A stretch of 61,406 bases of DNA, the filler included, from Choristocarpus tenellus KU-1152 (lineage: Eukaryota; Protista; Phaeophyceae): assembly GCA_964200185.2 (NCBI GenBank). It is 8 parts of 8 records of this genome, joined end to end, with 100 filler letters (N's around TTAATTAATTAA, not from the genome) between each part and the next. Parts side by side here need not be neighbours in the genome. Positions count along the whole stretch, not along the records: positions 56,470 to 61,406 come from CAXNAD020012462.1; 7 more parts are not named here. One strand, given 5' to 3'. Positions 1 to 61,406 of this stretch are shown piece after piece (positions within the stretch are counted from its first letter, which is position 1; every line of letters begins with the position of its first letter). A program made the translations under genes and the position numbers. Below the pieces are notes generated by a model. The model made no database searches. It was not told the DNA's origin and saw nothing but the letters and a program-made list of their open reading frames with translations.

Positions 1-199
1 TAATGATATCAGTATGTATATTGGTATGTGGTGCACTATTTCAGTTACATATCGAGATAGCAAAAGGGGGGGGTGGACATAGTGTAGATTTGTGTAACCA
101 TTTTGCTGCTTTAATGGTAGTAATGATAATGATATCAGTATGTATATTGGTATGTGGTGCACTATTTCAGTTACATATCGAGATAGCAAAAGGGGGGGG
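1..199. repeat. Intronic ~73-bp direct duplication
   Basis: taatgatatcagtatg...gagatagcaaaagggggggg occurs at 1-73 and again at 127-199. Confidence 0.9.
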
Positions 200-329
200 A
201 AAAAAAGAAGAAACAGCAGAGGAGGGTGCCTTTTTTCAGAAAGCACCACGAAGAAACCATTTTATTATTATTTTTATTTTATTATTTTAACTCTTTAGTT
301 CTCTTGCATTTTTTTAATTGGAACATAAG

Positions 330-3300
330 GTGCGGAAGGTGGCTCTCTGTGACTACCTAACCAGGCGTTTCCATGAGGCAGCACAAAGGATGGGTGTTGA
401 CCAACGCACAGAGAGTGGAGGGTGGTCTGGTGCTAAGGGGGGGGAGATAACCATTGATCAACCCGGTGAGGGGGTGGTGTATATGAGTTGGGGTTATAGG
501 TTGTTTGCTTGTTTTTGTGCAGAATTGTGTGGGTTAATTTTGGAGATGGTAATGGGATGATATGGTTGAGTGCTCGGGAACATGGTATGACATAGAAGAG
601 GTGTCTTATTGACTCAATGGAATTATCTGCATGTGATATTGAACCAATCAGATAATTCCATTATGTGATATTGAACCTATCAGATTGAGCTAAGCACACC
701 GAGTCAATGCAATACATGCATTTCTCACCTTGCTGTCTGGTGGTCACTGTTGTCTTTTGTTTTGTCATCCATTGTATGATACGGTATTACTTATTATTAT
801 TATTATTTATTATTGCTGTCTGGTGGTCACTGTTGTCTTTTGTTTTGTTATCCATTGTATGATACGGTAATACTTATTATTTTTATTATTATTATTATTG
901 CTGTCTGGTGGTCACTGTTGTCTTTTGTTTTGTTATCCATTGTATGATACGGTATTACTTATTATTATTGTTATTATTATTATTACTATTATTATTGTAT
1001 GATACGGTATTACTATTATTATTGTTGACACAATTGAACTTGTTATTATTATTGCTATTGCTATTGTTAGTGTTAGTGTTAGTGCTGTCATCACTGTTGT
1101 CTTTTTCTTAGAGGTAGTTAAATTACCATCAGCCTCAGGACTCAAGAAGCACTGTATGATCTTTGGTGATTTTTGGTTTTGTCATAATTTAGTTGATCAT
1201 AGGAATAGGCGTGTGGTGTGTGTGTATGGACAAATTGTACAAGTAGATGTTGTCAGTCTTGTGCTAATGGTAATAGTGTCACCTCATTTCCTCTCCAAGA
1301 GGAGAGGTTGCACCTGTTAAAGAACATCCTTGGAATAGATCAAATAATAATAAAATTTTGCTGATACTAATGTTCCTTTGACTAAATAATAAAATAATAA
1401 TATGATTTTGTGTGGAGTCTGATTTCATCCAATCTTTTTTTCTTGTTTTCCTGGTTAATTAGTTACTTAATTAACTAGTTAGTAGTACTGCAATTGCACC
1501 TCATTTGCTCCTCTTTTGCCCATTATATTTTGGAGACAGGGCAACATGTCTTAGAACGTTCCAGTGTTGTTGTTCATGATCGAGATGGAGCTGTTGAGGC
1601 AAGATTTACCATTGCCATGCCTGCAAGGGGTGAGTTTCTGAGGGTATGTATGTTGTAGTGGTGTGTTAATATGCCACAATAGTGGTCATCCAATGTCTCT
1701 CTGGTTACTCCTTTTTGTCAATGCTGTTGGTATTTTACTATACCTTATTAGTGTTACTCATGTTTTACTATATCTAAGGCTTTTTGTTGTACACTTCTAA
1801 GGCATTGTCATAGTGTTTTGTAAACAGGAAGGGCTTCATAGTGATCTTAATAGCATTCATAGTTTAATAGGAACCAAGCATGGCCAGGTGAAGCATTGAT
1901 CTTGACTTTTTCTTTGACATTGAAATGTACCTTTCTTTTCATGCGTTACAGTTGAAAAGAATATCTTGTTAACAGTTCTTTGAGGAATTAATGTGAGCAA
2001 AAATATATATTCAATATCTATGTCTTTTTCTTTTTCTATTGAATATAAAAATATTAAAGGAAGATCCATCTGTGGGCAGTGGGCGGCTGAGATTCTGGGT
2101 CAAAATCTAGCAGGACTTGTGGGAGAAAGCCTACTCTTTCATAGCCTGGATGGGGCAGCACTTAGGGCACACATACTCTCCGTGGAGGACCAGGTTGGTT
2201 GTGTCATATGTGTGTATGTGTGATGATATGATGGCATGATGACATGGTCACTGGTTCATACATCTGTAGGTGTGTGGTTGCTTGGTGGATGCACATGGCT
2301 AGTTGGTATATATTGGTAGGCGATTGTGGAGTGGATTTATGTGAGATTTGGGATGTACGCGGTAGTAGTTGCATCTACAGCGTTTAATGTGTAATAATAA
2401 TAATATCTGTGTTGTTATGTCACGATGGGAGGGAGCAGAAAGAATTGTATGTATTTGTAGTGTTTTAAGGTTAGGGTTAGGGAGAATGCAAAGTGTAAGA
2501 TGCTGTTATTGCTGCTGCTGCCTATTGTACTGTGTCACGCATTATATAGAGATGAGATGTGAACCCCCCTAACCCTAACCCTCATCTGGTCCTAACCCTA
2601 ACCCTAAGGAAGTGAGTTGATACTCGTTAAGATGAACTTGGTGGTAAGTGGTAAGAGTGTACTTTTCATTTGAGTAGGTGTATTGCACTTTACTGTGCTA
2701 CTTATACTGTAATAAGTCATCTTTGGAATACAGCTAGAGGTAGCATAGTAAGAACATAGTGTTCACGGGTTATGTATAGTAAGAACTGCTTCTGGTGGGT
2801 TAGGGTTAGGGTTAGAGCTACTTCGAGTTAAGCCCTAACCCTATCTTAGAGAAGTTAAACACGTTGTACCTATCTGAATCAAAATATTGTTCTCTCTTTC
2901 CTGAAGTAATTCAATTGCATAGTAACTTAGGGCACAGTGCCCCACCCCTGGCAATCCCTGCCATGCCCTGCCCCCTTTCTCGAATTCCAGCATTGTAGTA
3001 TAGATAATAATAATAATAAAAAATAACAATCCTTGATTTCTCCCTCACCCCATTTACCTATTACCTAGACTACTAACCCTAACCCTAACCCTAAGCCTGC
3101 CTTTGTGAACCAGGAAGCTCTTCGAGGTTCACTGAGGAAAGCTGGGGTAGTCGGGTTTGTGGCCAACGGTGCTATCCTCCCTCGTGAGAGTGGAAACAGT
3201 GACCGACCCATGGATGCTTCCAAGGTGCTTGTCTAATGTTAGCATTGGAGTGCTTGGAATTTTGTTTGTGTTTTGTGGGGGGAGGGGGGGGAACTTGGTC

Positions 3301-6300
3301 TAAGAGCAATCCCAAGTTCATTGCTTTAGTCCCTATCCCCATCCCGCCTCCATGACTAGTTGAATATCAATTCTTGTGTTGGTGCTAGTGATAATAGTAA
3401 TAATAATATGTGACTAGAGTAGTGCACTGATTTTTTTTATGAGCAAGATCTCCATTTTTTTTGTTATGTGGACACACAGCGGTACTTGTTCTTTTATTTT
3501 ATTATTGAAAATATGAAACTGTCTGAAAATGCCACAGGCTGTACGGTTCAAGAGTCCACCTTCCCTGGAGAAGGTGTTCAACCTGCCCAACAAGGGGGTA
3601 GTGAAAGGGATGGGTATACCCCCAGGAGTCACTCTCATTGTTGGAGGGGGGTGAGTTTGCACAATGCCAATAATAAAAATAATATAAATAGTAAAAAAAG
3701 AATAATTACATGTTTGTTCTAATAGTGTATACTCCAGAGTACTCCCAAATGTATAGTTTTGTGTATCCCCATTAGAGCGTATACCTGATTTTGCATCAAG
3801 ATTTTTAAATAGTCTGTGTTTGGTTATTGCAAGGTGGTCTATTTTGTATGCCTGTCCTTTCCTCTCTTTTTATTATCAATCCCTCTTTTGCTAAATTGAG
3901 GTTAGGGTTAGGGAGGAGCACACGCCTTTTTAGGGTAGCAACATCTGAGACATAGGGTTAGGGTTAGCATCATAACCCTATGATACAGGATCATTTTTTT
4001 TTTATCAGTTTCATTGTCTTGTTGTTATTGTTGGTTAACATGCTGTGCATGCACGGACTGGTTGTTAATACATACAAGACAATATTTATTTCATGTTCTT
4101 GCACACACACACATGACAAGAGATGTGTGTGCCACGGGTGTATTAACTGTATTATTATTACTATTATTATTAACTATTATTAGTATTATTATTATTAACT
4201 TTGCCATTACGCGATTGAGAAGAATGTCCGCAATGCCATGCCACTCTTTGTTAAACACTCCGATATGAAAGTTTCCATGGCAAGAGCACTCTGGAGGTGG
4301 CTCTTCAGGTTGGATGCTACAATCATATACCTGGAGATGGGAGGGAGTTTGTAGCTGTGGAGGCCAGCGCTGTGAAGGTGAATAGATAGAAAAACGTGAC
4401 GATTCTTAAGGCTGTGAAGTGCAATATAGAGGGATTTGAGAAATTTTTATCTCTCCTGTTGTGGGGCACTTAATGACATAACATGTTAGTAAGTAAACTT
4501 GTGTACATTTTAAAGGCCACACTAGTTTGTGCTATTGATTACTGTGTAAAGTGGTGTTCGTAATTGTAAAGGTGCAGTCCTAGTCATATCTGTCTCCCTC
4601 TCTTTGTTGTTGTGGGATAGATCTGAATCTGAATCGCATACTGGAATAACTAGTGATGCACCCAGAATTTTTTTTTTTCTATACCACAGCAGTATCCATA
4701 GTAATGTTAGTAGTACGATTGAGATTAGTATCCATAGTATTGGTCGCGGTGGTCCTCCCCTGTAATGCTCCCCCCTTAACCCCACCAGTTTTAATACCAC
4801 CTAAATCATACCTTCCTAACACATAATGTCAATGTTATCAATAACATGTCATCAATAACAGGTGCGTGCTGAGGATGGACGTTGTGTAAATGCAGTGGAC
4901 ATCAGCCCATTCATAGACAACCTTCCCTTTGGCAAGTCTACCAAGGACTTCAGCACACCTGATGCATCGGGGTCGACCAGCCAGGCTACCAACATAGTGG
5001 AAGCTTTGGAAGCGGTAAGGGTTGCAAGATGTGGTGGGTGCAGAGTTCGTGTGAAAGTGGCGTGTGGTTACATTTTTTTACTTTGTGTATTTTGTGTAGT
5101 TGGAGTGGGTCCAATTAGCTCTTTTTGATGAGATGTGTGTGTAGGCCCAATGGGTATGTTTGTTTTTTTATTCTAGGGTGTACAGTGCACTAAATCAATT
5201 GAGATTACTTCTGAAATGTTGTTTGATTGAACTGTGTACTAACTTTATTTTCTCCTGATTCAATACAGGCAGTGAGGGGAAGAGGGCTCTTTTGATTATA
5301 GGTACAAATACTATTACACATGGCTTTTTTATGTGTATGGGCATATCCTAGTATCTACTGTTAACGGAGTACTACGGAAGGGTTAACCTGTAAAGCCGTC
5401 TATGCGATATGCAGTAATGCATATCAAGCCATGATAACTGGCTTGTCAACTTCAACAATTAAAAATTAAAACAATTAAAAATTAAAACAATTAATAATTA
5501 AAACAATTAAAACGGTGTAGATTTGAAAAATATTTATTTTTTCAGTCGGCAAGTTCATCCTCCCCCAATCACTTGGATCTTTGCCATAGCTTGAATCCTA
5601 ATACTACTAATAGTACTGAGTGTGTGTGTGTGCCTGAATTGCAACCAGTGACAGAAATGATCAACCTGAAAAGAAAAAAAAAGGATAACTAGAATTTTTT
5701 TTTATGTAGTTGGTAGTGCTGATATCTGAATCAATTCCTGTTCCTGAATTTTGGGGGTTGGGTGGGGGGNNNNNNNNNNAAAGAATGACTTGGTTTTTTT
5801 TTGTATAGGGTTGTTAGTAATAAATTATAAGTGTTTGTTTGTTCTTTATTTGGGGGGGGGGGGGGGGGGGGGGGGGTTATGTCCTATCCCAGGGGTGCAC
5901 AACACTGTTGGTAGATGAGGACACCTGTGCCACCAACTTCATGATTAGAGACCTGAGGATGCAAATGTAAGCAAACAGTGAGGAGGGGGAAGAAGAGTTC
6001 AAGAATGTTAGGCAGGGGCTAAGGGGGGCGACACTTTGCTTTGTCATGACTGTGAATTGTGCTGTTAGATTACCGATTGGAGTTGGGTGATGTACAATGA
6101 TAGGTAGTGATATAGTACAAACTGTTGATTGTGCTGAGACTATATTTTTTTCCCTTGCTGGTGTCATGTCAGGGATATAGGGATATCACCTTAACTGTTC
6201 CACTGCTAATGAGATTTTTTCTGGGCTGTGTGTTATCTTGTTTTGACCTCCACCCTCTCCTCCTCTGGTTGCTGCTGCTGCTTCTGTTGTTTGCTATTGC

Positions 6301-9300
6301 TTCTCACCCCCCTCTCTTTTCTGTCTGTTCTCCTGACAATACCAGATTGGTGGCCAAGGAAAAGGAGCCCATCACCCCATTCATTAGCAAGGTGTCATCA
6401 ACTCCATTTCTTTTTTTGTGTTGTTTTTTTTTCTTTTTTTTGGCATCACTACAATACATTCATACATCAAATGTGCAGCTACCGTCATTTTTAACACAGA
6501 AATGTTCACAGAGTATCGCAAGTGCTCTTTTGCTACCAGTGTACAGCATCTGCATTATCTGTGTTAAGGCCGACAGATTTGTCTTGATAAGATGTAACGA
6601 TTCCATTAATAGTTACACCCTCTCGAGACAACCTCTCACTCAAGTATGCCTGAATGTACATGTGTACTGTGCATTACACCACCTACTCTGTGTAACTGTA
6701 GGTGCGGGCTCTGTATGACTCAATGAATGTCTCTTCCATCCTTGTGATTGGTGGGTGCGGCGACTACTTTGAAGTGGCAGACACAGTCATCATGATGGAT
6801 TGCTATGCACCCAAGGTATTGTGAAGGGTTGCACTTCTGACTGGGTGTTGTGGACGATATCATGTACCAGATTGTGTTCTGGTAGAGTGGTGGAGTAAGG
6901 GGGTGTGGTGGGAATGAGAGCCATACTCCAGAGAGTGTTTCTGCTGCACAGCCAGTAGTTGCCTTGGGATAGGGATAGGGTTAAGGGTTAGAAGGAGGAT
7001 TATTTTGTACCCTCCAAGTGAACAATACCTTGACGAAAATCGGTATTTCCTCTGTAATTTGATCACAATGAGAACTCTTGCAATCTGAGATTAGTAATGA
7101 ATGCATGCATGCATGCCTTTGTGCTGCCCATGATTTGAAATTCGATGCCCTCTTTTGTTGTACCTCTTTTTGTCAAAGGTGGAGCGACATCAATGCATCC
7201 AATAGCTACCACACCCTGAACTAGTTTCTCACGACAGTGTGTAGTACCTGGTACTTGTATCTTTTTGTATCGATGTCCACCTTCCTGACCTTCCATGGAC
7301 ATCAATTGACTCATGTTCTCCCTCAGTCCAATACCTTTCGCACTCTCTTTCTGTCATTCCATATTTCAAGTATTATAAGCCGTCCCACTACTCAACATTG
7401 CTTCTACCTCTATTGCATTTACACCTTAGAAGTTACTGCTTCCGGTGCCCCCACAGCTCCATGGTGTTGTCTGACTCTATATTTGGGATATTTATTTTGT
7501 CTGGGAAATGCACCAATGTGTCTTGTGCTATTGATCTGTAACTATTGGCACAACTCTGTCTGGTACCAAATGCCCACATAGCCACATTATCGGATGTGGC
7601 TATGTGGGCATTTGTTTGACTATGTATATCAACATGTACATGATATGATATCATGTGTGTGTGTGTGTTATGTGGGGAAAGTAGGATGTATCAGAGGAGG
7701 CAAAAAGGATAGCCAGAGAGCACCGTATGGGAGCTGGTGCCATTGCAAGCCATCCTTTGTTCGGCTCACAGGCCAGTCGGAAACCATCATCAAACAGCTA
7801 CACATGCCAGGGCAAGCTGGTGGCCAGAGGGAGGGAGAAGATTCAGTATGGGGAGGTACGAGGATATGAAAGAAGCATCTCCACAAATAGAAGAGTGTGC
7901 ATTTCACATTATCTCAAAATGATTCATTTTGGAAGACAACGGAAGTGTAAGTGCTTTGTTTCATATGATGAGGTGGGGTGGTTGAGGCAACGGTCATTTC
8001 AAGGGAAGATGTTGTTAGGGGAGAGGGTGGCTTAATATGAAGAGTCCTGCTTGGTACAGGCAAGTATTGTGTTAGGGATGAGACCTTTTTTCTAGTTCTG
8101 AAGTTGTGGCTCCCAACGTTCATAGTGTTCTTGTTCCATTTGGAGGTTTTTGCTCTCAATTGTGTTGGAAATTGAGAGAGTGATGAAATGTCAAATGCAC
8201 TTGGCCCTTCCTAACCCTTGTGTTCTTGACTTGTCTGTCTGTCAACCTTTTGGTGATCATTGTACCTAGGTGGATATTGACCTTTCGGGGGTGGAGCAGC
8301 TTGTGGAGATCAGTCAGACTCGGGCCATAGGCGATGCCATGAACGTCCTTGCAAGAACAGCTATGCCCCAACGCCTGACCGTTCCGGTGAGATACCTAAT
8401 CCCAACCCTTCATGCCGCTGTGTGTTTGTTTTGGTGTGGTGATAGCTGGCTGATATTGGAGGGATGGTGTTATTTAGTTTATTTTTGGTACCCCAAAGTG
8501 TGTTCTTATGTACCTCTTGTTGCAGAGTGGCGTGTGGATGTTAACGTTGTACTTCATTTGTGCACAGAGGCAAAACTAACCATTTCTATCACATATGTCA
8601 CACACACACACACACACACATTCAGCTCGCGCCCTACCTCCACTCACAGCAATTGCTGGATTTCCTTGAAGCTGAGCTTGACGCCAAGGGACTTGATGCA
8701 CTCATGCCAGGTGCTTACATAGCCAACTATGCCAGGCCAAGACGCTTTGAGGTGTGTTCAGTCTTTCTGGACTGTATGTGGTAGTTGATGTGCTTGTTGT
8801 GAGGATTGGATCTCATATTTCCAGTTCGAAGTCCCAATTCGGTTTTCTTGGGTTTCAACCAGTTGTGGTTCATGGGTCGATTCTGTCAATGAATTTCTGG
8901 ATACTCTGGTCCTAGTTACTAAATTGGTGGGGTTGAGTTTTTTTTCACTTCAGGATGGTGGTATGATTTATGTAGAAGATTGTGTTGGTGTGCTGCTCTT
9001 GGCAAGAGCCAGTTTTTGACACTGCTCAATGTACCATTCAAACACGCTCCACCCACTACCATTAATGCTGCTGACACTGTCCATACATCCCTATCTCTAG
9101 CAATACAGGAGCAACGACTATATTGTAATAGGGTTAGGTTTATCGTAGTAATGGCTGTAGGTGACACAATATGTACTGCGTAGTCTTTGGAAAAAAAATA
9201 TCTGACTGAGGATGCACATGTTTTGTCTCTGGGTGTAGATGATCATTTTTTTTTACTTTGATGTTTATTTATGTTTTTTCTTACAATTTTTGCTACATTT

Positions 9301-9418
9301 TTTTCTCATTATACTGTCTCGTGCCCTCTCTGGCGATGCCGATTTTTCTTACCTGGAGCAGGTGGCAGCTGCTCTCAATAGGTACCGAGAGGGTGAAGTT
9401 GTCTCAAGTCACCCTTAG
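330..9418 (+). CDS. ABC-class ATPase domain protein (PF09818/COG3044, MRB1590-like), 5' end outside window, 14 exons
   Basis: Phase-compatible GT-AG exons: 330-465, 1540-1629, 2060-2193, 3114-3224, 3538-3650, 4272-4377, 4862-5014, 5893-5966, 6346-6391, 6702-6815, 7685-7855, 8270-8386, 8650-8751, 9362-9418 (TAG). The spliced protein has the family motifs FVANGAILPRESG, Walker A GVTLIVGGG|FHGKST, YNHIPGDGRE, RAEDGR, DISPFIDNLP, STPDASGSTSQA, Walker B LLVDEDTCATNFMIRD, EPITPF, GGCGDYF and RPRRFEVAAALNR. Confidence 0.93.
731..970. repeat. Three tandem ~83-bp units followed by ATT microsatellite (intronic)
   Basis: ttgctgtctggtggtcactgttgtcttttgttttgt..atccattgtatgatacggta starts at about 731, 813 and 898. 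Confidence 0.9.
2467..3987. repeat. Cluster of short interstitial TTAGGG/CCCTAA tracts in ATPase introns
   Basis: Tracts at ~2468, 2567-2607, 2797-2813, 2833-2843, 3073-3094, 3899-3912 and 3954-3980, in both orientations. Similar tracts at ~6977, 26447, 30811, 42487 and 59427. Confidence 0.85.
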
Positions 9419-10849
9419 GGCATTGATCAGTGCCTTGGCATCAAGAACACCTTGTAGTTCTGTGTGCAATGAATTTGTATGCAAAACAAAGGATGATATC
9501 TGTGCTCAAGAGCAGGAATTGCAATGCAAGGGTTAGGGAGGGAATAGACACGACCGGTGTGTTGTTTCCTCCTCCTGTGATGTCTCCTTGTTGAGATTGT
9601 TTTGCCGTGATGGATTGCGACAGCATTTGATTTAGCACATTAACAATTTTTGACACTTAAGGGTATTACTTGTTCCTTGGCGTTTGACTATTTTTGGTGC
9701 TTTGGTGCACTCTTTCTTCTCATAAGTTGGTAGGTCCCTAAATTATACACACACCTCTGTAGTTGTACATCTCCTAACGAAGGACGTTGGTAAGACATTC
9801 CCTAGGTGTAGTTTGACTTGACTGTAATCATCGCATGGATTGTGTGAGGATCAGTTGAGCTGAACTCATCATGATCTCCCTTGTGGTTTTGCTTTGAACA
9901 AACCCGCTCTATGTATTGTTTGTTGTTCATGACCTTGATTGTTGTATGCATTTCCTTGATTTAGGGGATGGTACATTCAGTATCAATAGTAGTAAATGGT
10001 GTGAACCTGCTTGGTTCTTCTGTGGGGCCCTGCATGTCTCTTGTCTCTTGCTTTCCCTTTGGAACCTCTGTCACTTAAGGTAACGTAATACTAGTAATAC
10101 ACAAATTTGTAGCAACAATATGCTCAAAGATTTCCATACACCACAGATTTTATAAGGCAAAGGGCCTGACTGAGCATATGCTGTACATGAGACGTAATGG
10201 ATATAGTGAAGCTGAGTGTTGCTTTGATGAACAAGAGACGTTTTGAGCAGGTGGTGTTATTATGCTGCGGACATAGCTTTTATCCGTCTTGAGCTGTTTG
10301 TTCTTTGTGGTAGAAGTTTCTTCCATTTTGTCACTTTCCCTGCTTTACAACCTCTGACCACAGGTTTGAAAAGACAAAACAAAGTGTGTGTGAAATAAGT
10401 ATAGTAGGAAATGGTCTCAGGCATTGTTTGGACAACAGATGTTGCAGGGCAAATATGTGCTCCGGAGTTTGCAGGATAACAGACATACATAGCAGATGGC
10501 ACCTTGCATTACCCTGACAGGAGGTGGTAGGCACGATAAATCTACCTAATCCTTGGATGGTGGACTTTGTAGAGCACATTGTCTCAGGCATTACAAATAC
10601 CCGACAATCATGATACTACTATTGGTAGAAGTAAATAGAACAGCTGGCCCAGATTATTGCCCTTCTGGTTACGGATCAAATCAGTCTAACATTGCCCAGG
10701 ATGACAGAGGTTATGTATCGAATATAGCTGGAACATTGTAGGGTATTGCTAGTACAGTGTTGAGCGTTAAGGTGCATTTTCCTGGGTAGGGAATATTTTT
10801 CACGTATATGTATAGTAGAACCACTCCTCGATCCTGAGTCAATTTTCAT

Positions 10850-11650
10850 TAATCCATCAGAAAAACACATTGTACATGATATACCCCTACTGTATTGTCA
10901 CACACCATCTTTTGCACAATTGGGACAAGTTTACTCACCAAACTGTGTGTGGCGTGTGGCAAACAGACAGCATAATACTTCATATTATTGATTCTAATAT
11001 ATGCAATACCTTGATATAGAATAAGCCTGGAGACAGAGACGTCTTGTGGTCGTGATAAGTTCATCATCAAAGGCTTTCTTCTTCTTGTGGGTTCAACCCT
11101 CTCTCCTTCACACGATCTTGCAATCATATAATTTTTTGATCAGAGTATATTTGCATCAATGTGTAGGATGAGTTCTCAGTTTGATTGTAACATGAGGAGG
11201 GTGACTGGAGTGATGGAATGATGCACTGGCGGGTGGTGGAAGGACAACGGGTATGCTGAGACAAATGTGGAGTAGCTCGCTTCTCTTTCTTGTCATAGCT
11301 CTTCCAGAAGAATTTCATTTGGCTACATAGTTCCTTGCAGATACCCCCAAAGAAGTCTGGTCTGGTCCTCACCCCCATAGGGAAATGACACAGTAGTAAG
11401 GGCTGCAATCTCCAAAGTAAATTTTGATTTTGTTTTGACCAGCGACAACATCTACGAGAGAGTCGGTAGTAATACAGCTGTTTTCTAACGACATTCAACT
11501 TGATCAGGTTAATGCTACATCGAAAATATCTTGTGCTATCATAATTTCTATGACCAAGACCATCACTAATAATAGTAGAAGTGTGTACGATCACGATATA
11601 GTAAGCAATTGGATGTATCAAATCATTGTACTGTAGTTCTGAGTGGTATC
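10850..11650 (-). pseudogene. Decayed copia-like pre-integrase/integrase relic
   Basis: Minus-strand remnants GLGHRNYD (cf. WHxRLGH) and RCCRWSKQ (cf. CxxCxxGKQ), then PLLLCH and KLVP-like words. Heavily disrupted. Confidence 0.35.
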
Positions 11651-12444
11651 TGTTTCTTCCTCTATCGATCTACCTTGGGAGCCATGATTCAGGTTCAAGG
11701 ACTTGTCATTTGATTTGGATGGAAACTACACGTACTTGATCATGAAACATGTTCCGTTGGGTGAATGTGTTCAACCATCTACCTTCAAAACACGATATAG
11801 AAATAGCAAAACGGGTCTTGCAAGATCAAGTGCTGCGATATGATGTTCGGACTAGAGCAAATTAGCCGACTGACCGAGTCAAGCAAGAAGAGAGCATTGG
11901 GTGAGACGTTGTATTTTCATGATTGAATAATGCAGAAAATACTTGAGAGAGCTGCGCCCTACCATGAAAGGCGGTTGTTGTCATCACTCCCCTTCACTCG
12001 CGATTGAGTCCCTTGTTGGAAAAACTCCTCATTACTTGAAGGTGAGCTCCATGAAACTATTGCTTACTCTCACATATATTACTCTCAAATATAGCCCCCC
12101 CACACTCCCATCCACAAGTTCATACCCAAGTACTCCGAAATACAAGACAGAAATAGTGTAATCTGTGATCACCACTTCACTTCCCCTGGTATAATAAACC
12201 ACATGCCAATTGTATATACTGCAACAATCTACACCCTTACCACCTTACACTGTACTTTGATCACCCTAGCATACAACAAGGAACAGACATTAATCACACA
12301 CTGAACTGNNNNNNNNNNNNNNNNNNNNNNNNNNNNNNNNNNNNNNNNNNNNTTAATTAATTAANNNNNNNNNNNNNNNNNNNNNNNNNNNNNNNNNNNN
12401 NNNNNNNNCCCCCCCTGCCTCTTCAATCACACCAATCAACGCAG

Positions 12445-14491
12445 TATTGCGGACCTTGGGAATCGGGATGGTCAGCTCAACGGAAAGGTAAGTTGCCTTT
12501 TTTTCCTCAATAACGTTTTGACGATTAATTCACTATTTATTTGCCAGCTTTAATCTCTTCATTTTCTGCAATTCCTACAAAAATTAAAAAGAGTATGTTA
12601 TTGTACACGTGACGTTTTCCCCACCACCTTAAGTCACTGCTTCAAGAAATGTCTCATCAGTAGTAGGTGCTACAATTGTAAGGTTAGGGCTGGGCAAGAC
12701 CTCACTACCAGTCTGTGGTATTTTTAGTGTAATTCACGGTCAAGTCTCCACTTCCCCCTACCCAAGTCAGTACCAATACATTCACTACCTGACTCATGAT
12801 TCAACCAATTAATGTGCTCTAAATTTGGGGGCCTACTCCTCTATGGCACAGTGGCAGTACAGCACTGAAACCATCGTAGTGTATGAATGTGGTGAGGTGA
12901 AAGTGACAGAGGGGTTCGAAATTGTGTTTGAATTATCTTGGTTCAGATATTTATACACTCCGAAGTTCTTGGAGTACAGAGCTTCTTTTCAATTATATAA
13001 GAAAAAGGGTTCAAGCTAGAGTTTGAGAAAATTGAAAAATTTCAATCGATTGAAATACACAGACACACACACACATATATACATACAGTATATATATGCA
13101 GTCATTCCAACAAGAGTTACAAACCCATCTCAACAGTGCTACCCCTTGCCACCATGCACCTAGAGGAGATTACATTCTTGCCTATGACAACCATATGGTG
13201 GGTCAATGTCCACTAAGGAGGCGCACTCAAACTTAGCTGATGCCAAAATTTCCAGGAGGTTTTTTAAAGGTTCCCTCAATGACATGTATGCTTTATGAGC
13301 ATGCGATTTAGATGTAGCTCTAAATCGAGATAAAGGCATTGGTGTTCAATTGTGAGATCATGGGATACTAGAGGAATCCATGTATCCAGAGGTAGTGTTT
13401 GAGCACATTCTTGAATGCACTCGAATGGTTCAGAGTACTGACTAGAAATAACCACCCACATTGTAGCCACCAGTTGGAGGGAGCACTTTCCACAAGGTGG
13501 TTTTAGTTGTACTATGAACAAAAAATTGAGACAGTCTTAGAGAGGATACCTTGAGGAGTGCATTGAAGACCACACCATCCTATCAAAAGCGACAACCCAT
13601 TGACACTACTTCACCTGACCTTTGTCATGCTTGCCCAATAATAAACTACACAATTTCAACATAGGCAATCATTTCAGACTGCGGTGTGGTGAAGCTCCAC
13701 AGTCGTGCCACTGAGATTGAGGGCGAGTCTGGGTGGGAGTCTGAAGGTAGAAGTGAACAAAATCATTCCTGGTTGTAGAAAACTTCTTCAGACAACTGAA
13801 AAAAGCAGCATAGATCAGGATCATGGGAAAAAAGAATGAAAAATCGGAGTCAAGATCCAAATATAATAGATCTTTGACATCACAACACTATGCCTAAAGT
13901 ATATACTTGTCTTGTTTGATATTGATACTCACTGAACCTTTTCGATCATTTCCAGAACGAATTTACGTGGGTTAACACTGCTTGTCTGTGACTCATGCAA
14001 GAGTCGGAAATGGAGGGAGTACTCTAGAGTATTTAAATGGTACTTTAGGAGTGTAGATCTCTGGATCTATTCACTGTCCGCATCCCAAGAGGCAAAGCAC
14101 TAGCTATGTTTTGAAAAGACAAAGGAACAACCCGATTTTATTAGTGAGAAACAAATTCTCTGACCTATTTCATTTACTTTCATTTTGCCTGTATACCACA
14201 AGCCGAGAAGAAAAATAGTACCTCCCTCTACATAGATACATTTTTCAAGCACTTTTCTGAGCCTGTTCTAAACTCAATTTCTGAGTAGTTACTAGAAGCA
14301 GAAGTTAGTATCATTCTGTCTACAATCAACCTTCACTATTTTGTGCACAAGGTGGTGGAATCAGGGCAGATATGATGCGAGGGATGAAAGAGGATGTGCG
14401 GGAGGAGAAGGCAGGGATGAGACGTGCTGTGGAAGTGGCAAGGAGAAGACTGGAAGACGAAGGCAGGGGTGGGTTGGAGAAGGGCTCATAA
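12445..14491 (+). CDS. 3' fragment of an unidentified protein-coding gene (3 exons)
   Basis: Exons 12445-12487, 13678-13746 and 14352-14491 (TAA) have canonical sites and matching phase-1 junctions: YCGPWESGWSAQRKDCGVVKLHSRATEIEGESGWESEGGGIRADMMRGMKEDVREEKAGMRRAVEVARRRLEDEGRGGLEKGS*. Family not recognised. Confidence 0.55.
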
Positions 14492-14749
14492 AGGAGCAAC
14501 AATAATAAATCTTGTAATAGTAGGCTATGTAAGGTACAGGCACAAAGATTAATGATTGGGCAACAAGATGGCATTACATATGTGACGTACTAGTTTTCGG
14601 ACAAAGGGAAGATACCTGAGCACAACATCGGTGTTGTCTACCTTTATTTAACATCGTCTACGTATGTAATGTGTCATGTTTTTTGGCCAAGAATAGACCA
14701 CTTCAGCTTGTATGCGGATGATGTATGCGCATTGGTATGCATGTTTTCT

Positions 14750-17000
14750 GTTCTTATTGGCAACAGCTATGTTGACCTTTTGGCCAAACGGTAACATGAA
14801 ATACTGTCGCTGTAGGTACTTCAGAACAATGTCTTGGCAAATGGAGAGAAGGACGACGAAGCTTTTCCACGATAAAGACTCCTATTTCGTACATAATGGG
14901 TATAAGGGAGACGTTGATGTGAATGTGGACACTTGGCAGGCCAATAATGAGAGTGATAGTTTTGTGACAGGGAGGGAGTTTTGCATTTCGAACAGAATTA
15001 GGTTGTTCATCCTAACAATGATTACATTGGAAAAATATGTACGGTATGGCCAGTCCTATCGTGTATAATGTGAGTCTAAATTATCAGCATTGCTCCACAA
15101 CAAGGCAAAAACAATGCAGTTGTGGAAAGTGTAGAGTGAGGTTTGCTTTGAACTTGCGTTGGGGCTCAAGATGTGGAGGAGCTCTGTTCACAAGGAAATG
15201 TTATCCATCTACGTGGAAGTATTGTAGTGTTCCTTATGGTGCGATAATATTAGAGCTTACTTGCCATCTTTACTTGACATACTTCAAACCTTTCCTTATC
15301 CTGCCTGCAGTCATCTACCTTCTCTGGGCTAATGATGTGCACATCTCTGGGCTACACAATGTGACAATGCAATATATTCTCAGCGATCTAGCAAGTGGAC
15401 ATCATCCTAACAACAGCGCAATCAACTTCATCATCACACCAAGGAAGTTCAAAATGTTTGACTCCGTGTAGTGTATTCTCACGAGAAAATACATGAATGC
15501 ATCACACTTCTCATTCAGAGATACGCAACATCTCTCCATGACATATTTCCCCCCATTTCATCTGCTGTGACCCCCACAATGCAGGAAAGTTGTGTCTGTG
15601 ATAGTGCCCACTGTTTGAAGTAGTTCGTGCTGTTAGTGAGGAGTTTGTGCATGTGGTTGACTCTTCTGCCCCATGCTGCTATTCAAGCAAGTGCATGTAT
15701 TAGAATTGAACGGCTGATATTGTATAGGAATAATCTTGTTGCTAGATGTTCGAATTTAAGTGCGGGAGGGTACAACTTTGAGGAAAAGGTTGCATCGTTT
15801 CTCGCTCTCCATTATGCCCATTGGAATGCGTTGCTCAGAGTTGATATGATTTAATATTGTTTTGAGGTTTTTCTGCAGGGTGGCAGATTGATACCTTGCA
15901 CAATTTCAGCAGTTTTTCTTGTTGAAGAAAACGATTTCATCTCAATGAGTTGAATGTTATGCCTTGTTCAAGCAACTCAAAATCAAGCATTAAATTATGC
16001 AAACATTTTTACGATATCATGGACATACTTGTGATCGCGTAAACAGGTGTGGCGTTCGGGTGGAATGGGGAATTACTACATTGCTTGGGTGTTCCTGTAA
16101 TCCAACGGCAATGCCCTTTTATGCATATATTTATTGTTGTGTAAATAGGTGGTGCTCCTGGTGGTCAATTGTTTTAATTTGTTCCTTTTCCAATCTCAAG
16201 CACTTATTGCACTATTGGGAGTGGATCTTTGGATGGTACGTAATAACAGTCATGTTCGCATGAGGCATTGGGGATGGATATCTGAAGGTCCATCTTTGCA
16301 TATGTTCGATCGAGAGGGAGCACTTGGTTTGTCTGAACTGTGCCATTGAGGAATGCGTATCAGTATTGATATTGGGGAGGTCATTTATTCCAGAAGCAAG
16401 GATAATCTGCCAAGCTGAAGTCTAACTCGCAGCAAAGTTTCAAGTCATTGAAGGACCCAACAATATCTCTCCCTTACATACACTAACCCGATGTAGTATT
16501 TGGATGTAGTAAAGGGAGCAAAATGGGAGGAGTGACAAGGAAGGTTTAGTGCAGTATTGCAATGATAGGATATTGGAGTGAGGGGTGCATGACGTATAAC
16601 TGTGACCAAAGGGATAATAATGTAACGCGCCAGGTCTCATTAGAGTGAGAGTAGTGGCCAAGCTTTCTCCTGCTGTTTGCTTTGGCCATATCCTTCCGGT
16701 TCCCTCTGAAGCCTAGTGTCCATCCACAGAAGAATCCAGAGCGGGTGCTCATCATACCCTCAACAACAAGGATCAGTTTGCTTGTCAGTACAAGGTGCCA
16801 ACGTGGATCAGGGTTTGCATTGGGTTCATAACTGAATCTGTATTTCTGAAAGTATTCACAAACACTATGATTGGTATAAATACTTGTCCTTGGTGTGAAG
16901 CCAAACTGGGGTAGTACATATATATACACCACCATAGATACTCTACACCCCTTAATGACCTCACTCCACTGCTTTTCATCCACCTGGCAAGCCCCAGTAT
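14750..17000 (-). pseudogene. Highly decayed gypsy-like pol relic
   Basis: Remnants in expected order on the minus strand: ILLWMDTR and EILLG (protease-like), HPNATPVY (pre-RT), LNFLGV (RT-like). Many stops. Confidence 0.3.
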
Positions 17001-17949
17001 AAACATCTCGATCTTACTATGTCTAAAACATACGGTAAAGTTAGATACTGTAAAGTTAGCTCACAAAAAACTGACGGACTGCATTTCTAATTCGACTAAA
17101 AGAAAAGAAATTTATGGGAACAACTATCCTCTACTTCCATGTTTTCGATTCAATGCTCAGGTGGTGGACCCGAGTAGGACCACAACAAATTAGGTAGCAT
17201 TCATCAAGATAACTTAGAGGATAGAAGTGAATCCTGAATTTCTGCTTGAAGCTTTATACCACCATGGAAGAATGGAAGTCAGCATCAAGTTGAACAAGGA
17301 CAAACGGGATGAAAGGGGTAAGGCAAATACATGTGAAATCTACTTGGATTCCTCTACTACCATTATCAATACGACAACATTACATCTAGTGTTCCCATGT
17401 GTATTGTAGATTCTTGCTTTCATCACACTGAACATCGTTCTTGTTTTGGCTAAACTAAACCAAATGCCTAAATGATGTATGCATGTGCACTCTGGAGTGC
17501 ACTCTATTGTTCTCTTAAGTACGTTTTCACATCACTTTATTGAGAAAATACTCGGAGTACATAGTATAGCTACCTGTATGTACTAACAAATCATAGTTTG
17601 AAAGGGGACATCACCGAAGATCTCACTCACTTTTCGCTTCATTTTCTCAAGCACGTATGTTGTGTACAGTAGGTGAGACAGCTAATTAGATCCTCCTAGG
17701 CATCCAGTTCCATGTTTCATGTTGTGATTAATGTCAGACACCCCCTCCTCCCCTTCTACCTGAACTCTAACTTTTTTGCCAAACATTGAAGGGTTGGCAT
17801 TCTGAGAATTAAGATTCTTACTCAGCAAAATCCAACAAATGTCTGACTGCCTGCAGCCTGCTACACCACTGAAATCATTGTTCTGCAAAACAACCAGTAC
17901 ACGTAAGGATCAGTCTTCGGGTACAGCATGCTCTTACTCATGACCAGAG

Positions 17950-19800
17950 CACGCTTCAGCAAGCAAGACATTTCAATAGGCTGGGGGCTTCAACAAGGCT
18001 GGAAGTGCTGGTGGGGTTCTTGCCTGGCAGGACCTGGCCGTGCTGCCTTGTTGGCCACTTTGAATGCCCCTACAGTTGCACATTTACGCTTAGCTAGGTT
18101 AGCTTCTTCTGCCTCGGGCAAGCACATAAAATACCCCTTCTTGTACAGCCTCGCCCTGCCCCTTTCTTTCCTCCTCATGCTGCTGGAGCACCATGGCTAC
18201 TAGCTGGTGGAGCTTCTCCTCCACCTTTCAGGACCCCCTGTACAATTCCCTCCATTGTTACTGGAGGACAGTGGCAATTAACTGGCAGAATTTTCTGTCC
18301 TCCCTTTGCCCTCCTAGTGCAGCCACCCCATGATACCCACGCACAGCTCTTGTATGTGTGAGAGGCCTGCAGTACCCCATCCCGGCCAACAATTGATAAC
18401 TGGTTCATCGGCGAACATTGGTACAGGTTACTGAATGCATGATGAAATGATAAGCCAACATTGGGAGGTGCTATCTAAGAAAAAAAGCAACATATAACAT
18501 GCATGATGCTCCGACCACTGGTAGGAAAGGCCATGCTACAGGGGAAAAAAAATAAAGACTACCCCTAGCCAAAGATGCAAAAAATGCAACAAAAAAGGAG
18601 AAAAAATCTCAGAAAGAACGGAAAAGCAACAAAGTGGATCACTGAACATAGACGCGCAAACAAATACAGAAAAAAAGTGTAAGAAAAGTAACATGAAGTA
18701 CTCAACAAACAGGTGTCGCCACTGTTAACATCATAGACCACAAGGAGTCTGAGGGGCGCCTATCCATTCACAGGATCATAGTTCAAAACACCAGAAGAAG
18801 CTGATCAAGTCCCATGCACCCAGGAACAGATAGACACCAGTGTCTGTACAAATAAAACATTTTACGCCAGATCCCACACCCAAATTTCTGTAGGTAGTGT
18901 CACACGTGTTTGGTGAATGTGGTCACTCTTCACGGTGATGGAATATCGGCAGTTGCTCAGAGTGTATGGTTCTTGCAAGCGAACAGCAGGACTACTCAAT
19001 GGGATTTTTGATAAAATATTTGTCTCAGTGCCTGAAATTGAAATTCTGATTCAAGACTGTGAAGAATGAACTTCCAAGGAGGGGCATGGATCAAGTACCC
19101 AAGGAGGATGCTGTTGTGAGTGGCACACCCTTGAGAGATACGGAAAAGATGGTGTTGACTAGATGCTCTTCACAGATGCTGAAAGAAAAAAGCAAAAAAT
19201 CGTGAGGGTAGGCTACATTCCACGTCAGTCCTTCTGGCTGCAGGTTCAATCTGGGGGGGGGGGGCGTCGGGTCTACACCAGGGTGTCCATTCAGGTCCTG
19301 ACCAGGAAAAGTGCACTTATATTTTCCATCCAACGCATGCAACCAAATCACACAAAAATCACAACGTGGAAAAATGGGCCCTGAATCGACAACCCCCCTC
19401 CCTAGATACTTTGAGCCTGCACTGACTAGATTATGGATCCCACAGGTACAATCACCAACGCCTTCCGTGAGTTGAAGGTTCTGATGAAGGGACGGAGTCC
19501 TTACCAACACCGCCCTCACACATTCCCTCAATGACATCCTCACTTTTTTCCAATTCGGGTGGTAGAGAATATGTTCACAAGGTCCTAGCCCATTGTCAGG
19601 ACAACTAGAGTCACAGGTTCAACGTCTACAAAAGTTTGAAAACCGTCCTCGATAGATGTGGACATGATCTCCTCGCTGGGAGAAAGGAGTGCAAATAGAG
19701 TGACAAACAGTGACAGATCCCTAGTGGACATTGGTCGCCGAGGGTACCACCGAGTGCCAAGAAAGCCAGGCATCCCAGAGATATCCTCGCTCGTCCAGCA
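17950..19800 (-). pseudogene. Possible decayed pogo/Tigger-like transposase, interrupted by MITE B1
   Basis: Fragments GTRWYPRRPMSTRDLSL...SIEDGFQTF, SPNT...LGVG and a basic C-terminus RRKERGRARLYKKG. Frameshifted; resemblance is weak. Confidence 0.25.
19243..19417. mobile_element. MITE family B, copy B1 (both ends present), Sola-like
   Basis: Ends GGTTCAA..TCTGGGGG and CCCTAGATACTTTGAGCC. Flanked by 4-bp TSD tgca (19239-19242 and 19418-19421). Interior matches 43003-43164 and, inverted, 52182-52323. Confidence 0.85.
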
Positions 19801-20837
19801 TCCAGCCCCAAGGCAGTGAGAGTAAAACCAAGAACCCCCAAAATGATGCTTGTTGTTTTTGTTGTTGTTGTTGTTTTTTTGCTTCTTGGGTTTGAAGAGA
19901 CTGTTTGAAGAGACTGGGGTGTACGTAATTGCGTTGCTTGGGCTGCGTGCGACAGGTGTCACAAACCCACCAATAGGATTTGTTTAGTATCTTCCCATTA
20001 TACTTGGGAGCGGGACTATCCTCACCCTGGAGGCACTACATACATATACTCACACTACTTCTTACACAAACTTTACTAAAACCTCGTGGGGGAAACTGTT
20101 TTTGCTTGGGGTCACTAGAGACCCGCATCTAGAGAGAGACTATGTGCACTCCTTGCAAGAGATGCTCCTGGACCATCACAGGAAGCATTCTCCACAAGAA
20201 TTAAAAAGGTCCAATTGGTTCAACAATAAGAGAGAGAGAGAGAGAGAGATGTTCGTGATGCAACGGGCAGTGTTGAGACCCGTGGAATGACCTGTGTGAT
20301 ACAATGAGCCAGTAGGACAAATAGCCCTGAAGCATCTTCTTTATTTCCTCATTTAACATGCAGCCGTGCTTGCGTCACAACAAGTATCAACACTCTGTTT
20401 CTAGTCCTTGGAGCCCCAACCAACTCTACCATGTCGGAAAAAAAGCCATCTACAATACTAGTAAAACAACATTAATAAACAAATAAATAAAAAACAGAGC
20501 GAGACGAAGCAAACACAGTCGCCATCGTTACTACCCCTGTCAAGACCACTTAGAACATCATCACATCCATCCTTGAAAGTCAAGTGGACGCTCAACCTCT
20601 CCACGCCAGTTGGGAGCGATGGAAACTGTGGACCAGGTTAGATCAAACTGAGTCAGGCGTATATGCACAGGGCTTTGAACACTGGCATGGTGCTCTTGGC
20701 AATGTTCACTGACTACTCCCCCACATCAAATCCTATAAAATCCAGATTTTACGTGAGTGATTGAGGCAGCGAAAACAAGTTGATTAGGGTGGGGAGGCAA
20801 ACAAACATTTGTAACAAGTCATGATGAGCATCTCCCA

Positions 20838-20873
20838 AGGTATGCTATGCTATGCTATGCTATGCTATGCTAT
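20838..20873. repeat. (TATGC)n microsatellite
   Basis: About 7 tandem tatgc units. Confidence 0.9.
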
Positions 20874-21131
20874 CCAAGCTCAGCAGAAGTGCTGTTAACT
20901 ACACCAATGCCTACAGACGAGCTTGCAGCATCAGTGACGTGATCAAATCATGATACGAGCAACTCCAAGGCCCAATGTCGTCATTGTGGCTATGAAACCC
21001 ACCCCCCACTGGATTTTGTTTCATTACAAATATAGAAGGAAATCAACAGCGACAGGAGGAAGCAGGGGAGGGGATGGAATGGGAGGGGGGATTGGTACAA
21101 GTGTGTCAGGTGACAGTGTGCGGCCCCAAAT

Positions 21132-21194
21132 TTATTATCGATATTATCATTATCATCGATATTATCATTATCATCGATATTATCATTATTATTA
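21132..21194. repeat. 18-bp minisatellite (tatcgatattatcattat-like)
   Basis: About three tandem copies; produces the spurious YYHYHR ORF. Confidence 0.85.
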
Positions 21195-22049
21195 TGCATA
21201 ATACTTTTACTACTCTTGAAATAGCAATATGGCGGAGGGGATGAATTAAAAAAAATCACACATACAAAAAAATTGACTTGAATAAAAAAACAAAAAACAT
21301 CAATTCAATAAATGAAGGAACAGCTCTGTAGTGGCTGGGAATAATAATAATAATAAAAAAAACATCAAGCGAAAAAAAAAAAGAATCTAAAATTAGGTTG
21401 CCGAAAGCATTTCTCGCTTTTCTACTGGTTAGACAAAAATGTGGCTAGAGGGAGAGAGGTGTGGTGGTGGTGGTGGTGGGTGGTGTCAAAATTAGATCAA
21501 GCCAGATTCCAAGGCTCATCCTGCGATTGCATGTTGACTAATGCTTACCTTTGCACAGTCGACGCAGCCTGTGCCGGTATTGGGGCAAAAAAATTAACGG
21601 GGGAGGGGAGAAGAGGGGAAGAGATACAAGGAGATCGATTCGTTCAGCTGAATGAAAAGTGATGACATACTACATACTTTTAACACAAGTTTACGCTCAA
21701 CTCCCCAGCCTGCAATAGTTACGGGTCTGCCGATATCTCCCTTTACAAAAACACTAAACAACAAAAAATCAGTGCCGTCTTTACCGTGTATCCTTGTTAC
21801 CACCTCCTCCTGCCAACCCCCCCCCCCCCCCTGAACAAAACAACCCCCCTTTTTTTTTTGTTTTTTCACCAAAAAAAAAAAAAAAANNNNNNNNNNNNNN
21901 NNNNNNNNNNNNNNNNNNNNNNNNNNNNNNTTAATTAATTAANNNNNNNNNNNNNNNNNNNNNNNNNNNNNNNNNNNNNNNNNNNNCCCCCCTCCCAGAT
22001 ACTTTGGGTCACTGCACCATGCGTACCTTGTGATTTTTCTTGTCAGATG

Positions 22050-24100
22050 AGTTTCGCCATCTCACTGATCACCATTCCCCCTTTACCTTCACTTGACCTC
22101 TTGTAAAATATTCGTCTGGCCAAAATGAAGCCTTGGGCACCACAACGCATGTTTTCGTCATTTTTTTTTTTCGGTTTTGCCACTGACAGGGTACAGGCGT
22201 ACCTTTCCATTGTGCTTGTCATGTGGTCCATTGAAAACAAATTTATCTGAAAGGGAAAAACAGTGCCAATTGGTTGTGAATCGCACATTCCTTGGACAGA
22301 AACTGGTAGACTACCACTGAGCTAGGAGAACACATGTTCCAGGTACCATTGTGTAAATAGCATCAAGAACTGAGACCTTGATGCCAATAACTTCAAATGG
22401 GTATGCTAGTACAATGTGTCCGGGACTTCTTTTGACACAGTCAGATACCCTCTTCCAGATGATGATCTGGCATAGGAGTACCTGAAATTGGGAAATCAAG
22501 GTACCCCCCGCCCTCTACCAAGCTATCATACTAGGAAAGATCGACATTCTGGATGTACTTTGAAGTAATGATTACAGCAACAGTTGGCGGATGTTCTTCC
22601 TGCATCAAAGCCAACGGTAGAGAGGGAGAAGAACGGCTTCAACATCAAAGGACTCCGGCACTGTTTTGAGGATATTTTTTCTCCTAGAATATTTTGAGAT
22701 TGAATATGCTGCTTCGAGTTATGAAGCCCTTCGTATCTATAGACTCAGGGTATTTTTTTTCCAACTCTCCCTGAAGAATTGTGGCATGCCTTCTACATGG
22801 AGTGTGTATATATAACACTCCAGTCTGCTGTGGAGATGAGTACATTCCAAAGCTCAGGTTAGGACTAAAACCTTAGGTCCTTTCTCATCTCTAGCATTGT
22901 ACTACATGAGATATTGCATTTCAGTGAGGTGACTGTGTATGCTTTACAACAAAAAATTCTGGAAAAGCACCCTTAGTGCGTTCATAAGCAAAACATCTTC
23001 TGTGGGCATGTAACTGTTATGGGAATCAGCATCATCCCATTCTTTTGCCAACCTTTGGTCCTCACAATGTCTTTCACTTGAATGGAATACTCTTTCATCG
23101 ACTCTTGGACCCACTTTCTAGTCCCACCCTTATCATTCTTCCAGATGCAGCTGCCCTGCCCTCACTTCACCTCTTTTCACTTACTATTCCATGCCTTTGA
23201 TTCAATGACCCCCTTCACCTTCCGTTCCCTATCCAACATTTCACAATATCAGCGGTCTAAGCTCCCTGGACAGTCCAGAAGCACTTCAGGCACGCTGAAG
23301 TCGAAGAAGTGGCGGTCCATACAAAGAGGATTTGAGCCTAGAGTGGAGGGCACAAAGGGTGGGAAATGTGAGCTGCTTGTGCTAGTGCTCTATGCACGTT
23401 TAATAGTAATAGTGTTCCATTATGATATCCCCAATGTCCAAGCACTCTACCAGCCCAGCGTTTTGGAGCCTGTAATAGTTAGTATTTTCTGGATCCCAAG
23501 TGATGGAAATTTTGTTTCATATGTTTTAAAGGAATCCGGAAATTAGGGGACATATGATTGTACTGAATCTCTCAACTTTGTCTCTTTGCCAGACCTTCTG
23601 ACGAATCCCATACCTCTCCCAAATTGATCTCTCTTTGTTGCCCCCCACAAAATCCCCTTTGCACCAATGACCTCAGCTGGGCGAAAGCGAGTCAGCCCAA
23701 TGTCTTTTGCCTATGAACCGATAGAGAGTAGATTCCCCCAGGAACTACTGGCTTTATCCAAGTCGGAGTGGATTGGGGTATACTCAAAGCAGGGAGAACC
23801 AAGCAGGTACACCCATCATCTTCAGATGTGCTTAGCTATTAGCAGAATGTACTCCAGGAATGTCTGTTGATGCTATGCTATCACTGCCCTGAATATCCCC
23901 TGCACACATATGGACTTCGAAATTTCCACACAAAATATACATAAATATGCATGGACTACATCAACCAACCTTACACTGCATTTCTACCATGGCAGCAAGA
24001 TTTGTACAACACAATGATATTTTTAAATAAGGCGTGGATGTATGTCATGGACGATACCATACAAGTTTTGCTCTTTAAATTGGTTGTTCCGTCCCATATT
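22050..24100 (-). pseudogene. Decayed gypsy-like RT/integrase relic
   Basis: PFEVIGIKV (cf. integrase PFExIGxD) near 22400 and TFLEYILLIAKH (cf. RT YxDDIL) near 23850. No intact ORF. Confidence 0.35.
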
Positions 24101-25120
24101 TCTGTTCTGAGTGTTAGGAGGAGGTTACTGCCTTCTGGTGTTCTGCCATAGATTTGTGCAGTGCTCTATTTCAGAAGTAATAGGATGGGGAACATTTTCA
24201 TCCGGTACTGTTTCATCTTCAAAATAAATGAGTTGGAGGGAATGGAAAATTTAGCAAGCTGGAGTCAGATACACCCTGCTGTCTAAGTCAAACATTTACC
24301 ATGTTTTGCATTGTGCCAATTCTTGGTCTTGTCCTTGTGCCTTTACCTGCTATCTTCGACACACACACAAACTCACCCCTCAACACATTGCTGTGAGATA
24401 CTGACTGTAGTTGGTTTCCAATTATTGAAAGCAAGCTCTTGTTAGGACAACTAACAATTCCCTAGTTGTCATATCTAGTATTTCTTCTTCCCACCCCAGT
24501 GACTAGTCAAACCTTTTACTCCTTGTGAGACTTGATCCTTTTAACAAAATATAACTCTATACTGCAGTAAATATACCTGGTTGATCCACCCAACCCCCTC
24601 ACTCACTCCCTTCGCTTATCCCCCAGAGAAAATCCTGTAGCAAAAGGGAGAGTCTCTGGCGTCAACCTGATAGATAGGTGTGTCTGCATACACCAATGAC
24701 ATGAATGACTTTTGGTGGGTGTAGTGGTGCACCACAAAACCGAGGTTTGAGGTTTGATGTACAGATCTGAGAGTATATGAAATAGATCTTGTTGAAAATA
24801 GGATGTATGTTTGGGAGTGCGTATAAATGTAATGCAAGTGTTTGTGGGAGGGAGGAGGGTTGCATTGATTAGCACTTTCAGAGTAAAAGGTATGGGGATT
24901 AGCGTCTTTAAAAAATAAATAAATCACATTTGGATCAATCCACCTGTCTGATTAAATGATGAAGTCCTTGCCTCTGCTGTTGCTTGATGGTGGGCGCACT
25001 CTGCCCTGAATACTCTGGGGTGGGGGAAATTGGACAGGTTTGATGACTCCATGGTGGACTACCTAACTGCAGAGGCCCTTTTCCAACAGGTCTTCGTCAT
25101 AAGAGCAGATGTGAGGAAAA

Positions 25121-25378
25121 GAGTGAAAGTATCTTTGAGGGTACGAGTCTTGCCCTGTTTGTCCATTTGGGGCTTGGCTTCCCATGGGTTTTTCCATGAC
25201 ATTTTCCTACTCCAAAATGTTTAGGAGTAGATAAAATGTGTACTTTACGGAAAAGTGTGTCCAGAACAAGGATATTGACACTTCCTAACAAACACCATAG
25301 CCAAAATTCCATCAAGATCGCAACATTGGATTTTGGCCCCCAAATGGACGCGGCCCTACCCTCTAGATACTTTGGCTC
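25121..25378. mobile_element. MITE family A, copy A1, Sola-like
   Basis: TIRs GAGTGAAAGTATCTTTGAGGGTA and TACCCTCTAGATACTTTGGCTC; aaaa on both flanks. Confidence 0.9.
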
Positions 25379-25647
25379 AAAAGGATTAGGGTGGATAAGG
25401 ACAGAATCGACACACCTTCCAGGGGGAGGGAAGCGAGGGAGATAAGAATGATTTGGAGGCATGTCTATATGGTGTAGGAAAGAAAAAGTGAAGTGCAGCT
25501 ATGTCAGTATGCTGTTGGGCAGAGAGTGGAGTTTTTGTTGCCCACAACTACTCTCAGATATTGGTATGATGCATGCAACTCACCATGTGCAGTGTATACA
25601 CTCAAGATCCTGAAGTGAACATATTTCATCCACAGATAGACAAAAAA

Positions 25648-25887
25648 GAGTGAAAGTATCTTAGAGGGTACAAGTTTCTCCCTGTTTGTCCATTTGGGGC
25701 TTGGCTTGCTATGGGTTCTTTTATCACATTTTTCCTACCCCGAAATGTTTCGGAGTAGGGAAAGTGTATACGCTATGAAAAGGTGTGTCCGAAACATGGA
25801 TATTGACACATCCTAACAAACACGATAGGGAAAATTACATCAAAATCGCAACATTGGATTTTAGCCCCCAAACGGACGCGGCTCTAC
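25648..25887. mobile_element. MITE family A, copy A2 (cut by contig end)
   Basis: Starts GAGTGAAAGTATCTTAGAGGGTA and is collinear with A1 up to the linker. Confidence 0.9.
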
Positions 25888-26164
25888 NNNNNNNNNNNNN
25901 NNNNNNNNNNNNNNNNNNNNNNNNNNNNNNNTTAATTAATTAANNNNNNNNNNNNNNNNNNNNNNNNNNNNNNNNNNNNNNNNNNNNTTTGCCCCCCCCC
26001 CCCAGATACTTTGGGTCCCTAGTGTATCTACTAGGTAGTATCTACCATATTGGGGTGGAACATAATGAGCCTTTTACCTTCCTTCGATGTTTTCTTCTTC
26101 GCTTGCATTGGTAATACTGGACATTACATCAATCTCAGCCCCTCCACCTATCGTGCCCTTGCAG

Positions 26165-29100
26165 GCATTGATGGTGAGAGGAGGCTGCCTTGCACGCCTT
26201 GTCCTGGATAGATGCCAGGGGTTGGGAGACAGCGCAGTTCGTATGCTGTGCCGTGGGTGCCCTGGTCTGCTCGAATTGAGCCTTCTTGGCTGTCCCTTGG
26301 TGAGTTGTTCCCCACAAGTCCTGTGGACATGTTGATGGCTGTGATATTTTTACATTTTGTTCTGCTCTGAATTTCCATGTCATGCAAATAAATGCCCCCA
26401 TTGACAAGGTCTATCTACTTACAAGCATAGTACCTGTGACCATAGCCCTAACCCTAACCCGTATATTAGAGGTACACATATCCTTTGGGTCTCTTTGGAT
26501 GTGTTTGTGCTGATAGTGATACATACAGTTAATGAAATGTGAGATCAGAATTGCCCTTTACTCTTTGGGAGGTTAGATATGTGTGTGTCTGGGGGTGGGG
26601 GGGGGGGGGGGGGGAGTTTTTGTTTTGGGGGGGGGGGGTTTTTTTGTAGTAAGGAAGGGGGAGACTGTGGGCCCCTTTTTGTGTTTTGGTTNNNNNNNNN
26701 GGGGGGGGGGTATTTGATGATTTGTGAGGGTAGGTTGCCCTTGTAGTAATGGAAGGGCAGACTCAGTGCCTCCTTATGTATCGTTGATTATCAAATCTTC
26801 CTGTTGTTGATGTGTAATGTGTAGACAAATTGCAGGCATTCAAAGGAGATCACATAGCGATGAACAGTAAATATAACCTGGACACTTATGATTAGTTGGA
26901 TGTTTTGCTCATTTCTTCAAATCATTTTGCTTCCTATTAGCAGTGGTGACAAGCTCATGGTAAAGTTGGTGACATTGTTCGTCAGACCCCAGCAGAATTT
27001 CAAAGGCCACAGGTAGATTGTGGATGGGTGTTGCCTGCACTATCACCAGTTGTAGCCTTTATTGAAGTAGTGCGTTATCATTATACCCTACAGGTGCAGT
27101 CTGCAGAGGAACTTTTGTTGAGAAAGCTATCCTTTTAAATCTCATGTTCATTGTGCATGATGGCAAGAGCACAACAACATTACTGGTGTCAAACCCTGAG
27201 AAGGTTCCCGGGACAACTGACTCTTCCCTCTTCAAATGAGAGCTTGGAAAGAAATCTTGGATGCAGCTATTGAAATAGATACCATTGTTTTTGGCTGGAC
27301 TGCCGACTAGTCCAGGACATACCCAATATCAATTAACTAATATATAGGGGGTCGGGGGGATGGTATAGTGGTATGGAAGTTATGGTTTTCCCAACTAAAC
27401 ATTGTTCCTGTATATTTCACTGGGTACAACAACTTGTATTATGAAGTGGTGGCACCTTGGAGTAATGATTATTTCCTCTTGCTGCATACATGTAATAGGA
27501 AAACATCTCAATTTCATATGGTCACATTGGCAGGTCCTTAGTAATACATGTTGTGTAAATCCCCTGCAGGCAATGATATATATATATATACTAGGGATGC
27601 AATGCTCATCTTCTTTATCACAACTATTTCACACTACTATTGCTTTAAATTCCAATCCTGCGGTTGCATGTCAACAGGAAGCTGAACACAGTAATATTTG
27701 GCATCGATGGAGCGACAACTTAAAACTATTAGTAGATAGCATCATTGGTTTGGCAATGCTCATGTTTTCTCTCCCCAATGAATAGCAGGTTACCTGTCAT
27801 GGAGCATGGCATTGCACTCAACACCCAAGCCTCCAAGATCTTGCCATCACCCTCCCCATTAACCCAGGCCTCCATCCTGTGCCTGAGCCTCCACTTACCC
27901 GGAGGACAACTAGAGGACCAAATGTGAAGGGTGCTCCCCCTCCCTCTGTGTGTGTGACTGGTAGTGATGGGACTCGTTCTCCATCAGTTCTTGAAGGGGG
28001 GGGGATATCAGGGGGGCAAGGGAAGGGAGCTGGGCAAGGGGAAAGGGGGGGTAGGGCTGTGGAGGGTCAATGGCATTGCCATCGATGCACTCTGATAAAT
28101 GGAGAAAGGAGGTGTGATACCAACATTGGGTTGATTATGTATTCCCTAGTTTTGTCATTGACATTGTTGGGTCTAGGTTTGAGAGTACAATGTGAAGGGG
28201 TATACTTTAGGTAGGTGAGGGATATGGCACAAAGAGCAAAGTTTTCACCAATACAATTGCCTGTATCACATGTAGCGAGTAGGGTTCATCCATTTCTTCC
28301 AATCGGTCATGGGATGATTGCCTGTTTGGGTACTTGCAGAGTGTTACTAGTGGGAACAACTTGGTGTAATGTTGGGGTTTGTAAATGTTGTAGTTTGGAG
28401 TTGTTCTGTTCCACCAGTACTCTATTTCATCCCTCCTTCCCATCCCAATCGCAAATCAAGATGTGTTTTGCTTTCCTCCCATGCTCCAGGCTCTTATAGT
28501 GATCTTCAAGAATCTTGACATATATGTGTCCACTACACCACTCCACTCAATTTTCTTATGGTTCACCATCTCCCCTATACGTCCCACTAAACCTTTGGCT
28601 CTGGGTAGTATTATGGTGCATCCCTACCACACCGTCACTCGAGTTCCTCCTCCCCCTTTCAATTACCGGCAAGGTCTACCTGTCAGGCGTGCAGGTCTGC
28701 ACGCCTTCCATCGCCTAATAGGTCCTCCTCAGCCCTCTCTCCTGACTCCTCAATTGAGGTGTTTTCACTCAACCTCAATCCCAACAATAATGGTGGTGAC
28801 AGTGACCACTGTAGCCACAGTAGTGGCGCATCTGGCCGCAGAGAGCACAGATCAGCATCCTCTGGGACTGAGGAAAAGATACCAACAGGGTACAGGCAGA
28901 GCAATGCCTCCAGGGGGTGGGAGGAAGAGTGGTCTACTCTGCCCCTGCCGACAGCTTCACCTAGTTGTACCCTTTCTCGTCTACGGATAGATGTATGCCA
29001 CCCACCAGGAGCGGGAATCCCATCGACTGGGCCGTATCACTCAGTGGATAAAGGCAAAGACTCAGAAGAGTTGTCTGCAGGTCTTGCACTGCGGAGGCTG

Positions 29101-32100
29101 GCGCCACTGTTGCCCATGGGTCTTCTCATCTTGGATGTGAGGGTTACTGGAGCACCCCCTCCTCCATCACCCTTGAATTTGACCTCTTCAGGGGTAGGGG
29201 TAGCTGGGGTAGGGGTAGAGAGGGATTGGTCGCGGGGACAGCACCCAGGTTCAGCAAATTGGCCTAAGGGGAGAGAGGAGTATACCAGGAGGAATGCAGG
29301 GGAGCGGGTTGAGATTGTGGTGGGGCCGGATGATCTACTTGCGCTTGCACAGGCGTGTCCATTGTTGCAGGAGCTGATTGTGTGTGGTAATGCAGATCCT
29401 AGGTTCTCAAGGGTTCGTCACAGAATGAGGCAAGCTTGACTTTTGTGTCTTGTTAGGGTTTAAAATGGGGTTGGAGTAATGATTCGATGTAGAGTGGGAG
29501 GTCATTTTGCTAGGAAATTTGTTGGAGCGGGTTCAAGGTTTTTAAGAATGCGTGTTGTTCTCCTAGTTTGCTTAATTGGACTTGGGTCTGGGCTAATGGA
29601 ATGTGGGATTGGTGCTTGCGATTTATTGGTCAAAAGTATTTGCACTTTTAAGAGGTAACCTATGTTGAAGCTTCAGGGTGGGTTTGGATGTATATTGTTC
29701 TTGGGCCTGGAATTTGATTGAGGGATGATTACGAAAGTTGAATGTTATGTTAGATAATACTGTATACGAATACTTTATGTGCAGACGGAAGTTTGAGATG
29801 AGACCAACAAAATGGTCTGGGCAATGTGTTTGTGAAAAAGACACGATCAGGTATAAATGGGAGATATAATTGGATCTATAGTGCACATTGACCTAGATAT
29901 TTGTGTCATTGTCAAGTTGGCATGTAGTAAGAGAGCGTTCGCTTTGCTGGCTCATAGCATGCTTGACTTCTGGTTGAAGAGTGATGCATGGATAAATGTA
30001 AGAGCGGTGATGCAGTGGAAGATTAAAACACTTTCGCTGTGGTTGAACATAACTACCACTGAGATGGCAATGATATGCTGATATGTTGTCATGGATGGTA
30101 CTGAGAGGAACACAAAATGGCGCGAAGATTGTATTCTGTTTCACAGTGTGTTTGTATTGTTCTTGATTTTATTTGTGAGATAATTGGTCAGCTCCAGCAT
30201 TAGTCCAGCATTGTTGTAATCAGTGAACAGACTTGCATTTTCTGTGGCAACTCATATGGACCCCCGGTCCCTTTCCTCACAAGCTACATCTATTCCTACC
30301 TCCCCTCAAAGTCATAGAAATGATCCTGGGGCACATACTTTCTCCTTGGATGCAGTGGTTCCGGCTGCTGCCAGTGCTGTTGCCAAGTTCCTTTGTCCTT
30401 CTTCCTCATTGTCATCCAAGGCGCGTGCTGTCCTAGGTGAGGACAATTTTCTTAATCGTTACTATTAATAGGATCACATCCAAGCAGTGCCTATGGTGGT
30501 GTTAGCAAAAGTGGGAGGTGATCCTGCTCACTTCTGTAGGGTGTACATGCGATGAGTATGCATTGATCTGTTAAGGGTGGTAGCCATCAGAAACAATAAT
30601 GTTTCCATTCTTGACCACTAATGTTGGAATGAGGGAGTGAAGGTGCTTCAGTATTCACTGGCTAATGCACTCAGTCGATCTTCACCCCTACTTGGCTGCA
30701 ATACAAGTATACAATGTACTGGGTGTAAGTAAGCCAGCAGGCCACTGTTGCGCAATTATAATGATATGCTCTGACTATTTACTGCTTCCTTTATGGTTAG
30801 GATTAAGTTTGGGGTTAGGGTTAGGGTCAGGGACAGGGTCAGGTTGATTCTACAACTGCAGTTATTGTTGCTACACCTGCTGCTACTCTGAACTTATGTC
30901 AGGCAATGCAAAAGGTATCTGTGGGGATGAAGCCCAGGGTGAGCATACTGGAGGGTTTGGGCACCAGGGTGGGGATGGAAAGGAAGTTGACTCAACCAGC
31001 AAGAGTTCTTCTCTACGTAGACTGACGCTGATGGACTGTCCAGATCTTCCACCTGCAGTTATTTTGGGCGCATTGGGTGCAACAGATGGAGCGGGGTTAA
31101 CAGAGGTCCACATGGGATATTCACAAGTAGATCGTACCCGTGCTGGCCATGCCTTCTTTCGTAGGAGAAGCATGGGGGCAACGAATATGCTTAGTCTATA
31201 TGAACCTATATCTGGGGGGAGAGGGCAGGAAGTCTTAAGTGAGGAAGAAGCTAGGGACTGGGGAAGACTGTGTTCTAGAGATGTGGAAGGTTTTGAGGTG
31301 TTGCGCTGTGCTTCGCTGGAGGCAATGTCTGTGCTATGTGATGATGAGGTCATGGAGTTGAATTTGGCCTGCCCAATGTTACGCAAACTGAATGTTGAAG
31401 GTTGCAACACCCTATGGTGAGTAAATTGGCAAGTGTATTAGGGGGGGTGAGGGTGGAGATGAGGCATGGATTTCTACCCTTCAATGATGTTGAACGAGGC
31501 TGGTTGCTTTGCATATGACTCCAAGCACACAGATACAATGAATGCGGTCTTCTGAACAACTTGAGAGTTTTATGTCCATAGTGTTCTTATTATCGATGTG
31601 CTCAGCCTTGTGAGGGGTTGATTTGGGATTCTCTTTGCAGGGGATTGTGTCGAGCCTTTGGATTGTAGGTATGAATAACATTTCGTTTTCTTCTTTATGT
31701 GTATGTTGCAGGAAAATGGAGATGGAAGCATCTCCGTTGTTGAGGGATTTGAACTTGTCTGGCTGTGGTTTCGACGATCGGTGAGAATGAGAAAACGTCT
31801 TTCTTTTGTCACTTTACTGTGCCTAGTTATGTGTCTGTGTGCAAATGACACTCTAAGAATGAATATTGTTTGTGCCTCTATGAACTTTGTGTATTGTAGA
31901 GTACCCAAACATACTCCTCTTTTGGTAGATGATCTTTTTTTTTTACAGGAGAAGTGGCTACTGTGAACACTGTTGATTCTGCATGCCTACAGGATGGTAG
32001 AATTTTTGGCCAGTGTAACCTTACAGCTAAATGGGGGTAGTAATCAACTGAGAAGTTTATGTTGCTGTGTTAAATCATACTAGGTTGCTTGAGGTTCTTA

Positions 32101-35100
32101 GTTTGAGGTTAGCATGTGCAATGGTCTTCTTCAGCTGCTTGTCGAGTCTTCTACATCCCACACACACATCCACATACCCTTGCTCACCTGTGTCTCGGTT
32201 GCAATTTCCTGGCATGTCACCCATGCATGATATCTGCCCCATACTTCCCTTATTGCCCTCCTCATGCCACCCTCCCTCTTGTCCCTCGGTGATCTAGCCT
32301 TTTCTGCCCCCTGTATTAACCCCATTGTTGAACTCTTGTGTGAACAAAGAACATGTTGAAAATGTTACAAGTAGTGGTGTCCATTATTTGAGGATAGTAG
32401 TGTACTTTATTGTTAGTTTGGAAGTATTTTACAGGAAATTTCTGTTGGTTTATAAGGTCAAGAGCGCCACATGCACACTCTGATATCGTGACTATCAGGT
32501 TGACAGTAGCAGCATAGAAGTGATTCCCGGAGCAAACTCCTGTTTGCTGATGGAACCTCACGGACTTCTTCCATAGCTAGTAGTCAATACATGGATGTTC
32601 AATACTTGAACCCATCAGACTCCTCAACACCCATCATGGCTAACGTTTCACCCAATATACATGATCTACCTGGATCTAAAATGACACCTATTTTTCTACT
32701 GGTTGTTTTTTTGTATGATCTCTTGTCACCCACAGAATGGTGGCATTAACACATGCTGTTCCCGGTCTTACTGCCATTGACATATCAGGAAATTTTTACC
32801 TGAGAGATACGGTGAGGGAAGCTAACTTGACGCATTTTGTGTTCAGTTGAAAATATTGTTGAGTCATCTTTTCTGGACTGCAAAATAGAAGGTGTGCCAA
32901 GAGATTGCTGTGGCTAATGGTTGTTGTGTAAGCTGTTTTGTCAACCTTCATGGATTTGGAATAGTCCTTACTCTACTTTGCTTGCCCCTTCCTAAAACAT
33001 TGATATGCCTAATGCTGTCTGAAAAGACTCAACAACCTGATGAAGTGCACTGGGTCGGATATTCATGTTGCAAGGTACATAGTGGGTTCCTTAGGGCTGT
33101 TATCGACAAATAGATTGATCTTTCCATCATTTGGCAACATACACTTCTCCTAATGATGGTAATAACTCTTCCTATTTGCATCAGTAGTAGCAGTAGTAGT
33201 GTATTATGTACATTATCCAGAACCTTTTAAAATGGCGACCTTAAAGTTAGTGTTAAGTGAAAGAAACTTCTTGACAATAAGAATGGCCCTTACCTCCTTA
33301 GATTAATTAACCCTTACCCAAACTATCACCAAGCTATTTGCAATCCCTATGCGATGAAGGTTTTTGTACCTCAATCTATATGTGAAACTGTGAAAACATC
33401 TGTTGTTAGACTGTGTCGGTACCCCTCCCAGAGTCTACATACTGCAGTGGGAAAAGGATAGAAAGTCTTTGGTATAGGGAAAGGGAAATGCCTATCATTC
33501 TGGGCTGCATATTTTCCAAAAGGTTCCAAGAATACTTGTAGTATGTTGAGTGTGACTTTCAATTTTCCTTTTCTGCCATATAGTGATTCTAGTTCCTTGA
33601 GGCTTCTGGTAGGATGGCATTATGAATGACTGTATCAACTGTTAGAACTAGTGTCAGAGTTTGTGGCTACCCCAATATTATTGGACTCTACTTCAAGTAT
33701 TATTGTTGATCTGACATGAATGCTACTGGGAGGAATGTGGAGTGCAGTAGCAATATCACATGAATATGTTACAAGTTTGGGAGTGCTAGTTGTGGTATTT
33801 CGGATACTGATGCTGTTTCTGTTACTAGAAGGGTCCTGCATGTTGTCAAGGGAGCCGATTCCCAACTACAAACCCGGTTACTTAAGTTGTATTGAGTTAT
33901 TGCGCAAGCTTGAAGAGGGCAGTGACCTCATCAAGATAGGTGTGGGGAATGGCAGGGCATTACCACATGGGCTGACAACCGCCGATCTATCTGTTCTATC
34001 TTGGATAGGCACCTGCACAACATTGAACTTTCTTCTTAAGGGGTACAGTCATCCTTACCCCCAAAAATGTGTTGCAATTCTGTTGTATCCATGATACCAG
34101 GCCGTTAATTTTGTCCAAACGCCATTCTTGACAGTATACATTCATTGTTGTAAGTCAGCGGGCAAAACAAATGTGGTGAATATAATCAAGATGTAATGAG
34201 TGTGCTTTACTTTGATGTATTGCAATGGTAGCATTTGTGCTGTACATGTGAACGAGAAATAATCTCTGGTTCTGCCTAGGGCATAACGTATCCTGTATGT
34301 CTTCTCTATTGCAGAGAAATATAGAGCTAGTGACAAGGGGTGGGACAGTCAATTTATTAGTCGGGTGACAGGTCAGGTTATCCCACCTTGTTGAGATCAA
34401 TGGTCCCACCTGTTGGGCTTTACTCACAGTAGAGTATTGAATTATTGAAATAGCAAGATAGACAACATGTATTGTGCACTCCATTCAGTTCTTCATCCTC
34501 TCCACTTCACTCAGCCTTTCATAGTCCTCAACAACCTAACAACCTTGTATATATCTGGCGACTTGTGCCACAATGCCGGGGTAGGTGGCATAGCATGAAA
34601 GAGGGATGTAATTAAAGCCCCAAATCCAAAGGGCTGCCAATTTTGAAGGAAAATAGAAGACTTTACTAACTAGATATTGGGAGGTGGGCAGGTTGGTATG
34701 GTGGTGTAAGGTATGTTACCGATGACATAAGCTGAATCGTCATACTGTCAGTGTTTCTTTCATGTGAGTCATACCTTATTGCCAACTAGTCTGTAACCCT
34801 ATTTCTATTTACAACCCTGGTATGAAACTCAAAAAATTAGATTTATACTAATAGAATCGCTTGGATATCGCATTGAGTCAATAAGATTGCTTGTTCCTTT
34901 CCCCTTACTGCAACCATTTCTTCTTTTATTATTGTTGGCTTCACTTTGGCTGCTACTCTTTTTTTGTACCCCTCCCTTTTGTACTTTCTCTGTTCTTGTT
35001 TATCATCCAGTCCGTGATGGAAATCCTTGCAAACTGTCCAGCACTCTCCTCCTTCAAGATGGATGGGTAAGGCATGGCTTAGAGAGTGAGACTGAGTTAG

Positions 35101-38100
35101 GGGATGAAAAGGAGAGGTGGTGCGGGGAGGAGGGTTGGAAGCTATTGGCAGAGGCATGTGGGTTCTGTGAATATGCTTATCTGTTGCCCTGCTTGTGTCT
35201 TGTGACTGTGGAAGCTTGCTTATGTCCTCAAGTCTTTGTGTGTGTATGTGTAATGAACTCACATATTGTTGGCAATGCCCTTCTGTATCTTTGATGCCCC
35301 TTTCATCACCTATTCCCCATCCCCACCCCTTTACGCAGATCTCACTCTTCTTGGGGGCACTACATGCTCCACTTCATCTTGTCCCGCCAGTCATTAATGT
35401 CCTGTCATCCCCCCCAGTCTGCACTGGTGGATCACACATGGGGACAATGTCTTTCTGAGTTGGTGCTGGCGCGTACTGGCGGATTTTCTGGTTTACATCT
35501 GGTGGGTATTGCAGTGTCACTACCATCACTTCGCCGGTTGTCTTTGGCATCATGCCACCGTTTGACTGAGGTTGATGGTGCTGAGAGTGGTGGTGCTTTT
35601 GGTTTGGAAAGAGACCATGAGGATGACCCTGGCGTAGATGGAGGACAGGAAGCCTGGTCCTCATTGATTAGTGAGAATGGAAAGGACCAAGGTGTAGAGA
35701 TCAGAGGGGAAGGGGTTCAAGGGGTATCTGATGAAAAATCTGATGTGTGCCTGAAGATCTTCAGTGGGAAAGAGCAGTTCGAGGATAAGCTGGAGGCAAT
35801 CTCATCACAGAAAGAACACTTCTGCAGGGGTTCTGTGGGAGGATCTTCAGATGAGGGAAGGGGAAGTGAGAAGGAGGAAGTTCTTGACAAAGGAGAGACT
35901 GAAGGCTCTGAGAGGTACCAGGGAGAATGCCGTGCAGGGGGGGGTGGGGGGCACCATAAAGCTAAGGAGAAAAAGGCAATGGTGGGTGCTAGGCAGGGGA
36001 CGAAAGAAGGGAAGGAGCTTGGATGGGGCGTCTCTGCTCGAAGGATTAAAGGGAAGGGGAAGGGGGGAAGGAGGGGTGGAGGAGGTGGTGTGGGAGGGGA
36101 GGAGGTGAGAGGTGGGATGAGTTTGGCGTACCTCATGCAGGTTTTTGTTTCTTTCCTGACAGTTTTTTATTTAGGATTGGTTTTTGTATGTGCGAATTCT
36201 TGATGATAGATCATTATCCCACAGTATTGTTTCAGCAGTTTATACCTGGCGTGTGTTTAGCCCCACTAACAAGAATTGTATTTCCTTATCATATGAGAAA
36301 TATTTTCGGTTCACATTTCTACTACCCAGCACCATTTATAACACCTACTATAGGGGTACTTGTAAACGTTCCAAAGCAATATGACCCCTCCATCCCGGTT
36401 GTTGATAATGGGCAGTTCTTCAGATATTTGAAAGTAGCAATTGTGATATTTGTTCTAGTATGAATCATCACGGCACTCTCAAAGACTTGGACAGTTGAGA
36501 GGTTTATACTCTGGAGTATATATCTCAAGACTTGATTTCTTATTTTGCACTGTACCCACAAGGTTTGTGGTCTTTTAGACAACATGCCAAACGGTGATTT
36601 AAATAGTGTCAGGTTCTGCTTAGTTCCAGCTCAAATCACGACTACCTAGATGGTTTTTATGATAGTACACTGAAACAACAACAGCTCATCAGGTGCTTCG
36701 CAGTGGCACATTTTTTTCTCCAAACACTGTTGATTGCATCGTTGCAGACTCCTAATCAGGGACGCCACCGACGTGGCGGGGCTAAGGGCAAGGTGGGTAC
36801 TGAAGGTCAGTACAGCAAAGGCAATGATGGTGGACGGGGCAAAAGTTCCAGAAAGGTCCACACCAGAGATGTTCTCCAGGGACTGGAGTTTACTGTGGAT
36901 GCTAAAACTCTAGCAAGACTGGAGAAACTAGCAGCATCTCTGCCGTGGTGGGTGTCATAGGATCTGACTGCTGAGTTATATACACAACCCTCATAATCCT
37001 ATGGCTGTATCTGCACCTTTTTTTAACGGAGATCAGGGTATCCTCATTGTGTGTAGGGAGAAAACTACCAGGAATTTTCTGAAAATGGGAACTGCTATGC
37101 AGTTTGTAGGGCATGCTCGGTCACTCTTGTGCTCTGCAGGTCTATGCTGCACTTGTGCAGAAATAGCACATCACACCATATGCCAGTGGGCTGCAGATGG
37201 ACTAGACCATTATTGTGAAGGCCAAGGAGAGGTTAGTCAAGGTGTGGTAACACTGCCATAAGTTGTGTCATGGAGAGTTGCATTAACCTTGGTTACCTTT
37301 TCCTTGGCATTTCCAAACACTATACTGCCTTCCTACAACCCATTTACATATGGCATGCATGTTTCTTCTACGCATGTGGCACAGATCTGTAGAGCACAGG
37401 AACGATTGAGTGCGCAGGCAACTAGATTAGTGCAGTTTCTAACGCATTTTTCCATTTTGGCCTTATCACTGGGATATTTCTTCATCTTTTTGGGGGCCTG
37501 AACCCCCGTTGTTTACCTCTGATGCTGTAGGCCAGTACTCATCATCATAGGACATAGTTGGGGATCCTGGAGTTCAGTAAGCTTCAACATCTTGCTCCAA
37601 CTTTGTAGGCCCTGCTAAATTTTTCTCAGCCCCAAGTCCCTTTTGACCTCACTTTGCTCTACACTTTGTGAAGCCCTAGAGACTTACCCAACATACACAC
37701 TGCCATTTGATGTGTGAGCTCCAGCTGGGAGGTCAGAATCGAAGGTTGCATCCTCCTTCGTCCCTGAAATGCCAGATTACCACGAACCTCTATTGTTGAC
37801 CGACCCCTAAAGGGGCATCGCTCTTCCCAATATATTTAGGGAAACCAGTTGCTGTACCCCTTACCAGGACCTTGTTTTCATCAGTCCCTACCATCGCCAA
37901 GCCATTTCTTCTTGCACCTACAAATTTCTCACTGGCAGTGGTCCCATCTGCATCATCACCATCATCAGCTATTTCACCTCTCACATTTGTCGTTATTGGC
38001 GCTTCCACCTGCGTTAGCACTCCCAGGACAACTGGCATTGTTGTTCATTAGATGAATTATGAATACCAACCCCTGCTTACTACTGCCTTCTCCAAGTGAA

Positions 38101-41100
38101 TTTTTATTCTCCCTAGTGTGTATCAGTTTCTCTCAAGGTATGATACAAGATACGTGTCATGGATGTGCAACTCACGCACTCTCTTTTGCAGAGTCCATCC
38201 TACAATCACCTTCCCTTTGAAACTGTTTGTTGTTCTTTGTTTTCTTCTTCTGTCGTTGTCCTGAGTGAAAGTATCTTAGAGGGTACGATTTTTGCCCTGT
38301 TTGTCCATTTGGGGCTTGGCTTCCCACGGTTTTTTATGACATTTTCTTACTCCAAAATGTTTTGGAGTAGGTAAAATGTATACTTCATGTGTTCGGAACA
38401 AGGATATTGACGCTTCCTAACAAACACGATAACCAAAATTACATCAAAATTGCAACATTGGATTTTGGACCCCAAATGGACACAACTCTACCCTCTAAGA
38501 TACTTTGACTCTCCTTCCACAGAGCACCAAGTCTATTATTTATTATACTCGATGTTTTGTCGTGCATTTTCTGTTGTATTGCTCTAAATAGATGCAAGTA
38601 TTCTTCATTATTCTGGACTCCTTCTTTTGAGATACACCTTCTCTTGGTTTACTTTCACCAGATATCCACCATCTCTTGAGCCTCTTCTGTTGCAATTTAT
38701 TTCCTCCCTCACATCTTTAACCTGGTATGATGTGATATCGTTGCTATCATTGCTCCCTTATGTCCTCTTTGTTTCATTATCTTTTTTCTCCCCTTGTCCA
38801 AGCTTGACCCTCCCGAGACAGTTTCTCCTTTCAGAGTCCTTTGTGTTAACCTGACCCTTGCCCTCCCTTGCCTGCATCACCCCATACATGCTAATCTTGA
38901 AGGATTTGCTCCATTCTATCCAATCTTGACTGTGAAAGTTCTCGGATGGTTTCCAGTCATAGGCATGCAAATTGTGTGTGAGGTTCCCCACACCCCCAGG
39001 AGCCAAATCCTCTTCTGGTCCTTTGCTACTTTTATCTTGCCACAACCAGTGCCCCGGTCATGGTTGCTGGCATCGCCAATCTATACCTATTTATCTGGCA
39101 TACTTCAAATTACCTCTGAATACCTTAACTCTCTAGTCCCTCCCTTGACTCCCTAGTGCACTACTGTTTGCCTTGTTAATGTATACAGAGTATTGTTGCC
39201 CAAGATTGATCTAGAGCACGCCAATCCAATTGTCTCCAGTCAGTCTGCTAGGTCTTACAGCACTATGATCAGATTCTCCATCTGAACCAAAATTGGTGCA
39301 GGATCCTCCTATGTTGTTTTGACGGTCTGCTGGTCTAGCTGTTCCGCCTTTTTTGTTGCCCTATAAGGTGTGTTTTATTTTGTTAGAGCCATAAATGCCT
39401 CACTTAGCAACATGTAGTTGAACACAATGCTGTTTGCCGTGCCCACTGTTGCTTCCAAGGGGAAAGAATTCCTTTTTTTTTTGCGCTCAGTTCATGTTGC
39501 TCCTAGTCAAATCCCTTTTCCATCGTTCTAAATTGGTTTTTGTATCGACTCTTCTAACCCCTGTTGCCGTTCACTCTATGGACTCATTTTCAAACCTCTG
39601 GAAATCCCCCCTTTGCTCCCCAGCGAACAGTTCAGAACTGTTTAATAGTGGTATCAACGCAATTGTCTCTTTTGGTCATCCAGTAGACCGATGCCATTGT
39701 CACCTCTTCATCTCTCTACCACTCCAAGCCCCCAGATCAGGAGTGAGCTGTGCTCTATCCCTGCATGGGGCAGCTCCTCACCAGGTACTGCACTTGACCC
39801 CACAATCAGAACTGATGAGTGACTACCTCCCCAGCAGCTTTAGTACAATGTCAAATAGCACACTTACTTGTAAGCAGTGCTAGTTTGCACGCCAGCACCA
39901 ATTGCTACATTGTACTGATATTGTTGTCCAAACACAAGAGAGAGTACAAACATCTTGGATAGTAATGGGACTGCGTCAGCATCTCCACACGTTCTGTCCA
40001 CTAATATTCACAACCTTCTGCCTCAATTGTTCTCCTCATATCTCGAATAGAACACCCACCTTTCTGTTCCACTATCTGTGGAGATTCACTGTATATCTTA
40101 CTCGGTTGGTAACCTTGGTAAAATTCGATAAGACCAATGAGTATCCTGGAAGGGTAAAAGCACAATTCTTGACACATCCTGTTGTGCCATGCTGTTTTTT
40201 TTGTTATAGACTTGGGCTTCATATTGAAGGTAAAAAGACAATGGTTAAAGACGTGAGCACGAAGGGATAAGCCATTTGATTTATATTGAGATGTTCATAA
40301 CGAACTAAAGGATATCGGTGATACCAGGATGTTAGAAGGGTGTAGACACTTGAAATTTTACTTTGAAGCAGTACAGTCCTTCAAAACATCTGGTCCAATC
40401 TACCTCCGGCTTTGATGATGGCTTCATAAGCACCATATTGATTCGATCACATGGATGATGTGTGTGGTGCTGTGGCCCCTTCAAACTCTGGGCTACACCG
40501 GCAGGGTGGTCGCCTGATCCTCTTCAACACCTGGCACAGGCTGTTCTCCGCAATAATTGGGGCAATCAACCCCAGCTTTTGATGGCATCTTCTCAGCACC
40601 CCGATCAACCTCATCACAACTCTCAGAATCTAACAGGGTGGAGTTTGATGAGTTCAGGGCCTTTGAGTTATGATCATCACTTTTATAGTCTTGTGGTTGA
40701 AGCTGAATGAAATGACCCAGTCACTTCTATTACCTCTGATGCCTTGATAGAAAGACTTTTATTGGAGGGGGATATTTTCATTTCATCTCTGATTTGACCA
40801 TCTAGTCGTTCTATAGCTTACATTTGATTGTGTTCCTCAGTTTACTTGTGTTGCAACAACAGTCAACTATGTTATTCATGCAGTCCTAAACTGGGCAATG
40901 GTATCATTGAGTGTTGATTTGTTAATTGTTGATTGCTGTTGAAAGGGAGAGGACAGGGAGGCGTGCTGGAAAAGTGTCATGCATTCGATTCCTGGCAGGC
41001 GTATGCGATCTTGGAGAGAAGGACTGTCCTTGGGCACATATTCCAATGTTTGTAAGTTGTACCTGGTGCTTGGCAGAGTGGAGTTAGTAGAGTTGGAGTT

Positions 41101-42771
41101 GGTGGTGTAATCTAGTGTGCTTGAGAGACAGTATGAATGCTGTACCCAACTTCAATATTCTAGCAAATGGGTGTTAGAACAGAGTGGCATAATCATTGTA
41201 GGCTTATCAGTAGGGTCTGTAATAGTGATGGCGTGCTAGTGGCCTTCAGATTAAGCTGTACGTCAGCTGTGTGCTAAATTGCTCAGGTAGACGGTTTGTT
41301 TGATGTACGTATTTTGACATGTCTACAACCTTCCCCATCCCCAGTCTAAGGATCATCTCACTCACTCCTAAATTGGTGTACATATACTAGTTATGCAACA
41401 GATATCCTTGATACGCAGGGGTTACATAGTCTCTCCTAACATAATATGACTTGCCACAGTTCAACTTCTGATGGTGATTTGGGAAATTGGTCTTTGTCAC
41501 TTTTCTAATCTACCTGTACCAACTACCCCCCCTCAACCTCAATCTACACCAACAGCCCCCCAAGACACTTCGATTTAAGCCCCTAGTGGAGCGAGTTACT
41601 GGTTCCCTTTCAACAACCTCAGGACAGGCAAGAACAGGCAGTTCAGATTATGGAGCAGATGGGCACCTTGGCACCATAGTCAGCAGGGGGGGGCAGGAGT
41701 CTGTGCCTAGGGCAAGTGTCTGGGATGGGAATTATGTAGGTGGAGAAGGGGGGGGACGTGTGCGTGGGAATGGAGAAGCTACTGGTGCAACGAAATTGGC
41801 GCCTGGTGGGGAAGTATGCTTTCCTAGCTTGCAGGTGAGTTGAATATGTGTGTGCTATGTATGTGTTTATTGGGTTGGGAGTGTGTGTGTAAGAGAGAGG
41901 GGGATTTCTTTGAGGGGAAGCAATGATACAAAATTGAATATAAGGATAGAAGCCTAAGTGTTTGCTGCTGTTCAAGATTCTTCGTTCAATTCCTGACCAT
42001 CTTTGCATAGTCTGGCAATATATTTTTGTTTCTCAGTACTGTGCAAACATGTGGCAGACCTGATTCAGGAATTGCTTGTTTGGTGGCATATGAGCGTGTT
42101 GCTCATACTGGCGATTATTACACTGTTACGAGTTTTGGATGATTTGCTTTGATTTCCATTGGTTCAAAGCTGAAGCATAAAAACGAATGCTAGGGGGTTG
42201 TAGGTGATAAGAATATTGTGTCTTTTGCCATAAACTATGTTGGTTGAGGATTGCCTGTTTCCTTTGAATGATTCTGCTAACAACATCAAGAAATAAATGC
42301 ACTTGAATTCTGATTCTTCTCCCTACACCTTGTCCAATATCTAATGAGAACCTTGTAGGTGACTCCTTCATTTGGAGTATTCCTCCCTCATGTCAACATC
42401 TAATGACCATCCACCCCAAGCTTAACCCAACCACAACCACACCCAAACCTAATTGATCCCCAACTTGACCCCAGACCTAATCCTTTCTAACCCTAATCTT
42501 AACCTTATCTCTAACATACCACCTCTGGGAGGTGCATTTCTGACAATGTCAATGCCAATGCATGGCACAGGAATTGGATATTCACTCATGTTCCGAACTG
42601 GTTCGCCTTGCTGGGCTACACTGCCCCTCTCTGGTGAGAGCTTCCATCACCAATTGCAGTGCACTTGAGGTCTTGGGTCTAGCTGCTCCCCACCTGAGCT
42701 ACCTGGACCTGAGTGGCTGTGGGAATCTGGAGGGCTGGAAGCTGGGTCAATCGTCCATGTCTGAACTGCAG
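26165..42771 (+). CDS. Cysteine-containing LRR protein (F-box/LRR- or AMN1-type repeats) with RanBP2-type zinc finger; both ends outside contig
   Basis: Exons: 26165-26299, 27789-28111, 28674-~29429, 30231-30436, 30903-31416, 31712-31780, 32736-32811, ~35418-36140, 36748-~36951, 41556-41834, 42571-42771. LRR-CC motifs include LLELSLLGCPL|VTCHG, LRKLNVEGCNTL, LRDLNLSGCGFDD, LRRLSLASCHRLTE, FPSLQ|ELDIHSCSEL and LSYLDLSGCGNL. Zinc finger WHCHRCTLINGERR|STCQACR spans an intron. Three junctions are approximate. Confidence 0.85.
38263..38511. mobile_element. MITE family A, copy A3 (in LRR gene intron)
   Basis: 23-bp TIR GAGTGAAAGTATCTTAGAGGGTA / TACCCTCTAAGATACTTTGACTC with one mismatch; 4-bp TSD tcct. 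Confidence 0.92.
39450..40400 (-). pseudogene. Decayed copia integrase relic inside LRR intron
   Basis: WYHRYPLVRYEHLN (pre-integrase-like) near 40320; ISSDCG (cf. SDNG) and GIEH near 39800. Confidence 0.4.
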
Positions 42772-43002
42772 GTATGTGCGACTGGGTGTGCTTGAGTGTG
42801 CTGTTGAACTATCCCACACTGGACCCGCGGCTTTTATGGTGCTTTAATGAANNNNNNNNNNNNNNNNNNNNNNNNNNNNNNNNNNNNNNNNNNNNTTAAT
42901 TAATTAANNNNNNNNNNNNNNNNNNNNNNNNNNNNNNNNNNNNNNNNNNNNCTCCTTATTATCGGCGACGTCAACATCTTCGCGGTCTAGCCACATCACC
43001 CC

Positions 43003-43164
43003 AGGGGGGGGGGGGGTCTACACCAGAGTGTCCATTTGGATCGAAACCAGGAAAAGTACACTTTTATTATCCATCCAACGTATGGAACCAAATCACCCAA
43101 AAATCGAGACATGAAAAATTGGCCACAAATGGACAGCCGCCACCCCCCCCAGATACTTTGAGCC
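43003..43164. mobile_element. MITE family B, copy B2, abutting or nested in A4
   Basis: Interior collinear with B1 and ends CCCAGATACTTTGAGCC; family-A interior resumes immediately at 43165. Left TIR missing. Confidence 0.8.
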
Positions 43165-43306
43165 CGGACCCACCTTTTCATAGAGTATACATTTTACCTA
43201 CTCCGAAATATTTAGGAGTAGGTGAAAGTCGTATAAACCCCAAGGGAAGTCAAACCCCAAATGGACAAACAGGGCAAAACTCGTACCCTCTAAGATACGT
43301 TCACTC
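43165..43306. mobile_element. MITE family A, copy A4 (partial, inverted)
   Basis: Reverse-oriented A interior ending TACCCTCTAAGATACGTTCACTC. Confidence 0.85.
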
Positions 43307-43927
43307 TTCTTGTCCACGATGCAGGAGGCTGTAGATCAAGCTAGTGCACCTTCCACTGTGTAGCTGTTTGGTCAGGGTGCTTACATTTCGTCAGCGGTCC
43401 CAGCCAGCATATCAGCGGGTTTGACTGAGTCACACTCGGCACCTGACTTGCAAACTACATGATGACTTACCTGCTTTGTTGTCCATTGCCCAGTCCCTTC
43501 TAAATCAGTTGGAAGAGTTAAAAGTTGCTATTGCAGCTAGTGGAGGGAGTAATAGATTGGAGAGGGGAATTGTGCGTCGGAGTTCAGGTCAAGCTCTGCC
43601 AATTTGAATGTCCCCTGTTTGTGCACATATGCTGTCTGTAAGTGTATAGATAAGAGTTCACATCATACCCACGGGTGTTTCAACAACCCAGCCAATGTGG
43701 AAAAGTGCCAGGTACAGAAGGAGTTATTAGGTAGGTCGTCTGATACTCTCCTTGCACGGTTAGAGGCCTTGAAACAGGAATTAATACATCGTGCTGACAT
43801 CAACTGCAGTGCTTCCACCAGTAGTCCCTGCAACTGTTACAGCACGCTCCATAGCTTACCTCCATGGGATGCATAGCTCCAGTCCACAAACCTACAGATA
43901 ATGCTGATGCATGTACAGGTTTCCTGA

Positions 43928-44186
43928 GAGTTGAAGTATCTTAAAGGGTAGAGCAGCGTACATTTGGGGGCGAAAATCCAATATTGCATTTTTGATGTAA
44001 TTTTGGCGATCATGTTTGTTGGGAGATGTCAATATCCTTGTTCTAGACACACCTTTTCATAACGTATACACCTTACCCACTTCGAAACTTTTTGGAGTGG
44101 GTAAAATGTGATTATAAACCCGTGGGAAGCCAAGTCCCAAGTGGACAAACAGAGAAAAACTCGTACCCTCTAAGATAATTTCACTC
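43928..44186. mobile_element. MITE family A, copy A5 (complete, inverted)
   Basis: GAGTTGAAGTATCTTAAAGGGTA ... TACCCTCTAAGATAATTTCACTC; the flanks share only tga. Confidence 0.88.
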
Positions 44187-46374
44187 TGATGCACAAGTCG
44201 CCAAGTATGCTGGATCTCTTACCTGGACTATTCCCTTCGTAAGTATAAATCTTCATCGTATAAAAGAAACTGCCAACATGTACCACCTGGGGGCATGATA
44301 ATGACTAAATAGTAAATAGGGTAGTCAAGAAGTACAAGTATATAAAATTTAGGACTTCAAGGTCATAATGGTGTTTCATGAAACCGCCATCAAGATACAT
44401 CGCCTGTAACACAACTCCCCAAGGTAGCACCCTCCATTTCCCCCCCAGTATCCGAACCCTCTACTCCTATGAATGTGAAGGGGTACCATATTGTTCCTGT
44501 ATCGCTTGGAGTTGATTGGGAGTGTTGAGTCCACACGTTGTAGCCCTAGCTAGGCACAGCAAACAAACGAGCTTGTGTTGAGTCACTTGTGTCAACTGGG
44601 AGAGAATTTCTGAGATCTCAAATATGCAACCATCCAGGTCGGATGGTTCTTTGCAAAGAGTGTTCTCATACGAATGAATTCGACAAATGTCACCCTCAAG
44701 AGAGCCTTCCATAATTCTGTTATGTCCAGGAAGTCTCGACAGTTTCAGAACATCGTTCCTAACCTGTCCTCTCTGTTAAAGAGTGTGGCATTTGCTGCTC
44801 CTCCAATTATATTGTTGACATCCATTGGCCATCAAGCATGTTGCATTTGATGCCTGTGTCGTCAAAGTCTCACAAGACGTGTTCGTGTGCCTGATTTCGT
44901 CAATAGTCGTCTTATACTAGGCATCATCATTGACACAGTCACTTGATAATCTGGTCATTAGCTGTTGATACTTAGCACACACCTCACCCTACGTATGACT
45001 CCCGTATGCGAGATTCCTCCAGGAGCTCTAAGTTTTCAAAGGAGTTGGTGGGTAGGTGTCCTTCGTCTCTTGAAGCGGTTTAGTTCAATTTATTCTTTGT
45101 TTTGGACCAACCCCCCTTCATTGTACGAACCATTGAAGTCCCAAGCCTCAGTGCGGAAAAAATGTTCCTTAGCAATAGTGGAATTCCAGCATTGGGAGAA
45201 GAACTGGACTAGGAGAGCAAGCAGTTGTTATTCAAATACAATGATGATATCATCCATGCACCCATCGCGTAACACCCATTCACCAGACCCAAACGCATGT
45301 ACTAAGTTACCTGTCACAACCTCGCATGATCCGTACAACACCATTGTCCCAACTTACGCAAGTGTTGCATATCTCTATGTGCTACTATCCCAGTACCAGT
45401 GTCGACTGTCTGTCGTCACTACATGCCCCCCCTTTCAGAAATCATGATTGTCATTAAGTTAGAAGCGAGTGGAAGTAAACGTTAGGTATCCAGAGTTGCA
45501 TTTTAAGGATGCTGATAGATAAGTGCAACGTTCGACTTCTTTTACAAGTAGTGTAAATAAGATACTTTGTGAATTATGTCGGAAATGTTTCAATCAAAAG
45601 AGACAAAACGCTCCAAGGTCAAACTTAGAACTTCATGTGTAGAAATATGTACAAATAATAAAAGATTGAAAAAAAAAATTACGGTGCGAAATGGCCAATA
45701 CCTGGGTGCGTCTCGTATACTTTGGCTCAGCATTTCCTAGTTCAGCAATGGAGACTTTTAATGAACCTCGTATCAAGTCTGACTATTCCCTGGAACCCTA
45801 GGTTTATCAATGGTGAGTCGTCCCCCTCTCTCTGGCTTGATGATATGTACTGTACAAATACGTCACCCCTCTGGTTGATTTAAGTTACATCTGAGACTTA
45901 GTGGATAAATTAATGGAAGACGTGCTTTTCAATGAAGCCACACTTACACTACTTACTAATAGAAACAAACACGTATAAGAGGGGAAGAATAATAGTATCA
46001 TTATCATTGTACTCTATTTAAGAAGTCAATATATACTAATACTATTCTATGAATTTGCTAATGATAGATAATATGGAAAGAAGCGAGAGTAAGTTTTTTT
46101 TTTATTATTATTTCTCTTAAAATTTGCCGAAGGGAATACGATACGGTATCGTATGAGAGAGAGTGGCCGTGGATAAGCTATTTCCAAAAACAAGTGTAGG
46201 GCTGGCGCAACCCTACTTTGTGAGGTGTCTGCTGTAAACAGAATCTGACATACTGACGTCCTCCCGTCTCATACCGTTCGGTGGGATAGTGGGCTAGGTT
46301 CACTGCCCTTAATAGTGGTCATCATTTTGGTATAAGTCCTGTTTGCGGGAAAAGGTACTACAAGTTCAGTCGAG

Positions 46375-48299
46375 ATGAATGAGGAACAGATGAGGCAACA
46401 AACAGCGCAGGTGGGGCTATGGGGAGGATGATGCCCACATTTCCGTAGTTCTCAGTGTATAACTTGAGACAATGGATCAATATATGTAGCGTTATCCCTC
46501 CTCCTGCTCCCTAGATTTGAAATGTGGCCTCTCGTTTAGGTGAAGTAAACACGCGCTAACTCTCGCAACCCCGTACGAAAATCGAGTAGATAAGAGTCCA
46601 TTACTGTTACAGATGGAGACAATAACCCATTTCAATCAATAATGGAGAAGTCATCATCTTTCTGATCGCCTCAAGGAGCTCCAGTTGCATGGTTGTAATT
46701 CAAATTCGAAACTGTCTCACCTATTCGTCGACCCTTACGCCCATTTATTCCGTCTCCGCCCCTCATGTGTCGTGTACACGAAGCTGGGATCTGATCCAGT
46801 ACTACTGGAGAAGATACTTATGCAAGTGTTCGTTCCCGATACGGCCCAAGTGAGTGCTAAGTCATCGCACCAGGAGGCCTTACTGCTTGCATGCCAAGCT
46901 ACTATACAGCAGTCCTGTTTATCTCCACAAGCGAGAGGGATTTAAACTGAACCTCATTAGCTGTAATGAACAAGTTCTTCTAGCTTATGCAGCATGATAT
47001 TGTAATATTACTCCAGGAGCTTGCTATTTGCTCATATGACACGCACAAGTACACGTACATACACTAGGTCTTTGGTGCTTGACTTGCTAGACCTGGGAAC
47101 CAACTTAACCGCGAATAGTAAGAAATTCCCCCTGTAACGAAAAACCATTGATTTCCCGCTATAGATCAAGGCTGCTGAGGAGGTGCTTAAAGTGTACACC
47201 AGGGAGCCAGCATGTGTACCCCCACTTGTGCAGCAGATGCGCTCATCCCAGCACGAGCAGGCACGGCAGTTGGCGGCAGTCCTCCTCAAAAAGAAAATTA
47301 TGGCCCACTGGAAGGGCTTCAATCAGACAGAACAGGTGAACTTTTGTTGGGTTACGTGGCAAGTGGCACTGTGGCGGAGAGGACTCGAGACTATGGACAT
47401 TTTTTGAGCTCGATCATTGTGTGACAACAGTTTATCTTGCAAAGTTAAACATTTCACCATCATGCTTTAAATGTTGCCGCTGACCCTGTGAGGTCATGCT
47501 GCTCCTGATTGTAGGCATCACAGGAGATTGGTAGACTTTCACCTCTTGACTAGAGCGCTTCAAACATTTGCAAGGTTTCGCTCTCACTTACACACCACCG
47601 TGTTCCTGGTCACATACCCTTCGAGTATATATGTATTTTCCAACCAATGCAAAACGTCAATGCATATGCCCTCACTCTTCTTTTTTTTTCAAAAAAGGAG
47701 GAGATGAAGGGGGTGCTGCTGCAGGCAGTAGGGTCTGATCCTTCGCGTCTAGTGCGTCACGCTATTGCTTCTCTTATTGCGAAGCTGGCAAAATCCCTTT
47801 TTGCCAGCCCGCAGGGGTGGCCGGAGGTGAGCCATGGTAGGCTATGAGAGTCACAACAGTTCACTTTCTTACCCTGCATCTCCCTCATATTTCTGTGACT
47901 TCCTTTGTGGCTAGCTTGCACAAGCGATAGCTTGCTCTGGATAATTTGGAAACCCTGGTGTACCAGCAGGTTGAATCTTGTGGCATTGAGATGACTCATT
48001 TTTTGTGTCATTATTGCACTCTCTAGCACAAAGAATAGACAAGGCTTGCTCTGAGTAATTCCTGTTGCCCAAGTGCAAACCTCCTACTTTCACTTTTTTC
48101 TCCCGGGGTCTTGATTGGTGAATTGCCTCCCGCAGTTGCTGGACTTGGTTGCTCAGTGTGCACAGCAAGCCCAGTCTGAGGACCACCGTGAGCTTGCATT
48201 TGTGATGCTGGGGGAGTTGACAGAGACTGTGGGAGGCGTGCTTGAAGCTCACTTCAGTGTATTCCAGGGAATTTTCCTCAATGCTCTTAAGGACTCCAG
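46375..48299 (+). CDS. IPO4: Importin-4 (karyopherin beta, Kap123-like), N-terminal 5 exons; rest beyond contig end
   Basis: Exons 46375-46410, 46784-46849, 47165-47335, 47698-47826, 48136-48299 give MNEEQMRQQTAQ-LGSDPVLLEKILMQVFVPDTAQ-IKAAEEVLK...ARQLAAVLLKKKIMAHW...VRHAIASLIAKLAK...GWPE-LL...HRELAF. This is an importin-beta N-terminal domain; the PDTxxIKxA and RQLAAVLL words point to importin-4. Confidence 0.85.
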
Positions 48300-48345
48300 G
48301 TGTTAACTGTGGGCAGGGTTGATTTGGGAATGTACTCTGGGGGGG

Positions 48346-48384
<39 letters not shown>

Positions 48385-48758
48385 AAGGGGGGGGGAGGGG
48401 GGGGGGGGGGGGGGGGGGGGGGGAGGGGGTNNNNNNNNNNNNNNNNNNNNNNNNNNNNNNNNNNNNNNNNNNNNTTAATTAATTAANNNNNNNNNNNNNN
48501 NNNNNNNNNNNNNNNNNNNNNNNNNNNNNNCCCCCCCCCCCAGATACTTTGACCCGTTCCACACAAAGATTGTTCTGCAATATATGCTCGTCAGGACTCA
48601 CGTAGTACTCTGGTGTAGGACTGCTTCCTATCGGTTCAGGTTTTCCTCTACAACACTGTCTTCCGAGTTTACTTTAGAAGGCGAAGATGAAAATGCTGAA
48701 GTGCATTAACACAGGGAGTTACATACTTGACTAGCGCCATCACCCGATCTGGACTTAC

Positions 48759-49479
48759 TCAAGCCATTTGGCCACGTTGTTGACGACGATGGTGATGCCC
48801 TTCGGGTTCTCTGTGTCTTCCTGCATGGCAATCGCGAGGTCGTCATCCCCACCGTACGCAACCGATGTAGGAGCACCCCACTCTGAGGTGTTGAAGAAGC
48901 CACTTGTATGTGGAGCCGTTGGGTCCGAGAGGTCGAAAATCTCGATCCCGTCAAGAGCTGTGACAAATGCAGTCTGGTCATCGTATGGTGAGTGCGAAGT
49001 TGAAGTAAGTGTTGAAAACTATTTGTGTAATAAACAAGGATATCTTTACTACCCAAGCAGACCAACACCGGTTAGGTTATAAACATGTTATTGCAATTTC
49101 GTAAGTGATCAACTTTAAATTCCTAGAGGTCTTGACTTCAATAGCATACTAGCAGGAGATGAGACAATTTGCATTGCAAACTGTGTTCTTAGTTGATATT
49201 ATTCTGGTATTGTTGGTGTGGTTGAATGAGCTGTGGCAGTCGGGAACTGACTACTACTAATCCATGCCCTGACAATGCATTGGATGTGTTGATAATGCTC
49301 TTATCTGCATATAAGCTCACCATGGTAGAGGGTTTGTAGGCGATGATCTCGAGAGTGTCCAGCTTAGAACTGGCGACTCCACCAAGTTTGGTAAACATCA
49401 TAGGATCAGCTGTTCCACCAACCACGATGGTGGCCGCTACAAGCACGGAGGCCAACATCGAAGTAAGGCCAGTCTTCAT
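48759..49479 (-). CDS. Secreted choice-of-anchor-I / MSP130 / atypical alkaline phosphatase (PhoA)-like beta-propeller protein, first 2 exons
   Basis: Exon 49479-49321 MKTGLTSMLASVLVAATIVVGGTADP...LEIIAYKPSTM (signal peptide) and exon 48973-48759 TAFVTALDGIEIFDLSDPTAP...WGAPTSVAYG...LAIAM. The EIxAY / FVT / IxDLSDP / PTSVA series is typical of this N-terminus. Confidence 0.7.
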
Positions 49480-51579
49480 AGCTTCCTCAGCAAGCCCACG
49501 ATGGGTACAATGCACTTAAAAATGTGCCTGTCCCTGAGTTGGTTCTGGATACTCCAGTGCGACGATTGGAAGGGTGTAAGGACAATTTGGTTCATGATCT
49601 TCAAAGAAATACAAAAATCCCTCACACCAACCATACCAACTGAAGTAGAAGTACAAGCAAGAATCAAATATTCGTTGTATGTAGGCAACAAGAATATAAT
49701 GTTACATTCATCGTTTATTGATGAAGAAATTTGTTTTATTACACACTATCTAAGAAAAAGGAATATTCAGAATAAAAAGAGAAGAGATGAGAATGAAAAA
49801 AAAAAGAACAAGAAAGAACAAGAAAAGAACACGGAGAGAAGAAAAATATGAAAATAATTGAAAAGGAACAGAATTTAAATCTGTAAGGCATGTATGTACA
49901 CGTCACTACAAAATATACTAAGAAGCGTATGTATTATTGTATCATTTTTACCCTTTAGAGAAAGTTGATGAAGTAATCTGAGTTTTGTGGGCGGAGGAGC
50001 TCTGGTGGTACTGTGGTACAAAGACAACCTCCAAGCAACCTCTCGCGGGAATGGATCAAGTCAGAACCTGTTAAAACATAGGCTACTCATTCGATTTGCT
50101 TTGATACGATACAGCATGGTCAGTCCATACTGAACGTTGATTGTCCATTAACTCAGAAGATCACAGTATATAGGAAGTATAGGAACATTCGCTAACTATC
50201 ACTCATAAAGAGAGATGAATATCATTTGAGCGCCTCAATGAATGACCACACAGTTTCTATCAATCACAGTCTGCTTTGAGTGAAACATATCACAGACGTA
50301 CCCAACCAAAGTCTGACCGAAGTAAGACATCCCTTCAGACGCACCAGACCGCACTTGCAGGTGTCTTGTTGCACTATGACACACACTTGCCTCTAAACGT
50401 GTTGATCACAGCACAACCAAACATACCTTCACATCGAACACTGTCTGACTGAATACAACATGTCATTAGACCTACCAGAACAAATTCATCAGTGCTTTGT
50501 TGCGCTATGATCTTCTTCGTCACAAACCAGACACATCACAACAACACACAACACATAAGAATTAGGTTTCAACAGAACCCGAGCAATCTTTCCTACAATT
50601 GAAAGAGAGAAAGGTCCTATGGAAAAGGCGGGGATGCTTGAGAACAAGATATGCTAGGTAGGGAAAAGCCCACAAGGCAAGGGGGATGATGACTGTGATG
50701 ATGAAAAACATCGTAGATAAGGGTATGGTAGGAAAGGGACATGTGTAGTTGACTGGGTAGATTCAGACACAATGCAAGGGGTATCCAGGGAAATCCATAG
50801 AAGAAATAACGGACTAACCACGATGTTATGGTGGAGTGAAACAGGATAGACGCGTAAATGATGAATCGGATCGAAGCCTACAGTAGTGGTCCTGGCAGAG
50901 GTGGGAGTACATGTATGTGTTAATACTGTAGGTTATAAACGCTAATACTAATACGTTAGAGGTTGGTACACACGGCAGGACGGAGAAAAGTTGAAGGTCT
51001 TGTGAGAGTTTCAATATAAGGGGTAGACGGAGATGAGTAGTAGAGTGCGCCGTTTATGACACAAACATGGTTATCCCATGGAGTTCACGAAAAAAAGAAA
51101 GTAGGGATTGGGACTACGATGTATGACTGCTTAAGGAGGATTCGTGGGCATCCTTTCTACATTAACAAATCACCACAGTGAAGGAAAGTGATGAGAGAAG
51201 GCATAGTGCCCAATATTGGGATAATCAGTTCAAGTCAATAGAAGGGGTGTAGGTGGAGAGAGATTCAGGTCACAACAGTGGGGTCAATCAGATAAGATGG
51301 TCCGGCATGAATGTCTCCAACAGTTTGAGTTGCACAAGGAGCGGAAATATATATTTTCAATTGAAGGGAAGATATATGGATACTATACTTCACTCCCCTC
51401 GTTAATTTAAATATATATATATATACCTGTATTTTACTTACATATAATTGTCTAGGGAGATGCGGGTTTTTTAGATGAGCCCTGAACCATCTCAGAAAAA
51501 TGTGCACTTTCCTGATCCTAAGTACATGATGTAACTATGAATGTCGCATGTCCTAGTCAACTTACCGGTAGCTACAACT

Positions 51580-52183
51580 GATCTAGACCAATACAGGCAC
51601 ATTACACATTCTAGTCCTTACAGAACCCATCCAGACTAGTCTCTACCAGATTACGCAAGGCAATGCTGAGGATGGTGCATGAACCATGTTTGAGCAATGG
51701 GTTGATCCCTGAATAGGGGTGGGAATGTGGACTCGAGAATACAGGTACAGCACAGACATTGGATGGAGGTTATCTTTAACAGCCTTCCAAGAAAAGAGAA
51801 GTTCAAGAACGTACAGAGGAGGGGGGGGAGGGGGGGGAAGATAGACTTATGAAACTCCTAATCAAAACCAGCTGAAACCGTGTCAAAGCAATAAGTATTA
51901 CAGATTCCATCTCAAACTGCCAAGCAGTATATTTAAAAGAAAGAAAGAAAGTAAAAGGAGAGTTCAATGTCAGAAATACAAGGAGTGTGTGGGTAGCCAA
52001 GAATTGGGGTACTAAGACTATCTAGATTAATACAGGCACATTATACGTTCTAGTCCTTACGGAACCCATCCAGACTAGTCTCTACCAGACTACGCAAGGC
52101 AATACTGAGAAGGGTGCATGAACAATGTTTGAGTAATGGGTCGATCCCTGGCTAGGGGTAGGAGTGTGGCTTGAGAATACAGG
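51580..52183. repeat. Diverged ~165-bp direct repeat, period ~440 bp
   Basis: atctaga..aatacaggcacatta...gaacccatccagactagtctctaccaga...gagaatacagg at ~51581-51745 and ~52020-52183. Confidence 0.85.
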
Positions 52184-52323
52184 TTCAAAGTTTCCGGGGG
52201 GGGTGGCGGCTATCCATTTGGAGTCAATTTTTTTCATGTCGCGTTTTTTTTTTTAGTTTCATACGTCGGATGGATAATGTAAGCGCACTTTTCCTGCTTT
52301 TGGTCCAAATGTTACAGGCGCCC
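52182..52323. mobile_element. MITE family B, copy B3 (inverted, truncated)
   Basis: Starts GGTTCAAAGTTTCCGGGGGG and is the reverse complement of the B2 interior (ggcggct..ccatttg, ggatggataat, cacttttcctg). Confidence 0.8.
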
Positions 52324-52775
52324 CTCAATGCTCACATTCCAGGATGTACAACTCAAATCCAACGACCTCAAAACGACGCTANNNNNNNNNNNNNNNNNNN
52401 NNNNNNNNNNNNNNNNNNNNNNNNNTTAATTAATTAANNNNNNNNNNNNNNNNNNNNNNNNNNNNNNNNNNNNNNNNNNNNGTGTTTGGCGCGCGCAATT
52501 GTATATGACCGCGCGTCTTATACATAACGTGTGTGTCGCAGATCCCCAAAAAGGAACCTGTCCCTCCCTGACAGACCTAATAATATAGGTACAAGTATTT
52601 CGACAAGCTTGTCTTTTTCCCACCTACTATCAACTAAACTGAAATCCATTTTCTTAAAAACTACGTTTGTACCAGTAAAATTAGTTTACTGATATTGACT
52701 GTTATCTCTCTTTTTGTTGGTGTTTCTCACACACTCTCCTGTTTGTTAGATCACAAGGGCTAAGGAGTGGGAGGT

Positions 52776-55291
52776 ATGACTGCGGCACCCAAATGCCAAA
52801 ATGACACTGTAGTCGACTCTCTCAGTAAAGTGTGGGCGGATGCCCATGCCTTCAGGACAGGGGGGAGAGGAGGAAGGCCTCTCAGGGAAGATATCACTGC
52901 CCTCAAGGAGGAGAACAACTTCCTTTTACAGGAGAACGACAGACTTTCTAAGAATGTGGTGACCCTTGAGGTGGAAAATGAAACTCTTAAGGTGAGCCCT
53001 GTCTCGATCTCTATACAATAGAACCTGGCACAAAGTGGGATGTGCAATTTTGGTTGCTGTCTTTGTTGCGGTTGGACTATGGATGCCGTCCTGACTGGAT
53101 ACTTGCTCTCTGTTAGATTCTTCTCTCTCTTACATCGTTTTTTGCTGATTGTGTTTTGCGGATGGTAATGCTCTTGACCCACCTGAAGACTAAAATGAAC
53201 CCTTTCCCTTTATCCTATCTCCGGAACTGCAGGCACGCCTTTCTCGTTTCCAGGTCACCCAGGGTTGCAATGACACCCAGCTCTCCCGAACTTTCATACG
53301 AGACCCAGCAGGGAGAGCTTCATCATCGAGGGACAGAGAGAAATCCAAGTGCCCTGTGGAGACTCAATCCCTTGACGAAGCCCATACCACTCCCGTTGCC
53401 ACTACAACTGATCCGCCGCCTATGCTTGATCTACCATCTGTCCTTGCCTCTCATGGACGTCCAAGTGGAGTTCCGCCTCCAATTCCGGTGGTTACCGTAC
53501 CACAAGTCCGGCAGCAGCAGTCACGCCTTTCTTGCTTACAGGATACACAGAATTGCAATGACGTGCAGCTTTCTGAAACAACAATGAGGAACACTGCAGA
53601 AGCCGCTTTCTCGCAAACAGATGTATGTGAACCCAACCGTCCTGCTGTAACCAAGTCCCTCGCCCAAATCGAGACCACTACCCTCGTCACGACGGCGGAT
53701 CATCCACAGGTCCTTGACCTACCCCCTAACCTTGCCTATCCTGTCGCCCCAGTTCGAGTACCACCTCCAGTGGTTTCACCACCAATCGCGGTTGTAACCA
53801 CCCCTCCAGAATTTAATGTCGCACATTCAGCCGTTAGCCACGAAGTACCACCCACCGACTTGGCAAGCGAAACTCCCGCGGAGAAGCAAGTGCCACGGAA
53901 TGAGATGGCATGCAGTAAACCTTGCAGTGAGCTGCAGGATGATGAAGGTTGCACCTTGAAGGATGCTGTTTGTTCGGTCCTTCAACCTCCTGCGGATTCG
54001 AGCGCCTCTAGTGAAGAACCAGAGATAGCCAAGGTGTATTCCCTTGAATTCCATCAGTGTCACAGGCACCTAATGCTCTCCCCCATTCCCACATGTAAAA
54101 TTGATGGTGCTTGATGTATTTCATTGGAGGCAAGAATATGCAATTGCCCTCCTACATATATATGTGAGGGATAGGAGGAGTGTTGAATGAAGGGTAAGTC
54201 GGGGTGAAATAATGTTGGAGCTTACAACGTATTCCACCCAACAAAGTACAGGCAACCTTGAGATCTAAGTAGCAGTACTCAGCAATACTCTCCTGACACA
54301 ATCTAGCTGAATTAGAGATATTCACACTGCCCACTGCCCATTGCTCCTTATCATAGTCATCCTAGTTTTTTGTTTCTGGAGTCAATCAACTCCCACCTTG
54401 CAACCTTGCAGGATCGAGTGAGGCATCTTTTATACTGTGACTGGTGTAATGTCAATACTGGGAGATCTATGGTGGGATTCTGCACAAACTGCCCTCGAAC
54501 TGTTTGTTTGCAGTGCTACAACAAAACCTGGGGGAAAGCTCCCGTTGAGGTGTGTGTATGTGTTGGGGAGGGAGTTTATCAAGAGGATGAATCCCAGGAC
54601 TTGAACGTATGCATATCGATTATACCTGTGGAAGGAAAGTTAGGAGTGAGCTCCATCAGCCAGAGGGGGGTTTCCTCAAGCGATCAAGTCACTACCAATA
54701 TACCAGAGTTCACACAAGAATTCAAGCATCTTCTTGAATGTTTGTAGGAGTGGTAGTGATTCGATACCCCCGTACCTATTAACTATATTGGTTGGTAGTG
54801 GTATATCTATCCAACAGTAACGAAGAATTTTGGTTAAAGGGTCTGCTGTACGTTTGTCAACAGTGTCAGAGGAAACGTAACAGTCCAGGCACGTATATCC
54901 ACATACGCCATACTACAGTCTATACAACCCACCCTCCTTGACTCCTCACCGATCAACTGCTTGGTTACACCCCTACCTCCCCCCCCCCCCCTCCCCCCCC
55001 CCCCCCCCCCCCCCCACAAGGGTCAACTTCCCCCCCCCCCCTCCTCCACCCACCTCCCCTACCCTGCACTTCTGAACAGTCACTTTTAATCCTGTCACTT
55101 GCGTGAAGTGTTTTGAAGTAGATTTTTTTGACGGGGATAACAATAGAAGGTCGCAGGCGTTTGCTTGCAATGTTCCTGCACTTCCCCTCCGCGTTTGCTT
55201 CTAGTCCCCTCCCTCCATAGTTCCTTCTTACTCTGGCGAACGCGGTCATAGGTCTGGTTATCGTTATCGTGGGGTGTGTTTCGATTTTTAA
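52776..55291 (+). CDS. Protein with coiled coil, Pro/Thr-rich duplicated linker and ADD/PHD-like Cys finger
   Basis: Exons ~52776-52991 (ALKEENNFLLQENDRLSKNVVTLEVENETLK), 53233-54033, 54412-~54551 (YCDWCNVNTGRSMVGFCTNCPRTVCLQC), 54818-54888 (YVCQQC, GC donor), 55221-55291. Start and last two exons are less certain. Confidence 0.6.
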
Positions 55292-55854
55292 GTGCGAGCG
55301 GCTGCACCTCTGCTCGATCAGCTCCCCTGAGAGGAACGCCTGATTGAATACAACGCCTTGAAAAAGAAAAAGAAAATGTGTCGGTTCTCATTGCCCCCTG
55401 TGCGGGTATTTGAACGGACCTGGGAGTGCCTATACCTGAGAAGGATCGAGGTGGATTGTGTGTGTGTCCTGAGGGGGGGCGCTCCGGCTTGAATGAGTGA
55501 GAGTCCATTGAAAATTGTATTTGGTGTCCTCATTCACCTTTCATCAGTGATGTGTCGGTGGAGGTTTACGTAGAACGCACTGTTGGATGCCACTTTTCCC
55601 CTGAAGTTGTGATCTCTGTGATTTTCTCCATGAGAACACGGTGATAATGGACGTGGGCATAGATTGTGTTTGAATGTGGCAAGCGCCCTTGTTCTGCCCC
55701 GTGTCTGACCACGCAACACTTCCTTGTTGCTGCTTGTTTGATTAAAAAATGAAAATGAACTGCTTATTTTTGTGTTTGAGCGGAGAGATGGCGAAAGCAA
55801 AGAGAGTTGAAAAGGTCTGCTCGGTAGTAAAATGTAAGAAAAACACGGCTCTGT

Positions 55855-55893
55855 TGTTGGAAGATGTTGGAAGATGTTGGAAGATGTTGGAAG
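55855..55893. repeat. 10-bp tandem repeat (tgttggaaga) x4
   Basis: Read directly from the sequence. Confidence 0.9.
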
Positions 55894-56088
55894 TCCTTCA
55901 GTTTTTCTCATGTTTATATATGTATGTATGTGTGTGTGTTACATGCACTTGTTAGTACCTTCATCCATCAACACAAGATGTTGAACTTGTGCGTAGTACA
56001 TGAAATATTTGAAGTGGTAGATTAAGAAATTCACTTGCATTTCCATCTCGAACGCTCAAGCGCTCCGCAGTAGCAGCAATGAAATTGT

Positions 56089-56369
56089 GTACTATTTGTA
56101 CTATTATGAACTATTGGTACTTTTATGAACTATTAGTACTATTATGAACTATTATGAACTATTGGTACTATTATGAACTATTGGTACTATTATGAACTAT
56201 TGGTACTATTATGAACTATTGGTACTATTATGAACTATTGGTACTATTATGAACTATTGGTACTATTATGAACTATTGGTACTATTATGAACTATTAGTA
56301 CGATTATGAACTATTGGTACTATTATGAACTATTTGTACTATTATAAACTATTGGTACTATTATGAACT
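56089..56369. repeat. 19-bp minisatellite (gtactattatgaactattg)n
   Basis: About 14 head-to-tail units with no spacers, running into the linker. Confidence 0.95.
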
Positions 56370-56470
56370 NNNNNNNNNNNNNNNNNNNNNNNNNNNNNNN
56401 NNNNNNNNNNNNNTTAATTAATTAANNNNNNNNNNNNNNNNNNNNNNNNNNNNNNNNNNNNNNNNNNNNA

Positions 56471-56740
56471 CGTGGTATCAAAGGGAAGAACATATTCACA
56501 AGAACACAGCTGGGTGAAGAGCTGCAGGCCTCTTACACGGAGGTTCCAGTCTACTGCAAGACCCTACGGAACGAGGGCAACTTCAAGGGACTCCTTCGCG
56601 GTCACGCCAACCGTGTTCCCAACATCACGAGCTACAGGGCCTTTCGCGTTGAAAAAGGCGGTGATGGGCGGGTTAAGGTTGGCGTAAAGCAATACATGCA
56701 CAGCACCGCATGGAATGGGATAGGCGCCAACGTTGCTATC
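56471..56740 (+). pseudogene. C-terminal segment of Sola/DUF7869-like transposase, cut by LTR
   Basis: Open frame without ATG, not in the ORF track: RGIKGKNIFTRTQLGEELQASYTEVPVYCKTLRNEGNFKGLLRGHANRVPNITSYRAFRVEKGGDGRVKVGVKQYMHSTAW. Resembles the post-catalytic region of these transposases. Confidence 0.6.
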
Positions 56741-56998
56741 TATGCAAAAGAGAACTACTCAAGTAGAGTATTTTGCTTTGTGTGGTATGGATATATGTTT
56801 ATTAGCGGAGTGAGCAGTGAGCACAGCCCTCGGTGGTGGGGGGTGCTCTCTCTTATAATCTTATTGTTTCTTACATATATCAGCTGACTCACATCAAATC
56901 GTGTCCTGCCGTTACATCGTACTATGTCACTTATCCTGTGTAGCTAGTACTATGTCAGAACTCCTCCAACAGTCCACTTATATCAAGTAATAAGAAAC

Positions 56999-57078
56999 CG
57001 AACATCTGAGATTCGAACTCATTACTTCACGCAGACGAACACAAGTCAATGACACTTGTTCCACTTAGCCAACATTCC
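56999..57078 (-). promoter_or_regulatory. tRNA-like sequence with Pol III A and B boxes in the 3' LTR
   Basis: Minus strand GGAATGT TG GCT AAGTGGAACA AGT ... TGCGTGAAGTA ATGAG TTCGAAT CTCAG ATGTTCG. A box TGGCTAAGTGG, B box GAGTTCGAATCTC, 6/7 acceptor-stem pairs counting G-U, and a long variable arm. The anticodon stem is poor. Confidence 0.7.
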
Positions 57079-57807
57079 TGTTGTTTCGTAATGTTCACTA
57101 AACACGTATAAACCATATAGACTATCAGTCTATATTGCACACTCCCCCATGAGCGTGCAGCAAAGTTGCTGGCAAAAGCTCACCCCCGACGCGAAAGCAC
57201 AGAATGTACAAAATCAGAAATGAAACTCTTGCGTAAAGACTTGGTTAACACGTTTGCCAATTGCTTGTGTGTTGGAATATACTTAAAGCCAAAAGTCCCC
57301 TTCTTCCATAACCTGGCATTTCCTTCTCCATGGCCTCCTGCTGCTGATCTGCATTTGGCCCACTCAAGGCCGCTTTGGTTTTAGATGGCTTTGCCTGCAC
57401 CTGTTGTTACTTCCCCATGATACCCACAAGGCAGTACATGTCTTTGTTGTTCTGCTGCATGATTGACACAAAGTGGTTCTGTCCTATCTTGGGAGAAATA
57501 TCTTGGCTTTGGGTGGATGTTGAGCGCTTTGCATCTTGAGCCCTACGTCCAATGTTTTGGCTCTCACCCCCAGTCTCGCTCCCTGTTGTGGAAGCCTCTT
57601 CTTCATCTCTCATATCCATGTTCATGTCGTCATGAAATTCTGGCTCCCCCAGTATGTCTAGCTCTGGCTCCCCCACTAACTCCAGCAGTTTGTCTTCAGG
57701 CTGGAAAGACACTTGTGCTGAGGTCACCAGCTTACCTAGACAGTGTCGCTCTCCTCTGGCGACAAACGATCTGAAGGTGTCCTTTACCTCCACAGTTGTT
57801 CCAGGAT

Positions 57808-58139
57808 GTGCTTATCACCATCGCTGCCTTTTTGTGGCCTGTCCCAGCAGGAACCACAAGGCCTCACGATGCCCTCGATAAATTTGCTCCTATTTGAGCC
57901 AGGCAGCCCTCCATTGGCTGATGTTACTCTCATGAGTGCTGATCACCATCGCTGCGCCCCTCCTTTTGTGACCTGTCCCAGCAGGAAACACAAGGCCTCG
58001 CGATGCCCTCCATAAATTTGCTCTTATTTGAGCCAGGCAGCCCTACATCGGTGCTGCTGTTACTCTCATGAGTGCTGATCACCATCGCTGGAGCCCCCCT
58101 TTTGTGGCCTGTCCCAGCAGGAAACACAAGGCCGCGCGA
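57808..58139. repeat. ~135-bp tandem repeat (2.5 copies) derived from gag
   Basis: Anchor gtcccagcaggaa at 57841, 57975 and 58111, and in gag at 58542. Confidence 0.9.
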
Positions 58140-58795
58140 CTTCCGGTGAGCTGCACGGGGATCTCTCGTCCTCCGTGCTTCCTTTGTCGAGCTGCATGGG
58201 GATCTCGTCCTCCATACGGACACACCTGCGCAAATACCTGCTGCATGTTGTCCCTGATGCCTATCAGAGCTCCTTTCTTGGCATGATCCTCTTTGGCTGC
58301 ATCCAGCTGCTCGTATTCAGTCCAGTTGTGATCAAGACGAATCACGAAATCTGCAGCGTCCTCCACTGACGAGCAGAATGTGTCTCGCAGCTTTATTTCA
58401 AGGGCAACAAGCTGCATAGGTCGCTGAATTGTAGCGTGCCCACCATATATTTGCTCTAGTTCGAGCCAGGTAGCCCTTCCATCAGGGTTACCATTGTTCT
58501 CGTGCGAGCTGACAATCATAGCTGCGGCACCTCTCGTGGCCAGTCCCAGCAGGAACCATAAGGCTTCTCGATGCCTAACGTATTCATCGTACACGCAGCG
58601 TTCTTCGAATGATGTGTCACCTGTGGGAGGTGCTGGAATGTAGTATGCAGGTTGAAGTATCCGGTACAGTCCTTTGCCGCCCGTGTAACTCACCAAAGCC
58701 AATCGCCATTCAGCCCACTTCTCCCGTGTATGCCCCCGTGCTCCACTCCAGAGTGGCAGCTTACGGGGGTCTGCTTCCATACCGCTGAGGCTCAT
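58079..58795 (-). CDS. Copia Gag (UBN2-like)
   Basis: ORF starts inside the PBS; contains KWAEWRLAL...GLY and DGRATWLELEQIYG, typical of copia gag. The C-terminus runs into the tandem gag repeats. Confidence 0.8.
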   Translation of the reverse strand: MSLSGMEADPRKLPLWSGARGHTREKWAEWRLALVSYTGGKGLYRILQPAYYIPAPPTGDTSFEERCVYDEYVRHREALWFLLGLATRGAAAMIVSSHENNGNPDGRATWLELEQIYGGHATIQRPMQLVALEIKLRDTFCSSVEDAADFVIRLDHNWTEYEQLDAAKEDHAKKGALIGIRDNMQQVFAQVCPYGGRDPHAARQRKHGGREIPVQLTGSRAALCFLLGQATKGGLQRW

Positions 58796-59070
58796 AACCT
58801 ATGCAAAAGAGAACTACTCAAGTGGAGTATTTTGCTTTGTGTGGTATGGATATGTTTATTTGCGGAGTGAGCACAGCCCTCGGTGGTGGGGGGTGCTCTC
58901 TCTTATTATCTTGTTGTTATTACATATATCATGACTCATCAGCTGACACATCAAAACGTGTCATGGCGTTTCATCGTACTATGTCACTTATCTTGTGTAG
59001 CTATATCTTGTGTAGCTAGTACTATGTCAAAACTCCTCCAACAATCCCTTCATATCTACTAATAAGAAAT

Positions 59071-59150
59071 CAACCATCTGATATTCGAACTCACTACTTT
59101 ACACACACGAACAGATATCAATGACAATTGTTCCACTTAGTCAACATTCC
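59071..59150 (-). promoter_or_regulatory. Second, more degenerate tRNA-like copy in the 5' LTR
   Basis: GGAATGTTGACTAAGTGG...GTGAGTTCGAATATCAGATGGTTG, collinear with 56999-57078. Confidence 0.6.
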
Positions 59151-59152
59151 TG

Positions 59153-61343
59153 ATTCCCCACGTGATCGAGGCTGTTGTCGTACTTGTCGATAAGCCTTGT
59201 GAGGGCAAGGTGGGTGGCTGTGCAGACAAGGTTACAACCTGCGTGAACGATGATGTCTGTCGTTAGTTGGCAAATAGTACTCTGCTTACTTACGCATTGT
59301 ATATTTGGAGCTAAAAAGAGGGGTAATGGAATGTGTTTTTGTGATGTAGAGCACATACACCCGACTGGCTGATATACATGTGTGTGGGTTTCCCTCCTCC
59401 GTTGATTAGCTCTTACGTTCCTCTCGCCCTAACCCTAAGCTGATGCGTACGATGGCAGGAGAGCACACGGCATAATCGGTTAATCGACTGTTCACTAGGG
59501 CTGCGGTATCTGTAGGCACATGGTGTAAGGATGTACTCGTCCTCAGGTATCTAACCTACGGCAGGTCCACTCGCCACGACGGAAAACCAAGTGGTGCGTG
59601 TACAACAATAATCTATTCAGTCATGTGATTGTTTGCCACGACCAACATTACGTACCTCCTCCAAGATTCATAGGAGTGAAGAACACCTCTGCGAACTGAC
59701 CTTCGACGTGTGCGGCCATGATTTTCTGTCGCTCGGAGTAGCCCCTGATAAGAAGGACAAGAATCGAAGAATCATCTAAGGAAAGGTTCTATGGTGCGTC
59801 GTCATCATGATGATCGGAATAGGTAGTGGAATTATGTGAGTATGTTTTGGCGGTTATTTCATGTGACTTTGCACTCATTCGTAGAATAAAACAGGGTCGT
59901 CTATTCTGTTCTACGTGCGGCTGCGGGCTTGTTGTCGGATGGACTATGCGTGCTTGTGGTTACCTGTCACCGCTGTGGGTAGGTGGGTAAAGTGCTGGGA
60001 GGGCGTGTGCTGTCTGGTTTGCGGCGTCTACGGACATGAACACGAACCCAAGAGGTTTACCGTCGGCTTTGGCCCGCATGGCGCTTCTTGTGCTGTTGGC
60101 GATGACCAGCCGATCCGCTTTGATAATCTGGGGAATGGGGGAGGGCAACATTACGTCTGTAAATCAAATAAATCTGCTCAGAGTTGTAAAAAGATGGCCA
60201 CTTGTTAACACGTATGAGGTTAGGAAGAAAATGGAGTATAGGTAAGAATAAATGTTTGTCTTTGGATATGTTTTTTAATGCTGCGTTCAATACAAACAGA
60301 GTATTATGGGGATTGTCGGAAGCACGTTTGTACGGGGCCTGAGAAGCCGCTACAGTACCTGTCCCTCCCACATCCCGTTGTAGACGACCAGGAAGCAGTC
60401 TATGATATAGCGTGTTTGGGCTGTTAATAAGAACGTTTTTGCGCTGAGTGAGGGTTAGGCTGCTGCCATTAGCACCTGCGTGGGAGTCTTCATTCGCAAA
60501 CGGAAACAGATGTTGAAAATGGAGGGCAATGGCGGCGACATGTTGCCACTGTACGCTTGTTGCAAAATTAATGCTGGACACATACCTCTCGATGTTCTGA
60601 CAGCTCCTTATCGATGGCCTCGAGGACGGTGGAGTCGTTCGTGGGTTTTACACCAGGCGCACCGTGACGCTTCTCTTTTAAGGTGACACATATGTCACAT
60701 TTCATAAACTCGCCTCCTACCCTCACCCTGATGTTGGGCCTCTCCTCTCTGAGCAACCGGAGGAAGTGCGCCTTGCTTACGCGCTTGGAAGGGTCGTCAG
60801 GATACACTCGTATTACCTCCTTGCAAAAATCCTTGTATAGATCCTAATTTAAGATGTTGGTTATGTGGGAAAGTGATGAGTTATGGAGAAGGAACACTCG
60901 AAGAACACCCCTGAAAGATCTCTCGGAGGCGGGCTGACCAATAACTTGACCCTACCAATGTCAGACTGGGACCGGGGCCACATAGTATGTGTACACGGCG
61001 TCGAAATAACAGTTACTGTGCCTTCCTCCGTAAAAGCGACGAAGAGTATCATCATCATTGTATCCTAGATATATGGAAACGAAAAAAATAGCCCTTGGTA
61101 CGAATCTTCATATGTTCTTTCAACCTTAATATCAGACCGGTTCAAGTAATGAACATCCTCCAACCCAGGATGCGGCCAACCTCTCCACCACCAAGGGCAA
61201 AACCTACCTGTTTGTTCGCGGCGTAGATCACAATTGTGGGCTTGTGAGGCATGAACTGCCCGTATGTATCAGCCCAGTAGTCTATCCAGGACATGACCAG
61301 GTATCGCTTCGGACCCATGTCCTTATCTTCCCTTGTGCCGTTC
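59153..61343 (-). CDS. Intron-containing Sola/DUF7869-like DDD transposase, N-terminal and central part, truncated at LTR
   Basis: Phase-compatible exons 61343-61208, 60843-60586, 60127-59964, 59744-59656, 59238-59153: SWIDYWADTYGQFMP...DLYKDF...HFLRLLREERPNIRV...FMKCDIC...EHRE-IIKADR...FMSVDAANQTAHALP...IMAAHVEG...NLGGGCNLVC. The motif order (W..G.MP, F.KC..C, H, first catalytic D, GxN) fits this family. Confidence 0.72.
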
Positions 61344-61406
61344 CTATTGTAGTACCGCACGTATGTATATAAATGGATGGGAGATGTGTTAGAGGTGGAT
61401 GTGGGG

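Follow-up and report, generated by a model that had tools for sequence, protein, structure and literature searches.

A weak tRNA-like patch in the LTRs of a gag-only Ty1/copia element from the brown alga Choristocarpus tenellus

Can the LTR of a protein-coding retroelement carry a tRNA-type Pol III promoter, or is a faint likeness to a tRNA being asked to bear too much? The question is raised by a locus in the window considered here, a 61,406-nucleotide stretch of Choristocarpus tenellus KU-1152 DNA (assembly GCA_964200185.2) joined from eight parts, for which the initial annotation proposed a gag-only copia lineage that had captured a tRNA as internal promoter or insulator. The reading that we hold to be quite probable is of an old insertion, in a brown alga, of a non-autonomous and internally deleted Ty1/copia element whose LTR would be of the ordinary Pol II type, and whose U3 patch would be either a decayed tRNA or tRNA-SINE relic inside the LTR or a chance resemblance, and not the promoter of the genomic RNA. 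The element is old and broken, and the find is mostly an ordinary one.

On the minus strand lies a Ty1/copia deletion derivative spanning ~2.4 kb, with the architecture of copia (two LTRs, a primer binding site (PBS) after the 5′ LTR and a polypurine tract (PPT) before the 3′ LTR) and an ORF of 233-238 aa. In the order in which the element is read its parts are as follows.

58800-59152, minus strand: 5′ LTR without its first 61 nt, a direct repeat of 56741-57080
58782-58799, minus strand: primer binding site, core GTTATGAGCCTC, complementary to an anticodon stem-loop with anticodon CAU
58082-58780, minus strand: gag ORF, likely start at the second Met (58780), copia gag homology to ~58172
57830-58139, minus strand: 134-bp tandem repeat, 2.3 copies, copied from gag segment 58437-58575
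57668-57733, minus strand: integrase end remnant (end of the SH3-like domain), tblastn match to L001 3124-3180 and L007 2947-3012
57299-57391, minus strand: RT N-terminus remnant in two frames, its LWKKGTF motif aligning just before the RVT_2 start in L001 pol
57183-57298, minus strand: pol C-terminus remnant (RNase H end), in frame with the RT start, stop codon 57182-57180
57142-57150, minus strand: likely polypurine tract (ATGGGGGAG), read from the sequence, immediately before the start of the L003 LTR homology
56741-57141, minus strand: 3′ LTR, full length ~401 nt, start TGTGCAA, end TTGCATA

The direct repeats lie at 56740-57080 and 58799-59152, and in aligned columns the two LTRs are identical at 299 of 329 positions (90.9%). 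Where the LTR starts, and with it the PPT, was set by comparison with the related contig L003: homology of the 3′ LTR to L003 1515-1928 stops at the same base in both, and the 3′ LTR starts at 57141, directly after a GGGGGAG tract (CATGGGGGAG) that is the likelier PPT, its termini forming an imperfect inverted repeat. The edge drawn earlier was off by 61 nt, the true start being further upstream; the 61 nt in question, found upstream of the 3′ copy and of the L003 copy, are missing from the 5′ LTR, which places the tRNA-like stretch within U3 and makes the 5′ LTR a truncated one. An LTR beginning with the tRNA-like stretch is ruled out by the same comparison. No more than 2 nt separate the break in the 5′ LTR from the start of the stretch, a coincidence that could be a hint of a discrete unit or of a start site. 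The flanks do not match as a 5-bp target site duplication, but the 5′ LTR is 61 nt short, so that this test says little, and Pfam gave no match for the ORF fragments of the right flank.

The PBS core is identical, and adjoins the LTR end, in six related loci (L001, L003, L005, L006, L008 and L009), and we take it to be of the tRNA-Met type with copia-style half-tRNA priming. Among the distant relatives the PBS is common to L001 and L005-L009 and absent from L018. The cis parts retained by the family would then be the LTRs, the copia half-tRNA-Met type PBS and the PPT.

As to gag, the alternative ATG at 58795 falls within the PBS, and six gag matches start at query residue 6. A phmmer search with the ORF gave 80 matches, the best being annotated proteins of Discosporangium mesarthrocarpum and Choristocarpus tenellus. 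The copia-type assignment comes via homology to the protein P0004 (E 1e-28), the ORF itself having no direct Pfam match; P0004 has the domains Retrotran_gag_2 (above cut-off), Pol_BBD, gag_pre-integrs, rve and SH3_retrovirus, with the integrase domains directly following gag and a PR barrel. No zinc knuckle was found in the ORF, an exact look-up of it returned no record, and word-based protein searches with it, with its N-terminal 95 residues and with an ORF in the LTR returned nothing. What is retained would be the N-terminal two thirds of gag.

The pol remnants run from IN end to RT start to RNase H end, which is the copia-type PR-IN-RT-RH order. Since SH3_retrovirus in P0004 (residues 731-802) corresponds to L001 2947-3162, the match of the integrase remnant to L001 straddles the 3′ edge of that domain. 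By tblastn the RNase H end matches where pol ends in L007 (E 2e-6) and in L001 (E 8e-4), and in each case the next PBS and gag follow shortly downstream. Beyond these remnants neither Pfam nor tblastn found PR, the IN core or RT in the element. The earlier description, with PBS and gag present and PR, the IN core and most of RT gone, is upheld by the PBS comparison and by the protein and translated matches.

Is the deletion peculiar to one broken copy? In two Choristocarpus tenellus contigs, L003 and L004, the gag segment and the 134-bp repeats recur together with the remnants of IN, RT and RNase H, at 77-90% DNA identity, and L004 shares even the frame split of the RT remnant. Two contigs with the same deleted layout argue for a propagated, TR-GAG-like non-autonomous family, and on the sequence evidence this family is one that propagates in deleted form. 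With the ORF homologue and its copia domains this bears out the gag-only copia lineage of the initial annotation. Copying would have to depend on the proteins of an autonomous copia. In the distant relatives L001, L005-L009 and L018 no LTR could be aligned and the tRNA-like stretch is absent. Scanning for the LTR start pattern gave 0 matches in JGI metagenomes and 0 in viral contigs; a conserved 18-mer gave 8 metagenome matches, which are attributed to chance because all are confined to ~20-32 nt, and no further copies.

The patch itself is 81 nt long and lies in U3, 64 nt from the LTR start.

56998-57078, minus strand: tRNA-like stretch, 3′ LTR copy, LTR positions ~64-144; A box 57071-57061, B box 57019-57009
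59070-59150, minus strand: tRNA-like stretch, 5′ LTR copy; A-box-like 59143-59133 (1 mismatch), B-box-like 59091-59081 (3 mismatches)

What resemblance it has to a tRNA is chiefly in the A and B boxes. In the 3′ copy these are 52 nt apart start to start, and with them go a T arm (GAG / TTCGAAT / CTC) and an acceptor stem in which six of seven positions pair, two as G-U; what had been said of this copy stands for the consensus A box, the T arm and the pairable acceptor stem, but its B box is a near-match only. The class-II-like variable arm does not survive, the covariance model placing the extra bases in the anticodon region as three pairs around a 20-nt insert, and no anticodon arm is recognisable. 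A tRNA shape had been ascribed to both LTRs. In 121-nt searches the 3′ copy does match RF00005, but with 17.6 bits, below the gathering score of 29 that, with a cloverleaf having an anticodon arm, would mark a tRNA gene; the 5′ copy has no tRNA match, and none is reported for the L003 copy. The 17.6-bit match spans model positions 1-71 of 71, with E 0.16 for 121 nt and 4227 families, or, rescaled by arithmetic to the tRNA family alone, ~0.0015 per piece and ~0.02 per 61-kb window. It emerges only in the short search, Rfam on the whole piece giving nothing.

ARAGORN at default settings finds no tRNA; it calls the 3′ copy only at a 90% threshold and the 5′ copy only at 80% with a forced intron, and the relaxed threshold needed yields 0.05 chance matches per piece, or 0.65 per 61 kb. 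At the same threshold L005 has an unrelated chance match. By folding alone neither copy is a cloverleaf, the z-scores of +0.39 and +1.24 placing both as less stable than shuffles. All told, the likeness appears too weak for a tRNA-derived call. A second PBS or read-through from a tRNA primer was also considered and rejected: the stretch is in tRNA sense on the sense strand of the element, and the other strand has no preceding TGG.

The stretch shows no more conservation than the rest of the LTR, though only three LTR copies, the two here and that of L003, were compared. Identity between the LTRs is 84.0% in the stretch versus 93.1% in the rest, and between the element and L003 77.8% versus 80.6%; in the A-box half conservation is 88-91%. 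With L003 as outgroup, the G to which the A box owes its perfect match is private to the 3′ LTR, and the perfect A box looks like a change after insertion. Two of the three copies have a mutated G10 in the A box, and in L003 G18 is changed as well; the B box is intact in two of the three.

Ancestry from a tRNA is a tentative proposition, with doubt slightly ahead of belief. A true relic of a tRNA or tRNA-SINE in an ancestral U3, since decayed and without a role, is a possibility of the same order. It could have come in by SINE insertion or by a template switch to a packaged tRNA during reverse transcription, and such a relic is compatible with the explanation favoured here, being one of its two branches. 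The full-length RF00005 alignment speaks for it, as do the box statistics, a perfect A box with a B box of two mismatches or fewer at tRNA spacing being expected 0.018 times per window. So do a compensatory change in the T stem and the keeping of cloverleaf pairs in 72% of cells across the three copies against 31-46% for slid controls, a comparison biased because the structure was derived from one of the same copies. L003 has the better B box and the 3′ LTR the better A box, the pattern expected of independent decay; the LTR is ~400 nt long here as against ~240 nt in L001 and ~150 nt in L007, neither of which has the stretch; and a similar insertion has been proposed as the origin of Helenus (PMC10886601). 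On the other side stand the two copies of three without a reported tRNA match, the want of a recognisable anticodon arm, a best score owed in part to post-insertion changes, and the high ARAGORN false-positive rate at the threshold needed, with its unrelated match in L005.

The other branch is that of a chance likeness in an AT-rich U3 whose conserved first third reflects ordinary LTR constraint, to which we would give not quite an even chance. If the A box is allowed one mismatch, as it probably had when the element inserted, and the B box two, 0.64 matches are expected per 61-kb window; the ARAGORN null rate is 0.65 per window, and the folding no better than shuffles and the equal or better conservation of other LTR blocks point the same way. 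Chance sits less comfortably with the one-family Infernal E of ~0.02 per window and with acceptor, D and T helices that all pair in register.

Whichever branch is the right one, the U3 patch would not be the promoter of the genomic RNA. The motifs that bear on this are:

56746-56749, twin at 58805-58808, minus strand: T4 run near the LTR end, kept in all three LTR copies
56798-56803, twin at 58855-58860, minus strand: AATAAA motif in the LTR, kept in all three copies

A TATA-like motif lies ~50 nt upstream of AATAAA (reading TATAAG in the 3′ LTR alone and AATAAG in both remaining copies), and with a short U5 these would make the LTR one of ordinary Pol II type. The contrary proposal is of a working internal Pol III promoter or TFIIIC-bound insulator, maintained by selection in a gag-encoding copia lineage as the coding counterpart of Helenus/TRIMp3. 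The boxes at tRNA-like spacing, the intact B box of two copies, the 5′ LTR break at the very start of the module and the precedent of Cassandra and Helenus (PMC10886601) lend it some colour, but a transcript from the patch would meet the conserved T4 run between it and the PBS and three further T4 runs inside the element, and 2.4 kb is twice the longest described Pol III-type LTR element, Helenus being 311-1263 bp (PMC10886601). Add the mutated A boxes, the lack of conservation above the rest of the LTR and the LTR's own TATA-like and AATAAA motifs, and the proposal becomes very improbable; an internal Pol III promoter driving the element, as first suggested, finds no favour with the T4 run, the length or the motifs. 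To any promoter function of the stretch we would accord, from what the sequences offer, only slight credence.

Slim as is the prospect of a brown-algal gag-encoding copia family whose tRNA-derived U3 A/B-box module still recruits Pol III or TFIIIC, such a family would give stramenopiles their first Helenus-like LTR and would supply the first such LTR known from any protein-coding LTR element; the 5′ LTR break at the module edge would then be a real transcription start. Were the patch a tRNA-type promoter in working order, the range of Pol III-type LTRs would grow beyond tiny non-coding TRIMs to include a coding element and a new eukaryotic supergroup, with a bearing on LTR promoter swapping. 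The value for now is more modest: a gag-only copia family recorded in early-branching brown algae, a corrected LTR boundary, and a caution that a sub-threshold tRNA resemblance in one LTR copy is easily over-read.

How does the element sit among known systems? [quoted passage not shown] A small-RNA-like sequence within the LTRs of a non-autonomous element is common to both, but there is no 5S match here in any Rfam search (whole piece and both 121-nt copies). Closer are Helenus/TRIMp3 (Kojima 2024, PMC10886601), whose tRNA-derived LTR sequences reduce the novelty of a tRNA-bearing LTR, the more so as ‘not a few’ LTRs in Repbase are described as similar to part of a tRNA (PMC10886601); the tRNA-derived LTRs mentioned earlier for some non-coding oomycete elements find no support there, and Helenus is not reported from stramenopiles (PMC10886601). 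An A/B-box tRNA-like stretch in both LTRs that is not a functional tRNA is shared, as is a PBS matching the Met-tRNA anticodon-loop region, the type described for fungal Helenus and its Copia partners (PMC10886601). Helenus elements are non-coding TRIMs with boxes conserved across families (PMC10886601), whereas the element here is neither short nor non-coding, having a gag ORF, and of its three copies one scores as a tRNA, below threshold, with no score reported for the other two.

With autonomous Ty1/copia (Drosophila copia type, half-tRNA-Met priming) the element shares its gag family, pol order, PBS type and short inverted LTR termini, and differs in the deletion of PR, the IN core, RT and RNase H. 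Its nearest counterparts are the TR-GAG elements, non-autonomous plant LTR retrotransposons encoding only GAG (PMC13570524, PMC8704663). The element here sits in a brown alga instead of a land plant and still carries short, dead pieces of IN, RT and RNase H, and its gag has no zinc knuckle and precedes a tandem repeat made up of gag sequence. Yet both have LTRs, a PBS, a PPT and one gag-like ORF and lack a working pol, gag appearing to be the sole coding capacity, and, as with TR-GAG, there are several copies of the same deleted layout (here in L003 and L004), which argues for mobilisation in trans.

Two direct repeats on the piece 56470-61406 (56740-57080 and 58799-59152, 90.9% identical over aligned columns) enclose coding remnants, every one of them on the minus strand; the element, which is 2.4 kb long and has no target site duplication left, accordingly reads right to left. 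Its parts, in reading order, are:

LTR positions ~64-144, inside U3: tRNA-like stretch (5' copy 59150-59070, 3' copy 57078-56998)
Directly after the LTR end: primer binding site (PBS) core GTTATGAGCCTC, identical in related contigs L001, L003, L005, L006, L008 and L009
58795-58079, minus: gag ORF, 238 aa
Within gag: portion of ~200 residues, kept in common by the window element and contigs L003 and L004
57830-58139, minus: 134-bp tandem repeat, 2.3 copies, copied from gag 58437-58575
57733-57668, minus: integrase-end remnant
Between the integrase-end and RT remnants: acidic linker
57391-57299, minus: RT N-terminus remnant, split over two frames, likewise in L004
57298-57183, minus: pol C-terminal ~35 residues, joined in frame
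57150-57142, minus: likely polypurine tract (PPT), directly before the 3' LTR start
57141-56741, minus: 3' LTR, edge set by homology with L003

The initial annotation started the 3' LTR at 57080, which is the wrong edge: homology with L003 (1515-1575) extends through 61 more nt upstream (57141-57081) and ends at the identical base in both loci. There the window has CATGGGGGAG, after which the LTR begins TGTGCAA, and this start forms an imperfect inverted repeat with the end of the LTR, TTGCATA; the shared break and the inverted termini therefore fix the limits of the 3' LTR and PPT listed here. The window's 5' LTR, by this alignment, has lost its first 61 nt, and its junction carries a GGAAT microhomology. 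The break (59145-59157), at that microhomology, falls no more than 2 nt from the 5' edge of the tRNA-like stretch and, despite this coincidence of edges, is read most simply as a plain deletion. The 61 nt at the start of the LTR contain a perfect 9-bp hairpin, ATATAGACT / AGTCTATAT (57110-57135, minus), retained in L003 (1520-1545), where one stem pair is weakened to G-T.

The complement of the PBS core is an anticodon stem-loop with anticodon CAU, presumably reflecting copia-type priming by an internal part of Met tRNA. Fungal Copia and Helenus elements have a PBS of this same type (PMC10886601). The first ATG of the gag ORF (58793-58795) is within the PBS, as the complement of that anticodon; since six phmmer matches begin at query residue 6, the true start probably lies 15 nt downstream, at the Met of position 58780. 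The ORF has no Pfam match of its own and a word-based protein search returned nothing, while an exhaustive phmmer search gave 80 relatives. One of these, P0004 (816 aa, E 1e-28), carries Retrotran_gag_2, Pol_BBD, gag_pre-integrs, rve and SH3_retrovirus, the domain order of copia: gag, then protease barrel, then integrase. The best matches (62-66% identity) are annotated protein fragments from the brown algae Discosporangium mesarthrocarpum and Choristocarpus tenellus, whose genomes come from Phaeoexplorer (bioRxiv 10.1101/2024.02.19.579948). The gag has no zinc knuckle; its relative P0011 has one.

Two C. tenellus contigs, L003 (CAXNAD020007834.1) and L004 (CAXNAD020015630.1), match the interior at 77-90% DNA identity with the same layout, so the deletions and the frame split predate these copies, and this is a non-autonomous family that spread in deleted form. 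Elsewhere among the relatives' contigs, a pol end is followed by one LTR and then straight by PBS and gag (L001 382-757; L007 234-509, 4419-4700 and 8726-9000), the whole unit occurring three times in L007 at a spacing of ~4.2-4.3 kb; these could be genuine tandem arrays, or else the assembler may have threaded a path through identical LTRs. The left flank (56471-56700, plus) codes for the last part of a DUF7869 domain (PF25273, E 3e-5, narrowly missing the cut-off), which places the element within or next to another repeat-like gene. The right flank (59144-61360, minus) holds several ORF fragments, apparently intron-separated and none with a Pfam match, one having the Cys-rich motif FMKCDICV.

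Is the tRNA-like stretch a captured tRNA serving as internal Pol III promoter or TFIIIC insulator, as the initial annotation had it? The covariance model gives a sub-threshold signal: a 121-nt search of the 3' copy matches RF00005 over model positions 1-71 at 17.6 bits, below the gathering score of 29, with an anticodon arm of three pairs only around a 20-nt insert, and neither the 5' copy nor that of L003 has any tRNA match in Rfam. The E-value is 0.16 over 4227 families; rescaled by our own arithmetic to the tRNA family only, it is ~0.0015 for the piece and 0.02 per 61-kb window. An Rfam search of the whole piece found nothing, nor did ARAGORN find a tRNA at default settings; it calls the 3' copy only when the threshold is lowered to 90%, a setting at which Markov-simulated sequence yields 0.05 matches per piece (0.65 per 61 kb) and at which an unrelated chance match appears in L005. 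The expected number per window of a perfect A box paired, at tRNA spacing, with a B box of up to two mismatches is 0.018, rising to 0.64 once one A-box mismatch is allowed. Folding of neither window copy is better than of shuffles. Cloverleaf pairs are kept in 72% of cells across three copies vs 31-46% in slid controls, a comparison biased by taking the structure from one copy, and there is one compensatory T-stem change among the three. The LTRs of distant relatives (L001, L006, L008) are not alignable and the stretch is absent from them. By eye, the contig end at L008 1-35 and in L009 (minus), ~490 nt upstream of the PBS of a distant relative, resembles the 5' third of a gene for tRNA, A box TGGTTCAGTGG included; it could be a neighbouring tRNA gene.

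With L003 as outgroup to the window's two LTRs, the G that perfects the A box is private to the 3' LTR (A in the 5' LTR and L003), as is the C completing the G2-C71 pair; the best-scoring copy thus owes part of its score to changes after insertion, and the sequence inserted was less tRNA-like. In L003 the A box differs at one further position, where the first G of its GG pair is changed. The B box survives intact in two copies, that of the 3' LTR and that of L003, the latter being nearer consensus; in the 5' LTR it is broken.

Identity between LTR copies (tRNA-like stretch; rest of LTR)
3' LTR vs 5' LTR: 84.0%; 93.1%
3' LTR vs L003: 77.8%; 80.6%
5' LTR vs L003: 75.3%; 76.4%

Across the only three copies available, the tRNA-like stretch is no more conserved than the remaining LTR, which by the criterion set in the initial annotation (boxes more conserved than the flanking LTR) leans towards refutation of its proposal; taken by itself the A-box half reaches 88-91% identity, but several other 20-nt LTR blocks are equally invariant. 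Metagenome scans, viral scans and extra contig look-ups gave no further LTR copies. Pol III terminates at runs of at least four T, and in all three copies a sense-strand T4 run (58808-58805; 56749-56746) lies 5-8 nt short of the LTR end, so a transcript from the module would stop short of the PBS; two further runs are private to the 5' LTR and three more are internal. An AATAAA is conserved in all LTR copies, with a TATA-like motif ~50 nt upstream, an arrangement suggesting the usual Pol II layout. A working Pol III or TFIIIC element is very improbable. Chance resemblance we put at close to an even chance, and descent from a tRNA is a serious possibility, if somewhat short of even.

Kojima (2024) described Helenus, TRIMs with tRNA-derived LTR sequence, from fungi (where they are Copia-dependent), six animal phyla and Selaginella, with TRIMp3 proposed as the collective name, and noted a likeness to part of a tRNA in 'not a few' Repbase LTRs (PMC10886601). 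The Helenus hosts given there include no stramenopile, and a remark in the initial annotation on oomycete elements finds no support in that paper, which attributes the lengths of Helenus (311-1263 bp) and Cassandra (565-860 bp) to Pol III processivity. At 2.4 kb the present element is longer than either, a further point against Pol III transcription, and by its size and coding it is, unlike Helenus, not a TRIM. The element is genuine but unremarkable, a decayed non-autonomous copia whose tRNA-like patch is borderline; it fits Ty1/copia and also the TR-GAG elements of plants, likewise a non-autonomous family propagated in deleted form.
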